Shown piece by piece: positions 1 through 57,037 of a stretch of DNA of 57,037 nucleotides. The translations under genes were made by a program, and so were the position numbers. The notes beneath the pieces are model-generated. The model saw only the letters and a program-made list of their open reading frames with translations, was not told the origin of the DNA and did no database searches. Origin of the DNA: Minisyncoccota bacterium (GTDB taxonomy: Bacteria > Patescibacteriota > Minisyncoccia > Phycocordibacterales > UBA1006); contig JALEGN010000019.1 in NCBI GenBank assembly GCA_022763365.1, positions 1 to 57,037 of the forward strand. Reading direction: 5' to 3'. Every line of letters begins with the position of its first letter. Position 1 is the stretch's first letter.

Positions 1-226
1 GTTCACTCAATGGTGCCAATTGCACACGTGAAATATCAAGCAATCCAGCTTGTTCTGATCGAGCGTTACCAGATTGTCCAAGGAAACGGTTGTTGCGTTG
101 CGCCTCGGTTTGTCCAAAAATTGGTTGATAGGCATCTACAAAGTTTTGACCAATAACAACAAGAGTTAAGAGTGCGAGTCCTACACTAACACCTTTCAAA
201 AATTTTTTTAGGTTGATATATTTCAT
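1..226 (-). CDS. Partial CDS (5' part only, continues past window start): signal-anchored/secreted hypothetical protein
   Basis: Reverse-strand ATG at 224-226 opens MKYINLKKFLKGVSVGLALLTLVVIGQNF... (basic n-region plus hydrophobic core). The frame stays open to base 1. Absent from the ORF track because it is truncated. Confidence 0.5.
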   Translation of the reverse strand, partial: MKYINLKKFLKGVSVGLALLTLVVIGQNFVDAYQPIFGQTEAQRNNRFLGQSGNARSEQAGLLDISRVQLAPLSE

Positions 227-289
227 ATGTACTATGTTAATTAACCCTTTCATTATATCATTTTTATTTATATGAAACATGTGGAAAAT

Positions 290-313
290 AAAAAACACCA
301 AAAGGTGTTTTTT
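290..313 (-). terminator. Intrinsic terminator AAAAAACACC-AAAA-GGTGTTTTTT (family member 1)
   Basis: Hairpin with flanking A and T tracts, 8 nt past the stop of 321..3374. Confidence 0.8.
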
Positions 314-320
314 ATTTACA

Positions 321-3300
321 TTAACTTCTTAATTCTCCCCACATACAAATTGGACCTATTGTATGGGTACCATCACCATTGTCATAAGGTAAAGAGAATC
401 CACTAGAATCAAAGTCACCAAGGTCAACTAGTAAGTGGCTAGTATTACCATATGAGTTCCTTGCTATTTGATCCCATTCTATTGGTGGAACAGCCGAATT
501 GAGCGATCCATAGCTATTAGGTGTTCCCTGCCAGGCAACATTATTTGTATGATAGGCAGGCCCTATACATGCAGTTTTTGTTGTGGCGTTATCACAGAAT
601 GTTCGTGCCCAGTTATAACTCGTACTATCGTAATCGCCGAATATTTCGTTAGGGTAAACAATTGGATAACATCCTGGTGTACCTGAACCACCTGAACCTC
701 TTCCACAACTCTGAGTTGTATCAGGTTTTGGTGGTGGACAACTTGAATCAGGTGCTAATTGACCATTTTGATCTCGACATACTACTGAACGTGATTGAGT
801 TCCGCCAGAAGAACCACCTGATCCAGCATTCCAGTTACATCCGGCAACTGATTCACATGTAGATTGTGAACCTCCACTACATGATCCATTTGATGGTCCA
901 CTGAGAACACAAATTGATTGTGTTCCATTTGGATCATTAAATCCTGGGTTCGCTGGAAGAGATGTGTGAGTTATTGGTGAACACCATTCGTTCATTCCAA
1001 CCCATTCACCATCATCGTTTGCACAGATATAAGAGGTGTTTTGGTTTTGCCCTGCAGTATCTTGACATGACCCTCTAAATCGACGTCCGTTTTCACGAGC
1101 AGGGGCGTAACCATAATCTGATCGGTAAACACTTCCTGCGGCATAAACGCGTGCTCCATCATATCCGTTAGAATAGTAACTTCCATCAGAAACATGATGT
1201 CTATTCCAGCGGGTACCATCTTCAGAAATTTCATAGACATGTGGCGTTGGGAATTCAGCCCCTTGTGCAGCAATACATGCTGTAGCTGAACCAGATCCAC
1301 CACCTCCATTTGTTGAGATAGGCTGTGCATTTGTTGCACCATTTGCCATATCAGCATCTATCAGGTGTGGACAGTAATCATTAATTGTTTGGGTATTGTA
1401 GACGTATCCATCCGTCCAGTTAAACGGATTTCCATTCCAATCAATTTTTCCTCCTTGTCCTCCTGTTGGTGTTCCTGAACATGAACCACTAGACTGTAGT
1501 CCTCCTGAACAAGTTCCCCAATCTCCGATATCCCAATCAAAAGTATCATTATTTACAGGTGATTGAGATGAACAAGAAACGGTTTCTGCTCCTGAATTAC
1601 AACTCCATGTGTAGGTGGTAGGGAAACCTGGAGCACCTGCAGACGGATAAACTTGCGTAGCAGTACCAACCGAACACAATGAATCACCTGATGGTTGTGG
1701 TCCAGTTGTCCCATTAGCTGAACCACAAACCGGTGAAGCGAAACAACCCTCTGTTGTGGATGTTTCTGGCTTAGGACCCGTACCATTATCAATACATGTT
1801 TGATCTGGATGCGTGTTACCAAGAGAATCTTGACAAGTTACCACTCTTTCACGTGATGATTCTCCAGCAGGAGTAAAGCTACATGCAGAATTCTGTGACG
1901 TACATGCTGATTGCGATGTTGGTCCTGAACATGAATTGGTTGTAGTTGAGCTATTTGCGTTCCAGGTACAACTATCATTTTGTGATTCACATGCTGATTG
2001 CGATGTTGGTCCTGAACATGAATTGGTTGTAGAACCTGAACCCCAAGTACAACTTGAGTAAAAATTACAGAAACCTTCATTTCCATCAAAATTAGAACAT
2101 GAATTCGTCGTAGTTGACCCTGAAGTAGAAGGACTATTAATATTCAAGCTTAAGTTACGTCTATCATTGTGGTATTGATTTGTAACAGCTGATTGATTTG
2201 AAGGGTTACTCCAGTTAGAACTTGCAAACCAACCATTAGGATTGTAGCGAACATGTTGATTGGCATGGATATTATCACCAGCATTAAGATCAACTTCAAA
2301 ACTAAAAGTATAACTATTTCTTCCATTTTCCATTTCAGTATAGATAACTTCACCTCCTGCTGGTAAAGAATTATTAGTCCTTCTTATTCTCAACTGTGAA
2401 TTAATATACTGTGAAGAGGTACTAGTTCGTACAACAGTACCGGAAATTGTATATGTTCGTGTTTCTGGAATTTCAATTCTATATAAATTATTGAGATCAG
2501 ACGAATCATCAGCATAAGTAGTATTTAATCCAACATTATATACATGATTTGCTTCATCATATGAGGCTAAATTTCTTCCCACATTTGAACCCACACCTTC
2601 TGTAGTACCACTATCGATATTTACTTCACTTTGACCTCCAGTACTTGTGGTATATGTCCCTGAACAAGTATTAGATGAACCTGTTGTTGTATATGATCCT
2701 TCACAAGAGCCTCCATTACTTGATGTAGTTGTATATGATCCTGAACAAGAAGCAGCACTTGAATCTGAACATGGTCCATATTCTCCAACTTGCCAATCAT
2801 AGGTTAATGGTTCATCAGTAACTTCACCACCTGAACAGGTGTAAAGTGTTCCGTCTTGTTGAGCACATACTCGGCTATGTGTTGTTAGATCACGTGGAGC
2901 AAGATTCCCTGATTGATCTAATCTAGCAAGTCCGGTAACTAAAATACTATCAAAACCTGCTTGTGTTGCTTGAACTATAAAAGCTCCTGGGATTCCTCCA
3001 GGAAATGATGTTGCGCTACCACCACTAAAATTTCCAATAGCTGTTTTTCCTGTTAAATAGGCTGAACGATCAACTAATAAATTGATAAATGCAGACCCTC
3101 CTGAAACATCTAAACAAGTTTCTCGTGCAGGCGCACTTAATTCTGCTACGATACAATCTTGAACTTGGTTTACAATCCAAGATGCTGAAGTTGTGTCTCC
3201 GATAGTTAAAGAACCATTTCTTTCAATAAGATTCCCAGCTCCACCTCCAATAAATGGAACAACATTTGAAGCTAAGACACTTGAAACTCCTCCCAATAAA

Positions 3301-3374
3301 GCAAATGAGAGTGCGAGACCAAGAACGATAGATCGTGATGTTTGTGTGTTTATTTTACGCAAAAGTTTTTTCAT
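321..3374 (-). CDS. Large secreted Cys/Ser/Thr/Gly-rich surface protein with TSP1-like modules (hypothetical adhesin)
   Basis: 1017-aa ORF with signal peptide MKKLLRKINTQTSRSIVLGLALSFALLGGVSSVLA. Contains C.G.YTTT x3, a 29-aa tandem repeat TNSCSGPTSQSAC.SQN..C, and the motifs W..G.(W/Y)G.CS and R.VVC.D....C...KP.....C. The N-terminal ~170 aa align with the next gene. Confidence 0.85.
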   Translation of the reverse strand: MKKLLRKINTQTSRSIVLGLALSFALLGGVSSVLASNVVPFIGGGAGNLIERNGSLTIGDTTSASWIVNQVQDCIVAELSAPARETCLDVSGGSAFINLLVDRSAYLTGKTAIGNFSGGSATSFPGGIPGAFIVQATQAGFDSILVTGLARLDQSGNLAPRDLTTHSRVCAQQDGTLYTCSGGEVTDEPLTYDWQVGEYGPCSDSSAASCSGSYTTTSSNGGSCEGSYTTTGSSNTCSGTYTTSTGGQSEVNIDSGTTEGVGSNVGRNLASYDEANHVYNVGLNTTYADDSSDLNNLYRIEIPETRTYTISGTVVRTSTSSQYINSQLRIRRTNNSLPAGGEVIYTEMENGRNSYTFSFEVDLNAGDNIHANQHVRYNPNGWFASSNWSNPSNQSAVTNQYHNDRRNLSLNINSPSTSGSTTTNSCSNFDGNEGFCNFYSSCTWGSGSTTNSCSGPTSQSACESQNDSCTWNANSSTTTNSCSGPTSQSACTSQNSACSFTPAGESSRERVVTCQDSLGNTHPDQTCIDNGTGPKPETSTTEGCFASPVCGSANGTTGPQPSGDSLCSVGTATQVYPSAGAPGFPTTYTWSCNSGAETVSCSSQSPVNNDTFDWDIGDWGTCSGGLQSSGSCSGTPTGGQGGKIDWNGNPFNWTDGYVYNTQTINDYCPHLIDADMANGATNAQPISTNGGGGSGSATACIAAQGAEFPTPHVYEISEDGTRWNRHHVSDGSYYSNGYDGARVYAAGSVYRSDYGYAPARENGRRFRGSCQDTAGQNQNTSYICANDDGEWVGMNEWCSPITHTSLPANPGFNDPNGTQSICVLSGPSNGSCSGGSQSTCESVAGCNWNAGSGGSSGGTQSRSVVCRDQNGQLAPDSSCPPPKPDTTQSCGRGSGGSGTPGCYPIVYPNEIFGDYDSTSYNWARTFCDNATTKTACIGPAYHTNNVAWQGTPNSYGSLNSAVPPIEWDQIARNSYGNTSHLLVDLGDFDSSGFSLPYDNGDGTHTIGPICMWGELRS
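1902..2032 (-). repeat. Intragenic tandem duplication (87-bp period, 44-bp perfect core)
   Basis: ACATGCTGATTGCGATGTTGGTCCTGAACATGAATTGGTTGTAG occurs at 1902-1945 and 1989-2032. It encodes the 29-aa repeat TNSCSGPTSQSAC. Confidence 0.9.
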
Positions 3375-3403
3375 ATAGTGATACTAAGTTAATAACTGAA
3401 AAT

Positions 3404-3412
3404 AGTATACCA
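3404..3412 (-). promoter_or_regulatory. Extended -10 element TGGTATACT
   Basis: Exact 9-mer about 30 nt upstream of the ATG of 321..3374. Confidence 0.55.
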
Positions 3413-3453
3413 TTTTCACAAAGAAAGGAGCAAGAATAGAAACCGTGGAAAAC

Positions 3454-3478
3454 AAAAAAACACCAAAAGGTGTTTTTT
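3454..3478 (-). terminator. Intrinsic terminator AAAAAAACACC-AAAA-GGTGTTTTTT (family member 2)
   Basis: Identical stem-loop to 290-313, directly after the stop of 3481..5418. The flanking GTGGAAAA is also shared. Confidence 0.8.
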
Positions 3479-3480
3479 AC

Positions 3481-5418
3481 TTAACAAATTCCGTCAAAGT
3501 CATCTGCTTGACCATTATTGTTGGTGTCATACATATCACATGCACCATACCAACAGAAGATTCCTGATGCACAATCAGAATTTGAATTACATGCATCTCC
3601 ACAAGATCCGTTAGATGAACCTGACCCAGAATTTCCTTGCTGCGTCACACATGAACCAGGACAAACATTATAAGCGTCATAGTATGACTGACAATCACAA
3701 CCACCCTGACCATCTGATACACAGGCATTTCCTCCTGGTGAGACAGGAAGTTGTGATTGTGGGAAGACTCCTGGACATTGCTGAGATAGACAATTTCTTG
3801 ATGTTTCAGGAGTTGGTGAACCACAGAGCGAATTAGAAACAACATTATTATTGTTATCTCGACACACTACAATTCGTGATTGACTACCATTTGAACATGT
3901 TCCCCATGGACCTACATCCCATGAATAACTTACCCTATCAGCATCACAAATAGCAACTAGTCCTCCATTAATACCCTGACATGACCAATCCCATGTTGTT
4001 AGAGTATCCGTTTCATCTTGATAACTACCTGCTAAACAACCATTTGATGCGTTTGCTGGTTGTGATGAGTAGCTTCCTGGGAAATTAGCACACTGTCCAT
4101 TTGTTGATGAAGCTTGATAGTTTGCAGAACATGAAGCAGTTGTTCCTCCATTTGATCCTGCACAGGTCCAGGTATAATCTGCAGTTCCCCCTCTACCTGT
4201 CGTTGTATTATCGGCAACTGTTGAGGCTGTACCTGAGGCACAAAGATTTCTCGATGGTGCTGAAGAGAAAGTTCCTCCATCAGCTGAACCACATTGACCA
4301 TTACTTGATCCCGCACACTGATTATTTGGTGGAATTGAATCAGCACAAACAAGATCACCATTTTGATAAGCTACTGAAATTTGATAATCAGGATACGGAC
4401 AATTCATTGCACCGTAGCGAGCAGGTGACCATGTTCCATCAGATTGACATAAGAATGCTGGATCAGCTGGCACTGAACAGGTTCCATTATCAGGAGCTGA
4501 TGGGTTACATACAATATCACCCTGAGCATAGATTGATGAGCTTGAATAATCTTGATACGGACAATTCATTGCACCGTAGCGAGTTGTATTCCATTCACCT
4601 GGATTAAGACCTCCACAGACCCAAGCAGGATCAGGTGTGGTTGTACAATTAGCATGATTAGGTGTTGATGTTGAACATACTCGATCTCCTGTCGTGTATG
4701 ATCCCGCTGAATCATATTCATTTAATCGGCCATAATTTGTTTGAACAGGACATGAATCGAGTACTGCCAATCCACCTTGGATCGTACCATTACCAATGTC
4801 GGTACCGTCAGCAGCTCGGTATTGAGGTCGTTGCCACTGACCGCTTCCGGTCGTGTAATCACACTGATATTCGTAGTATTCAATATCAGGACATAATACA
4901 AGTGCTCCTCGATTAGTAACACATACACGTTCAGTTCCAGAGGTGTTTTGTAAGTTTGTCGCCAAGGTATTTCCAATAACATTTACTTTTTGTACTTGGT
5001 TCAAAAGATTAAGCGGATTTCCAGAAGTATCATTAACTACTCCTTGCATTTGATTCCAAATAGTTGCCGTGTCTGGACCAATAACAAGTTTTCCTAGAAA
5101 ATACGAATTTTGAAGCACTGCAAAGGCTGCATTCGTTGCTGTATTGTCAAACCATGATACAGCCCCAGCTGGCCCTCGAGCATCTAGACCAATACCATTT
5201 AGAAAACAGTTTGCTTGATTTATATTAGAAGGACAATCACCCAAACGGAGTTCATCAACAGCTTGTTCTCCACCACCTCGATGAATCAATGGGTTTAAGT
5301 CACCGATTTGTCCAGGTGAAGCATATTGGGCACTCGCCAAAGAAACACCAGCGGTTAATACCAAGGTGACAATAGCAACATAGGCAAAATTAATTTTTTG
5401 TGTAAAGAATTTTTTCAT
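3481..5418 (-). CDS. Secreted Cys-rich surface protein, paralog of 321..3374, with one intact TSP1-like repeat
   Basis: 645-aa ORF with signal peptide MKKFFTQKINFAYVAIVTLVLTAGVSLASA. Has a 54-aa internal repeat (...GD.VC...C..P.DPA..C...W...RYGAMNCPY.DY). The segment WDVGPWGTCSNGSQSRIVVCRDNNNNVVSNSLCGSPTPETSRNC resembles a thrombospondin type-1 repeat. Two CG..G......LC..G....W.W.C.G.NGG...C modules are shared with 321..3374. Confidence 0.85.
   Translation of the reverse strand: MKKFFTQKINFAYVAIVTLVLTAGVSLASAQYASPGQIGDLNPLIHRGGGEQAVDELRLGDCPSNINQANCFLNGIGLDARGPAGAVSWFDNTATNAAFAVLQNSYFLGKLVIGPDTATIWNQMQGVVNDTSGNPLNLLNQVQKVNVIGNTLATNLQNTSGTERVCVTNRGALVLCPDIEYYEYQCDYTTGSGQWQRPQYRAADGTDIGNGTIQGGLAVLDSCPVQTNYGRLNEYDSAGSYTTGDRVCSTSTPNHANCTTTPDPAWVCGGLNPGEWNTTRYGAMNCPYQDYSSSSIYAQGDIVCNPSAPDNGTCSVPADPAFLCQSDGTWSPARYGAMNCPYPDYQISVAYQNGDLVCADSIPPNNQCAGSSNGQCGSADGGTFSSAPSRNLCASGTASTVADNTTTGRGGTADYTWTCAGSNGGTTASCSANYQASSTNGQCANFPGSYSSQPANASNGCLAGSYQDETDTLTTWDWSCQGINGGLVAICDADRVSYSWDVGPWGTCSNGSQSRIVVCRDNNNNVVSNSLCGSPTPETSRNCLSQQCPGVFPQSQLPVSPGGNACVSDGQGGCDCQSYYDAYNVCPGSCVTQQGNSGSGSSNGSCGDACNSNSDCASGIFCWYGACDMYDTNNNGQADDFDGIC
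4392..4582 (-). repeat. Intragenic repeat (162-bp period, 29-bp perfect core)
   Basis: GATACGGACAATTCATTGCACCGTAGCGA occurs at 4392-4420 and 4554-4582. It encodes RYGAMNCPY in a 54-aa repeat. Confidence 0.9.
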
Positions 5419-5429
5419 ACGATTTGTTG

Positions 5430-6356
5430 TTAAACTTCGGTATAGTTAGGGATTACCGTTCCTCCTGTTCCTGGTGTTGGTGGGGTCACCGTTGATCCAC
5501 ATTGCACCAGTGCTGAATCAGTAATAGTTTGACCATTTCCACCAGTACACCTTATTCGTACGGTATCTGTTGGGTTGCTATCTGTCACCGAACCAGTAAA
5601 GGTATAGTTATTACCTGATTGATACTCATCTGGAACACTTGAGTTGTTTGAAATATTCCAGTTACTACTGTCTACGAAACAGTTAGTGACATTTTCAGAA
5701 GCCCAATTGATTTGAATTGTTCCTGAAACTGGACATGAACTTTGGTAAATATTTGAAGCCCCGTTGAGTGTTAAGCTAACAAATTGAGAACATACTGGTT
5801 CAATAATTGAAACATTTTCGAAGCTAATATCTCCTGCACCTACAAATTCATCTTGACTTCCATCTGGGAGATAGGTATATCCTCCATTAAATGCAGTACC
5901 CGTAAATCCTCCAGGGTCTGTTTGGTAACCAATTCCTGATAAATCAATAACCGGATCCCAATTACCCCAAGAATCTGGATCATTTTTTGGTGATTCAAAC
6001 TCTGCGATTTCATCAGCAGTATTTGAAGTATTCACTTCTCCAAAATCTACCCATCCAGCATATGGACTCCATCCTCTTCCTGAGAAGGTTCCAGCTTGAC
6101 GATCATAACTTACGGAAACTTGCTGAGTTGTTGTCCCGTGACCTTCACCTAAAGGATCATCATTCCAAGTTTCAGTACTCAAATAAATGTAACCAATCTC
6201 ATCTGTTTCAAGATACCCGTAAAGGTTTCCAGCAGTTTGACCAGCGGCACAAGCTTGAGCATTCACGTTTTTAGCATCTGGCATAAATGCCAAAAATCCA
6301 AAAACAAGTGCTCCTGCTGTAAGTACGCTATATATTTTTTTCATTGAAATATTCAT
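5430..6356 (-). CDS. Secreted hypothetical protein
   Basis: 308-aa ORF with an N-terminal signal-like segment (MKKIYSVLTAGALVFGFLAFMPDAKNVNAQA). It lies 11 nt upstream of the next gene in the same operon. The C-terminal part is beta-rich with conserved Cys pairs. Confidence 0.75.
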   Translation of the reverse strand: MNISMKKIYSVLTAGALVFGFLAFMPDAKNVNAQACAAGQTAGNLYGYLETDEIGYIYLSTETWNDDPLGEGHGTTTQQVSVSYDRQAGTFSGRGWSPYAGWVDFGEVNTSNTADEIAEFESPKNDPDSWGNWDPVIDLSGIGYQTDPGGFTGTAFNGGYTYLPDGSQDEFVGAGDISFENVSIIEPVCSQFVSLTLNGASNIYQSSCPVSGTIQINWASENVTNCFVDSSNWNISNNSSVPDEYQSGNNYTFTGSVTDSNPTDTVRIRCTGGNGQTITDSALVQCGSTVTPPTPGTGGTVIPNYTEV

Positions 6357-6364
6357 AGGTTATA

Positions 6365-6679
6365 TTAGTTATTACCAAAGAGCGTATTAATACGTTCTTG
6401 TCGTTCTACTCGCTCGAGTTCTGGAGCAGAATCACGAACTGATTCAAAAACCTCTTGTTGAGTTTCTTGGTCAGGAATTTGAGTTTCTGGTAATTGCTCT
6501 GGTACCGGTTTAAGATTTTTTTGATAATACCGATAACCAAACCAAACAAGAGCAAGAACTGCACATATAATTAGCAAAGTCCAAAGCCAGGTTAAATTTG
6601 ACTTTGTTGGTTCCTTTTCAGGTTGCTTGTCATGCATTTCTTCTGGAAAAATACGATTGTCGCGTAATGGGTCATTCAT
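6365..6679 (-). CDS. Small single-pass membrane protein
   Basis: 104-aa ORF with one hydrophobic helix (LTWLWTLLIICAVLALVWFGY). First gene of the 6679->3481 operon, preceded by an extended -10 at 6715-6723. Confidence 0.6.
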   Translation of the reverse strand: MNDPLRDNRIFPEEMHDKQPEKEPTKSNLTWLWTLLIICAVLALVWFGYRYYQKNLKPVPEQLPETQIPDQETQQEVFESVRDSAPELERVERQERINTLFGNN

Positions 6680-6714
6680 AATGTTGCAAGATGATATAAA
6701 TAATAATCAGATTT

Positions 6715-6723
6715 AGTATACCA
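6715..6723 (-). promoter_or_regulatory. Extended -10 element TGGTATACT
   Basis: Exact 9-mer about 35 nt upstream of the ATG at 6679. Confidence 0.55.
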
Positions 6724-6832
6724 CCTTTTAAAATGGCACAAAAGCATTCACAGGCTGCCACATCCTGTGGATAAATAAAGTATATTTTTAATACTAGTAT
6801 TCAAAAAAAATAATTGACCTAAGAACCAAAAT

Positions 6833-6857
6833 AAAAAACACCAAATTGGTGTTTTTT
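6833..6857 (-). terminator. Intrinsic terminator AAAAAACACC-AAATT-GGTGTTTTTT (family member 3)
   Basis: 12 nt past the nusA stop codon. Confidence 0.8.
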
Positions 6858-6869
6858 AGTTAAAGAGTT

Positions 6870-8159
6870 TTATTCTTCTCCTTCTTGAACTTCATCTGGA
6901 GCATCGGTTGCTTTTTCAATAGCACCTTTTAAATCTCCTAAAGAAACAAAGTCATCAGTTGATTCTTCATCACTTTCGGCCTCCTCAATGAGATCAGGAT
7001 TATCATTGGTTCCTGAGATATCAATTTTCCAGCCGGTTAATCGTGCAGCTAATCTGGCATTTTGACCTTCTTTACCAATAGCCAATGATAATTGGTCTTC
7101 GGCAACGACTACTTTCGCTTCTTTTTTCTCAACATCTCCTTCGATATCTAATACTTGGGCAGGAGCAAGAGAGTTTGCAACATACAATAACTCATCTTCT
7201 GACCAGAGAATGATATCAATTTTTTCTTCTCCTAGGTTTGACGTTACGGCATTAATTCGTGATCCTCGTTGTCCAACGCAGGCTCCAATCGGATCAACAT
7301 CAGAATCATGACTCATCACTGCAATTTTAGTTCGTGCCCCAGCCTCTCGTGAAATTGATTTAATTTCAACAATACCTGTTGCAACCTCTGGGGATTCATT
7401 TTTAAAGAGTTCTCGAATCAATTCTGGGTGTGTTCGGGAAAGGGTAATACGAACACCGCGAACTCCTGGTTCAGCAGCTTCAAGGAACACCTTAATAGTT
7501 TGCCCTGGTGTATACCATTCACCACGCGGTTGGTCTTTCCGTTCAATCACTCCAATCGTTCGTGGAGCTAATTCTACAAAAACCTTACCTTCAACAATTT
7601 TTTGAACCGTTCCTGTCAGAACCGTTCCAATCATTTTTTCATAACGTGCAAGTTTTACGTCTTTTTCTGCTTCACGTAATTTTTGCATGATCACCTGTTT
7701 TGCGGTCATGGCTGCAACGCGGCCGAATTCTTCGTTATCTTCTAGTGGATTATCTAGTGGGAAGATAATTTCGTCTTCTAATTCAGCATTAGCTTTAATC
7801 AATTTTGCATCAGGAAGATACATATGATGTTCAACATTAAATCGAACACGTTGATCAATCGGATTACCTTCTTCGTCGAGTTCCTCTGGATCTTCAACAA
7901 ATTCGGGATCATCAATTTGTTCTTGGGTGAGCGCTGGTTTTACCAAGGTGTCATCTACCACTGTTTTAACCTGGAAAAATTCAAGATCTCCTGTTTCAGG
8001 ATTAAAGTGTGAACGAATAACTTGTCCTTTGGCTCCATAGTCTTTTTTATAGGCCGCCGCAAGCGAGTGTTCTATAGCCTCAAGAATTTTTTCTCGTGGA
8101 ATATTTTTTTCTTTTTCAATCTGTTCCAAAGTCGATTGAAGTACTTTTAAATCAAACAT
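6870..8159 (-). CDS. nusA: Transcription termination/antitermination factor NusA
   Basis: 429 aa. N-terminus MFDLKVLQSTLEQIEKEKNIPREKILEAIEHSLAAAYKK is typical of NusA, followed by S1-like and two KH-like regions (GACVGQRGSRI, AIGKEGQNARLAARLTGWKIDI) and an acidic tail. Confidence 0.95.
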   Translation of the reverse strand: MFDLKVLQSTLEQIEKEKNIPREKILEAIEHSLAAAYKKDYGAKGQVIRSHFNPETGDLEFFQVKTVVDDTLVKPALTQEQIDDPEFVEDPEELDEEGNPIDQRVRFNVEHHMYLPDAKLIKANAELEDEIIFPLDNPLEDNEEFGRVAAMTAKQVIMQKLREAEKDVKLARYEKMIGTVLTGTVQKIVEGKVFVELAPRTIGVIERKDQPRGEWYTPGQTIKVFLEAAEPGVRGVRITLSRTHPELIRELFKNESPEVATGIVEIKSISREAGARTKIAVMSHDSDVDPIGACVGQRGSRINAVTSNLGEEKIDIILWSEDELLYVANSLAPAQVLDIEGDVEKKEAKVVVAEDQLSLAIGKEGQNARLAARLTGWKIDISGTNDNPDLIEEAESDEESTDDFVSLGDLKGAIEKATDAPDEVQEGEE

Positions 8160-8202
8160 ATTTTCTGTTGTTATTTTATTTTAATAATGAAAATTCTCGA
8201 AT

Positions 8203-8298
8203 AAACAAAGAATTTCAAAATATTTTATTTATAGAAATTCTTTGTTTTCACTGCGCTCGGACAATATAAATAAAAAGAAAATTTTTTTATTTATATTG
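8203..8298 (-). promoter_or_regulatory. Two perfect AT-rich hairpins in the nusA 5' region
   Basis: AAACAAAGAATTTC (8203-8216) pairs with GAAATTCTTTGTTT (8234-8247). CAATATAAATAAAAA (8262-8276) pairs with TTTTTATTTATATTG (8284-8298). Confidence 0.5.
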
Positions 8299-8316
8299 CT
8301 CCTCGCTTGTGAAAAT

Positions 8317-8345
8317 AAAAAGGGAAATGATTACATTTCCTTTTT
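8317..8345 (-). terminator. Intrinsic terminator
   Basis: AAAAAGGGAAATG-ATTA-CATTTCCTTTTT downstream of 8391..9326. Confidence 0.7.
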
Positions 8346-8390
8346 ACATCGATAGAATAATTATAACACAGATTTTTAACAAAACGCAAA

Positions 8391-9326
8391 TTATTCAAAG
8401 ACACTCTCATCTTCGATAATTTCAAAATAGGTATTAATTTTAATGATAGCTTCGGCTGTTTCATTCATAATCGTTTCAAGCTGCACAATGGTTGCTAAGG
8501 CCACAAGTTCATCTGATTCTTCCTGTAAAAGATTATTGGTTGAACCAGCAATCTGACTAATATTATTTACCAATTCTGTATGACGTCCAGCAATAATAAA
8601 GGGCACATCAAGTGTCGTTAGGGCTCCAAGGTAATCATTATATTTTTTTGCAATACTCCGAAGACGTCCTTGGTATTCTACACTTTCTTGGGTCGCTTGA
8701 ACCAATACTTCGATATCACTGGTTGCAACAGGATACTGCCTAAATAAAGCAGTCATTTCATCACGATAGGTATAGCTATTTTCTTGCGTATTTTCTACAA
8801 GATTAAATTGATCTCGCGTATAAATTTTTTCACCCAAGGTCAGTTCATTAATATAGGTAGTAATATTTTCTGTAATCTGTGCTTCGGTTTCTGGTGTTAT
8901 TTCTTCACCAGATTGTTGAAGAGCAATTAATGCAGAGAGAGCTCCTCGCCCAAGTTTTTGTGTTTCGGTAAGATTAGACTCAACAAAATCATCGCCAAGC
9001 TCTGCGCGTCTGGCTTCTGCACGCTTAGCTTTAATATATCGACCATCTGAAACGCCATCCCCATCACTGTCAGGATTATTAGGATCAAGTTCAGGCCAAA
9101 GTGCTTCCTCCCAATCGTATGCACCATCGTTATCTGAATCCAGATAGAGGTCGCTGCGAGTATCTTCTGTTTCATTGACGAAGGCAACATCAATAAATGC
9201 TTGTTCTTCGTTTGGTGCATAATATTTTTGCACCAAAAAGTATCCGAGGTAGACCAGCGCTAGTCCGGCAAAAATAAGAATTCCAATTCTCACCTTAGGG
9301 CTTGGTAAATATTTTTTAATATTCAT
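8391..9326 (-). CDS. Membrane-anchored hypothetical protein with Asp-rich (thrombospondin type-3-like, Ca-binding) repeats
   Basis: 311 aa with an N-terminal TM helix (VRIGILIFAGLALVYLGYFLV), then DSDNDGAYDWEE...DPNNPDSDGDGVSDG. Confidence 0.7.
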   Translation of the reverse strand: MNIKKYLPSPKVRIGILIFAGLALVYLGYFLVQKYYAPNEEQAFIDVAFVNETEDTRSDLYLDSDNDGAYDWEEALWPELDPNNPDSDGDGVSDGRYIKAKRAEARRAELGDDFVESNLTETQKLGRGALSALIALQQSGEEITPETEAQITENITTYINELTLGEKIYTRDQFNLVENTQENSYTYRDEMTALFRQYPVATSDIEVLVQATQESVEYQGRLRSIAKKYNDYLGALTTLDVPFIIAGRHTELVNNISQIAGSTNNLLQEESDELVALATIVQLETIMNETAEAIIKINTYFEIIEDESVFE

Positions 9327-9332
9327 AGCATT

Positions 9333-9338
9333 AGTATA
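9333..9338 (-). promoter_or_regulatory. -10 box TATACT, 6 nt from ATG (leaderless-type)
   Basis: GATATACT-AATGCT-ATG on the coding strand of 8391..9326. Confidence 0.5.
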
Positions 9339-9340
9339 TC

Positions 9341-9363
9341 AAAAAAAGCTCCGCACGGGAGCT
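9341..9363 (-). terminator. Intrinsic terminator overlapping stop codon
   Basis: AGCTCC-GCACG-GGAGCT with an A7 tract (T7 on the coding strand), downstream of 9363..9776. Confidence 0.7.
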
Positions 9364-9776
9364 TATGTAATTTCTATATGGGACGCCTCCATCAAAGACG
9401 TTAGTCCAATGACAATACTTATTCCAAACGGTATAAGATACCAAGCGCTTGATATCCAAACAAGTATAAAAAAAGTTGTGGCAAGGGTACCAAAAAACAT
9501 CCAAGTAAAATTAAGTATTGGCCGCTGAATATCATTAATAAGGATAAAACCAATTGCGAACATTAATACCCCAAGGGCTGTCATCCATAATGCAGATATT
9601 CCCGAAAACCAACTTACATTGAAAAATGGTATTTGCAGAAGAACAATAAGTACTCCACAAATCCCAATAATACCTCCAAAAAAGTATTTAAAAATATTTA
9701 CCATTACATGTGGCTCAGTTTCAGTATTAATATCGATACGTTGTTTTTCCGCTTTCATATATTCATATTTTGTCAT
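9363..9776 (-). CDS. Small multi-pass membrane protein
   Basis: 137 aa with about 4 hydrophobic helices. A terminator overlaps its stop codon. Confidence 0.65.
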   Translation of the reverse strand: MTKYEYMKAEKQRIDINTETEPHVMVNIFKYFFGGIIGICGVLIVLLQIPFFNVSWFSGISALWMTALGVLMFAIGFILINDIQRPILNFTWMFFGTLATTFFILVWISSAWYLIPFGISIVIGLTSLMEASHIEIT

Positions 9777-9811
9777 GAGATTTTTTTTAAGGTTATACTT
9801 ATTTTTATTAT

Positions 9812-10609
9812 TTAGTTTTCATTATATTTGTCAACTATTTGAAGCCACTTTTGGAAAGTAATATCTTCGGCTCGTACTTTTTTTTCAAGATCAAGTGAAT
9901 TAAATATCTCTTCCCAATAACTTCTTGGTTTAAGCTTACTCAGATTTTTAATAGCCTGTTTTCTCTTTTGCGCAAAAGCTGCTTTTATCACCTCGAAAAA
10001 TTCTTCTTCATCTTTACTGTTAGGAACATATTGCCTATTAATATCTGAAATTAGAATAATTGCTGAATCAACTTTTGGTGAGGGTGAGAAATATTGCCGA
10101 GCAACTTTTGCGATATATTTAGGATCCCCAAAGATTTTTACGGAGAGTGATAAGATTGATTCCTTACCATCACGAGAAACAATTCGCTCGGCAACTTCTT
10201 TTTGAATCAAAAGACACATAGCCGTCGGCTGATAAACATTACTAAGGAAATTTCTAACAATCAGATTCGTAATATAGTAAGGGATATTCGCAACCACCTT
10301 ATATGGCTTTCCTTTGGTAAATTCTTTAATATCCACCTCAAGTACATCCTGGTGGACAAGAATAAGTTTTTTATTGTCTATATATTCTGTAAACTCTTCT
10401 TTAAGGTATCCCACCATCCGCTGGTCAAGTTCAAAGGCAATCACGGTTGCACCTGTTTCAAGGAGTGGTCTTGTCAAAGCTCCTTTTCCCGGACCGATTT
10501 CAACAACGATGTCACCGCGCGAAATTTCAGGAGCGCTAATCATCGCTGAAATAGCCTTTTTTGATTTAAGAAAATTTTGTCCTAATGATTTTTTGGCCTC
10601 AAGTGACAT
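9812..10609 (-). CDS. rsmA: 16S rRNA (adenine1518/1519-N6)-dimethyltransferase RsmA/KsgA
   Basis: KSLGQNFL motif and SAM-binding VVEIGPGKGALT. 265 aa. Confidence 0.95.
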   Translation of the reverse strand: MSLEAKKSLGQNFLKSKKAISAMISAPEISRGDIVVEIGPGKGALTRPLLETGATVIAFELDQRMVGYLKEEFTEYIDNKKLILVHQDVLEVDIKEFTKGKPYKVVANIPYYITNLIVRNFLSNVYQPTAMCLLIQKEVAERIVSRDGKESILSLSVKIFGDPKYIAKVARQYFSPSPKVDSAIILISDINRQYVPNSKDEEEFFEVIKAAFAQKRKQAIKNLSKLKPRSYWEEIFNSLDLEKKVRAEDITFQKWLQIVDKYNEN

Positions 10610-10617
10610 ATAAATTT

Positions 10618-10623
10618 AGTATA
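10618..10623 (-). promoter_or_regulatory. -10 box TATACT, 8 nt from rsmA ATG
   Basis: TATACT-AAATTTAT-ATG. Confidence 0.45.
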
Positions 10624-10635
10624 TAGAGGAAATGA

Positions 10636-10665
10636 AAAAGGGCGAACCTACAGTTCGCCCTTTTT
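10636..10665 (-). terminator. Intrinsic (bidirectional-looking) terminator
   Basis: AAAAAGGGCGAAC-CTACA-GTTCGCCCTTTTT between pcrA and rsmA. Confidence 0.85.
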
Positions 10666-10686
10666 AAACATTATTCAAAAAATTTT

Positions 10687-12654
10687 TTAAAAGTCGAGAT
10701 AAAATGTTTCTGTTATCTCTCCATCATCATCTTGATTATAATAATTTCGCTCCGAGGTATCAGAACCTTTCATATTACTGTAAGAGTCTTCATCATAATC
10801 AATCAAGGTATCAGAGATGTCACGTAAGAATTCTGATGGTTCGTTAATACGTTGCTGACCATAAATCGTTCGGAGTTTTGCATAGGAAACATGTAATTGG
10901 TCTTTAGCTCGCGTAAACGCCACATAACACAGCCGTCGTTCTTCTTCGTCCTCGTGTTTATTTTTCGCCTCGTCGCGCTCAGATGGAAATAACCCTTGCT
11001 CAAGCCCAACAACAAACACATGTTTAAACTCAAGACCCTTTGATGAATGAATCGTCATCAGCTTTACCGTATTTGAGTCTTTGGTATTTGATCCTAATGA
11101 ATCTTGGTCTGACAGTAGGGCGACTTCTTCAAAAAATCTATCATACGCATCATCTAAATCATCATATTTCTTCGCGTAGGTCACGAGCTCTTTCATGTTT
11201 TCAAGTCGCTCTTTATCATCATCATTTCCTTCACCGAGTTTTTTCTCAAAACCAGTATGTTTAATAATGTACTTAATCGTTTCAGATGGCTCATTAGTTT
11301 GAGCATATTCATAAATAGCATCAAGGAGTCCTATAAATGATTCATATGATAATTTTGCCTTAGCAGAAAGTTTCTCTGCTTGCCCGGCAAAAACATGAGC
11401 AATGGCTACTTTTCCTAAACCTCGTTTTGGCTCATTAATAACGCGCCTAATATCAGAGAGTGATTCTCGATTAAAGGCTGCTTTAAGGTAACTCATCACA
11501 TCCTTAATTTCTTTACGTTGGAAAAATTTCACACCAACGACCTGATAGGGAATCATACGATTTAAAAAGGCTTCTTCTAAAATTCGTGATTGAAAATTTG
11601 TTCGGAATAATACCGCGATGTCTTTAGGCTCTGTTCCTGACCTAATATAGTATTGGGTTTTATTGGCAACCCACGAAGCCTCTTGGTTTGCTGAGAATCC
11701 TTCGTACAGAAGAATTTTTTCTCCTTGATGATTTTCCGTTACTAATTTTTTCTCAATCCGTTCGGTATTTTTTGAAATAATGTCATGAGCAGCTTGAAGA
11801 ATATTTTGCGTTGAACGATAGTTCGTTTCAAGGATAATGACTCGCGCTCCTGGAAAGTCTTTTTCAAAATTCAAAATATTTTTCATATCAGCTCCGCGCC
11901 ACGAATAGATATTTTGATCTCCATCACCAACCGCACAAATATTTTTATGTTTTTCTGCTAATGTTTTTACAATTTTATATTGAATGGTATTGGTATCTTG
12001 GTACTCGTCTACATGGATATAACCCCACAAGTTTTGATAATATTCTCGTACCTCTTGATCATCCCGTAATAGAAAATACGTTTCTGATAAAAGGTCATCA
12101 AAATCGAGTGATCCTTCAGCCCGTTTCAACTCTTCGTATTTTGTCCATACAATAGCTGCGTACTGCGTCAAAGGATTTTTATTCGGTTCATAATTTTCAG
12201 CAGTTTTTTCGTTTGCTTTGGCACGGGAAATAACGCTGGCTATTTTTCGAGGTTCCCACTGTTTTGGATCAATATCATGATGTTTCATCGCTTGCTTGAT
12301 CAGCGATGTTTTGTCTTGAGTATCAAGAATATTGAAATATTTACTAATACCAAGTTTCTGATGCCACTGCCGCAAAATTTGAACACCGAGCGAATGAAAG
12401 GTACTCATTTTTGGAATATGGTCATCTGACCCTAACATATCAATAACTCGCTCACGCATTTCAGTCGCTGCCTTGTTCGTAAAGGTAATAGCTAAAATAC
12501 TCCATGGTTCAACATTATTATGAATCAGATGAAGAATGCGGTGGGTCAGCGTTTTTGTTTTTCCGGTTCCAGCTCCGGCGACGACCAAGAGTGGTCCTTC
12601 GGTATGCATCACCGCCTGTTTTTGCTGTTCATTTAATCCATTAAGATAGTTCAT
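10687..12654 (-). CDS. pcrA: ATP-dependent DNA helicase PcrA/UvrD (SF1)
   Basis: LNEQQKQAV...AGAGTGKTKTLTHRI (Walker A), VDEYQDTN, TIHSSKGLEF and LCYVAFTRAK motifs. 655 aa. Confidence 0.95.
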   Translation of the reverse strand: MNYLNGLNEQQKQAVMHTEGPLLVVAGAGTGKTKTLTHRILHLIHNNVEPWSILAITFTNKAATEMRERVIDMLGSDDHIPKMSTFHSLGVQILRQWHQKLGISKYFNILDTQDKTSLIKQAMKHHDIDPKQWEPRKIASVISRAKANEKTAENYEPNKNPLTQYAAIVWTKYEELKRAEGSLDFDDLLSETYFLLRDDQEVREYYQNLWGYIHVDEYQDTNTIQYKIVKTLAEKHKNICAVGDGDQNIYSWRGADMKNILNFEKDFPGARVIILETNYRSTQNILQAAHDIISKNTERIEKKLVTENHQGEKILLYEGFSANQEASWVANKTQYYIRSGTEPKDIAVLFRTNFQSRILEEAFLNRMIPYQVVGVKFFQRKEIKDVMSYLKAAFNRESLSDIRRVINEPKRGLGKVAIAHVFAGQAEKLSAKAKLSYESFIGLLDAIYEYAQTNEPSETIKYIIKHTGFEKKLGEGNDDDKERLENMKELVTYAKKYDDLDDAYDRFFEEVALLSDQDSLGSNTKDSNTVKLMTIHSSKGLEFKHVFVVGLEQGLFPSERDEAKNKHEDEEERRLCYVAFTRAKDQLHVSYAKLRTIYGQQRINEPSEFLRDISDTLIDYDEDSYSNMKGSDTSERNYYNQDDDGEITETFYLDF

Positions 12655-12660
12655 GATTCG

Positions 12661-12669
12661 AGTATACCA
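12661..12669 (-). promoter_or_regulatory. Extended -10 TGGTATACT, 6 nt from pcrA ATG (leaderless-type)
   Basis: TTGGTATACT-CGAATC-ATG with no SD. Confidence 0.6.
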
Positions 12670-12708
12670 ATGAGCAAAAAACTAGCCAAAATGTATAGCT
12701 GTATTTTT

Positions 12709-12738
12709 AAAAAAGAAAAACCAAGGATTATTCCTCGG
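12709..12738 (-). terminator. Intrinsic terminator containing the stop codon (copy A of duplicated 3' end)
   Basis: Coding strand reads CCGAGGAATAATCCTTGG (one G-U pair) followed by TTTTTCTTTTTT. Confidence 0.65.
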
Positions 12739-13528
12739 TTGTTTCTTCGTTTCGGTACGAAGCTTCATGTGCTTCAACTTTTGCTCGTGCATTCATCCAT
12801 TCGCTATGGGCTTCAAAATACTCATCTGAATCTTTTCCAGATTCTCGAATAGCTGCGTTCATTGCTTGAAATTTCTCTTTGGCGTCATTTTCTAATTCAA
12901 TGAAACCTTCATCATTTTGACCCAAAGATTCTCTGAATTGATGCATTTCTTGTTCTTGTTTTTCTTCAATTGCTGAAACAATACCGTCAGCAAAATTTTC
13001 TGCATTTTCTTGAATATACTCTTCTCGAGTTTGTTCAGGTGCATTAACTTCATTATTTTTCTCAGGAAGAACTCCACGTTTTTCAAGATCGTATGCTTGA
13101 GGTGCGTAGCTATTATTATAGTCAGCACGTGCTCGGTCAAAATTTTCTCGATACATTTTCCTTGATTTTTTATCAAAGAATGTAGGATTTGCTGCCATAG
13201 CTTTTTTAACTACTCGTTGTCTTGTTTCTTCAAAAACTTCTTTCAATTTTTTAGTAGAAAGTCCTTTAAAATAACCTGGTTTCCAATCAAACCTTAAGCG
13301 TTTACGCACTTTGAGGTTTTCAATATCCTTAAATTTTTTCCGACCATAGGTTTCTTGAGATGCAGCATGGCGACCATCCCAAACTTTTTCTTGCGTTTTC
13401 TTTTCAATACGTGGTCTTTTAGCATCTCTATTATTTTGTGCTGTTCGTTGTTTTGTATCACTGAGCGTTACTTTTTTCTCATGTGATTTATTTTTCTTAA
13501 ATGGATTTTCCATACTTTGATTATACAT
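12728..13528 (-). CDS. Highly charged hypothetical protein
   Basis: 266-aa Lys/Glu/Arg-rich ORF. Its last codons plus terminator duplicate those of 13605..13925. Confidence 0.65.
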   Translation of the reverse strand: MYNQSMENPFKKNKSHEKKVTLSDTKQRTAQNNRDAKRPRIEKKTQEKVWDGRHAASQETYGRKKFKDIENLKVRKRLRFDWKPGYFKGLSTKKLKEVFEETRQRVVKKAMAANPTFFDKKSRKMYRENFDRARADYNNSYAPQAYDLEKRGVLPEKNNEVNAPEQTREEYIQENAENFADGIVSAIEEKQEQEMHQFRESLGQNDEGFIELENDAKEKFQAMNAAIRESGKDSDEYFEAHSEWMNARAKVEAHEASYRNEETTEE

Positions 13529-13586
13529 GATATTTAAATTAAATAAAAGTATTTATTTTGAATTTGTCAAAAAATAAATATTTTTG

Positions 13587-13615
13587 AAAAAGAAAAACCA
13601 AGGATTATTCCTCGG
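13587..13615 (-). terminator. Intrinsic terminator containing the stop codon (copy B of duplicated 3' end)
   Basis: Same sequence as 12709-12738. Confidence 0.65.
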
Positions 13616-13925
13616 TTATTTCTTCATCTCCCATTTTATCAAAAAGACTAATTTCCTCTGCAATAAGTTTTTCAAAATCTGGAATATTTGTTTGGATAAA
13701 TTCCATCATCTGTTCTTCGTTGGGTTCTGTTTCAAGAAAATCATTAAATGCATCTTGTACCGATTTTCCAGCCTGATCAAGACCTCGCAATAGCGCTGCC
13801 TCGGTAATCATACCTGTCGTCTCCTCGATAACTTCTTGTTTTTCTTCTTCAGAATAGTCAGAGAAATCAAACATTGATTCAATAATTTGTTCAAGAGTAT
13901 ATTCTGGTTGTTGTTGTGTATCCAT
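13605..13925 (-). CDS. Small acidic helical protein (DUF5663-like pattern, tentative)
   Basis: 106 aa. The pattern SEEEKQEVIEETTGMITEAALLRGL...MMEFIQTNIPDFEKLIAEEISLF recalls small CPR-type acidic proteins. Lies 7 nt downstream of the giant gene. Confidence 0.6.
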   Translation of the reverse strand: MDTQQQPEYTLEQIIESMFDFSDYSEEEKQEVIEETTGMITEAALLRGLDQAGKSVQDAFNDFLETEPNEEQMMEFIQTNIPDFEKLIAEEISLFDKMGDEEITEE

Positions 13926-13932
13926 ATGATTA

Positions 13933-16900
13933 TTAATTATTCATACCGGTGTAACGGCGAATTTCTGTATAAATTTTTCCAATGTATCGAGCTTGATCTT
14001 CTGAAATTGGTGTGAAGACACGTGTTCGATATATATTAGTTCCCTTAATTGGAGCGCTATCAGTAATAGTATGCTCAACATGGTTTGGCATACCCAACAT
14101 CCGCATTGCGGTGTCTAGCTGTTGTTTACCAGCCTCTAATCCTGAAGCAGGATTTTGTGTCCCAATAATATTCTGGAATACATATTGACCATTTTTCAAT
14201 TTGATAATTCCAGCGTTATTCAATCCTAATTCTGGAATCGCAGCCTGAGGCGGCATTCCCTCAAAGGCTTCAAATTTACCTTTTTCAAGTAATCGTTGTT
14301 CGCGACCTGTGAAATCTCCTGTTTGCATCTCTCCATCAAATCGATAATTTGGATCGAAAGAAATTTTAGGACTTCCATTCTCATAATGAGTAACGGTAAA
14401 ATGTCCTGTTGTTTGTTTAAAGGTTTCTTTCAGCTCATTGGTATTAGTTTCTAATGTTTCTGCATTATCTGGATTAAATCCTCCCGTATTTCCAGTATTG
14501 TCTGGATTAAATCCTGTATTAGTGTTTTCTAACATTTCAAGATTTGGGAATCGAGTATTGATATTTTTGAAATCAGTTTGCTCGTAAATATCTTGCCAGC
14601 TATATAGCTTATCAAGATTCGCTCCAGTATCATTAATATTGATGAATGTTTTAGCTCCATCAGCATTTTCTGCCAATCTCCAACCTAGCATTTCAAAATT
14701 CTTTTGATTAAAGGCAACACCATTAGCATTAAATAATTCCATCACCGATCGGTCAGTGTGCATATTGCCGAATTTGGCATCAAACATATTATTCACGACC
14801 ATACGATGTCCAGGATAGGTACGCAGGGTTCGCACCTTTGAGTTTTTCTCAATAACATCAGCATCATCAGGATTAAATCCATCATTATTCGTATCAGGCT
14901 TTATAGTATCTGGGTTAAATCCGTTGTTATTTGAATTTCCACCTTTTTCAATATATTCATATTCTCCGGTTCCCATTCCACGACCCTCGTGACTACCTCC
15001 TTCAAACGGTGATTTTCCATAAAGATGTTTCTCTTGAAAGGTATTTTCTCCAACATAGTTATCACCCTCAACACGTCCACCAATATGTTCACGAACTATT
15101 GGATTACCATGTTTATCTAAGGTTAATTCATAGGCAGCACCTTTGCCCATAAATACACGGACATCAGAACCATCTTCGTTGATATAACCAAAGTCTTTGG
15201 CAATACGTGCAAGGTCATTTGCTGTTGGATTACCCCGAACTCCTAATTTCTGAGCAATTTCAGGATTATTGATTAACTGTCGCTTCAAAGCATGAGTAAT
15301 TCCTTCTCCTTTGTTAATAAAGGCATCTTTTGAAATAAATGATTCCTTTGGTTCTGGAGTTGGTGGTGTTGGATCAACAGGTTCTGGTGTAATATCTGGA
15401 GTTGTGTCAGGTGTAGTATCTGGTATCTCAATATCCTTTGGAAAAAATTCATTAAATACACCTCGAGCAGAAAATGCTCCCACCATACGTCCAGTCGTAT
15501 CCCATACTTTTCGCCAAGTATTTTGTTTTTTAACAATTTTTTCAGCCATACCATCAAGCCGTGCTTGGTAGTCAATCCATGCTGATGAAACTTTTTCAAC
15601 CCTAGGACCTCGTTGCCCTAACCTACTAAATGCAGTTCCTGAAGTCGCATTCTCAGGTGTAGGATTCATTATAATAGAACCTCGCTCGCTCCGTATATCT
15701 GCCATTTGTTGTCTATAGTCTTTGTTATTTTTTCGAAGCCAGAAATTATATAATTTTCGAGCCGTTTCTCCACCAGCATAACCACCAGCTAAACTCGTCA
15801 TAGCTGCTCCAACCCCTAGAATACTTGCTCCTGGTAGTACAAAGGCTGCACCTGTCGCAGCAAGAGTTGTTACTGCAACACGTCTGAGAAGTTTTTTCTT
15901 ATTCTGAGGATTTTCAAACCAGCGTCCAAATTGTTTTCGTGCGATTCCAATACGAGCCCCAGCTTTTTTGAACCAATTTTCATTCCGATTTTTATAACGA
16001 GAAATTTGCCGTTCAGTTTTACCTATACGTCGTTCAAGCGTTCCAATTTTTTCTCGTTGCATCATTGCTTCTTGCTTTAGCACTGATGGATCATTCCAGT
16101 TATTACCTTTTGATTCTTTTAGACGTTGAATATATTCTGGTCCTAATAAGCGAGTTAATTCACCCTTATCTATTTTATGAGTAGCAAATTGATTAAGCGC
16201 TTTTTCTCTCTCCATAGCATTTGCTCTACGCCTTTGGAGAATATCTAGGTGTTTTGATGATCTTCCTGATTCTTCTTGTGATTCTAATTTTCTAGATTCA
16301 TTATATACCTTATATTTTTCTGGGTTTTCTTCATGATCTTTTCGCATTTCTGCATTAATTCGGTCACGTTTTTCTTTTTCAGTTTCAATTTGATCTACCT
16401 TATTTTCGTTGGTAGAATCTTTTTTCTCATAAATATCCTTCTTGATATTATTTAGCCTTTCTGCTGATTTGTCACGGTAAGCTGTAATAGCCATAAGGAG
16501 TTTTCTCTCATCATCATTAAGCGTTCCTTCTTTTTCCTTATCTCGGAGTTCGTTATATTTTTTTCGAGATTCTTTATCTTTTGTATCTAAGACTTCTAAC
16601 TCTTTCCTTTCATATTCTGTAATATCACCATCTCGTTCTTTTTTTCTCAGATTAAAAAGTTTTCCTTGATCGATATGAATATACTTTTCTTCACCTTCAC
16701 CAATAATAATTTTTGTTTCTTGGGCTGCCTGCTCTTTTTCAAAAGATTTCACATATTCATCTCGTTTTTTCGGATCAGATTCTTGCTCTTTTTCTAATGA
16801 TGGGGTTTTTCCAAAATCTTCTTGGGCTTGCGCTCGGTAGTTTCCTGCATGTTCTTGTTCTAACTCTCGTGCAATTTTTTCATCTTCACCAAGATTATTT

Positions 16901-17811
16901 TTACTTTCCTTATCGCTAGAATCCTCTCCATTATGGATTTCATCCATTGTTTCCCAAACATGATCCTCATGGCTATCCTCTGCCAATTGTGACGAAACAG
17001 CATCGAGTCCTGTGTTATTTTTTTCGAGCTGTTCTAAGATATGTGGATCAGGAGCATCAGAAGATTGTTCTTCTGTAATCCGTGCATCGTTCTGCTGTTC
17101 TTGGTTAAGAATCATTTGAGCACCAAAACGCTTTTGTTCAAGTTTTGCTTTTTCGACTAACAGTTCATGTTTCTTAGCATTCTCTTCTGGAATAGAATCA
17201 ATTTTTTTCTGAATCTTTGCAATATTCTTTTCTATTTTTTGAACATTTTTTTCAGCTTTGTGAATCTTTTTCTCAATAATTGATTGGCGAATTTCTTTAC
17301 GTTCAGACTCTGCCTTGAGATAGGCTTTTTCATTATTGTTATCTTCAGCATCGCGCATCATATTTTCCAATTCTAAAATACGATCGTTTGGGTCGACTTT
17401 TTTTGCTTTTTTTGATTCATTATTTTTTTTAGGTTTTTCCATAGTTGTATTGAGGGTTGTTTTTTCTCCTGTAATTTTTTCAAATGAACTTTCTCCTTTT
17501 GAATTTACGCGTATACCAGCATCAATAATATTGGTAGATAATTCATTCAATCTCTCACTGGAAACATTTTTGTAAGGATATTTTTTCTTCATATCCGAAA
17601 AGTCTTTTTTAGAAATAAGAGTGTTTGAGTTTATTTTTCTTTTTTCTAACTCTTTAGAAAGATCTGTTCGTCTCTTGATTTCATTCAGTGGAATCTTTTT
17701 ATTATGTTCTTTCGCTAATTTCATGACACCAAGTATTTTTTGATACTCTTTAATGAGTTCGTCATCTGAAAGATTTGGAAAGAAAGTATTTTTTGGCTGC
17801 TGTTCTTTCAT
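13933..17811 (-). CDS. Giant membrane protein: about 640-aa K/E-rich coiled-coil N-terminal half, central TM hairpin, Pro/Thr linker, C-terminal domain with GFNPD repeats
   Basis: 1292-aa uninterrupted ORF. TM region LLRRVAVTTLAATGAAFVLPGASILGVGAAMTSLAGGYAGG, linker PDTTPDTTPDITPEPVDPTPPTPEP, and GFNPD x4. Confidence 0.85.
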   Translation of the reverse strand: MKEQQPKNTFFPNLSDDELIKEYQKILGVMKLAKEHNKKIPLNEIKRRTDLSKELEKRKINSNTLISKKDFSDMKKKYPYKNVSSERLNELSTNIIDAGIRVNSKGESSFEKITGEKTTLNTTMEKPKKNNESKKAKKVDPNDRILELENMMRDAEDNNNEKAYLKAESERKEIRQSIIEKKIHKAEKNVQKIEKNIAKIQKKIDSIPEENAKKHELLVEKAKLEQKRFGAQMILNQEQQNDARITEEQSSDAPDPHILEQLEKNNTGLDAVSSQLAEDSHEDHVWETMDEIHNGEDSSDKESKNNLGEDEKIARELEQEHAGNYRAQAQEDFGKTPSLEKEQESDPKKRDEYVKSFEKEQAAQETKIIIGEGEEKYIHIDQGKLFNLRKKERDGDITEYERKELEVLDTKDKESRKKYNELRDKEKEGTLNDDERKLLMAITAYRDKSAERLNNIKKDIYEKKDSTNENKVDQIETEKEKRDRINAEMRKDHEENPEKYKVYNESRKLESQEESGRSSKHLDILQRRRANAMEREKALNQFATHKIDKGELTRLLGPEYIQRLKESKGNNWNDPSVLKQEAMMQREKIGTLERRIGKTERQISRYKNRNENWFKKAGARIGIARKQFGRWFENPQNKKKLLRRVAVTTLAATGAAFVLPGASILGVGAAMTSLAGGYAGGETARKLYNFWLRKNNKDYRQQMADIRSERGSIIMNPTPENATSGTAFSRLGQRGPRVEKVSSAWIDYQARLDGMAEKIVKKQNTWRKVWDTTGRMVGAFSARGVFNEFFPKDIEIPDTTPDTTPDITPEPVDPTPPTPEPKESFISKDAFINKGEGITHALKRQLINNPEIAQKLGVRGNPTANDLARIAKDFGYINEDGSDVRVFMGKGAAYELTLDKHGNPIVREHIGGRVEGDNYVGENTFQEKHLYGKSPFEGGSHEGRGMGTGEYEYIEKGGNSNNNGFNPDTIKPDTNNDGFNPDDADVIEKNSKVRTLRTYPGHRMVVNNMFDAKFGNMHTDRSVMELFNANGVAFNQKNFEMLGWRLAENADGAKTFININDTGANLDKLYSWQDIYEQTDFKNINTRFPNLEMLENTNTGFNPDNTGNTGGFNPDNAETLETNTNELKETFKQTTGHFTVTHYENGSPKISFDPNYRFDGEMQTGDFTGREQRLLEKGKFEAFEGMPPQAAIPELGLNNAGIIKLKNGQYVFQNIIGTQNPASGLEAGKQQLDTAMRMLGMPNHVEHTITDSAPIKGTNIYRTRVFTPISEDQARYIGKIYTEIRRYTGMNN

Positions 17812-17815
17812 GAAA

Positions 17816-18094
17816 TTAATATTGTCTAAATTGATTCAAGTCTAATCTTGATAGTTGTTCAAAAGAGTCCTTAGGGATCAGATATATTGAACCTGTCGCC
17901 TCACCCTTAATACCTAATATTTTTATATAAATATGTTCCGCCTTTTTAGGTATATCCAGTACCACATATTCATTATCACCTAACCAGAAGGTGTCAGAGG
18001 GAATGATGGTTTGACCTAAAATTGTGAGCTCTGTCATATAGTCACGTTCTCTTTTTTCTGCTCCTAAATATGAAAATGTTTGGGGCGTATTCAT
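17816..18094 (-). CDS. Small hypothetical protein (start moved to ATG at 18094)
   Basis: The ORF track uses TTG at 18115. TATACT (18102-18107) sits 7 nt upstream of the ATG at 18092-18094, so the 5' extension would contain its own promoter. The stop is 4 nt before the giant gene start. Confidence 0.55.
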   Translation of the reverse strand: MNTPQTFSYLGAEKRERDYMTELTILGQTIIPSDTFWLGDNEYVVLDIPKKAEHIYIKILGIKGEATGSIYLIPKDSFEQLSRLDLNQFRQY

Positions 18095-18101
18095 AGTGTT
18101 A

Positions 18102-18107
18102 AGTATA
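18102..18107 (-). promoter_or_regulatory. -10 box TATACT, 7 nt from ATG at 18094
   Basis: TAGTATACT-TAACACT-ATG. Confidence 0.5.
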
Positions 18108-18174
18108 CTATACAAGGCTTAATAATAATATAATTATACTATATAATTTATATATATGTCAATAGTCAAGGTGC

Positions 18175-19341
18175 ATGAGGGTGTTATCATATAAATGTAA
18201 TCTTTTTTGCTTCATAAAAATTAACGAAGCAAATCACCAGAGGCTTATCAAACCGATTGCTCAAGACCCGTCTGATTCACATCAGTCGGTGACATATTCT
18301 ACAAATCTGGCCCACATCATTGGTATTGGGGTTCTTTCATTTATGGGACTGGCGACGTTCTTTAATGCGACTGATTCATCAGCTGAATCGGTACTCCGTG
18401 CCCAAGTTAATGAAACGACAAATTCTCAAACTATTGATTTGCTCTCGCCAAACTATGCACTCACGATTCCGCAAGCTATTGGAGGACCAAGTGATATTGT
18501 TGTTAATGATCGTTTGGCACTACTTTCGCCACAGGTTGGTATTGTCTCAGGAACGGAAACTATCCAAAAAGTCGAAGTTGATCCATCAGGAATCGTAACC
18601 TACGTCGTTCAAAAAGGTGATACCTTGTCTGAAATAGCTGAGAAATTTGATGTTTCAGTCAATACTATTAAATGGGAAAATGATTTAGGAAAAACCCTTA
18701 AGGTAGGAAAAGAATTACGTATCTTACCAGTAACCGGTATTAGACATACGATTAAAAAAGGTGATACCTTTGGTGGTATTGCAAAACGCTATGGTGTAGA
18801 AACCGAAGATATTACGGTTTTCAATAATATTGATGCGACCAAACTTCAACCTGGAAAGAAAATCATTATTCCAAACGGGGTTCAGCCAAAAGCAAGTAGT
18901 TCGTCTCGATCAAGTTCAGTATCGGCAAAAGTGGCAAGTGTTACGACCGCTAGCCTTGCTGCAGCCAGTGGTGAATACATCACCCCAACAGCTGGGCCGA
19001 TAACTTCACGTATGGGTCCACGTTATGGGCGATATCACTATGGAGTCGATTATGGTGCGCCAACAGGAACACCAATTGTTGCAACACGAGCTGGAACGAT
19101 AACTAAAACCTCATGTGGTTCTGGGTATGGTAAATGTCTTGTTATTCAACATGATAACGGGACGCATTCATTGTATGCTCATGCGAGCCGCCTCTATGTA
19201 ACCGTTGGAACCCAAGTTAAACAAGGACAGAAGATTGCCGCTGTTGGTTCAACAGGACGATCGACAGGTCCTCACCTTCACTTTGAAATTCGAAACTCTG
19301 GAAATGGACGAGCCTTAAACCCACTGAAATTGATTAAATAA
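18175..19341 (+). CDS. LysM-domain M23 family metallopeptidase (peptidoglycan hydrolase)
   Basis: Two LysM repeats (VQKGDTLSEIAEKFDVSVNTIKWEND, IKKGDTFGGIAKRYGVETEDITVFNNI). M23 motifs HYGVDYGAPTGTPIVA and GSTGRSTGPHLHFEIR. N-terminal TM helix. Exact start uncertain. Confidence 0.9.
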   Translation: MRVLSYKCNLFCFIKINEANHQRLIKPIAQDPSDSHQSVTYSTNLAHIIGIGVLSFMGLATFFNATDSSAESVLRAQVNETTNSQTIDLLSPNYALTIPQAIGGPSDIVVNDRLALLSPQVGIVSGTETIQKVEVDPSGIVTYVVQKGDTLSEIAEKFDVSVNTIKWENDLGKTLKVGKELRILPVTGIRHTIKKGDTFGGIAKRYGVETEDITVFNNIDATKLQPGKKIIIPNGVQPKASSSSRSSSVSAKVASVTTASLAAASGEYITPTAGPITSRMGPRYGRYHYGVDYGAPTGTPIVATRAGTITKTSCGSGYGKCLVIQHDNGTHSLYAHASRLYVTVGTQVKQGQKIAAVGSTGRSTGPHLHFEIRNSGNGRALNPLKLIK

Positions 19342-19364
19342 AAAACACCAATTTGGTGTTTTTT
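19340..19364. terminator. Bidirectional terminator AAAAAACACC-AATTT-GGTGTTTTTT (family member 4)
   Basis: Lies between convergent 18175..19341 (+) and comM (-) and overlaps both stop codons. Confidence 0.85.
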
Positions 19365-20895
19365 ATTTAAACTGTGGTCGATACTGCAGTGCTTCGAGAA
19401 TATGATCAGATTCAATGTGTTCAGACTGTTCAAGGTCTGCAATCGTCCGAGCTAATTTAATCACGCGGTGATAGGCCCTTGGCGAGAGTTTCATCGCAGT
19501 AGCACTTTGATTTAATAGATTCAAAACCTCCTTGGAAAGATATTCTTTTTGAATTTCAGATGAACTGAGACTGCTATTAAATCGATGATTTCCTAATCGT
19601 TTGTAGCCAATATTACGTGCCATGTGGACGCGAGCTTTAATGTCTTCTGAATCCTCACTAGTATTCTCAGCATTTTCTCCTGCAAGGTGGTTATAGTCTA
19701 CATGTTCAACCGGTAACCAAATATCAATACGATCCATAATTGGTCCTGATATTTTCTTTTGATAACGAGCTAAATCAGAAGCGGTGCATCTACAGGCGGT
19801 ATGTTCCGAGCCGTAAAAACCACAAGGGCATGGATTCATAGCCGCCACCAAAATAAAATTAGCAGGAAAGGTAATTGATCCTCGCGAACGAGAAATATTA
19901 ACAATATTATCTTCCAGTGGTTGCCTCAGACTTTCCAAAACTTTTTTATCAAATTCCGGAAACTCATCTAGAAAGAGAACACCATTATGAGCCAGTGTAA
20001 TCTCTCCAGGTTTTGGATAAGTACCACCGCCAACCACTGCGACGTAACTAGAGGTATGATGTGGTGAGCGAAATGGCGGCTCTACCATAACATCAATACC
20101 ACCTAAAATTCCAGAGATACTATGAATCCCAGTTGTTTCCAGAATTTGCTCGTGATTAAGGTGCGGAAGAATAGAGGTAAAAGAACGAGCCAACATTGTT
20201 TTTCCTGTTCCTGGTGGTCCAAACATACAAATATTATGACCACCTGCTGCGGCGATCTCAAGACCTCTTTTGGCAATGGCTTGACCCTTAACGTCTTTGA
20301 AATTAGTTATTGGTGTTAGTTCATCAGTATTAATAGTTGTTGGTGTTTGTGGAGAAATCAGTTTTTTCTGCTCAAGAAAATCATTACAGTGTGCGATGAG
20401 CTCCCTAAGGTTATGTACCGGATAAATAGTAATATCTGATATGAGGGCTGCTTCTTCTATGTTTTGATAGGGAACAAAGACTTCACTAAAACCGGCTTCT
20501 TTGACGGCTTGGATAATCGGCAGGATACCGTTAATAGCTCTAATACTTCCGTCCAAGGATAATTCACCTAAAAAAATTTTATCTGCAGGATCAAAACTAA
20601 TTTCTTCTGTCGCTAATAAATATCCCATTGCCATGGCTACATCATGATACGCACCATCTTTACGTAATTCGGCCGGTGCTAACGAAATAACCAGTTTTTC
20701 ATTTTTCGATTTAGGAGAACCAAAGCCTGAATTTTTTAAGGCAGAGCTCATTCGATCCTTGGCTTCATCAACTGATTTTGATGCCATACCAACAATCGAA
20801 AAGGAGTGGAGTCCGCGACTAATATCCATCTCAACATCAACCACGCGACCGCGCAGGTATTCTGGTTGAGCTGAATAGACTTTGGCAAACTTCAT
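19363..20895 (-). CDS. comM: YifB/ComM family Mg-chelatase-like ATPase (start moved to ATG at 20895)
   Basis: MKFAKVYSAQ... N-terminus, Walker A GPPGTGKTM, LFLDEFPEF. The GTG start at 20919 in the track lies inside terminator hairpin 20911-20942. TATACT at 20903-20908 is 7 nt from the ATG. Confidence 0.93.
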   Translation of the reverse strand: MKFAKVYSAQPEYLRGRVVDVEMDISRGLHSFSIVGMASKSVDEAKDRMSSALKNSGFGSPKSKNEKLVISLAPAELRKDGAYHDVAMAMGYLLATEEISFDPADKIFLGELSLDGSIRAINGILPIIQAVKEAGFSEVFVPYQNIEEAALISDITIYPVHNLRELIAHCNDFLEQKKLISPQTPTTINTDELTPITNFKDVKGQAIAKRGLEIAAAGGHNICMFGPPGTGKTMLARSFTSILPHLNHEQILETTGIHSISGILGGIDVMVEPPFRSPHHTSSYVAVVGGGTYPKPGEITLAHNGVLFLDEFPEFDKKVLESLRQPLEDNIVNISRSRGSITFPANFILVAAMNPCPCGFYGSEHTACRCTASDLARYQKKISGPIMDRIDIWLPVEHVDYNHLAGENAENTSEDSEDIKARVHMARNIGYKRLGNHRFNSSLSSSEIQKEYLSKEVLNLLNQSATAMKLSPRAYHRVIKLARTIADLEQSEHIESDHILEALQYRPQFK

Positions 20896-20902
20896 ATTAT
20901 TT

Positions 20903-20908
20903 AGTATA
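20903..20908 (-). promoter_or_regulatory. -10 box TATACT, 7 nt from comM ATG
   Basis: GCTATACT-AAATAAT-ATG. Confidence 0.55.
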
Positions 20909-20910
20909 GC

Positions 20911-20942
20911 AAAAACCACCCTATTTCTAGAGTGGTTTTTTA
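20911..20942 (-). terminator. Intrinsic terminator
   Basis: AAAAACCAC-(loop)-GTGGTTTTTT upstream of the comM promoter. Confidence 0.6.
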
Positions 20943-20947
20943 CTAGC

Positions 20948-20967
20948 TGGCAGAACAGGATTCGAAC
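20948..20967 (-). other. tRNA 3'-end-like fragment (T-loop + T-stem 3' strand + acceptor 3' strand)
   Basis: The reverse strand reads GTTCGAATCCTGTTCTGCCA. No complementary 5' half is present, so this is not a complete tRNA. Confidence 0.35.
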
Positions 20968-21023
20968 TTTAGTGAAGAGTAAAAGAATTTTATAAAAAAT
21001 AAAAAACCATTTCTGATTTTTTA

Positions 21024-21368
21024 TTAAGCGTGTTCAATTGTTGTTGTAGCTGATGGATTTGCCAGTAATCGTTCTTCAGAGATTTTTTCTCCAGAAACTT
21101 CGCAAATTCCATAACTACCATTCTCAATCGCAGCCAAAGCTTTGCTAACTTGCGTGTGTTGCGCTTCAAGAACGTTTAATCGAGCTACTTTTTCCTCAAA
21201 ATCTTCAACAACATCAGCATTATCAATAGGGTCTGCGTGCGTTCCGTCATCTTCATCAGGAATCACGTACCATCCACCATTTTCATCTCGTTTACCAAGG
21301 TTATCTAAATCTTTTTCGAGCTCATCTTTTTCCTTGAGTAATTTTGCTTTTTGATCATCAATATTCAT
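21024..21368 (-). CDS. DksA/TraR-family protein with degenerate (Cys-poor) zinc finger
   Basis: 114 aa with a coiled-coil N-terminal part and C-terminal YGICEVSGEKISEERLLANPSATTTIEHA. This matches the YG.C..CG..I...RL.A.P.A..C..C pattern but keeps only 1 of the 4 Cys. Confidence 0.75.
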   Translation of the reverse strand: MNIDDQKAKLLKEKDELEKDLDNLGKRDENGGWYVIPDEDDGTHADPIDNADVVEDFEEKVARLNVLEAQHTQVSKALAAIENGSYGICEVSGEKISEERLLANPSATTTIEHA

Positions 21369-21375
21369 GTACCTT

Positions 21376-21381
21376 AGTATA
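21376..21381 (-). promoter_or_regulatory. -10 box TATACT, 7 nt from ATG of DksA-like gene
   Basis: GATATACT-AAGGTAC-ATG. Confidence 0.5.
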
Positions 21382-21383
21382 TC

Positions 21384-21409
21384 AAAAAACTACCATCACG
21401 GTAGTTTTT
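21384..21409 (-). terminator. Intrinsic terminator
   Basis: AAAAAACTACC-ATCAC-GGTAGTTTTT just past the stop of 21417..25121. Confidence 0.8.
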
Positions 21410-21416
21410 CATAGTT

Positions 21417-24400
21417 TTATTGCCTGAAAATATCTGAAAGAACACGTCGTTGAATAATTTCGTCAATGACGACTTGGTCACGTGCAATCAAAATTGTTTC
21501 TTCATCAAGGAACATATACATCAATACGATATCTCCTTCTCGTAGACTATCAGCATCTGCTTCGTTCACTTCAAAGTTTGCAACGCCTGGTCCAAAATTT
21601 CCTTCGAGTTTCCCAACTCCCTCAAGGAACCCCTGAGGATTTAAAGCAAGCCCAGAACCGAGATAACCTTCAGCACGGATAACATCGTTTAATGCTTCGA
21701 GGGTTTCAGGTGATAAGGTACACGCAATTGGATCGGCAACTTCAAGTTCATTATCAATTTGGAATTGCTGAACAGCCTCACATGTTTGTTCGTCAAACAA
21801 TCCATTGATAGTCGAGATATTATAGCCTTCAGCATAAAGAAGTACCTGTAAGTTTTGAACTGAATTATTATATGCCCCTAAAGTAAGGATTTGCTCATCC
21901 GCACTAACGGCACCTCCTGTTACGAGGTTTCCGTCTGCATCAATTGTTCCTCCTGTAATAATATTGCCATCAGCATCAACAGCTCCACTACCAACAACAA
22001 AGTAATCGTTAATGATGGCTTCGTCTCCTCCATAGAGAGTATCTTGATTATCAATAATGGTTTGCATTAACTGAAGTGTTTCAGGATCAAGAATTCCTGT
22101 CACGGTAATAGCATTTGCCAATTGGAATTGAGAGATAGCGTCTTGGGTCAATAAGTCTAAGGTTCCACTGACTGACAGTGGATCAAGCAGTCCCATCAAA
22201 GCAAGCGCCTGCTGAACAGGCTCAACGCCTGGAATGCTTTGCCCAGCGTAGATAGTTATTCCTTGTGGAATTTGCGCGAGCGTACTCCATTGAAGTGTAT
22301 TAGCGATTCCCAAGGTACATTTAACTGTATCAATTAATTCACGCATCAAACCATAAAGGTTCAATCCACCATTTGGACCATTTTGAGGTAGCTGAAGATT
22401 AGGATCAACATTATCAAGGATTTGCTCAAGAGTCTGAATCACGAGGGCTGTTTGCCGTGCCTCTTCAATCTGCAAAATATTACCATTTGCTACATCAGCA
22501 AGATAATCTGCGGCTTGATTAATGTTAGAAACATCTTGACCGGATAATCCAAATAATGAACCAATTCCTGCAATAAGGCGAAGCTCTAACACCACCCATG
22601 CCAAACGAGATTGAATTTCATTTGTCGTCAGATCAGCACATTGTCCATTCACACCAATATTTGTTGCAGCATTTTGATTTGGCGTAAAACAGAATTGGTC
22701 AGTAGTGAAAATTTCATTACCCGTTCTAACAGCAACTTTATCTTGCCCGGTAATACATAATCGTGCCGAACGATTTTGCGGCATAATACAATTAAATCCA
22801 AGCTGTGGATCATTTGGTGTTTTATATTTCAAATAATTTGACTGATTATCAAAACATACCGGGGCGTCATTAATATTTTGATATGACAAAATATCATTAA
22901 ACTGACGACAGATTTTTGGCATAGGCTCTCCATTTGGCAAGACAGCATCAAAGGCTACAAGATCAGGTGTTTCCTCTCCACAGGTAACTCCTGGTTCACC
23001 CTGACGATCTCCTGATACTTCAAGTCCATTTAATTTACATGCCAATCGATTACATCGATACGGAGCGAAACAAAACTGCGTAGTATCTGGTGTTTGTAAT
23101 CGTGCTCCTGTTTGATTATTGAAACATACTGGTTCGGTTGTTGTCAGCTGGTCTAAACCATCACCTTGCTGAATTTCTTCACCACCTGAAATCGTATTAA
23201 TACATGAATAATTCAAGGTGTCTCCTTCAAGCTGTGGTGTTGATGGAATTGGTGTATTGCTCGTTCGCACATCAGTACATAATTGAGTTGTATCACCCTG
23301 TTGGTAGGGTACCGTTTGCCCTGTTGATCTATCAATACATGATTTTTGAATTGGATAACAAATACGCTCTCCATTACTATTATCACCGGAATTTCCAAAT
23401 CCAGTACCGGTTACTTCAGGTGTCTGAGCATACACTGATGACTGAGCAAAGATGTTACGTGCAAAGGCTTGGATTTTTTTCATCAATGAAACTTCAGTAG
23501 GTTCAACAATATTACCTTGCTGATCAACTTCTACAGAGTTACTGGTATCAATTCCTGAACCAGTGTTTAATGATTCACCTGAATTTGTTGTTGGTACGTC
23601 AGTTCCTTCTGAATTAGTAGAGTCAGCTGGTTGACCTCCCCCTAAATTAAGGAAATCAAGGATTCCTCGCCTATCGACTTCACGTGGCAAGAATCGGGCA
23701 ACACGTACATTTTTATTCCGAATCAAATCATCTTCAAATCCATCTTGAATAAGTGACCGATCAGTTCCTTCTGGCGGAAGGTCGAAATAGGTTGCCAAAT
23801 CATCCAACATATCAGGTTCCCATTCCTTCATTCCTTCAAGCGCTCGATCATACGAAAGTGCTTTCAAGATAATAAATGGGTAGTTTCTATCAGTTGCATA
23901 CACACCATGGGTGAAATCATTTTCAATATTATCGTAAAGCAGTTTTGGTGTTTGATTGTCAGTTTTGTCAAAAATATCTTTGACTCCCAATCGACGTACA
24001 CCACCTTGAGCTGTTTGCTCTACATAATAAATTTGATTAATCGTATCTTCTGGGATGTCTTTTTCGATTACCGTTCGAATCGCTTGTTTAATTCGTTCTG
24101 ATTCAATGTTGGTAACATTAATCCCCGTGTCTTGGTTTGCATAGACCAGTGATGAAACACGTTCTTCACTAACGAATTCAATAGGGTCTTGTCGTGCTCC
24201 AAAGAGAGCAAAAATAATTCCACCAGTAATCAGAAGTAATAGAATTGAAGCTCCAATATAGATTAAGTTCTTTTTTGATTTTGGTGATAAAATGGCAGCC
24301 TCCTTTTTTTCAAAGCGAGATTTTCGAATCAGCTCTGACATCGTTGCTGGTTCATTTGCTCCCATAGCACTAGAGAGATCGGAATAATACGTTTGCCCTA

Positions 24401-25121
24401 CACCTTTGGTTTTATCTTTCTCAGCTTGGAATTCTTCATCAGTTGTACCTTTTTCAAATTCAGCATCGATTTCTCCTTTCAATGATTCAACCAAGGTAGC
24501 ATGATTATCTTGAGCAACAGTATCAATCCCTGAGAGAGCTGCAGCGTCTTCTTTATTTAATAGGTTTTCAGCAGATTGCGGTGCTGCCTGTGGTGGCATG
24601 AAGCTCGTTTCTTCAGTAGGAGCATCAGCAGGAGCAGATTCCTTTTTGGTTACCGGTAACAAAGGTTCTTCGTTTGATGCTGACTCTGGTGCTTCAACAG
24701 CAGCTTTTTTTGTAATTGGCAAAAGTGGCTCTTCACTTACCCCATCTAAACTTACTGTGTCATCACTTCGCGTTTGTACTTTTGATGCTGAAGGATCTTC
24801 TTTGCCTGCAAAAGCAGCTTCTATTTCGGCCTTTAGATCATCTATTGAAGGAATCGTTTCTTTTGCCGATTCTGGTTTTGATTGATTACCTTGATGAACT
24901 CCAGCAGTCGTCGCTAAATCAAGAGGACTTAGCGATGAACTATCATCAACGTTCCGTTTAAAGGTGATGCCATTACCGCCATTATTATCTTGCGAGGTAG
25001 TATCTCCATCTGCATTTTGACCGAGGTCTCGACCAGATTTTGGAATATTTGATTGACCATCACCTCCTTGGTTTCGTTTCCAAACAATAGTATTTTTTTT
25101 GTTAGCATCATCAGTACTCAT
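21417..25121 (-). CDS. Large membrane-anchored protein: disordered N-terminus, one TM, Cys-rich repeats, two peptidoglycan-binding (PG_binding_1-like) repeats
   Basis: 1234 aa. TM helix LIYIGASILLLLITGGIIFALFG. Four repeats of type C...(T/S)G......(D/N).(T/P)Q(F/L)C. The segments VQQALALMGLLD...QFQLANAITVTGILDPETL and LQVLLYAEGYNISTINGLFDEQTCEAVQQFQIDNELEVAD resemble PG-binding domain 1. Confidence 0.85.
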   Translation of the reverse strand: MSTDDANKKNTIVWKRNQGGDGQSNIPKSGRDLGQNADGDTTSQDNNGGNGITFKRNVDDSSSLSPLDLATTAGVHQGNQSKPESAKETIPSIDDLKAEIEAAFAGKEDPSASKVQTRSDDTVSLDGVSEEPLLPITKKAAVEAPESASNEEPLLPVTKKESAPADAPTEETSFMPPQAAPQSAENLLNKEDAAALSGIDTVAQDNHATLVESLKGEIDAEFEKGTTDEEFQAEKDKTKGVGQTYYSDLSSAMGANEPATMSELIRKSRFEKKEAAILSPKSKKNLIYIGASILLLLITGGIIFALFGARQDPIEFVSEERVSSLVYANQDTGINVTNIESERIKQAIRTVIEKDIPEDTINQIYYVEQTAQGGVRRLGVKDIFDKTDNQTPKLLYDNIENDFTHGVYATDRNYPFIILKALSYDRALEGMKEWEPDMLDDLATYFDLPPEGTDRSLIQDGFEDDLIRNKNVRVARFLPREVDRRGILDFLNLGGGQPADSTNSEGTDVPTTNSGESLNTGSGIDTSNSVEVDQQGNIVEPTEVSLMKKIQAFARNIFAQSSVYAQTPEVTGTGFGNSGDNSNGERICYPIQKSCIDRSTGQTVPYQQGDTTQLCTDVRTSNTPIPSTPQLEGDTLNYSCINTISGGEEIQQGDGLDQLTTTEPVCFNNQTGARLQTPDTTQFCFAPYRCNRLACKLNGLEVSGDRQGEPGVTCGEETPDLVAFDAVLPNGEPMPKICRQFNDILSYQNINDAPVCFDNQSNYLKYKTPNDPQLGFNCIMPQNRSARLCITGQDKVAVRTGNEIFTTDQFCFTPNQNAATNIGVNGQCADLTTNEIQSRLAWVVLELRLIAGIGSLFGLSGQDVSNINQAADYLADVANGNILQIEEARQTALVIQTLEQILDNVDPNLQLPQNGPNGGLNLYGLMRELIDTVKCTLGIANTLQWSTLAQIPQGITIYAGQSIPGVEPVQQALALMGLLDPLSVSGTLDLLTQDAISQFQLANAITVTGILDPETLQLMQTIIDNQDTLYGGDEAIINDYFVVGSGAVDADGNIITGGTIDADGNLVTGGAVSADEQILTLGAYNNSVQNLQVLLYAEGYNISTINGLFDEQTCEAVQQFQIDNELEVADPIACTLSPETLEALNDVIRAEGYLGSGLALNPQGFLEGVGKLEGNFGPGVANFEVNEADADSLREGDIVLMYMFLDEETILIARDQVVIDEIIQRRVLSDIFRQ

Positions 25122-25163
25122 ATATATGTATTGTATCCTGAAGCGAAGCGCAAAACAAACAAG

Positions 25164-25192
25164 TAAAAAAATAAAACGCTCTTGAGCGTTTT
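25164..25192 (-). terminator. Intrinsic terminator after rpsO
   Basis: AAAACGCTC-TTG-AGCGTTTT with flanking A/T tracts, touching the rpsO stop codon. Confidence 0.8.
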
Positions 25193-25457
25193 ATTTTTTA
25201 AGTCCTAGTTTTTGAATAAGGATTTGGTATGCTTCGAGATCTTTGTTTTTAAAGTTTCGAAGTAATTTTCGTCGTGTATCTACCATTTTGATAAGACCTC
25301 GACGTGAATGAATATCTTTTTTGTGGACCTTAAGGTGTTCGGTCAATTCTGCAATTCGTCCAGACAAGAGTGCAATTTGCACTTGAGGAGAACCGGTGTC
25401 AGAATCGTGCGTTTGTACACCCGCGATAACGTCCTGTTTCTTCTTTGTTGTTAACAT
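25191..25457 (-). CDS. rpsO: 30S ribosomal protein S15
   Basis: 88 aa with [40 protein letters not shown], a canonical S15 sequence. Confidence 0.97.
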
Positions 25458-25520
25458 AACCCTATTACCATAACATTGAAATAATAATTTGCAAGAAACT
25501 ATACGTAGATTATTAACAGA

Positions 25521-26120
25521 CTAAAAAGAGCTATATTTTCTTCTATTTTCTAATACTTCAGCAATTTCTGATTCATATTCACTAAGAAATTTTAAATCCG
25601 GTTCTTTATGAAAATGTTGATAATCCAAATATGATTTATCCCAATCACCACCCCAAATATAACCTCGTTTTTTCATGAATTGTGTAATTGGGTGATCAAT
25701 GCTTAAGGTTCCTTGCTCTGCCTCATCATATACGGCACTTTCAGGTAAGACCCTATCACCTTTGATATAAGGATTTTGAACAGGATTAATATCAACGGCC
25801 AGCCCATAACCGTGATTTGAAATACGTGATGGATCCAGTGCCACCGTTCTGAAATTAAAGGCACTAGTATTATTCGCATTCATTGATGCATCATCTTCGT
25901 AATTAAATTCTGAAACAGGAAGAACTGACTGAAGAGGAAATTTCAATTCATAGATAAGATCAAATAATTCTTGTATATCTTTTTGAATAGTTTTATGAAT
26001 CTCTATTTCGCCAACTTTTTCTTCCTCATTAAAATCAAAAAATTTTACCTGCACTGAAACAATATCATCCAAAAGTATTTGTGGTGGCTGTAATGGAATT
26101 GAGGAGGGATTATTTTGCAT
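25521..26120 (-). CDS. M15 family D-Ala-D-Ala carboxypeptidase/dipeptidase-like metallopeptidase (start moved to ATG at 26120)
   Basis: SNHGYGLAVDINP and DYQHFH metal-ligand motifs. The track start at 26150 lies inside terminator 26135-26163. TATACT at 26127-26132 is 6 nt from the ATG. Confidence 0.8.
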   Translation of the reverse strand: MQNNPSSIPLQPPQILLDDIVSVQVKFFDFNEEEKVGEIEIHKTIQKDIQELFDLIYELKFPLQSVLPVSEFNYEDDASMNANNTSAFNFRTVALDPSRISNHGYGLAVDINPVQNPYIKGDRVLPESAVYDEAEQGTLSIDHPITQFMKKRGYIWGGDWDKSYLDYQHFHKEPDLKFLSEYESEIAEVLENRRKYSSF

Positions 26121-26126
26121 AGAAAA

Positions 26127-26132
26127 AGTATA
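26127..26132 (-). promoter_or_regulatory. -10 box TATACT, 6 nt from ATG at 26120
   Basis: GTTATACT-TTTTCT-ATG. Confidence 0.55.
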
Positions 26133-26134
26133 AC

Positions 26135-26163
26135 AAAAAACCCACAGCAAAGTGTGGGTTTAA
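26135..26163 (-). terminator. Intrinsic terminator after GH3 gene
   Basis: AAAAAACCCACA-GCAAAG-TGTGGGTTT. Confidence 0.8.
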
Positions 26164-26169
26164 AATGGT

Positions 26170-27675
26170 CTAATTATTAATTTTTATTAACTCATTAATC
26201 ATAATACGATCATTAGAAAGTCGCTTTACCTTGTTCTGACCACCAAATTTCCCAATTGATTTTTGATAGGTATCAAAAGTTCCAATGGAAACTATGGTTA
26301 CCTTAGTCTCATCGAGTGTTTTACCTTCTCGCAAGTCTCGATAATATTCATTTTGTGATTGAATACTAAGGTCAAGTATTCGAGCAAATCGGTGAATATC
26401 AGCTGGTTCTTGGATAAACTCAATACACCACTGGTGATAAGGCAATCCATTCTCTGGTTGTATCATTGGCGCCACGGTAAATTCTTTAACTAAAGAAGGG
26501 GCTTTTTTCTGAGCTACCAGCATCGCCTCTTCAACTTCTTTGCCAATCACGTGTTCGCCAAAAGCAGAAATATAGTGTTTTGTTCGTCCAGAAACAACTA
26601 TTCGATATGGGTTAACAGACGTAAAACGAACCATATCACCAATATCATATCTCCACAGTCCGGCATTTGTCGTTAATATAAGTGCATAATCAACACCCAC
26701 CTCAACTTCACCAATCGTAAGGCACTTTTGATTTTCTGTACCATAACTATCCATCGGAATAAATTCATAAAAAATACCAGAATTAAGTTGCAGCAAAAGC
26801 CCCTTATCATTTTGTTTATCCTGAAAAGCAAAGAACCCTTCTGATGCTGGAAATAACTCAATAGAATCTACTGCTCTACCAATAAGTCCTTCAATCTGAT
26901 TTCGATATGGTTCATAATTAAGACCGCCATATACAAATAGATTAAAATTTGGAAAAACATTGCCCACAGGTTTACCTGTTTTTTCAATAATTTTTTTAAA
27001 AAAACCAACAATCCACGAAGGAATACCTCCAATAATTCTTAAATCCTCACCAATTACTTGATCAACAATGGCATCTAATTTTGCATCCCAATCCTCAATT
27101 GAATTTATTTCCATCGTTGGTAAGCGATTTTTCTGAAGAAATCCTGGAACATGGTGTGCCACTATACCCGACAACCTCCCTAGGGGAATATTGGAAATCT
27201 TTTGCAATACCGGACTTCCTTGAAGGAAAATTATTTTTCCTCCCATACACTCTGCTCTACCTGTTTCATGAATGTAATTCAAAGTTGAAAGCAAGGCAGT
27301 ATCTACATGATATGGAGTACTTTCTTTGGTCATAGGAATATATTTTTTTCCTGATGTGGTTCCTGATGTTGTAGCAAAATATTTTGGAATACCTGGCCAT
27401 AACACATTAGATTCTCCTTGAGTAACTCGATCAATATAAGGTTTTAAGTCCTCATAGGTTCGAATTGGTACCTGGTTTTGAAAATCATCAATAGATAGAA
27501 TTTCTTCAAAATCATGGGCATATCCAAAGTTTGTTTGTTTACCTTTTTTGATTAATTCTTTAATAACTCGAGTTTGAGTTTTCATAGGTTGAGATACCCA
27601 TTTCATCATCTTTTCGATGCGGTATTTTGCAAAAAATGGAACAAGGAATACTTTTATTTTTTCAATAAAGCTCAT
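26170..27675 (-). CDS. GH3 (auxin-responsive promoter) family acyl-adenylate-forming enzyme
   Basis: 501 aa. FATTSGTTSGKKYIPMT nucleotide-binding motif and an overall N-terminal pattern typical of bacterial GH3-family proteins. Confidence 0.8.
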   Translation of the reverse strand: MSFIEKIKVFLVPFFAKYRIEKMMKWVSQPMKTQTRVIKELIKKGKQTNFGYAHDFEEILSIDDFQNQVPIRTYEDLKPYIDRVTQGESNVLWPGIPKYFATTSGTTSGKKYIPMTKESTPYHVDTALLSTLNYIHETGRAECMGGKIIFLQGSPVLQKISNIPLGRLSGIVAHHVPGFLQKNRLPTMEINSIEDWDAKLDAIVDQVIGEDLRIIGGIPSWIVGFFKKIIEKTGKPVGNVFPNFNLFVYGGLNYEPYRNQIEGLIGRAVDSIELFPASEGFFAFQDKQNDKGLLLQLNSGIFYEFIPMDSYGTENQKCLTIGEVEVGVDYALILTTNAGLWRYDIGDMVRFTSVNPYRIVVSGRTKHYISAFGEHVIGKEVEEAMLVAQKKAPSLVKEFTVAPMIQPENGLPYHQWCIEFIQEPADIHRFARILDLSIQSQNEYYRDLREGKTLDETKVTIVSIGTFDTYQKSIGKFGGQNKVKRLSNDRIMINELIKINN

Positions 27676-27755
27676 GTTTTTAGTTTTATAGATTTAATTT
27701 AAAAATAAATAATTTAAACTAAAAGTCAATAAATAACGTCGGAAAATAATTTTGA

Positions 27756-27761
27756 TATAAT
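27756..27761 (+). promoter_or_regulatory. -10 box TATAAT, 6 nt from xerC GTG
   Basis: GATATAAT-AAGTCT-GTG. Confidence 0.5.
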
Positions 27762-27767
27762 AAGTCT

Positions 27768-28685
27768 GTGAACATCAACGAAGCACTCCAAAGATTTCTG
27801 GAATACCAAGAAATTGAAAAAGGAAGGTCATTAAAAACCGTCCGCAATTATAGACAATATATTTCCAAATATATTGAATTTTCTGATATCACAAACATCA
27901 CTGATATTAATGCTGAGAATATTCGTCAATTCAGATTACATCTGAACCGGCAGCCAGGAATCAAGATTAAAGGTCAGCAATCAGGAACAATGAAAAAACG
28001 AACCCAAAATTATTATCTGATTGCCCTTCGTATGTTTTTAAAATATCTCATGAAGCAAGGGTATAAGGTCTATAGCCCAGAAAATATAGAGCTGGCAAAA
28101 ACCGAGGCTCGTCATATTGATCATCTAGGAATTGATGAACTGCGGCGGATGCTTGAGGTGGCACAAAAGCATCCACGCAATTTTGCCATCATGCATATGC
28201 TCTTTTCAACAGGATTACGTGTATCTGAATTAACCTCACTCAATCGAGATATTGATTTGTCCAAAGAAGAGATGACCATTCGCGGTAAGGGAGATAAATT
28301 ACGTATTGTCTTTTTAAGTCCAAATGCAAAGAAATCGGTCAAAGAATATCTGAATAACCGAACTGATATGGACGAAGCATTATTCATTCAAGAAGGTCCG
28401 CGCGTTGTGAAACTAGAGGAGCAGAATGTTTCACTTCGCCTTTCCGCGAGATCTGTGGAGCGTCTGGTGAAACAAATTGCAATCGAAGCGGGTATATCAA
28501 AAAAGGTTACCCCACACACCATTAGGCATTCATTCGCAACAGATTTACTGAGAAACGGTGCAGATATTCGTAGTGTCCAAATGCTCTTGGGGCATAGTAA
28601 TATCGCAACAACACAGATATATACCCACATTACCGATAAACAATTACGTGAAGTACATAAAAAGTTTCATAACAATAATAACTAA
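27768..28685 (+). CDS. xerC: Tyrosine recombinase XerC/XerD family
   Basis: RHSFATDLLRNGADIRSVQMLLGHSNIATTQIYTHI (R-H-R-Y catalytic region) and FSTGLRVSEL. GTG start 6 nt after TATAAT. Confidence 0.9.
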   Translation: MNINEALQRFLEYQEIEKGRSLKTVRNYRQYISKYIEFSDITNITDINAENIRQFRLHLNRQPGIKIKGQQSGTMKKRTQNYYLIALRMFLKYLMKQGYKVYSPENIELAKTEARHIDHLGIDELRRMLEVAQKHPRNFAIMHMLFSTGLRVSELTSLNRDIDLSKEEMTIRGKGDKLRIVFLSPNAKKSVKEYLNNRTDMDEALFIQEGPRVVKLEEQNVSLRLSARSVERLVKQIAIEAGISKKVTPHTIRHSFATDLLRNGADIRSVQMLLGHSNIATTQIYTHITDKQLREVHKKFHNNNN

Positions 28686-28750
28686 TGAAACCGTAAAACG
28701 CTTTAATTTTAAGGTGTTTTTTGATTATCTATTAAAGACAGTTAAAAATA

Positions 28751-28779
28751 AAAAGACACTATTGCTAAAAGTGTCTTTT
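28751..28779. terminator. Bidirectional terminator
   Basis: AAAAGACACT-ATTGCTAAA-AGTGTCTTTT between convergent xerC and 28778..29134. Confidence 0.7.
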
Positions 28780-29134
28780 AAACTGGTTCTGGGTCAGGGT
28801 CTTCTCCCCAAAAAGCCCAGTCATTATTTGCATTAAGGTACGAAATAATTTCTTTATCTATTTGTTCTGCAGGTCCGAAAACCTCTGCATCAATAAACAA
28901 CCCATGAAGAGATTGTAACTCAAAAAGGTTAAGTTCATATTCTCGTAATGCTCGATCATGATGTTTAAATCCTAAATAACCGAGATATCCAACACAGCCA
29001 AAATAAATACACCATTTCATAGTAAGGAGATCCCAATACTCCCATTGATACATGAATATAGATATAACTATAGGGCAAACAATGTATAAACAAAAGAACT
29101 TTGGGTAAAAATACATCAATACTATTCGACTCAT
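28778..29134 (-). CDS. Small membrane protein, acidic C-terminus
   Basis: 118 aa with 3 hydrophobic helices and the tail ...WGEDPDPEPV. Same architecture as the neighbouring gene. Confidence 0.5.
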   Translation of the reverse strand: MSRIVLMYFYPKFFCLYIVCPIVISIFMYQWEYWDLLTMKWCIYFGCVGYLGYLGFKHHDRALREYELNLFELQSLHGLFIDAEVFGPAEQIDKEIISYLNANNDWAFWGEDPDPEPV

Positions 29135-29214
29135 AGATATACGTTTTTATTAGTATATTCTAAAATTCATTATTTTAAAAAGAAAAAGCATCCTTATTGA
29201 AGATGCCTTAATAA

Positions 29215-29682
29215 TTAGACCAAAATGTCTCCGTCATTATCATCGTCAATATCTGGTTTTTCCAATGATTGCACTCTTTGATCAAAAATATAGGAATCGA
29301 TAAGTCTTCCAAAAAGTTCTGTTATCTCAGGAATATTCTTTTTTCTTCCAAATTCTTGCCATTGTTGCAGGTGAGCTAACTCAATATCATCACAGTCATG
29401 AGGAATAACTTTCGATTCAGATACTTCGTCTGTCTCAAAAATTTCAACATACAAATATTGCCTCTTAGGACTAATCTCTAAAACAAGCGTAATAACATGA
29501 AATATGATACAACCCTCAATCGCCGTTAGAGAAAGAATTAATATATTCACCTCTTCTCCAAGATAATTGTATCCCAAAGTAATTGAGGCAATCGGCAAAG
29601 CAATACAAAAAGCAAAAAGATGAGGTGGATTTTGAAAGAGAAACTTATGAATAGTTTTTAATCCGTATATTTTACTCGTCAT
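29215..29682 (-). CDS. Small membrane protein, acidic C-terminus
   Basis: 155 aa with 3 hydrophobic helices and the tail ...PDIDDDNDGDILV. Confidence 0.5.
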   Translation of the reverse strand: MTSKIYGLKTIHKFLFQNPPHLFAFCIALPIASITLGYNYLGEEVNILILSLTAIEGCIIFHVITLVLEISPKRQYLYVEIFETDEVSESKVIPHDCDDIELAHLQQWQEFGRKKNIPEITELFGRLIDSYIFDQRVQSLEKPDIDDDNDGDILV

Positions 29683-29773
29683 TATATTTTTAATTTTTAT
29701 TTACTATACAAATTTATTTTGATTTATCAAAATCCTGACAGCTTTGTTTTTTTTGGATATACTTTTATTAACC

Positions 29774-30439
29774 ATGGAATACTCTCCTGAAACACAAAAA
29801 CAATATTTCCAGTTTGCCTATCAAACAGGAAGCGATATTTGGAGTCATATCCCGTATCGTTATAAAGCCGAGCAAATGCTTCCACCCATTGAAAAAGAAT
29901 CACTAATTTTAGACATTGGTGCGGGACGCGGTTTGTGGGCAATGAAATTGGCCAACCTTGGATTTAAAGTTCTTGGTATTGATTACATTGAATCAATCGT
30001 GAGTAAGGTAAATGAACGAATTAAAGATGAAGGTCTTCAAGAGCGAGCTCGATTTATGGTTGGGAATGCTCTTGAGATTCCTTTTGTAAATGAAGGATTT
30101 GATATGGTGACCGATGTAGGAACGCTCCAACACATTACCAAAGATAATTGGTCACTATACAATAATGAAATTGTTCGCGTCCTCAAACCGCATGGATACT
30201 ATTTAAATATTTCTCTCTCTCGAAGAACAAATAATTTTTTAGGTTTTAACCCTCGAAATAGCAGTGACGGAGATTTCACGAAATTTGGTGTTCATTATCA
30301 TTTTTTTTCCGAGTCTGAAATTACAGAAATATTTGAAAATGATTTTATGATTATTGATCAACAGTTTGAAGAATATGATACTCATTCTGATCCGCATGAT
30401 GACTTAGTACTGGTATTTACTTTGATGCAAAAAAAATAG
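29774..30439 (+). CDS. Class I SAM-dependent methyltransferase (start moved to ATG at 29774)
   Basis: LDIGAGRGLWAMKLANLGFKVLGIDY SAM motif I. The track start is a TTG at 29744. TATACT at 29758-29763 lies inside that extension. Confidence 0.85.
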   Translation: MEYSPETQKQYFQFAYQTGSDIWSHIPYRYKAEQMLPPIEKESLILDIGAGRGLWAMKLANLGFKVLGIDYIESIVSKVNERIKDEGLQERARFMVGNALEIPFVNEGFDMVTDVGTLQHITKDNWSLYNNEIVRVLKPHGYYLNISLSRRTNNFLGFNPRNSSDGDFTKFGVHYHFFSESEITEIFENDFMIIDQQFEEYDTHSDPHDDLVLVFTLMQKK

Positions 30440-30459
30440 CGACGATTGTCGCTTTTTTT
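30431..30459. terminator. Bidirectional terminator
   Basis: AAAAAATAGCGAC-GATT-GTCGCTTTTTTT between the convergent methyltransferase and DksA-like genes. Confidence 0.85.
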
Positions 30460-30472
30460 GATTGATGTTAAT

Positions 30473-30850
30473 TTACTGCATATTTTTTGCTTCGATACTC
30501 AAAGTAGCGTGAGGTACTAGTTTTAATCGCTCAGGATTAATAAGTTTACCTGTCACTCGACATACGCCATAGGTTTTGTTTTCGATACGAATTAACGCAT
30601 TTTTTAAATCTCGTTTTATTTTTTCTTGACGTTGAATGAGGGTTACATTCATTTCTTTTGAATTACCCTCAGCGGCTTCTTCAAAAGGATTATGAGTTTT
30701 TCCATATTCATCACCCGATGAGGGGTTCCCATGAAGGCCAGAGAGAATATTTATCTGATTTTGAGCTTCTTGAATTTTACTTTCAATGATTGACTTAAAT
30801 TCTCCAAGCTCCTTTGAAGAGTAACGATTTCTTGTTGCAGTTTCTGCCAT
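30473..30850 (-). CDS. DksA/TraR-family protein with degenerate zinc finger (second paralog)
   Basis: 125 aa ending YGVCRVTGKLINPERLKLVPHATLSIEAKN. Only 1 of the 4 Cys is retained. Confidence 0.75.
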   Translation of the reverse strand: MAETATRNRYSSKELGEFKSIIESKIQEAQNQINILSGLHGNPSSGDEYGKTHNPFEEAAEGNSKEMNVTLIQRQEKIKRDLKNALIRIENKTYGVCRVTGKLINPERLKLVPHATLSIEAKNMQ

Positions 30851-30912
30851 AGTATTTAGTTGTTTTAAGTTAGAAATTTAATTTTAATAATACACAGTAT
30901 TTTTTTAGAGTC

Positions 30913-30941
30913 AAAAAAAACCAAGTCGAAACTTGGTTTTT
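30913..30941 (-). terminator. Intrinsic terminator after desaturase gene
   Basis: AAAAAAAACCAAGT-CGAA-ACTTGGTTTTT. Confidence 0.85.
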
Positions 30942-30956
30942 ATAAAGTTATTCCTG

Positions 30957-32036
30957 CTAGCTAAGAACAGGTTTTCTACTTAAAAATTTAATATGAGCAT
31001 AATGTTCTTTAACGGCCTTCCAAAAACTTACGGTTTCGTAATATGGAATATTAAATCTTCGCGCTAATGATGAAACGATATGCGCTATCTTGGGATAATG
31101 CACATGCGAAATATTAGGAAACAAATGATGTTCTACCTGATGGGTTAAACCACCGGTATACCATTTTAAAAACCTACTCTGTGTTCCAAAATTTGCTGTT
31201 GTTTCAAGTTGGTGAACTAATAACGGATCACTCACCTCTTCTTCGGTTAATACTTGTGCATCTTGATTTACATGAGCCAATTGAAAAATATGACTCAGAA
31301 TACTGCCTGCAACAAGGTGCATACATATAAATCCAAAAACGACATGAATCAATGGTAGACCAAGTAAAACAGGTAATACAAACCAAAACGCTATCAGCAC
31401 AAGCTTGCTCACAATTACAATTGTCCAAGCCCAAAAAGGTTTCGGCATATGACTATTAATTCTATTATCCTTTAGAAAACGACCAGTTTGAGTAAAATCA
31501 GTTGTAATCACCCAATTCAAAGTTAATAAACTATAGAGAACCGGTGCATACCAATGCTGAAATCTGTGATACCACAAATAGTCAGCATGTTTTGAAAAAC
31601 GGATGAATCGGCCTGCCTCGATATCTTCATCATGCCCTTCAATATTAGTAAAGGTATGGTGTAATTGATTATGTTGAACAATCCAATTATATACATTACC
31701 CGCAAGAATATAGATGCTTGCTCCCATGATTCTGTTCACCCATTTTTGAGAAGAAAAACTTCCATGGTTGGCATCGTGCATTACATTCATACCAATACCA
31801 GCCATAGCGAAACCTAAAAATAGGTATGCTCCATAGAGTATAAGAAAGTGAGGATTGCTAAGATATATCAAAGCGACAACACCAAAAAATATACTCAAAA
31901 AAAATCCTGCTTTAACAAATAATTCTTTGTTACCAGTTTTAGCTAAATTTCGCTCCTTAAAATAGGTGTTAACCTTTTTTCGAAGCTCGCGTGAAAATGT
32001 TGTAGCATCACGTGGAAATCGAATATTTTTTTTCAT
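30957..32036 (-). CDS. Membrane fatty-acid desaturase family protein
   Basis: Three histidine boxes (HDANHGS, HNQLHH, HQVEHHLFP) and 4 or more TM helices. 359 aa. Confidence 0.9.
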   Translation of the reverse strand: MKKNIRFPRDATTFSRELRKKVNTYFKERNLAKTGNKELFVKAGFFLSIFFGVVALIYLSNPHFLILYGAYLFLGFAMAGIGMNVMHDANHGSFSSQKWVNRIMGASIYILAGNVYNWIVQHNQLHHTFTNIEGHDEDIEAGRFIRFSKHADYLWYHRFQHWYAPVLYSLLTLNWVITTDFTQTGRFLKDNRINSHMPKPFWAWTIVIVSKLVLIAFWFVLPVLLGLPLIHVVFGFICMHLVAGSILSHIFQLAHVNQDAQVLTEEEVSDPLLVHQLETTANFGTQSRFLKWYTGGLTHQVEHHLFPNISHVHYPKIAHIVSSLARRFNIPYYETVSFWKAVKEHYAHIKFLSRKPVLS

Positions 32037-32113
32037 ACTATCTAATTTTTTAAGTTTTACATTATTTATTAAAACTATATAGTGGCTTTTTATAAATGTC
32101 TACTGAAATCTTC

Positions 32114-32122
32114 TGGTATAGT
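32114..32122 (+). promoter_or_regulatory. Extended -10 TGGTATAGT, 6 nt from xth ATG
   Basis: TGGTATAGT-AAAAGT-ATG. Confidence 0.6.
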
Positions 32123-32128
32123 AAAAGT

Positions 32129-32905
32129 ATGAAAATTATCTCATGGAATGTTAATGGCTTTAGAGCCTGGAGCAAAAAAGAAGGGACGCTTGATTTTATA
32201 AACAGGGATGAGCAACCTGATATTTTTTGCCTTCAAGAAACAAAGGCGCAGCCTGAACAAATTGATGGAAGTTTATTCAACGATTACCCCTTTCAATATT
32301 TTCACAGTGCCGAGAAAAAAGGCTATTCTTCTACTGCTGTATTTTCAAAAAAAGAACCTCTGAAGGTTTGGTATGGCATGGACAATTCTCCAATCGAAAA
32401 CGAAGGTCGCATTATCAATGCTGAATTTGATAATTTTATTCTTATAACGGTTTATACGCCAAATGCAAAGCCTGACTTGGCCCGATTAGAATTACGACAC
32501 AAAGAATGGGATGTAGCATTTCTAAAACATATGAAAAAATATGAGAAGAAAAAACCGGTTATCGTTTGTGGTGACTTAAACGCAGCGCACACTCCTATTG
32601 ATATTGCACGTCCCGATGCCAATAAAACAACTGATACCAAACCTGGGAGTCCTGGATTCACCGATCAAGAACGAGAAGGGATTACCAATTTCTTAAATGC
32701 AGGATTTGTCGATACCTACCGAAATATCTACCCTGAAAAGATTCAATATACCTGGTGGTCATATAGGGCCGGCGCACGCGCTCGTAATGTTGGCTGGAGA
32801 ATTGACTATTTCCTCAGTTCACCAAAGATTAAACTCAAAGATGCAATCATCTATGATCAGGCTCTTGGTTCTGACCATTGCCCTGTAGGAATCATAATTA
32901 CATAG
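32129..32905 (+). CDS. xth: Exodeoxyribonuclease III (AP endonuclease), start moved to ATG at 32129
   Basis: MKIISWNVNGFRAW..., LQETK, GDLNAAH and SDHCPV motifs. TGGTATAGT at 32114-32122 is 6 nt upstream of the ATG. Confidence 0.95.
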   Translation: MKIISWNVNGFRAWSKKEGTLDFINRDEQPDIFCLQETKAQPEQIDGSLFNDYPFQYFHSAEKKGYSSTAVFSKKEPLKVWYGMDNSPIENEGRIINAEFDNFILITVYTPNAKPDLARLELRHKEWDVAFLKHMKKYEKKKPVIVCGDLNAAHTPIDIARPDANKTTDTKPGSPGFTDQEREGITNFLNAGFVDTYRNIYPEKIQYTWWSYRAGARARNVGWRIDYFLSSPKIKLKDAIIYDQALGSDHCPVGIIIT

Positions 32906-32968
32906 TTTCAAATATTGATTATTTTTCAGATAAATATTTAATAGAAAGGAAGCATACTATTTATATCA

Positions 32969-33226
32969 ATGAAACACGAAATTATTTCTGAGACAGAAAT
33001 TGAAAGCATAGCCTCACGTATTTCAAATGCTGATTACGGCTCACTTCAATTATTTCTTGAAACTTTAGGAAATAATATCCTCACTGATTCAACAAAAGAT
33101 ACACAATCAGGAAGGGTCATCCTAGGAAAACAATTACAAAAACTTGGGTACCACATCAAAAATGCTGGAGAAGAATGTAAAGAGATTGCAGAACTATGCA
33201 GGCCCCATAATCAGAAGCAAGATTAA
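32969..33226 (+). CDS. Hypothetical protein
   Basis: 85-aa ORF in a gap with no competing frame. No recognisable motif. Confidence 0.45.
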   Translation: MKHEIISETEIESIASRISNADYGSLQLFLETLGNNILTDSTKDTQSGRVILGKQLQKLGYHIKNAGEECKEIAELCRPHNQKQD

Positions 33227-33267
33227 ATTCCTTGCTTTTTTTATTATAAAAGTACTACAATAAATAT

Positions 33268-33504
33268 ATGAATGTAGAAAAAGAACAACGAAAAATACAT
33301 ACGGGAAGCATAATCTTGATGATCATTGCTCTAATAATGATTTATATCAGTATCACCAGAGGTATACTTCCTCCTGGATTAACCGGTGCTGGATTCTTAA
33401 TCCTTGTATGGATGAAAGAAGAAAAAGAAGCAATTGAACGAAGTCTGGTTAACAAGATCAATGCATTAGATAACGATGAAACTAAGGATAAAAAACAGGA
33501 CTAG
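33268..33504 (+). CDS. Small two-helix membrane protein
   Basis: 78 aa with helices IILMIIALIMIYISI and GLTGAGFLILVWM. A terminator overlaps its stop codon. Confidence 0.5.
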   Translation: MNVEKEQRKIHTGSIILMIIALIMIYISITRGILPPGLTGAGFLILVWMKEEKEAIERSLVNKINALDNDETKDKKQD

Positions 33505-33517
33505 TCCTGTTTTTTTA
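33491..33517 (+). terminator. Intrinsic terminator overlapping stop codon
   Basis: AAAAACAGGAC-TA-GTCCTGTTTTTTT. Confidence 0.8.
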
Positions 33518-33551
33518 ATTGTGGATAAGTAAAATATATTTATTCAAAGTA

Positions 33552-33579
33552 TTGACAATATGTCAAATTAGTGTATATT
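33552..33579 (+). promoter_or_regulatory. Promoter-like TTGACA (inside palindrome TTGACAATATGTCAA) -16 nt- TATATT
   Basis: Upstream of lipoprotein gene 33621. The -35 lies within a perfect 6-3-6 inverted repeat. Confidence 0.45.
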
Positions 33580-33620
33580 TATATCAAAATATAGTTTAAC
33601 AAAATTCAAATATCTAACTC

Positions 33621-34583
33621 ATGAAAAACATCATGTACTTTTTCGTAGCTCTTGTAGCAACATTTTTTATTTCTTGTTCTTCAAACGAACAAGAAAAGGT
33701 ATCAACAGTTCCTCAATTTGTTGAAGAAGAACAAACCATTGTAAATGGTGATAAACTTTTCGAGCTTCAAGGAGACGCTAGACGTGTTCAGCACGGTGTA
33801 GTGATGTTCGAACTTTTCAAAGAAAAGTATCGAACCCAATACCCTACTGTCATTGATAGTCTTATAGCAAAACCTGAAGGTAATTGTAACTGCGCTAGTC
33901 GCAGTCAATATCTTCAAGTTAATCAACAAACTTGTATTCCATTAAGTAATAAATTACTGAATGGTAATCAAAAGTTTTTTGGTCCAAATAGCTCATTCTC
34001 AAAAGCCGAACAATTAGTTCTCATCAATCACACTGCTTGTGCCGATCAGATGAAATTATTTGAAAATGCATTTGTTAATGCCTTGAACGGTTTAAGTGAA
34101 TCAACCAAAACAATCTTAGTACCAAATCCTGATTATATTGCACCTGTTGTAAATACAACTTCAGCAAATAATTCATGGTCAGCGCCAGCTTGGTTTAAAG
34201 ATTTGTTATGGTTATTACTTGGACTGGTATTGCTTGCCTTATTTATTTGGCTTATATGTCAAATATGTAGAGGAAGTAGAAACCAGACTAATACTACTTC
34301 AGTAACTGAATCACAAGCAGCAGCTGTAATTCCGGTACAAAAGAAATGTTGCGGAGATTGCTCTTCTCGAAATACTCAATGTAGTGTATGCGATTCCTAT
34401 AAAGAATCAGCAAATGCTTTTATTGAAACATCGAAAACAGGTAAAAATGTAGAAATTATTCATGAGCATGACAACCTTAAGGTTACCTTAAAGAGTCTAG
34501 AGCCAGAAGATTTCTTACCTATTTCTATCACTGTTGTTGATGATGAAATACCATCATCGCCAGCAGCTGAAGAGGAAGAGTAA
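33621..34583 (+). CDS. Putative lipoprotein with C-proximal TM helix and Cys-cluster tail
   Basis: Lipobox-like VATFFISC at the N-terminus, TM helix LLWLLLGLVLLALFIWLICQIC, then KKCCGDCSSRNTQCSVCDSY. Confidence 0.7.
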   Translation: MKNIMYFFVALVATFFISCSSNEQEKVSTVPQFVEEEQTIVNGDKLFELQGDARRVQHGVVMFELFKEKYRTQYPTVIDSLIAKPEGNCNCASRSQYLQVNQQTCIPLSNKLLNGNQKFFGPNSSFSKAEQLVLINHTACADQMKLFENAFVNALNGLSESTKTILVPNPDYIAPVVNTTSANNSWSAPAWFKDLLWLLLGLVLLALFIWLICQICRGSRNQTNTTSVTESQAAAVIPVQKKCCGDCSSRNTQCSVCDSYKESANAFIETSKTGKNVEIIHEHDNLKVTLKSLEPEDFLPISITVVDDEIPSSPAAEEEE

Positions 34584-34600
34584 TCATCTTTTAACAATTT

Positions 34601-34631
34601 AAAAAACCCAAACATCTTGTTTTGGGTTTTT
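34601..34631. terminator. Bidirectional terminator
   Basis: AAAAAACCCAAACA-TCT-TGTTTTGGGTTTTT between convergent 33621..34583 and cca. Confidence 0.8.
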
Positions 34632-34642
34632 CTTTTTGAAAT

Positions 34643-36139
34643 TTAGACCTTATGTTTTCGATGGAGTTTTTTCACGGCTCTAAATTCCTCTTCGTCTTTT
34701 TTATCTTTGCCGGCTTCGCCGAGCTTTTTGAGCTCATGATCTTCGAGCTCAAAAAGCTCTCGCGTTCGACCTTCTAAATACTCTCTGGTATTTAGTGTTG
34801 GGTCATCCAAAACCTCTTCAAGAAGAGCATGGAGTACCCATCCCATTTTAGGTCCAGGTTTCAGTCCCATTTCACCAATCATAATGTCCCCATTAATTTT
34901 TAACATACCAACTGAAATAGGGTCACGCATAACCTCTTCAATCATCGCATGGTACTTCCGTAATCGATACGGTTTTTCTTTTGGACGTCCTGTTCCAATG
35001 CGGTCACAGGTGCGCAAATCCATTAAATCCCAAATGAGTTCTTTACCAACATTTTTAATCATCCGCCTCACTGCTGAGAGGGTGATAGCATCTGGGTCAG
35101 AGAAAAACATGTGATAACGAACGAGTTTCACAACTTTGTCCATAGTTTCATTCGGAAATTTTAATCGACGCATAATCTCCTTAGTCATCTTTGCACCAAC
35201 AACCTCATGTCCATAAAAAGTCCATTCTTTGCTGCCGCGTCCGTTGGCCTTTCGTCTCGTCCGAGGTTTCCCAATATCATGAAACAGTGCGGCAAGTTTC
35301 ACATAAAATGGATACTCTTTATAAGTTCCATGCTCAAGTGATTTAATATTATGTGTCCAAACATCAAATGAATGAATACCACCTTGCTCGCAGTCTACTC
35401 CTTCAAGCAACTCTGGAACAATGTATTCCAACAACCCGAGCTTATGTAAATGCACCATTCCATCTTTGGCATACGGTGCATCAACCAATTTTATAAACTC
35501 GTCCCGAATACGTTCGGCTGAAATATTAGCCAAAGAGGCAGCGTGTTTTTTAATTGATGTCATCGTTTCAGTTTCACATATGAAACCGAGTTGCGAAGCA
35601 AAGCGTATTGCCCGCATTATCCGAAGGGCATCTTCGGAAAATCGCTCATCAGGATTACCAACCGTCCGAATAACTGAATTACCTAAATCCTCTTTTCCTT
35701 GATAATTATCAATCAGTGAATTATGAATAGGATCATAGGCCATCGCATTAATGGTAAAGTCTCTCCGCATAAGGTCCTCATGAATATCCGTACTAAAGGA
35801 CACATCATCAGGTCTTCGGCTATCAGAATAATTTCCCTCTGTCCTATATGGGGTTATTTCTATTTCATAACCCGGGTGATTTTTTTCAAGGTCTTTGTTA
35901 ATAATACCCACAGTTCCAAAATTATTTTCATATACAACCCGTCGATCAGTTTTTTCAAACACTGAAATAATTTGCTCAGGAGTTGCATTGGTCGTCACAT
36001 CATAATCATGAGGAACTCGGGCGAGGTAGATATCACGAACGCAACCACCTACAATATACGATTCATATCCAGCGTTCTGAAGCTCATTGAGTGTCCAGAT
36101 AACTTCTTTTGGTATGCTATTTTTTTGCACCTCATTCAT
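34643..36139 (-). CDS. cca: CCA-adding tRNA nucleotidyltransferase with HD domain
   Basis: GGCVRDIYL, DYDVTT and RRDFTINAMA motifs, plus HD region LFHDIGKP. 498 aa. Confidence 0.93.
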   Translation of the reverse strand: MNEVQKNSIPKEVIWTLNELQNAGYESYIVGGCVRDIYLARVPHDYDVTTNATPEQIISVFEKTDRRVVYENNFGTVGIINKDLEKNHPGYEIEITPYRTEGNYSDSRRPDDVSFSTDIHEDLMRRDFTINAMAYDPIHNSLIDNYQGKEDLGNSVIRTVGNPDERFSEDALRIMRAIRFASQLGFICETETMTSIKKHAASLANISAERIRDEFIKLVDAPYAKDGMVHLHKLGLLEYIVPELLEGVDCEQGGIHSFDVWTHNIKSLEHGTYKEYPFYVKLAALFHDIGKPRTRRKANGRGSKEWTFYGHEVVGAKMTKEIMRRLKFPNETMDKVVKLVRYHMFFSDPDAITLSAVRRMIKNVGKELIWDLMDLRTCDRIGTGRPKEKPYRLRKYHAMIEEVMRDPISVGMLKINGDIMIGEMGLKPGPKMGWVLHALLEEVLDDPTLNTREYLEGRTRELFELEDHELKKLGEAGKDKKDEEEFRAVKKLHRKHKV

Positions 36140-36145
36140 ACATCG

Positions 36146-36151
36146 AGTATA
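36146..36151 (-). promoter_or_regulatory. -10 box TATACT, 6 nt from cca ATG
   Basis: CTTATACT-CGATGT-ATG. Confidence 0.55.
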
Positions 36152-36257
36152 AGGTCTTCGGATATTTCAGCAAGATAGCATATGGATAAATTATTGACGT
36201 TTATAACTATAGTTGTAGTATAAAAATCAAATAATATTCACAAAAAAATATATCCTC

Positions 36258-37652
36258 ATGACACTATTTAAAGTAGGGCCTTTCGGTCAGGCAAAAAAGA
36301 TGATTAAAAATCTAGAGAAAGATTCAAAAATTAGTAAAGAAGAAAAATCTGAACTCCTTAATGAATTAAAAAAAATCAAGAAAAGTAACTCAGGAACTCA
36401 CCGTTCCCAATTACGCAATTTTAGAATCAAATTAGATTCTCTTAATGTAGAGAAGGTACGAATCCAAAAAGAAACTAATGAAATAAAAAACGAAGGCAAA
36501 GAAATTAATTCAGAAAACAAACAGCCGCTTACCTTAGTAAAAGCACAGACAGATTCTTCTGAAATTTTGAATGAAGATGAAAGCGACTATAAACAGGTTA
36601 AAGAACTTCTTAACACACTTGAGGAAACAGGAAATAAAGTTTCCCTCACTGGTGTTGATTTTTTCAAAGCGCGTAAGTCAATTGGCGATCCAACTTTTTT
36701 GGAAAATATTACTAATCGAAAAGAGTATAAAAAAGAAGCTCACGAATTAATTGAAAATTCCAACGAAGAAAATTTTCATGACATTGCCATTTTCTTCAAA
36801 AATAAAAAAGAAACTAAAAACCTCAATCGAGTTCTCCAGAAACACCTAAGGAATTGCTCAAGAGTACGTATGCTTCGAACCGTCCAAGAAATCTACGGAG
36901 GGACTTCGGAAGAAGCTAAATACACCGTTGCCAATATCTACTTGACCCAAGGCGATTACAAATCAGCTCGAGAAGTGTATCCAATTGGAGATCTTGCACA
37001 AACGGCTCTTGGAGCCTGCTTACGCTATGCCCGCGAACATCACGATCACCTAACTGAATTACACTGTTCAGTTGAAATGAACAATGAACAATGTATGGTT
37101 CAATCAATACAGAGGTTATGGGAATCACACAAGAGTATTCTAGAGATTAATTCTCTGGTAAAAGATTTACCACGAGCTCACAGCTCGTTTGAAATACTTT
37201 TGAAAAAACTCATTAATGAAGAACATGGCGAAAACACAAAAACTTTTGTTCAAATAAAAAATCTTTTTAAGATAAAGAATACTTACAAAGAAACAGCAAA
37301 GTTATTGATTCGCAAATTAGCTCATCTTGGAAAATATAAAAAGATGAAACTAATCATGGAAACTCAAGGTATAGAACCTCAAGAAGATTTTGTTAAATTT
37401 GTTTGCTCAAATTTACAAGATCAGTTAGTGCAAAATCATAAGTTTAACGAGGAACAAGAATTACTAGGATTATATACATTCCTTAACAATCACAACTACG
37501 GCTCTATGGTAGCGAAACTAAAAGACGTTATTATTGGGTACTATCAACGAATAAATAACTTCGATGAATATATGAGCTTCAATGAACTTATGTGGAATAT
37601 CGAACGAGAAAGAATAACAAAAGAAGAAAAATCAGCGGTCATCGCTGCATAA
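36258..37652 (+). CDS. Hypothetical cytoplasmic helical protein
   Basis: 464-aa ORF with a Lys/Glu-rich N-terminus and no TM helix. No family recognised. Confidence 0.7.
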   Translation: MTLFKVGPFGQAKKMIKNLEKDSKISKEEKSELLNELKKIKKSNSGTHRSQLRNFRIKLDSLNVEKVRIQKETNEIKNEGKEINSENKQPLTLVKAQTDSSEILNEDESDYKQVKELLNTLEETGNKVSLTGVDFFKARKSIGDPTFLENITNRKEYKKEAHELIENSNEENFHDIAIFFKNKKETKNLNRVLQKHLRNCSRVRMLRTVQEIYGGTSEEAKYTVANIYLTQGDYKSAREVYPIGDLAQTALGACLRYAREHHDHLTELHCSVEMNNEQCMVQSIQRLWESHKSILEINSLVKDLPRAHSSFEILLKKLINEEHGENTKTFVQIKNLFKIKNTYKETAKLLIRKLAHLGKYKKMKLIMETQGIEPQEDFVKFVCSNLQDQLVQNHKFNEEQELLGLYTFLNNHNYGSMVAKLKDVIIGYYQRINNFDEYMSFNELMWNIERERITKEEKSAVIAA

Positions 37653-37704
37653 TATATATCCCTTATCATTAAGATGAGGGATTTTTATTTTTGTGAGCAA
37701 TTCT

Positions 37705-37713
37705 TGGTATACT
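37705..37713 (+). promoter_or_regulatory. Extended -10 TGGTATACT, 6 nt from ATG at 37720
   Basis: TTGGTATACT-ACAGAT-ATG. Confidence 0.6.
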
Positions 37714-37719
37714 ACAGAT

Positions 37720-39474
37720 ATGAATTACGAAAATATCAAACAGAATCTCTCAAAAATCCTTGAAGGTGATGTCACAATTGATAATGCAGAATTGACGAGT
37801 CATAGTACCGACTGGAGTCTTTTTAAAATCATGCCGGACATGGTGGTCTATCCAAAACACGCACAAGATTTAGAACAACTGGTTTCATTTGTAAATGATT
37901 ACAACAACAATTCACATGAAAAATTATCATTAACAGCTCGTGCAGCTGGTTCTGGAATGTCAGGCGGATCGTTGAATCATTCTATTATTGTTGACGTTAC
38001 TAAATACATGAACGCCATTGGCGAAGTAACCATTGGAGATTTTGGATCTCAATCAGTGCGGGGAAATTTCAGCTATCCTATTACGGGTTACGCTACGGTA
38101 GAGCCGGGTTCAAAATATATTCCTTTTGAGGAACAAACAATGGAGCACAATATGCTCATGCCAACCTTCCCTGCCTCACGAAAATTATGTGCTATTGGTG
38201 GAATGGTTGCCAATAACGGAGCTGGAGAAAAATCATTAAAATATGGTCAAAACAAAGATTTTGTTCAATCACTCAAGGTCATCTTAGCTGACGGAAACGA
38301 GTACACACTCGAGCCAATGAATTATGATCAATTGCGGAAACTCATTTCTAAAAAACATTTTTATGCTCAGATTGCTGGGGAAATGTATGAACTCGTGAAA
38401 AAGAATTTTGATCTCATTCAGTCTAAAAAACCTACGACCAGTAAAAACTCAGCAGGATACCTTATTTGGGATGCCTTACAAGCAAAATCAATCGAAGATT
38501 TTGAAAACGGAAATGGATTCTTTGATATGACAAAATTAATTGTCGGAGCTCAAGGAACAACAGGAATTATCAGCGAGGTTACCTATAAATTAACAGAACA
38601 TGAAGATAAAGAAGAAATGATTGTTTCGTTCGTTAATGATATTCATCAATTACCAAAAATTGTAGAAGTTTTGAAAAAACATGACCTTGATACCATTGAA
38701 CTCTATGATGACAACACTTTTAAAATCGGTGTTAAATTCTTTGCAGATTTCATTAAAGACAAAGGTTTCTTCCAAGCCATCAAATATTCAGTTCGGTTCC
38801 TGCCAGAATTTTGGATGGCGATAACCGGTGGTGTACCTAAATTTGTCGTATTAGCTGAATCAGCTGATAATGATGCCGAGAAAGTTCATCAGGAAGTACT
38901 GGCAGAATTTGAAGATCTTAAAAAAGAAATTCCTGACCTGAAATCATTTGTCGTAAAAGGAAAAGAATCTCAAAAATATTGGGACTTCAGGCATGATAGT
39001 TTCAAACTCCTCACTGAGCACTCTATGAAAACACGTAAAGAAGGGTCAGGAACGCGAACGGCACCATTCATTGATGATATCGCGGTGAACCCAGAACACC
39101 TTCCTGAATATATCCCGCGCCTTGTTGAAATGCTCGAACCCTATAAAGGTGAGTTTATGTACACCATTGCTGGACACCTTGGAAATGGGAATTTCCATAT
39201 TATTCCATTGGTGGATATGAATAAACAGCAAAACAAAGATCACATTGTTGAAATTTCTGAAAAGGTATATGACCTTGCCCTTGAATACAACGGATCAATT
39301 ACTGCTGAACATAACGATGGAATTGTACGAACGCCATTCCTCCCACAAATGTTTGGCGAAGACATGATGACCGTCTTCAAAAAAATTAAAGATATCATGG
39401 ATCCACATAATATCTTTAACCCAGGTAAAAAAATTGGTATGACGAAAGAAGATATTCATAAATATCTCGCATAA
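37720..39474 (+). CDS. FAD-binding (FAD_binding_4/GlcD-like) oxidoreductase, start moved to ATG at 37720
   Basis: ARAAGSGMSGGSL FAD motif and C-terminal GSITAEHNDGIVR. TGGTATACT at 37705-37713 is exactly 6 nt upstream of the ATG and lies inside the GTG-start extension used by the track. Confidence 0.9.
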   Translation: MNYENIKQNLSKILEGDVTIDNAELTSHSTDWSLFKIMPDMVVYPKHAQDLEQLVSFVNDYNNNSHEKLSLTARAAGSGMSGGSLNHSIIVDVTKYMNAIGEVTIGDFGSQSVRGNFSYPITGYATVEPGSKYIPFEEQTMEHNMLMPTFPASRKLCAIGGMVANNGAGEKSLKYGQNKDFVQSLKVILADGNEYTLEPMNYDQLRKLISKKHFYAQIAGEMYELVKKNFDLIQSKKPTTSKNSAGYLIWDALQAKSIEDFENGNGFFDMTKLIVGAQGTTGIISEVTYKLTEHEDKEEMIVSFVNDIHQLPKIVEVLKKHDLDTIELYDDNTFKIGVKFFADFIKDKGFFQAIKYSVRFLPEFWMAITGGVPKFVVLAESADNDAEKVHQEVLAEFEDLKKEIPDLKSFVVKGKESQKYWDFRHDSFKLLTEHSMKTRKEGSGTRTAPFIDDIAVNPEHLPEYIPRLVEMLEPYKGEFMYTIAGHLGNGNFHIIPLVDMNKQQNKDHIVEISEKVYDLALEYNGSITAEHNDGIVRTPFLPQMFGEDMMTVFKKIKDIMDPHNIFNPGKKIGMTKEDIHKYLA

Positions 39475-39475
39475 G

Positions 39476-39507
39476 AAAAACCACCTTTTCTGGGTGGTTT
39501 ATTTTTT
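39476..39507. terminator. Bidirectional terminator
   Basis: AAAAACCACC-TTTTCTG-GGTGGTTTATTTTTTT between the convergent FAD oxidoreductase and cupin-like genes. Confidence 0.8.
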
Positions 39508-40026
39508 TGTAAAAATCTCTCCTTTTAAGGCATCATCTGAATAGATATGCAGGGTTTGCCCCGCCTCCAAACATTGCATGCTATGAATTCCATTACACAT
39601 AGTCCGACTTTGGGCGCAAATACCAAAGGTATCACCAGGTAACATAATCATTGACTGAACAGGTTCTACAATCTTTTGCTGTGTATCAATTATCTTGTAC
39701 AGATGCATAAGATACTTCCCACTAAGTATCTGATAGTACATATATTGTGGATGACCATGAATACGACAACTGGTTTTTGTAGGTTTCCAGTGACCCATAA
39801 TAACCTCAAAATTCTCGTCATACGTTTCATTATCATTGAACTCTTTTCCTAATACTTGCCGTTTATAATGACAATCCTTAGGAGAGTCAAAAGGGATATC
39901 TGATGCTAGAGCAGAAAGCTTTTCATTATTCCTAGCGAATGCTTCAATAAGTGATTCTCGCTGATACTGTGATTTTAGGGCAAGTACATACCCTAAAATG
40001 TTATTGGTATGATTAACTTGCTTCAT
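39499..40026 (-). CDS. Cupin-like protein (cysteine-dioxygenase-type pattern, tentative)
   Basis: 175 aa. SCRIHGHPQYMYYQILSGKYLMHLY resembles the .IHDH....(V/I)L.G.L motif of type I cupin dioxygenases. Confidence 0.55.
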   Translation of the reverse strand: MKQVNHTNNILGYVLALKSQYQRESLIEAFARNNEKLSALASDIPFDSPKDCHYKRQVLGKEFNDNETYDENFEVIMGHWKPTKTSCRIHGHPQYMYYQILSGKYLMHLYKIIDTQQKIVEPVQSMIMLPGDTFGICAQSRTMCNGIHSMQCLEAGQTLHIYSDDALKGEIFTKK

Positions 40027-40061
40027 AATTTTATTTTATTTACTTTTAGTATAACCAAAAT

Positions 40062-40088
40062 AAAAAACCTGCCTATGCAGGTTTCTTT
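40062..40088 (-). terminator. Intrinsic terminator
   Basis: AAAAAACCTGC-CTAT-GCAGGTTTCTTT after 40090..40755. Confidence 0.8.
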
Positions 40089-40089
40089 A

Positions 40090-40755
40090 TTATTCAACAT
40101 TTTCAGGTCTTCCAAGAGGTCGTTTAGTTCTGGTTGAACCAACAACGTGATTAGTCTTACCTTTCTTTTTCAGGTACTCCTGATAAATCTTTTGCTCCTT
40201 TTCATATTCTTGATAGAACTCCTTCAGCTCGAGACTTAAATTAGTTTTAAAGATATTCCAAGACATCTTTTCTACCTTTCCATTAGAATGGTATTCAGTA
40301 CGGTTACACTCCCACCAATGCTTGGTTCCTTTTTTGTTACGCTTAGGATACATTTTCGCTTTACACTCAGGACATAATGGCTGACTCTCTAGTATCGTTT
40401 TGACGATCAATGACCAGCTCATCAATTTCTGAATGAAATTTTTGGTCCTTCTGATTTGTGGCGATGAATAAATTCGCGTATCACCATCAAGCAGTGAAAC
40501 CCATGCGCAACGATTTTCTTTAATCGTAGTTTTACTCTCACGACTAAAGGTCGTATAGACTTTAACTGACAAACGGCCGACACTGAATATAAACGCTGTA
40601 TTGCTTCCTTCTTGGTGAAGTTTTCGATCACCTAAGGCTAGTCGTTCAAACATCTGTTGCTCCTCTTTCTCAGTTACTTTTCGAAATCCATTATTCTTAA
40701 AAAATTTCTCTATTTTTTTGAAATCTGATTCTTTAAATTCAATATACTCTGGCAT
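40090..40755 (-). CDS. Hypothetical protein with zinc-ribbon (CPEC...C....H)
   Basis: 221 aa with CPECKAKMYPKRNKKGTKHWWECNRTEYH and a basic C-terminus. Confidence 0.65.
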   Translation of the reverse strand: MPEYIEFKESDFKKIEKFFKNNGFRKVTEKEEQQMFERLALGDRKLHQEGSNTAFIFSVGRLSVKVYTTFSRESKTTIKENRCAWVSLLDGDTRIYSSPQIRRTKNFIQKLMSWSLIVKTILESQPLCPECKAKMYPKRNKKGTKHWWECNRTEYHSNGKVEKMSWNIFKTNLSLELKEFYQEYEKEQKIYQEYLKKKGKTNHVVGSTRTKRPLGRPENVE

Positions 40756-40991
40756 ATCTCTTGTTTTTAATATTTGAATTTAATATTAGTATTTTTTTCT
40801 AAAGAATCAAGAAAGATAAGGCTTATACAATGGAGATTTACACCTTTTAAGTAAAAGACGCCAGGACTTACTGCATGCTAAAATTTCATATTCACCTGGT
40901 TCATTAAAATTTTACCCTGTATAAAATAGTTTGGACTCGGTCACAAGTAATTTTCCTGACGAATAATCTCCAAGATTATTCTGCGGTGGAC

Positions 40992-41031
40992 ATATATAAA
41001 AACAGCCCCAAATTTTGCTGTTTTTATATAT
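40992..41031 (-). terminator. Long AT-rich hairpin immediately 3' of tRNA-Arg
   Basis: Perfect 15-bp inverted repeat ATATATAAAAACAGC / GCTGTTTTTATATAT with a 10-nt loop. Confidence 0.7.
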
Positions 41032-41032
41032 T

Positions 41033-41104
41033 TGCACCCGCCAGGACTCGAACCTGGAATAACGGTTCCGAAGACCGTTGTGATATCCATTTCACCACAG
41101 GTGG
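41033..41104 (-). tRNA. tRNA-Arg (anticodon UCG), no encoded CCA
   Basis: Hand-folded cloverleaf: D arm GTGA/TCAC, anticodon stem ACGGT/ACCGT with loop CTTCGGA (anticodon TCG), T arm CCAGG-TTCGAGT-CCTGG. The acceptor pairs at 6 of 7 positions (C1 opposite C72). Followed by AAT, not CCA. Confidence 0.8.
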
Positions 41105-41127
41105 AGAAGCTTTATTAAGCTGACATA

Positions 41128-41155
41128 AGTATAGATATTTTAAGTATTTACGCAA
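41128..41155 (-). promoter_or_regulatory. Promoter of tRNA-Arg: TTGCGT-16 nt-TATACT
   Basis: -35 at 41150-41155 and -10 at 41128-41133 on the reverse strand, about 23 nt upstream of the tRNA 5' end. Confidence 0.55.
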
Positions 41156-41478
41156 GTTTTTTATATTTGTATACATAGATGGGGTATATCTCAAAAATGT
41201 GAGGGTATTTTTATGAAAATTTGACAAAAAAAGCCATAAAACAAAAAAAGACGCAATTTAAAATACTTAATATCAAGCATAAAATCAAATAGATTTAATA
41301 AAATAACAAACAAAATAAGGGTCTTAGAAAAGAGTTGTTTATAAATCAGTGCAAGCTGTGGATAACTTTGGGTATAAGGGGGATAAAAGACAAAAAGTAT
41401 AGTGACTTTTATAAAAGACATTTATGTTTAAATTGATGGTTTAATCCAATGAAACCTTACATAATCAATAAAATTAAG

Positions 41479-42304
41479 GTTTCACGTGAAAACCAGCTTA
41501 TTAAATCATTCGTTTCATATTAAACATCACTTAAATACTAAAAACTTATTTAAATTAAAAATGGAATTGTATTCAATAGAGCATCTTAGAAAGAGATGTT
41601 ATATACAAAACAATTAGATACTAAAATATTAGTACAGATAGAAAATTAATAATTGATTATTAATAAGGTGTTTCACATGAAACTTAGAAAACTCCTTCAA
41701 AATAATTCAAATAAATAAGAATCTAATAAGAAAAATACTCAAATAAATTTATCCTTAATAAGTGCTATAGTAGTTTCATATGAAACGTTTCACCGCTCTA
41801 AAGCAGAAGATTGGTAAATATGGAGAAGATATCTGTGTCAAATGGCTTGAAAATAATAATTACACGATCACAGAAAGAAACTTCACAACAAGATCAGGAG
41901 AAATAGATATTATTGCTCAAAAAACCAAAATACTCCATTTTATTGAAGTTAAAAGTATTATTAACAGAAACAACTCCAATGTTACACATGAAACATATAA
42001 TCCCGCAGAAAATATGACAAAAGCAAAGATCTCAAAGTGTTATAGTGTGATACATGAATATAAACAACTACATAAGGTTACACATGAAACACAACTAGAT
42101 TTATACATGGTATTTATTGATAATAATAATCGTAAACATAGAATAAAAAGAATCGAGAATATATTCTAAAATAATTGTTACACATGAAACAATTTAATCC
42201 CGTTTAATAAACCAAACTCAAGGAAAAGTATTCTTAAATAACAACAAACTTTCAGCATGTTTCTTTTTCACATAAAACACTAATATATCGAGAAACCGTG
42301 AAAC
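41479..42304 (+). repeat. Dispersed, same-orientation array of dyad motif GTT(T/A)CA-NN-TGAAAC
   Basis: Copies start at 41479, 41670, 41773, 41981, 42077 and 42177 (the last three are the identical 14-mer GTTACACATGAAAC). Degenerate copies start at 42265 and 42292. Confidence 0.85.
41780..42169 (+). CDS. yraN: YraN/UPF0102 family endonuclease-like protein
   Basis: 129 aa. GKYGEDICVKWLENNNYTITERNFTTRSGEIDIIAQKTKILHFIEVKS matches the G..GE..A..YL...G..I..RN.R...GEIDIIA......FVEVK pattern. Confidence 0.8.
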   Translation: MKRFTALKQKIGKYGEDICVKWLENNNYTITERNFTTRSGEIDIIAQKTKILHFIEVKSIINRNNSNVTHETYNPAENMTKAKISKCYSVIHEYKQLHKVTHETQLDLYMVFIDNNNRKHRIKRIENIF

Positions 42305-42438
42305 TTTTAAATTATTTTTAAAATAAAAGGTTATTTTAAATGAAAAAATGAAACTACTATAATTTAAGAAATAGTAATGAACTATACTAATGTCAACTTT
42401 ATCCATCCAACATCCATAAATTAGACATAGACAAAAGA

Positions 42439-42466
42439 TTGCTCAAATTCATCTTTATGGTAGTAT
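42439..42466 (+). promoter_or_regulatory. Promoter of tRNA-Pro: TTGCTC-16 nt-(TGG)TAGTAT
   Basis: The -10 hexamer ends 13 nt before the tRNA 5' end. Confidence 0.5.
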
Positions 42467-42479
42467 AGCTGTGTTATAT

Positions 42480-42552
42480 CGGGGTGTGGTGTAACGGCTA
42501 ACATGCTCGTTTTGGGTACGAGTGACTCCGGGTTCGAATCCCGGCTCCCCGA
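42480..42552 (+). tRNA. tRNA-Pro (anticodon UGG), no encoded CCA
   Basis: Hand-folded cloverleaf: acceptor CGGGGTG/CTCCCCG (C1-G72, U6-U67 mismatch), anticodon stem CTCGT/ACGAG with loop TTTGGGT, T arm CCGGG-TTCGAAT-CCCGG, discriminator A, then CAA. Confidence 0.9.
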
Positions 42553-42562
42553 CAAAAAATAG

Positions 42563-42594
42563 AACTAATAGCTTTCGCTATTAGTTTTATTTTT
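42563..42594 (+). terminator. Intrinsic terminator after tRNA-Pro
   Basis: AACTAATAGC-TTTC-GCTATTAGTT followed by TTATTTTT. Confidence 0.8.
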
Positions 42595-42738
42595 ATGACG
42601 GAGAATCAAGGAATTCCCTCAGGTTTCATCACAGGAGTATTTCTAAAAATATATTCATTTCATTCATTATTTTAAGTTATACTAGGAGCGATAGCGAGCA
42701 GCAAATCCCAATTTCCAAATTCTATATAAAAAAACCAA

Positions 42739-43260
42739 TCACAAGTATTGGTTTTGTATAAATATTTTAAGAATTCCTAAAGGTTCAGTAAAAAATTTCT
42801 CCCAACCAACCCAGTTATCATAATAACTTTCTGGATTATTAGGCCAATCGCTGAAAAGAGGAGCAGATCGAAGATATGTTTCTGAATCAACCATGCCCAT
42901 TTCTCGCATTTTTACAATAAGATCAAACTGATACAGATAGCCCATGGAATCACGTTTTAATGCAAAAACCTCCTCTTCTTTCTTTTGTTTCTTTTTAGGT
43001 TGTGAAACCTTAGAACTCTCGAGAACTTGAGTATTTTTTACAGCCTTGCTTGAAGGTATTGGCTTTATTTTCTTGTTGCGAAAACCAGGAAACAACAATT
43101 CCCATATTTCATCTGCAGTTTTACCTTCATTGCGATACGCAACATAGGGCATCGAAGGAAGATTATATTTCGCAGCGCGTACTCGATACTGCAAAGGGTT
43201 TCTGATATCGCTAATTGATTTTACCCGTAACGCCAGTTCGAGTAGATTTTTAGGATACAT
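42739..43260 (-). CDS. Hypothetical protein
   Basis: 173-aa ORF. The C-terminal WPNNPESYYDNWVGWEKFF resembles P..P...Y...GW.GW..F repeats seen in some phage/integrase-associated proteins (weak). Confidence 0.6.
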   Translation of the reverse strand: MYPKNLLELALRVKSISDIRNPLQYRVRAAKYNLPSMPYVAYRNEGKTADEIWELLFPGFRNKKIKPIPSSKAVKNTQVLESSKVSQPKKKQKKEEEVFALKRDSMGYLYQFDLIVKMREMGMVDSETYLRSAPLFSDWPNNPESYYDNWVGWEKFFTEPLGILKIFIQNQYL

Positions 43261-43313
43261 AATTAAAGTATTTTTATTTACTCACACTATAACAATTTAT
43301 TACCTAAAAAGTC

Positions 43314-43341
43314 TTGACAAAAATTTTAGTTCGTGTATTAT
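43314..43341 (+). promoter_or_regulatory. Near-consensus promoter TTGACA-16 nt-TATTAT
   Basis: TTGACA at 43314-43319 and TATTAT at 43336-43341. Drives the ~85-nt unit that ends at terminator 43397-43432. Confidence 0.55.
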
Positions 43342-43348
43342 ATTAATT

Positions 43349-43432
43349 GTGAGTGGCGAGTTACGCAGGTAATTTTTTTAGCCATAAACATCCGACAAAA
43401 GAGCACTTGGTTTCCAAGGGCTCTTTTGTTTT
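43349..43432 (+). ncRNA. Candidate small RNA or cis-regulatory leader (about 85 nt)
   Basis: Bounded by the near-consensus promoter (43314-43341) and an intrinsic terminator (43397-43432). No credible ORF inside and no family recognised. Confidence 0.3.
43397..43432 (+). terminator. Intrinsic terminator about 85 nt downstream of a consensus promoter
   Basis: AAAAGAGCACTTGG-TTT-CCAAGGGCTCTTTTGTTTT. Confidence 0.7.
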
Positions 43433-43473
43433 ATAAATTTTACTATGTAGAGTGGATACGATATAATTTAATT

Positions 43474-43569
43474 ATGTTTATTCTTGATAGCATTTTAAAA
43501 ATTGTCCTAGGTGTTGTTGATATTGTTATGGGACTCTTTACAGCTATTTTTGGCGGCGGAAGAAAATAA
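43474..43569 (+). CDS. Candidate 31-aa hydrophobic peptide (MFILDSILKIVLGVVDIVMGLFTAIFGGGRK)
   Basis: ATG at 43474 is 6 nt after TATAAT (43462-43467), with TTTACT 17 nt upstream of that hexamer. The longer track ORF (43333..) runs through a terminator hairpin. Confidence 0.35.
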   Translation: MFILDSILKIVLGVVDIVMGLFTAIFGGGRK

Positions 43570-43591
43570 AAAACACCTAAAGGTGTTTTTT
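43568..43591. terminator. Bidirectional terminator AAAAAACACC-TAAA-GGTGTTTTTT (family member 5)
   Basis: Lies between the convergent small peptide ORF (+) and vWA gene (-). Confidence 0.85.
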
Positions 43592-45029
43592 ATTTTTCTT
43601 TTGCGTCTATATGCTCAGCCGGTAATCCATCAAACCAACTACGTGACATAGCTCTTCCATCCTTATACTCACCCTTATCTAAGGCAATCATTATCTCAGG
43701 ATTTTCATTAAGAGATACTTCTTTGTAACCTCCCACTGACTGATCTGGGTTAAGAACCTGAATAACAACCTTAATGCCTCTTTCGTTAAGGGTTTCAACA
43801 AGGTTATTTGAAAATTTAGTTTGTTCACTTCGGGCCGCATTTCTTGCCTCAGCATCGTCTGACCAAATTTCTTTGAATGAAAAATCAGGTTCATCAGTGA
43901 TGATAACTATTTTTGAATTATCTTCAACATCAGATAAATATCTTTCAATCGTTTTCGTATGTGCCTCTGCATTACCTCCCAAAAGACCTTTTTTAGAAAT
44001 TTCTTTGCCTAATTCTTGTTCTAAATCATTTACAAAATTATAAACAGCCTTAGCATCTTCTACCATTGAGCCAGATTGATCTATAATTACCATATCAGCA
44101 TCAACAAAAGTCTTTAATTTAGGATTTTTTTCGATTGCGTCCTGAACAAATTCAGGAATATCTTCTACAGCTGAGGCTGGGTTTCGTTCAATCATTTCTT
44201 CGATAGAAATGCGAAGACGTCTTCCTTCTTCAATAATCCCATCTGCATCTTCTTGGGTATATTGACGTGTAGATGTCTCCATCGCAGCAGAGTCGATACC
44301 GTCAACCGAATCAAGAACATTGTCTTGCATAGCTTTTACACCTTCATCTGCACGATATTGAGCCAATGTCTCATTATCAAATACTTGACCACGTGACCCA
44401 CTATCAGTGCCTACCTCAGGATCAATTACGTGATAACTCGTTGATCCTTCAATTACGATTTTTGCTTCACCTGAATTAATTCTTTCTTTAACTTCTTCTG
44501 GTAATTCATTTAGGAATTCTATAAATTCAGATTTTAGTTCTATAATTTGCTCTGGAGACAAGTCAGCTTTCCCCATGTCAAAACCTGCGTCAAAAGTTTT
44601 TTCAAATTTTTCAACGCCATCTTCTAGACCATTTTCATTATTATCTTCAGGGTCAGGTTCAGTCTCATTCATGTTTTGCTGTGCTTCTTCAAAAGAAATG
44701 GTATCAACATCTTTTTCTGTAGCTTGTGCATCAAAAGAAATTTCTTTATTAATATCATTTCCTTTCGGTGTATGCTCAGCAGTATTTGCTTTTGCGATAG
44801 CAGGGGCAAGTAAAGTCATCCCAAGGAGTACAGCTTTTCGTAGTTTTGCCCGCATACCTTCTTTTTTAATAGCGTTGTTAAAAACCTCGGTATTATCCTC
44901 TGCCAATAAAGCTTCGATTTCTTTAAAGTCCTCAAGATCTTTACCAGTTAATTCCGGCATCGTTTCTTGTTCAACTTTTGTCGCCTCAATTGTATCTTCT
45001 TGTTTATTTATAATTACTTTTTCAAACAT
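43590..45029 (-). CDS. Secreted/membrane-anchored von Willebrand factor A (vWA) domain protein
   Basis: 479 aa with hydrophobic segment AVLLGMTLLAPAIAKA. MIDAS-type VIIDQSGSM and later IVIITDEPD. Confidence 0.8.
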   Translation of the reverse strand: MFEKVIINKQEDTIEATKVEQETMPELTGKDLEDFKEIEALLAEDNTEVFNNAIKKEGMRAKLRKAVLLGMTLLAPAIAKANTAEHTPKGNDINKEISFDAQATEKDVDTISFEEAQQNMNETEPDPEDNNENGLEDGVEKFEKTFDAGFDMGKADLSPEQIIELKSEFIEFLNELPEEVKERINSGEAKIVIEGSTSYHVIDPEVGTDSGSRGQVFDNETLAQYRADEGVKAMQDNVLDSVDGIDSAAMETSTRQYTQEDADGIIEEGRRLRISIEEMIERNPASAVEDIPEFVQDAIEKNPKLKTFVDADMVIIDQSGSMVEDAKAVYNFVNDLEQELGKEISKKGLLGGNAEAHTKTIERYLSDVEDNSKIVIITDEPDFSFKEIWSDDAEARNAARSEQTKFSNNLVETLNERGIKVVIQVLNPDQSVGGYKEVSLNENPEIMIALDKGEYKDGRAMSRSWFDGLPAEHIDAKEK

Positions 45030-45140
45030 ATTATTCTTTAAATTAGATGAATATATTATAACATTTATTTTTTATATGTAAATATATTATATAGCTTATA
45101 GTATATCGCCAGTATACCACTCCTAGGGTTCCAGATATAG

Positions 45141-45164
45141 AAAAACCACACATCTGTGTGGTTT
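45141..45164 (-). terminator. Intrinsic terminator
   Basis: AAAAACCACAC-ATCT-GTGTGGTTT after 45169..46425. Confidence 0.75.
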
Positions 45165-45168
45165 AAAA

Positions 45169-46425
45169 TTATTGTGTATCCCTTAAATAAGTTGAAGATA
45201 TTTCTGGTAGTCGACTTGGCACTAATTGAAATAGATCACCAAACCCCCAAGGAATAGTATCCATAACACTACCAAAGGTAAGTCCTGACCCTGGCCGCTC
45301 GAACACAAGGAATGAAGTCCCATGATTATGGTAAGGCATCATTGCTTGCTCGAGCAAACTTAGATCTGAATCACTATCAGACTCTAGAGTTCCGTTACCA
45401 GAAACCTTGAGGTACCTAGGATCAGATATCTTTACCATATTATCAACACCGATAACTATTGGTGTGTTTGGAAAGAGTTCGCCCATTTTAGCGTAGGTCC
45501 CAGCACCGTAGGTCACCGCAACCGCATAAAGACTATTAAACTGCATTAACCTTTTATTAATCTCTCTATTACTTAAATCACCTTTAATTGGATGTGAGGT
45601 TTCAAGAAGAAATAAGGGTTTTTTACCTGTCATAATAGCCACAATCCGAGCCATCTCTTCATGTCCAATATGCAAAGGGTTGGCAGAACTAGGAAGAAGA
45701 AAATATTCATTAGGATTAAATGATTCATCATCTAGATCACTAGAGATTACATCATGTTCGGGTAGAAAAATATTAACATCCTTAATTCTATCAATATCAT
45801 GAAACATACGACCTTCAATTCTATAGAATTGTTTTAATAAATTCATTTCTTCTGTAGATAAGCCATCTGGCCTGTCAGTACTACGGAAATTGTGAATATC
45901 AATTTTTGCAACACTATAGTGATCCAAAACGAGTTTTAAGGCAAAAAAATCACACAAATCGTTTTCCAAAGTACGCCCAAAAAGTGATGTATTATCAGTT
46001 TTTTTCGGGAATTCTATTGAAAATTCTCGTCTATAGTTCCGAGACTTAAGGCACATATATGCACCTAAATATCCTCGTTTAGGTCGACCTGGATCAATCG
46101 AGCCTGTAACCGATAACCCTACAACCATATTAGGATGTACTTTTTCACGATTAAAACCATGTTTTCTTCCGCGGTACCAGGCCTCTGCTGCAAGAGCATT
46201 TGCCATTTCTTGTGACACAAATTTTGTAATCAACATCCCACCAACATACAGCGTACTTGCTTCTTGTGAATAAGGGAATGTTCCCCCTAAAAGGGTATTG
46301 GAACATCCCGGGATTGATGTAAGTATTCCTTGTAAGCTGGCGCTCGCTCCTGTTGCCACTATTTCGATAAATGATTCCTTATGCTCATGGAGCTGTTTGA
46401 TATATGATTCTACATTTAACAACAT
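45169..46425 (-). CDS. Fusion: CinA-C/PncC-like domain + NadD/NMNAT-type nucleotidyltransferase
   Basis: The N-terminal VATGASASLQGILTSIPGCSNTLLGGTFPYSQEAS...LSVTGSIDPG resembles the CinA C-terminal domain. The C-terminal LLPSSANPLHIGHEEM ((H/T)xGH) and PEISSTYLRD (ISST.xR) are NMN/NaMN adenylyltransferase signatures. Confidence 0.75.
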   Translation of the reverse strand: MLLNVESYIKQLHEHKESFIEIVATGASASLQGILTSIPGCSNTLLGGTFPYSQEASTLYVGGMLITKFVSQEMANALAAEAWYRGRKHGFNREKVHPNMVVGLSVTGSIDPGRPKRGYLGAYMCLKSRNYRREFSIEFPKKTDNTSLFGRTLENDLCDFFALKLVLDHYSVAKIDIHNFRSTDRPDGLSTEEMNLLKQFYRIEGRMFHDIDRIKDVNIFLPEHDVISSDLDDESFNPNEYFLLPSSANPLHIGHEEMARIVAIMTGKKPLFLLETSHPIKGDLSNREINKRLMQFNSLYAVAVTYGAGTYAKMGELFPNTPIVIGVDNMVKISDPRYLKVSGNGTLESDSDSDLSLLEQAMMPYHNHGTSFLVFERPGSGLTFGSVMDTIPWGFGDLFQLVPSRLPEISSTYLRDTQ

Positions 46426-46526
46426 ACAGTATTTAATTTTAGTTTTACAATTTATTAAATTATAAAACGTAAAAATTATCTTGCAAGATATTAAGCGAAA
46501 GGTTAGGATAAAGAAAAACCATACAA

Positions 46527-47348
46527 ATGAAAAAGTTTAGCGTTCAAACGAGCGAATATATTGATAAGGGAGCTTTTTGGAAGAAAAAAGTTGTACAATT
46601 TCTCAAAGATAATATCTCAGATGTTTCGATAACCAATAGAAATCCCGACGTAGTCATTATCTTAGGAGGCGACGGTACCATTATCGATAAGGTAATGGAG
46701 TTTGAAAAATATAATCCACTATTTTTTGGTCTTAACCTTGGAAATGTGGGATTCTTAGCATCGGTGCGTAAAGAAAATGAATTTCTTGAAGGGATTCACA
46801 GCCTTATCAAGGGTGAATTTGAAACTTCAACACGAATGCTCCTTGAGGCAAAAGTACTATCAAACAAAAAAGTGATTGCCGTACATCGTGCTTTTAATGA
46901 AGTTGTTGTGAGGCATGTTGCTGGTGTTGTTGACCTGAGCCTTAGTTTAGGTTCACAAGAAATACGATCCTTGAAGGGTGATGGTGTTATCATAGCCAGC
47001 CCATCGGGCTCTACGGCGTATAATTTTTCAGCCGGCGGACCGATTATTGATCCTAAAATTGAGTCGTTAATCATTACCAGCATGATGGACCTGAAAGGAC
47101 GGAAAAACTCTTTGGTGATCAGTCCAAATAATGCGGTATCAATTCGCGTGAATAGCTTTCGCGAAAACAGAGATAGTATTAATAAAGATGTGATCCTTAC
47201 CATTGACGGTAAAGCACAAGAAAGTTTAAGCATGTTTGACGAAGTCTGTGTCAAAAAACATTCTCGAGCAATTAGGATAGCAGAACTTATTACGAACAAA
47301 GAAAACGAAAATTATTTCTTTGCATCAGCAAAAGAAAAATTAGACTAA
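46527..47348 (+). CDS. nadK: NAD(+) kinase
   Basis: VVIILGGDGTIID, NLGNVGFLA and GDGVIIASPSGSTAYNFSAGGPII motifs. 273 aa. Confidence 0.93.
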   Translation: MKKFSVQTSEYIDKGAFWKKKVVQFLKDNISDVSITNRNPDVVIILGGDGTIIDKVMEFEKYNPLFFGLNLGNVGFLASVRKENEFLEGIHSLIKGEFETSTRMLLEAKVLSNKKVIAVHRAFNEVVVRHVAGVVDLSLSLGSQEIRSLKGDGVIIASPSGSTAYNFSAGGPIIDPKIESLIITSMMDLKGRKNSLVISPNNAVSIRVNSFRENRDSINKDVILTIDGKAQESLSMFDEVCVKKHSRAIRIAELITNKENENYFFASAKEKLD

Positions 47349-47350
47349 AT

Positions 47351-47379
47351 AAAAAACCCGAACTCGTTCGGGTTTTTTT
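47351..47379. terminator. Bidirectional terminator
   Basis: AAAAAACCCGAAC-TCG-TTCGGGTTTTTTT between convergent nadK and 47378..47668. Confidence 0.85.
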
Positions 47380-47668
47380 ATTTGCTTGCTTCATCAATAG
47401 TGATTTGAAAATCATTCCACCATTTAGTAACACGAGCAGTAAATTCGTCCCAATCAGCTTCCAGCCAATCAGCACCTGCATTAACTTCTTCTGAAAAATT
47501 TTTCATTGCGTCATTATATTTCAGTCGTGTTTCAGCATTTATTTTGTCAGCTCGTGCGTCCATTTCTTGGACGATTGCATTCCATTTTTCTATATAATTG
47601 TTATTACTCATATTAGTTAAAGTTTTAATGCGAATAATAGAGTCATAAGGACAATATTGCGCGTACAT
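47378..47668 (-). CDS. Small Trp-rich helical hypothetical protein
   Basis: 96-aa ORF. TATAAA (47676-47681) is 7 nt upstream of the ATG. An alternative internal start exists at 47611. Confidence 0.5.
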   Translation of the reverse strand: MYAQYCPYDSIIRIKTLTNMSNNNYIEKWNAIVQEMDARADKINAETRLKYNDAMKNFSEEVNAGADWLEADWDEFTARVTKWWNDFQITIDEASK

Positions 47669-47706
47669 CCTTATATTTATAACCTAGGTTTGATAAATCA
47701 CGTGAT

Positions 47707-48186
47707 TCATTCAAGTACCGTAGGAATTAAAGAATGAATAAGTTGTGCGTGCACAAAAGGAGTAATTTCAGTATTAGGTGAGACGATAGCCTTTTGTTCA
47801 AGTTCTAACTCGAAGCTATTTATACTCCCTGAAATAGGCCGTACCGTAACATCTACACCATTATTTTTATTGTAGTTTACAGAAATGAGCTGTTTTTTAG
47901 TTTCAGTATCGACTTCTAAAATAGTCGCTTCTTTTTCAATTAAAAATTCAACAGATTCTTGATATACCTTAATGGACTTAATTTCTTCGTGTTGATTACT
48001 AAGATAAGAGATATAGTTTAGTAAATCTACTTCATTGCCAACTTGTTGGTAATGAAGTTCTTTAATTTGAGAAGATGAGTTTGTTTCATTTTCAGCAAAT
48101 ACTCTATTAAAACCAATAAATACAAGAGATACTACGACTATAAAGAGAGTAGAAAAAATCAAATGAAATTGTTTTTTCTTTAACAT
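47707..48186 (-). CDS. Signal-anchored hypothetical protein
   Basis: 159 aa with N-terminal hydrophobic segment LIFSTLFIVVVSLVFIGF. Uses a TGA stop. Confidence 0.6.
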   Translation of the reverse strand: MLKKKQFHLIFSTLFIVVVSLVFIGFNRVFAENETNSSSQIKELHYQQVGNEVDLLNYISYLSNQHEEIKSIKVYQESVEFLIEKEATILEVDTETKKQLISVNYNKNNGVDVTVRPISGSINSFELELEQKAIVSPNTEITPFVHAQLIHSLIPTVLE

Positions 48187-48277
48187 ACCTTATATTATAT
48201 ACTAAATGTACATTTAATGCAAAAAGTATAAAAACATATCTATTTACATTTTATTGAAAGTTAGTTAAGATATAAGT

Positions 48278-48487
48278 ATGAAAGTATTTAAAGCAACACA
48301 AGCACGCGCTGAATTTCAAGACGTTATTGATACTGCCTACTACAAAGAAGAGCCAGTTATTATTATCAAACGTAATAAACCCTGGGTAGTTATTACAAAA
48401 CTTGATCAAACCAATGAAGAAATTCAAGCTGAAATTGAAAAATTCTTATCGGAAGAAAAAATCCAAAAGCTCTTAAACGAAAAATAG
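48278..48487 (+). CDS. Phd/YefM-type antitoxin-like protein (no adjacent toxin)
   Basis: 69 aa. MKVFKATQARAEFQDVIDTAYYKEEPVIIIKRNKPWVVI matches the Phd/YefM N-terminal pattern. Confidence 0.65.
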   Translation: MKVFKATQARAEFQDVIDTAYYKEEPVIIIKRNKPWVVITKLDQTNEEIQAEIEKFLSEEKIQKLLNEK

Positions 48488-48515
48488 TTTAAGGTTTTTA
48501 AAATCAACCACAATA

Positions 48516-48548
48516 AAACCCTTATGATTGTACAATCATAAGGGTTTT
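48516..48548. terminator. Bidirectional terminator with 15-bp stem
   Basis: AAACCCTTATGATTG-TA-CAATCATAAGGGTTT between the convergent antitoxin-like gene and speE. Confidence 0.85.
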
Positions 48549-48553
48549 TGTTA

Positions 48554-50203
48554 TTACATTTTCCAACCTAAATCATAATAGTATCGAAATAACACTGGGT
48601 TCATCAAAGAATTGATATCATCAAATTCTGACTCATGCCAGTCTTTTCCAAAAACAGTAGATGCCAAAAACAAATCCGAACTAAGATGGGTAGTATCAAT
48701 ATCAAGATTATCAGAAAAACTATTTTTAATATCATTCACTGAACGTTCATCATTCCAGGCCATAACCCATCCCCATTCACCAAATGAAGGAACATTTGCA
48801 TGATAAGGTAATGTTCTCAGTCCAGCTGATTGCATAGTCCTATTCATACAATGGAATGCCTCCTTTGCATGATAAGGGCTTGTACACTGTTGAATCATTA
48901 CGCCTCCTGGTGCAAGAACTCGTTGGATTTTTTTGTAAAATTCCCAAGAGTACAATTTTGCAAGTTCAATTGAATTTGGATCAGGGAAATCAATAATAAT
49001 AACATCCCATAAACCTGGTATTTGCTCAACAAACTTATCAGCATCCATATTAAGTACCTGAACATCTGCAATATGCTTAGTTGTCCTGCCATGAAGACTT
49101 TGCCTCATGGTACTTGTTCTGTATATTTCAGTCGTATCAATTACTTCTAATTGTGGCGACATAGTATACACACGTGCATCTTGAAACGCATCTTGATTTA
49201 TCGCTCTTAAAAATTTATTAGAAGCGCACAACTTAATCATGTCAGGATCTAGATCAACAAGTGTTACCTTGTGAACATCGTCATATTTTAAGACTTCTCT
49301 CAGTGCTAATCCATCACCTCCACCTAAAATTAAAACATTCCCATGTACAGGATTTACCTGAAAAGCAGGATGAGTAAGATATTCATGGTATATTTTCTCA
49401 TCAGTAGATGAAAATTGTAAATTACCATTAATAAATAATCGTGTTGATTGTGTTTCTGGATGCTGAGTGACCACTAGATCTTGATATTTTGTGGTAATCC
49501 GTTCAACAATTGGTTCTCGATATAATTCTTGTTGGGCAGAAATAATAATATTTCCACCATAGAAATAACCCCAACCAAGCGCGACGAATACAAGTATCCC
49601 TACACCCTTAAAAAACTTTGAATACCGAACTTTTTTATATCGTGAGAAATAAAAGAGTGCGATACCAGCAACAATGAGATTAGCGAGACCAACCACAAAT
49701 GCCATTTCTGTTATATTCATTCCTGTCTTAAGGATAAGAAAACCCCATATAAGCGCTCCAATAAAAGCTCCAATATAATCTGAGCTTAAAGCAACAGCAG
49801 CATTTTTTTGTACCTTTGCTTTTTTGTTCATCCTCATAACTAATGGGATTTCAAGTCCGATCAAAAGACCAATCAAGGCCATTGATCCATATAAAGCAAC
49901 TCCAAAACTAGCTGATGCATAGGCAAAGACAAGATAAAGTAGCGTTGGAGCAAATCCCATAAAGAGCGCTAAAACAAATTCAAGAGTAATAAAACTCTCA
50001 ACGTTATTACGCTCAGGTATGAATCTTTGAAACAGGGCTCCAACGCCCATCATAAGCATCATGACTCCAATAGTCATAGTAATTTGAAAAATGGAATGTC
50101 CAAGAATATACGTAGCAACGGTACCGATGATATACTCATCAATTAAACCTGTTGCCCCTGTAATAAACATACATAACCATAAAACAAGTGATAATCTTTT
50201 CAT
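48554..50203 (-). CDS. speE: Membrane-fused spermidine/spermine synthase-like aminopropyltransferase
   Basis: 549 aa. The N-terminal ~210 aa hold about 7 TM helices. The C-terminal part has VLILGGGDGLALREVLKY, VTLVDLDPDMIK and IIIDFPDP, the SpeE SAM/dcAdoMet-binding signatures. Confidence 0.9.
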   Translation of the reverse strand: MKRLSLVLWLCMFITGATGLIDEYIIGTVATYILGHSIFQITMTIGVMMLMMGVGALFQRFIPERNNVESFITLEFVLALFMGFAPTLLYLVFAYASASFGVALYGSMALIGLLIGLEIPLVMRMNKKAKVQKNAAVALSSDYIGAFIGALIWGFLILKTGMNITEMAFVVGLANLIVAGIALFYFSRYKKVRYSKFFKGVGILVFVALGWGYFYGGNIIISAQQELYREPIVERITTKYQDLVVTQHPETQSTRLFINGNLQFSSTDEKIYHEYLTHPAFQVNPVHGNVLILGGGDGLALREVLKYDDVHKVTLVDLDPDMIKLCASNKFLRAINQDAFQDARVYTMSPQLEVIDTTEIYRTSTMRQSLHGRTTKHIADVQVLNMDADKFVEQIPGLWDVIIIDFPDPNSIELAKLYSWEFYKKIQRVLAPGGVMIQQCTSPYHAKEAFHCMNRTMQSAGLRTLPYHANVPSFGEWGWVMAWNDERSVNDIKNSFSDNLDIDTTHLSSDLFLASTVFGKDWHESEFDDINSLMNPVLFRYYYDLGWKM

Positions 50204-50263
50204 GTATAAAGTTTTTAAATTAATTCAAAATAAATTATATCATAATATATTATAAAATCAAGT

Positions 50264-50292
50264 AAAAAACCCTTTGGAATTCAAAGGGTTTT
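50264..50292 (-). terminator. Intrinsic terminator after DUF350 gene
   Basis: AAAAAACCCTTTG-GAATT-CAAAGGGTTTT. Confidence 0.85.
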
Positions 50293-50308
50293 GTTGCATT
50301 TTATATAG

Positions 50309-51136
50309 TTATACAACCGCAAGGCTGAGAAGTATTGCTACTCCAACCATAACTCCGCACATAAGCAAAGAAGCTGCTGTATTTTTATCTCTACGAATTT
50401 CAGTTTTCATATTGGTATTTGGCAAAAATGTCCAATCAACGATTTTATAGACGGCAAGCAATAAAGCCATACCCAAAAGGGTATATTTACCAAAACCTAA
50501 AAGATCACTTGACCAATCAACAAATTCACCAGAAATTGAAGAACGTAAAATTAATGATAACGATACAAGAACACCTCCTACTAATACAGCGGCAGAAGCG
50601 TTATTTCCTCTAATTTCTTCAGCAATACTAAATGGTGTAAACAATTCAAACAACTTAGCACAAATTACTAAAGCAACTTGGCCAAGAAGAAAGAATACCG
50701 GACCAGCAATAGTCGGACCCTCGCCTCCAGAAAAAGAAGCAAAGCCAATCAAACCTGTTGCCAGAAAAACGGACATTTCTATAATGCCAACTGCTACATT
50801 ACCTTGTTCAACCTCCAGACTATTATTAAGACCGGGAAGAATCACCTTATCAGTAACAAACGAGCTAATAATGAACATTACAATAACAAGAACACCTTCA
50901 ATAACCATCCATTTAACCAAATCAAGACTAAATGAATCAGAAACATTAGCTAGAACAGGGCCGCAGATTGCTATCAAGAGCCCTGCGTATAATCCAAACT
51001 TTGAGAATCCAACAGCTAAATTACTGCCTTCTTCAATTTCATAATTATCATCATATGGGGTAACCATATCGATAACCTTTTTGCCCACAAGGGCAATAAT
51101 AAGCCCGAGGGCAACATAAATTAATGAAACTAACAT
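50309..51136 (-). CDS. Membrane protein with four DUF350 (YjfL-like) repeats
   Basis: 275 aa. The repeat pattern (D..TP/LP....E(I/V)..GN.A(V/A)......) occurs 4 times, each flanked by TM helices. Confidence 0.8.
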   Translation of the reverse strand: MLVSLIYVALGLIIALVGKKVIDMVTPYDDNYEIEEGSNLAVGFSKFGLYAGLLIAICGPVLANVSDSFSLDLVKWMVIEGVLVIVMFIISSFVTDKVILPGLNNSLEVEQGNVAVGIIEMSVFLATGLIGFASFSGGEGPTIAGPVFFLLGQVALVICAKLFELFTPFSIAEEIRGNNASAAVLVGGVLVSLSLILRSSISGEFVDWSSDLLGFGKYTLLGMALLLAVYKIVDWTFLPNTNMKTEIRRDKNTAASLLMCGVMVGVAILLSLAVV

Positions 51137-51159
51137 ATTTTTGTTTTTAAAGTTATAAA

Positions 51160-52575
51160 TTATTTTCCACCTCTTCCTGATCCTCCACCTCGTCTAGATG
51201 ATCCACTACGGGATCTATTAGACGATGATCGAGATTGTGAACTTCGTGCTGACTTATTAGAACGTACTGTAGATCGAGCACTTGCTACACCTCCGGATCT
51301 ACCAAAACTGGCTCGACTATAAGTTGAACTTCGTTTTGTTACCGCTCCTGAAGAACCGTATTTGCGACTTGAGCCAGAACCACCATAGTAAGCGGTATTC
51401 CTATCTCTTGATCGATGAGTGTTATATCCACCATAATCATTATAGGCATAGCCACCACCGCGATAATTTGGCCCCCACATAAGGTTTGACCAGAACATAT
51501 ATTGACCGTAATAATGCCAAAAAGAATTTCCTGGATTTGAACGAGCCTGCTCTTCTGTAATAGAATTTCCATCTTTATCTTTCCAGTTACCATATTTTGG
51601 ATTACCAACCATATTCATTCCGGCTGGTGCTGGAGCTGTTGTTTTTTCAGACTGAAAATAACACAAAGGTTTAGACTCTAAATCCATCAACATGTTTTCG
51701 AGATTCTTTTCATAAACGGCTTCGTTAACGTCAACCCATTGGGTCGTTACTTCACCATTATTCACAATACTATATTGATGTTGATATTTGTTATTTTGAT
51801 AACGCATATCAATCAAAGTTTTGGTATAACTTTTTTCAAGCTCACCAACCTTTGAAATAAAAGCATTCACTCCCTGAGCTATCGTAGCTGATTGAGTTTG
51901 GGCTCCTTCAAATGCATTGGCCACAGCAACATAATTAATAACATCTCCTTCGAGTGCTGATTCAAAAGAGTCAGTGTATCGATTAAAAATGTTAGTTGCA
52001 GATTCAATATTTGTATATTGACTCTTTATGGCATCTTCTCGAAATGCACATTCACGACAAGCTTGTTTTAAGATAGCTGAGCCACGTTCATTCTGTGCCT
52101 CAACTGAATCTTTCATCCTTATCATAGACTCCTTCATCTGTGGCAATCGGTCTCTCGCTTGAACAAGTTTTTGTGCAGCATTGTATCTTTGTAATGTATT
52201 TTGCTCAATATATTGGGCAGCATTAGTTACAGCAGAACGTGCTTTGTTAAAATTACCAATTTCTTCTTTCGTCGAAGGGTTTTTTCCTTGTAAAACCGGC
52301 ACGACATATCTGACATACAAATTATTTGCATCGTCAACTTTTTTCTGTGCCGATTGAAAAGATTCTCCCGGGATATTTTCACTATACAGTTCAAGAAAAT
52401 CAGATTCTGTACCGAACAAACGCTCAGTTTTTGTCTGATTAGCTTTGAGTTTCGCCACAGCATTTGCCATGGTAGTTTCAGTCGATTGAGCTTGGCTCTT
52501 ATAATCAACGTTTTCACTGCACCCTACAAACATAAGGCATACAGTAATAAGAGTAAGAAAAAATGTATTTTTCAT
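51160..52575 (-). CDS. Lipoprotein with C-terminal DUF1190/YjfM-like aromatic segment and Arg/Ser/Gly tail
   Basis: Lipobox LMFVGCSEN. The segment SFWHYYGQYMFWSNLMWGPNYRGGGY is followed by about 90 aa of S/R/G (..SRSSSNRSRSGSSRRGGGSGRGGK). The start overlaps the upstream stop (ATGA). Confidence 0.7.
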   Translation of the reverse strand: MKNTFFLTLITVCLMFVGCSENVDYKSQAQSTETTMANAVAKLKANQTKTERLFGTESDFLELYSENIPGESFQSAQKKVDDANNLYVRYVVPVLQGKNPSTKEEIGNFNKARSAVTNAAQYIEQNTLQRYNAAQKLVQARDRLPQMKESMIRMKDSVEAQNERGSAILKQACRECAFREDAIKSQYTNIESATNIFNRYTDSFESALEGDVINYVAVANAFEGAQTQSATIAQGVNAFISKVGELEKSYTKTLIDMRYQNNKYQHQYSIVNNGEVTTQWVDVNEAVYEKNLENMLMDLESKPLCYFQSEKTTAPAPAGMNMVGNPKYGNWKDKDGNSITEEQARSNPGNSFWHYYGQYMFWSNLMWGPNYRGGGYAYNDYGGYNTHRSRDRNTAYYGGSGSSRKYGSSGAVTKRSSTYSRASFGRSGGVASARSTVRSNKSARSSQSRSSSNRSRSGSSRRGGGSGRGGK

Positions 52576-53147
52576 TGTGTAAAATTTAAAGTTTGAAATT
52601 TAGATTTTGTGAAAGCGACCATGCCTTCATTGGGGTATTCGTGCATGGTAGACACCTTACAGGTGTCACCAGTAAACTCCAACACCACTGCGGTGCGTGG
52701 AGGATAGTTCAGTTCTCCTTGAGGAAACTCGTAGAGTAAACCCATGACCTCTTTTGTATTCAGTTGAGCCATAGATGTATGCCACGCAATATATTCTTGA
52801 GATTTTTCAATCTCTTGAACAATTGGAGTGCAGGTTGTATAGACAAGTCCTGACTTTTCAGGACTTATTGAACCATGCCCCAGTTTATGAAGGGGTTGGG
52901 TCACACAACGACTGTGAGTACTGTCATCAATATCAATACAGGCAACAACCTCAGAAATTAATCCAGCAGGTGTTTCGATTGAAATATAATGACTAGCTCC
53001 AATAATCGCAGCTTCAATATCAAAGCCACAATGGTTTCGTTTTTGTGAAACTACTACTGAGAGGCTTTTAGTATCAAGGTACCCTTTGACAAAATGATGC
53101 CGAAGAGCGTGGACCGTTTGATCCAAAAAAACAAGTTGTTCTTCCAT
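52572..53147 (-). CDS. Hypothetical protein, possible S-adenosylmethionine-decarboxylase-like fold (tentative)
   Basis: 191 aa. FDIEAAIIGASHYISIETPAG aligns by eye to the pyruvoyl AdoMetDC processing region (V)(I)ISESH(L)(T)IH(T/S)(W/F)PE, with Ser and His kept but Glu replaced by Ala. Translationally coupled to the lipoprotein gene. Confidence 0.5.
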   Translation of the reverse strand: MEEQLVFLDQTVHALRHHFVKGYLDTKSLSVVVSQKRNHCGFDIEAAIIGASHYISIETPAGLISEVVACIDIDDSTHSRCVTQPLHKLGHGSISPEKSGLVYTTCTPIVQEIEKSQEYIAWHTSMAQLNTKEVMGLLYEFPQGELNYPPRTAVVLEFTGDTCKVSTMHEYPNEGMVAFTKSKFQTLNFTQ

Positions 53148-53213
53148 TCGTAGAATATTTGATTTTTAATGATTTTCTGACTTAATTTATCATATAATAA
53201 TGTTTTGTCAAAT

Positions 53214-53241
53214 AAAAAACCTGTCACTTTTGACAGGTTTT
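53214..53241 (-). terminator. Intrinsic terminator after K+ channel gene
   Basis: AAAAAACCTGTCA-CTTT-TGACAGGTTTT. Confidence 0.85.
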
Positions 53242-53257
53242 AATTAAATTATTTCTT

Positions 53258-54316
53258 TTATGACATAACCTCATCCCAAGAAATATCTGATTCTTTAACT
53301 CGCTGAGAACCAATACAAACTAAGGACATACCTCCTGACACCTCCATACCTAAATCATCTGGGTGTATATCGATATTTGTATTGTGACTGTGACACGTAC
53401 CAACACCAACAACATTAACCCCATACGAGCTTAATAAAGCTGCATGCAGTGCCGTATATGTTTTAGACCCAGCATCTTCAGGAATATTAATCCTAAAACT
53501 ACTGGCATCAGTATCTTTATTGCTCGCAAGAGCAGTAAATAACTCAGTAGCCCCTGGGTCTTGAACTGCTTGGACCAATAAAGGTAATGAGAGGCTTGTT
53601 ACAACCTCGATAGAGTCATTGATTTTTTTTACTTTTTTAACCTTTTTTTGGTTATTTAGTAAAACAACAATATGGGCGTCAGAACGAACCTCGTCTTTAC
53701 AATCCACTAAAATTTCTATAGTTTCAGCATCACTGTCTCCAAGTACGATGATGCGTGAAGCATCTTTGATACAGCCCTGCTTCCTTGCTTCGGGATCCGT
53801 TGGGTTGCCTTTGGCAAAACCAAATGTTGCGCCAAATTCATTCTTTTCAACGTGGTTCGTAACAAAAATTATTTCATCGCCGTTATTATCTGCAACGATT
53901 TCATTAATAAGGTTTCCTATGGAACTTTCTGTTCCACCAAGAATAAGAATATGATTTTCTTTTTTTAAAGTCATGAGTCCTTTTTTAAGTTTTTGTGAAT
54001 ATTCGATTACAGTATCAAGGATTTTCCCAGCCAAAGCCGCAAAAACTCCGATACCAATAAAAATGATTACGGTGGCAGTTATTTTCCCACCTAAAGAAGT
54101 TGGAGAAAAATCTCCATATCCAACCGTTGAAATAGTAACAATAAAATACCACCAATAGGTATCAGCTCTAACTAATTCAGAACCAGCAGGTTCAGCTAGA
54201 TACATAAGAAACCACGATATGAAAAATACCGCTAAAAATCCAAGGGCAAAATGCTTTAATCGTAATCGTGCAAGAAGTTGGCCACTTCTAATCAGTCGTA
54301 AGAGTTTGAATATCAT
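53258..54316 (-). CDS. Potassium channel with RCK/TrkA-N domain
   Basis: Selectivity filter TISTVGYGDFSP, two flanking TM helices, then the Rossmann-like HILILGGTESSIGNLINEI. Confidence 0.9.
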   Translation of the reverse strand: MIFKLLRLIRSGQLLARLRLKHFALGFLAVFFISWFLMYLAEPAGSELVRADTYWWYFIVTISTVGYGDFSPTSLGGKITATVIIFIGIGVFAALAGKILDTVIEYSQKLKKGLMTLKKENHILILGGTESSIGNLINEIVADNNGDEIIFVTNHVEKNEFGATFGFAKGNPTDPEARKQGCIKDASRIIVLGDSDAETIEILVDCKDEVRSDAHIVVLLNNQKKVKKVKKINDSIEVVTSLSLPLLVQAVQDPGATELFTALASNKDTDASSFRINIPEDAGSKTYTALHAALLSSYGVNVVGVGTCHSHNTNIDIHPDDLGMEVSGGMSLVCIGSQRVKESDISWDEVMS

Positions 54317-54463
54317 ATGTATTACATTTTTAATTTTTTTGAATATAACACATAATATTTTATTATCAAGCTTTTCTTATTAAGATATTGACATCGAATA
54401 ATTTTATAATAATATAAATAACGAATTCTTTAATAATTTTATAAAAATAAATACGTACACATT

Positions 54464-55510
54464 ATGGAAACAGGTAACGGCGATCAGCCAAATCAAGAAA
54501 CAAAAGTAATTGATGTTTCAAAGCAAGAAGCTCTTGTTTTGAAAGAGATGCAACAAATTGCACCAGCAAGACAAGCAACGGATTTTATCAAAAAGATAAG
54601 CAATATTCAGGATTCTGGTGAGTTTGCAAAATATACTCAAAAACATGACGAATATATGGGACAGCTTGTGGAAGCAAATGCAAAAATTCCCGACACATCT
54701 GAACCAAGTGCTTTTCAAAAAATCCTATTCTATATTCCATTTGGAATTGGTAAAAAAATAAAGGATGCCTTTGAAAAAGCTCAATTTGAACACGGTGATA
54801 CTATTAGTGCCGTAAATAAATTATTGAACAAAGTCGATGGGAATTATGCCGTGATGAAATCTGATATGGCTCCAACACGCGAGCTTATGTTAGAAATTCA
54901 AAATGAGGCAAATGTTATGGAGGGAAAGATTAGACAACTTGAAGATTTTGTCCAAAACAATGCTCTTTCTGAAGAAGCCTTAGATTTTGCAAAAAAATAT
55001 TTGCAGACTCAAAAAGGTTCAGTAGAAGAAATGAGGCACACTTTCCTACCATGGTTACAAGAGGTTCTGAATTCTTCAGAAAAATTATATCTCAACTATG
55101 TAACAGAACGGCAAGCAGTAGGCGTGTCCTTAGTTACTACGGCTAAAATACTGCAGCGTGTTGGTGTAGTACAAGGTGCCGCTGATGGTCTTTTGGTTTT
55201 ACGAGAGACTAAGAAAAAAAGTAAGCTTTTAGCTGCCAAGGCTATTGCCACAATGCGTACTAGCACAGCAGAAGTTGAATCAAAGCTCCTTCATGGACTT
55301 GATGAATTTGCTCAAATCAAGCAAATAGACGAAGAGTCTATTGCCCGAGCAAAAGAAATTAAGCTTCTTGGTGAAAAAGAACGTAATGAACTAGAGGCTC
55401 GTATGAGTGAATTTAGGCTCCAAAATAAAGGAGGTCTTAATGATAATATCAAGGTACTTGTTGATGGTGGGGAGGAGCTTATGCTCGATAATTCTAATAC
55501 TGGTTCTTAA
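54464..55510 (+). CDS. TelA-like (toxic anion resistance family-like) coiled-coil protein (tentative)
   Basis: 348-aa soluble helical protein. Size and heptad-rich organisation fit TelA/YaaN-type proteins, as does the following XpaC-like TM gene. No strict motif verified. Confidence 0.5.
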   Translation: METGNGDQPNQETKVIDVSKQEALVLKEMQQIAPARQATDFIKKISNIQDSGEFAKYTQKHDEYMGQLVEANAKIPDTSEPSAFQKILFYIPFGIGKKIKDAFEKAQFEHGDTISAVNKLLNKVDGNYAVMKSDMAPTRELMLEIQNEANVMEGKIRQLEDFVQNNALSEEALDFAKKYLQTQKGSVEEMRHTFLPWLQEVLNSSEKLYLNYVTERQAVGVSLVTTAKILQRVGVVQGAADGLLVLRETKKKSKLLAAKAIATMRTSTAEVESKLLHGLDEFAQIKQIDEESIARAKEIKLLGEKERNELEARMSEFRLQNKGGLNDNIKVLVDGGEELMLDNSNTGS

Positions 55511-55555
55511 CCAGTATTAGAATTTAAATTTGTATTAATCAAAAAAATATTTATT

Positions 55556-56170
55556 TTGAAAACACTTTTTTTAATTTCAACTGGTGTTGGCATAATAATA
55601 GGTATCCTACTGACCCTTGTGTTAGTGGGCGCCTTGTTATACTACACCAAGAGAAAAAATAATCAGAAAGAATCAGAAACGATTCCGAAAGAACAAGCTT
55701 CTTTTGAAGACGACCTGCGTGATGTACACCATCAAGAAATGGGAGCTGAATCTAAATTTTCCATACAACAAATTATGGATAAGTTAGTCAGACTAAACCT
55801 TCAGATCCGTATAGAAGGAGAATCAATCCAGCCTATAATAGGAAGTTTTGAAAAGTTATTTGATAAAATCAGAGAACTTGCTCCGACACTACACGCAGAA
55901 GAACCAGACGGTGAGATAACCTGGCAAATAGATGAAATGGTTGTTGATTTTATTCCTGGCTTACTAAAAGATTACCTTAAAGGTAACCAAGGTGAATTAG
56001 AACAACAACATGTCATATCAACTTGTGAAGAACTCTTTTTACAATTAAGCGAATTGACAAAAGAGTATGAAAGTACAGCAAACGCTGATCTTAAACGAAA
56101 TGCATCTGTTATAAAAGAAACAATGCGTATACGATCAAAAATACCTGTTGAATCAAAAACTAATGCATAA
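55556..56170 (+). CDS. N-terminal TM + helical domain protein (XpaC-like architecture, tentative)
   Basis: 204 aa with a TTG start and TM helix LFLISTGVGIIIGILLTLVLVGALLYY. Its stop overlaps the next start (TAATG). Confidence 0.6.
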   Translation: MKTLFLISTGVGIIIGILLTLVLVGALLYYTKRKNNQKESETIPKEQASFEDDLRDVHHQEMGAESKFSIQQIMDKLVRLNLQIRIEGESIQPIIGSFEKLFDKIRELAPTLHAEEPDGEITWQIDEMVVDFIPGLLKDYLKGNQGELEQQHVISTCEELFLQLSELTKEYESTANADLKRNASVIKETMRIRSKIPVESKTNA

Positions 56171-56808
56171 TGAAAGATCAATTAAATTCTACAGAGTACA
56201 AGCATTATAACGAATTATTTGATTTAATTCGTTCTATTGAACCTCATTCAGTCATTTCACCTGGCAAACGTCATACATACGAAATGACTGACATAACAAA
56301 TGGAAGTGTTTTAAAATATGGTGAAGATGAGATTTTTCTTGTCGTAAACCATGCTCAGTACGAAGAAAAAACAAAGAAAGGTTTATGGACATGGGATGAA
56401 TTCAGTTTTCAATCATTGATAACTGGAGACATTTATTTTGTTGAGGTAGAAGAAGATGATTTTATTGAAGTCCATAAAACTATCGAAAAAATAAGATTTT
56501 CTGACTTTGAGCCGGCGCTGAGAATACCTTATGTTAAGGGTATTGTTAAAGATGAAGGTTCAATTTCACACGACGGTATTGAGTATGTCTATGATGATGA
56601 CTATCGGGCGACATACAAAAATAACGGAGAAGAATCTGAAGTCAAGTGTTATGAATTTCGTGGTGTTAGAGATGGCAAAGATATCTACCTCACCATAGAA
56701 AACTGGAGTCCGGATGAAAAAGATCCGGCAGGGAGTCATATTGAAGTAACACTTTCAATCCCTGAGGACCCTACAGATTATGAAATGATTGCACAAGCTA
56801 AAAATTAA
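56170..56808 (+). CDS. DUF4178-like protein (tentative)
   Basis: 212 aa. G.VLKYGEDEIFLVVNHAQYEE....GLWTWDEFSF......IYFVEVEEDDFIEVH resembles the DUF4178 pattern. Last gene of the operon, followed by a terminator. Confidence 0.55.
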   Translation: MKDQLNSTEYKHYNELFDLIRSIEPHSVISPGKRHTYEMTDITNGSVLKYGEDEIFLVVNHAQYEEKTKKGLWTWDEFSFQSLITGDIYFVEVEEDDFIEVHKTIEKIRFSDFEPALRIPYVKGIVKDEGSISHDGIEYVYDDDYRATYKNNGEESEVKCYEFRGVRDGKDIYLTIENWSPDEKDPAGSHIEVTLSIPEDPTDYEMIAQAKN

Positions 56809-56813
56809 ATATT

Positions 56814-56838
56814 AAAACCCCAGAAATTGGGGTTTTTT
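56814..56838 (+). terminator. Intrinsic terminator after TelA-like operon
   Basis: AAAACCCCA-GAAAT-TGGGGTTTTTT. Confidence 0.85.
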
Positions 56839-56886
56839 AATTCCAGAATATAATCCAATTGAGTAATTTTTGAAAAATATTTTCAA

Positions 56887-56978
<92 letters not shown>

Positions 56979-57037
56979 GGTTGATTATCAACTGGTTTTA
57001 CTTTGGTATCAAGTTACAAAGAACCATCAACTCCTTA

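Follow-up and report, generated by a model that had tools for sequence, protein, structure and literature searches.

What accounts for a short palindromic word that recurs in and around one small gene of a Patescibacteria contig, between two tRNA genes? The window (the whole stretch of DNA that was analysed, 57,037 nucleotides or 57 kb) contains an array of the dyad GTT(T/A)CA-YR-TGAAAC at 41479–42278, made up of six good and two degenerate copies. The six good copies listed in a first-pass annotation all lie at the positions it gave: GTTTCACGTGAAAA(C) at 41479, GTTTCACATGAAAC at 41670, GTTTCATATGAAAC at 41773, and GTTACACATGAAAC at 41981, 42077 and 42177. It had also named degenerate copies at 42265 and 42292, of which the first (TTTTCACATAAAAC) stands but the second amounts to no more than a half-site (GTTTCAC, minus strand, 42298–42304); a further degenerate copy at 41512 (GTTTCATATTAAAC) was missing from its list. 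The block is made up of the following elements, with sites given as 16-mers and scored against the consensus discussed below.

41032–41105, minus strand: tRNA-Arg(TCG), conserved left border of the block
41478–41493, unstranded: parS-like site 1, GGTTTCACGTGAAAAC, CG centre, 13/16; intergenic, 301 nt upstream of yraN
41511–41526, unstranded: degenerate parS-like site, CGTTTCATATTAAACA, TA centre; the 14-mer has a single outer mismatch
41669–41684, unstranded: parS-like site 2, TGTTTCACATGAAACT, CA centre, 14/16; intergenic, 110 nt upstream of yraN
41772–41787, unstranded: parS-like site 3, AGTTTCATATGAAACG, TA centre; contains the ATG that starts yraN
41780–42169, plus strand: yraN, host gene of the array; UPF0102/YraN family, predicted PD-(D/E)xK-type nuclease, 129 aa
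41980–41995, unstranded: parS-like site 4, TGTTACACATGAAACA, 15/16; frame 0, encodes V68-T-H-E-T72
42076–42091, unstranded: parS-like site 5, GGTTACACATGAAACA, 14/16; frame 0, encodes V100-T-H-E-T104
42176–42191, unstranded: parS-like site 6, TGTTACACATGAAACA, 15/16; 8 nt past the yraN stop codon
42264–42279, unstranded: degenerate parS-like site, TTTTTCACATAAAACA, 13/16
42298–42304, minus strand: isolated half-site GTTTCAC, a single half of the dyad
42480–42553, plus strand: tRNA-Pro(TGG), conserved right border of the block

The tRNA borders, the coincidence of the 41773 copy with the yraN start, the two VTHET-encoding copies in the same frame of the gene and the copy just after its stop had all been described before, and each was borne out. 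The array is not a product of chance, as the first reading had argued: in the 57-kb window, GTTWCANNTGAAAC gave 7 strand matches vs 0.02 expected, a number reached by no shuffle, and the dyad gave 24 matches vs 4.0 expected when up to two mismatches were allowed. All matches with no or one mismatch fall within 41479–42190, with none elsewhere in the 57 kb, so that a rare word is confined to a single region of 0.8 kb. For the half-site GTTTCAC on its own, the window shows no enrichment (13 vs 8.4 expected); most of the extra half-sites that had been noted do not belong to the array, and a supposedly related palindrome at 47696–47707 (AATCACGTGATT) has only the TCACGTGA core in common with the dyad and is not a copy. 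The spacings of 191/103/208/96/100/88 nt were correctly measured, but they follow no regular or helical period, and the modes among relatives are 20–50, 90–120 and 190–210 nt. The apparent phasing at ~100 nt arises because the copies hold fixed positions inside yraN.

Read with one flanking base per side, the copies become TGTTACACATGAAACA and similar words, that is, the pan-bacterial parS consensus TGTTNCACGTGAAACA, a 16-bp inverted repeat bound by ParB (Spo0J), with a central transition. The window copies match this consensus at 13–15 of 16 positions, two of them at 15, and the one deviation is a relaxed centre, the canonical CG being present in only one of the eight copies. The T/A variation among copies follows from the degeneracy of parS position 5. 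No annotated feature type had been thought to explain the array, but the word is the canonical ParB site, and it is linked to parB in other phyla: as a control, a pattern of two sites within 10–40 bp matched Streptomyces, Alphaproteobacteria, Clostridia, Bacteroidota and others among the loci listed. From at least 120 such non-CPR loci, for each of which 8 kb was fetched, about 60 of the 120 listed encode a ParB with 36–48% identity to Spo0J.

The dyads are thus very probably parS sites, jointly forming the chromosomal centromere (a predicted ParB loading array) of a Paceibacteria/Parcubacteria-type bacterium. Such an array, packed into and around yraN in an ultra-small (CPR) bacterium and its relatives, is a known kind of element in an arrangement that appears undescribed; the literature yielded nothing relevant on parS with yraN, or on ParB with Patescibacteria, Parcubacteria or Paceibacteria. 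No report of the CA- and TA-centred words as parS was found in the searchable literature, and from their conservation we infer that ParB would bind them too.

To follow the array across the group, we drew on 74 genomes of Patescibacteria (CPR; Paceibacteria/Parcubacteria-type), 66 of them from GTDB. A 15-sequence YraN alignment proved usable as a query; single-protein searches of species-representative genomes with YraN or the neighbouring FAD oxidase had returned no close relatives. In this bacterial class the array is tied throughout to yraN and its immediate surroundings. Across the 74 genomes, site density is 2.9–9 per kb inside yraN vs 0.004–0.009 per kb beyond 3 kb, and in the 66 GTDB genomes it falls from 2.9 per kb in yraN to 0.75 within 1 kb, 0.31 at 1–3 kb and 0.004 beyond 3 kb, where only 2 sites occur in 559 kb of sequence. 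None of the 14 yraN loci from outside the CPR has a site within the gene. The tRNA-Arg/yraN/tRNA-Pro locus that the first-pass annotation had singled out for comparison is conserved together with its array, and array and yraN remain together across the class while other neighbours vary.

Within this locus the copies hold fixed positions in relatives: at the start codon, in two in-frame V-S/T-x-E-T peptides and just past the stop, the last being found in most relatives. The start-codon site lies at the same offset (−7) in L006, L008, L009, L010, L012 and L014, and at +2 in L005 and L011, where the gene call begins at an upstream ATG. Up to 16–17 copies are present within about 3.5 kb, and in L012 and L013 sites reach into cca, 1.5–3 kb away. 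A logo of 303 CPR sites reads T-GTTTCA-YR-TGAAAC-A, flanking T and A included, and perfect TGTTTCACGTGAAACA sites are found at L012:3849, L012:4326 and L014:2. The centre is CG in 27% of the 303 sites and CA/TG or TA in the remainder, CG- and TG-centred copies being equally common, which shows that the centre is free to be any pyrimidine-purine step. This equal use of CG, CA/TG and TA predicts that ParB would need only a pyrimidine-purine step there.

The in-gene copies are maintained by selection on the DNA word. Counting from the peptide motif V[ST]xET, and not from sites chosen by their DNA, we found that x is H, Y, R or C (codons YRT) in 93 of 95 motifs, against a background of 12.8%. Valine is encoded by GTT and glutamate by GAA in 49 of 49 cases each (backgrounds 0.38 and 0.71), TCA is used in 27 of 36 cases (background 0.26), and the final codon is ACA in 37 of 49 (background 0.37). 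The first reading would have been undermined by homologues with other codons and no array nearby; instead, they use the motif's own V[S/T]xET codons and have arrays close by. In relatives, in-gene copies occupy frames 0 and 2, the palindrome's only two reading frames free of stop codons; frame 1, which contains TGA, is never used. By acting on the DNA word, selection fixes the peptide as V-S/T-[H/Y/R/C]-E-T, explaining an odd conserved stretch of these YraN proteins whose codons and residues are set by the DNA site. The locus is an exceptionally clear natural example of dual coding, in which a DNA-binding site sets synonymous codons and limits one residue to H/Y/R/C. Conservation at the DNA level also means that some sequence-specific reader exists.

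The host protein belongs to the UPF0102/YraN family by its match to PF02021 (E = 3e-17, 63 bits, cut-off 23.6) and to PDB 3fov (UPF0102; E = 1e-8), and the nuclease-core segments GEIDII and FIEVKS are invariant in YraN alignments. NCBIfam YraN models match below their equivalog cut-offs, which points to a divergent subfamily. On an AlphaFold model (pLDDT 81), site 3 corresponds to residues 1–4, site 4 to a disordered loop (65–73), and site 5 to a turn (99–102, between helix 81–98 and strand 103–114) and the strand's first two residues. Judged on this model, the in-gene copies fall mostly in permissive parts of YraN, namely its start and surface loops or turns. The flanking unannotated ORFs encode nothing partition-like.

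Both parB and parA are missing from the 57-kb contig and from the sequence up to 10 kb away from each of the 74 CPR arrays, and no ParB emerged when the window and every CPR locus were probed with Spo0J and Soj by tblastn, even at E < 5. A ParB profile search of a protein database returned no CPR sequence among the 120 matches listed, all of which were near the consensus and Actinobacteria-like, and a ParB alignment scan of metagenome contigs gave none that was CPR-like by DnaA identity among the 80 loci listed. In a published table of 17 Parcubacteria draft genomes, given at class level only, COG1475, the ParB group, is present in 13 and SMC in 14, and ParA (COG1192) is missing from the core set; the full ParABS machine may thus be absent. 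The anchor genes miaA and clpB, which adjoin COG1475 in published genomes, are absent from the CPR loci examined. A parB that presumably lies far off and an apparent lack of ParA suggest an organisation of the ParB–SMC type in these minimal cells.

The array lies on the origin side in several relatives, with dnaA 1.5–8.7 kb from yraN in six of them (L006, L011, L139, L156, L161 and L189). Published Parcubacteria genomes place cca, which neighbours yraN here, about 36–43 genes away from dnaA. The present contig has no dnaA in the 41 kb to the minus side of the array or the 15 kb to its plus side, and GC skew merely tracks gene orientation.

Taking established ParABS biology as a guide, each site would be bound by the helix-turn-helix domains of ParB dimers, which would then form CTP-dependent clamps and slide along to neighbouring DNA. 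With eight loading sites so close together, one large ParB–DNA complex could be built near the origin; it would mark the origin region for segregation and would most likely load SMC condensin. As a mechanism this is nothing beyond the known ParB–parS system. Beyond it, we think it unlikely that yraN and the parS cluster work together as a module in Paceibacteria-type CPR bacteria, with the nuclease-fold protein YraN active in the centromere or origin region, for example in processing or resolving DNA in the ParB complex, or regulated through ParB occupancy of yraN. A further possibility, also unlikely and raised because ParA seems to lie outside the core set and parB is far away, is that the sites are read by a non-canonical machine, which would make this a distinct, gene-embedded partition system and not a parS cluster trapped in a gene.

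Several readings other than partition were weighed. A local operator for a locus-specific regulator, possibly YraN itself, controlling yraN and the flanking tRNA genes, would suit sites that overlap the yraN start codon and its upstream region, the class-wide retention of array and yraN among varying neighbours, and the lack of a ParB nearby. We nevertheless consider it quite unlikely, as the word is exactly pan-bacterial parS down to its flanking T and A, and relatives carry perfect canonical 16-mers. Sites inside and downstream of the gene, extending into the distant cca of L012 and L013, are unlike an operator, YraN has a PD-(D/E)xK nuclease fold with no recognisable sequence-specific DNA-binding domain, and non-CPR yraN genes lack such sites.

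That the array consists of non-random, protein-binding dyads which tolerate in-frame coding agrees with the first-pass annotation, but the iteron, recombination-site and mobile-palindrome readings that it offered are without support. Targets of site-specific recombination, or a small mobile palindromic element (MITE/REP-like) spread within the locus, could explain three identical 14-mers within 200 bp, the extra flank (ACATGAAACA..TAATCCCG) that the 41981 and 42177 copies have in common, and the XerC/D-type recombinase encoded at 27768–28685. This is very unlikely, however, given that the copies occupy orthologous codons in proteins that share only 45–65% identity, which makes the copies ancient and not recently spread, and that the word occurs nowhere else in the window and is nearly absent from the distal CPR flanks. 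Terminal repeats, target duplications and longer repeat units are all lacking. In Logan contigs from one seawater metagenome the locus showed no variants or joints; the single covering assembly was free of joints, deletions and inversions, but contigs make for a weak test. The word is also unlike a Xer site of the dif type, which is ~28 bp long. As candidate classes, a Xer/dif-type site was rejected since the array holds many copies of a symmetric 16-mer and such sites have an asymmetric core with two recombinase arms, usually in single copy; a REP/MITE element was rejected since its copies would be dispersed and non-orthologous, and those here are orthologous and absent elsewhere.

A reading in which the AT-rich gap is a replication origin or part of one, with the dyads as unusual initiator boxes or iterons, has in its favour the low GC of the gap (0.27), a perfect DnaA box within it at 41357–41365, and the proximity of yraN to dnaA in the six relatives. 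It is highly improbable: DnaA boxes are not enriched in the window (18 vs 21.3 expected) and the gap has just that one, the dyad does not fit a DnaA box, half of the copies are within a coding gene or follow it, and the usual rpmH-rnpA-yidC/dnaA-dnaN context is kilobases from the array in relatives. Nor are the copies tandem direct repeats adjoining a rep gene. Iterons proper, which are tandem direct repeats of ~17–22 bp by a rep gene or origin, were rejected as a class, the copies being palindromes 24–208 nt apart among housekeeping genes on a chromosome with no rep gene.

Finally, the suggestion that every copy serves to start translation (TAAGG as a Shine-Dalgarno-like element together with ATGAAAC, for leaderless or mini-ORFs) is extremely unlikely: TAAG(G) does precede three window copies, CA- and TA-centred copies contain ATG, one of them the real yraN start, and gene callers begin ORFs there (L006 10404–10496), but the TAAGG earlier reported ahead of copies overlaps the motif's first G, G is not enriched upstream across the 303 sites (only 11–18% at −3 to −1), the other ATGs open ORFs of just 7–13 codons, the equally common TG-centred copies have no in-phase start codon at all, and the palindrome is conserved on both halves. 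Mis-called starts (MFHMK...) and spurious mini-ORFs in annotations are a consequence of the gene-embedded sites.

The parS reading gives a practical landmark: by tRNA-Arg(TCG)/yraN/tRNA-Pro(TGG) with its parS array, the centromere and the chromosome's origin side can be located in a bacterial class that is very large, uncultured and mostly assembled in fragments. Compared with known systems, a close parallel is the chromosomal parS/ParB centromere found in most bacteria and typified by Bacillus subtilis, which has the same 16-bp inverted repeat in several copies near the origin (10 parS sites over a large origin domain) and likewise tolerates in-gene copies. One B. subtilis parS site lies inside spo0J. 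Unlike in B. subtilis, 8 copies are packed into 0.8 kb at codon positions of one gene that are fixed class-wide, the centre is relaxed to any Y-R step and parB is not adjacent. The Noc-binding site NBS, ATTTCCCGGGAAAT, is a palindrome related to these sites and recognised by a ParB paralogue, but its outer and central bases differ, and the sites here have the G2/T3/T4 and CA-YR-TG core of the parS type.

Streptococcus pneumoniae may be a functional analogue. It has a ParB–parS system without ParA, with 4 origin-proximal sites that load SMC, and the Parcubacteria core set similarly has a ParB-family gene and SMC and no ParA, an absence deduced from the core table of 17 draft genomes; the number and density of sites are much higher here. 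The dense chromosomal clusters of Actinobacteria (21 parS sites in Streptomyces coelicolor, 3 in Mycobacterium smegmatis) and that of Caulobacter (5 sites) are alike in that several sites on the origin side together serve as a single centromere. They extend over tens to hundreds of kb and have linkage to parAB, whereas the present cluster covers ~1 kb in yraN, with a tRNA gene on either side. Plasmid and phage centromeres such as F sopC and P1 parS, which are plasmid-specific repeats adjoining their own parAB operon, resemble the array in placing many binding sites in ~1 kb or less; unlike them, it is built from the chromosomal consensus word and lies on a chromosome with housekeeping genes.

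The low-GC interval (0.27) between two tRNA genes holds yraN, with a cluster of the dyad GTT(T/A)CA-NN-TGAAAC in and around it:

41032–41105, minus strand, tRNA-Arg(TCG)
41780–42169, yraN, the sole real gene between the two tRNA genes (PF02021, E = 3e-17)
42480–42553, plus strand, tRNA-Pro(TGG)

Re-scanning the sequence showed that the six dyad positions of the first-pass annotation are exact (41479, 41670, 41773, 41981, 42077 and 42177). As described there, yraN has its start codon within the 41773 copy, those at 41981 and 42077 lie in frame within the gene, each encoding VTHET, and the one at 42177 lies 8 nt past the stop codon. A weaker copy is found at 42265, and our analysis added another at 41512; the copy claimed at 42292 is a half-site only. 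Across the 57-kb window, GTTWCANNTGAAAC has seven strand matches, where shuffles predict 0.02, with none outside 41.6–42.2 kb. Isolated half-sites, previously counted as extras, show no window-wide enrichment (13 vs 8.4 expected). A perfect palindrome, AATCACGTGATT, at 47696–47707, in the 38-nt gap between minus-strand ORFs 47378–47668 and 47707–48186, had been taken for a relative of the motif and has only TCACGTGA in common with it. A xerC/D-type recombinase gene (27768–28685) contains three GTTTCAC half-sites in 67 bp (28407–28473), which may be chance, given the lack of overall half-site enrichment.

With one flanking base per side, the dyads read TGTTACACATGAAACA (twice), GGTTACACATGAAACA, TGTTTCACATGAAACT and GGTTTCACGTGAAAAC, the others being similar, and the parS consensus in the literature is TGTTNCACGTGAAACA or GTTTCACGTGAAAC. 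Judged by sequence, the repeated word is parS, the chromosomal site of the partition protein ParB (Spo0J), and the array is made up of canonical-type parS words. The T/A variation reported earlier reflects the known degenerate position 5 of parS, and the copies depart from the consensus chiefly by a transition in the central CG. In a control scan of species-representative genomes for two GTTTCAYRTGAAAC copies 10–40 bp apart, the matches listed include Streptomyces, Alphaproteobacteria, Clostridia, Bacteroidota and further groups; about half of the 8-kb control loci listed encode ParB (36–48% identity to the Spo0J probe), and the two-site pattern therefore picks up genuine parS.

The array was found again at the orthologous locus in relatives. 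YraN has 85 homologues in a large protein database, the few named ones being CPR/Patescibacteria. Ten close-homologue loci carry 6–17 sites each in and around yraN, several of them perfect TGTTTCACGTGAAACA, and practically none in the rest of the 10–20 kb flank; recurrent positions are the start codon, approximately codons 65–68 and 97–104, and directly after the stop. An alignment-based scan brought in another 66 loci from Patescibacteria, among them Paceibacterota and Nomura-, Yonath-, Wolfe-, Kaiser- and Adlerbacteria, plus 14 yraN loci from outside the CPR, none of which has a site inside the gene. A set of 74 CPR loci has a median of 4 sites per locus (range 0–16, at least 3 in 52). At the 66 added loci, site density falls off steeply with distance.

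Site density at the 66 added CPR loci
Inside yraN: 2.9 per kb
Within 1 kb of yraN: 0.75 per kb
1–3 kb from yraN: 0.31 per kb
More than 3 kb from yraN: 0.004 per kb (2 sites in 559 kb)

The block of tRNA-Arg(TCG), yraN and tRNA-Pro(TGG), often with tRNA-Gly genes, is kept across the class (loci L005–L014 and L135–L189), with variable protein-coding neighbours. The ~100-nt phasing proposed at first does not extend to relatives, where spacings show modes at 20–50, 90–120 and 190–210 nt and no regular period; the multiples in the window result from fixed positions at 0, ~200, ~300 and ~400 from the yraN start. The window's gene for the CCA-adding enzyme, cca (34643–36139, minus strand), has one GTTTCAC half-site and two degenerate sites within 35125–35586:

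35296, degenerate site GTTTCACATAAAAT
35573, degenerate site TTCACATATGAAAC

Eight good parS-like sites lie in and just beside cca in two close-homologue loci, L012 (1075–2571) and L013 (6966–8462), making cca a second host of the cluster in some lineages.

The strongest rival reading is a local operator, or YraN autoregulation, since the cluster does remain tied to yraN. This is unlikely, as the word is exactly parS, the sites run into and past yraN, and into cca in L012 and L013, and no domain for sequence-specific DNA binding is evident in YraN. That the copies are recombination sites or a mobile palindrome is very improbable: they occupy orthologous codon positions in proteins 45–65% identical and are absent elsewhere. 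The array region (41100–42500) is complete in one public run only, a seawater metagenome whose parent study sampled coral as well, and this one covering assembly shows no junctions, a weak test on contigs.

The parS words have left a mark on the protein. Both VTHET positions correspond to V-S/T-x-E-T in the YraN protein alignment, and our codon analysis took this peptide motif as its starting point, with no constraint on x. Among 95 motifs, the x residue is H (35), Y (32), R (16) or C (10), together 98% against a background of 12.8%, and the sole codon form common to these residues is YRT, the palindrome centre.

Codon use in the motif
Val GTT: 49/49, background 0.38
Glu GAA: 49/49, background 0.71
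Ser TCA: 27/36, background 0.26
Final Thr ACA: 37/49, background 0.37 (third base is parS position 16)

On this codon evidence, selection is on the DNA word and not on the peptide, and what is conserved is the DNA of the array, at set positions of a single locus. Of the copies inside the gene, 70 are in frame 0 and 23 in frame 2 (F-H-M/V-K); none is in frame 1, which would carry TGA. In an AlphaFold model of YraN (pLDDT 81), site-encoded residues are predicted to lie mostly at permissive places, namely the N-terminal tail, the sole disordered internal loop (65–73), and the turn at 99–102 plus the two residues that open the next strand. Some yraN homologues are called from an upstream ATG made by the start-codon parS (N-terminus MFHMK...; L005:10001, L011:5663, and proteins P0002–P0004, P0012, P0017, P0020 and P0029), and mini-ORFs are called from ATGs inside other sites (e.g. 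L006:10404–10496); both are annotation artefacts due to the motif. Translation starts at the copies are the least probable reading, since ORFs from internal ATGs span just 7–13 codons and upstream G is not enriched over 303 sites.

With the centre left unconstrained, these 303 sites have CG (82), TA (71), CA (69) or TG (57) centres, 92% being pyrimidine-purine, and prefer T at −1 and A at +1. This suggests that the free centre is read by shape or flexibility, not base contacts. Read along the yraN strand, CA and TG are about equal overall (69 vs 57); among frame-0 copies, CAT (His) is commoner than TGT (Cys), which explains the orientation of the window's two in-gene copies. Sites of one genome share a centre class more often than shuffled ones (0.396 vs 0.308 over 74 CPR loci, reached in 1 of 5000 shuffles), and L006, L008 and L014 have mostly TA-centred sites. 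This sharing may come from the AT content of the genome, from a ParB preference particular to the lineage, or from gene conversion.

In relatives the array is found on the chromosome's origin side, with dnaA 1.5–8.7 kb downstream of yraN in six of them; L006 and L011 show the rnpA-yidC/dnaA-dnaN context, L006 with rpmH too. The window has no dnaA, and its yraN neighbour cca lies ~36–43 genes from dnaA in published Parcubacteria gene tables. That the array is itself a replication origin or a set of iterons is about as improbable as recombination sites, as tandem direct repeats are absent and the gap has no DnaA-box cluster, only one perfect box (41357–41365, minus strand, TTATCCACA) upstream of the array. 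The window as a whole has no more DnaA boxes than chance predicts (18 vs 21.3 expected), and its GC skew tracks gene strand and gives no origin signal.

Elsewhere on the contig, whose full 57,037 nt make up the window, two large minus-strand ORFs, 321–3374 (1017 aa) and 3481–5418 (645 aa), have hits to the thrombospondin type-1 repeat (PF19030), the cut-off being passed by the latter only. These hits may point to an adhesin; such a repeat is unusual for a seawater CPR bacterium with a small genome. Genes for a fatty-acid desaturase, a GH3-family enzyme and a spermidine synthase fusion exceed the metabolic gene content typical of Parcubacteria.

Searches for ParB and ParA genes gave none in the window and, even at relaxed thresholds, none within 10 kb of any array at the 74 CPR loci. 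In a core-gene table of 17 Parcubacteria genomes, COG1475, the ParB group, is present in 13 and SMC in 14, and ParA/COG1192 is absent from the core list (PMC4508563); the COG1475 gene lies ~200–350 genes from dnaA by locus-tag distance, beside miaA, dprA or clpB (PMC4508563, Suppl. Table 1). Such a distance is consistent with the lack of ParB near the arrays.

This kind of element is textbook knowledge. We found no report in the literature of parS in CPR bacteria, a parS–yraN link, or CA- or TA-centred variant words. The details that appear to be new are the compact arrangement, embedded in a gene and found class-wide, and the imprint that it leaves on the protein sequence. By established ParABS biology, ParB dimers would load at each parS site, clamp with CTP and slide, and the dense array would nucleate a single partition complex. 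This complex would position the origin region and probably load SMC, perhaps with no ParA involved. A parB gene distant from its parS cluster is unusual among chromosomal systems; a possible ParA-less partition complex would resemble that of S. pneumoniae.
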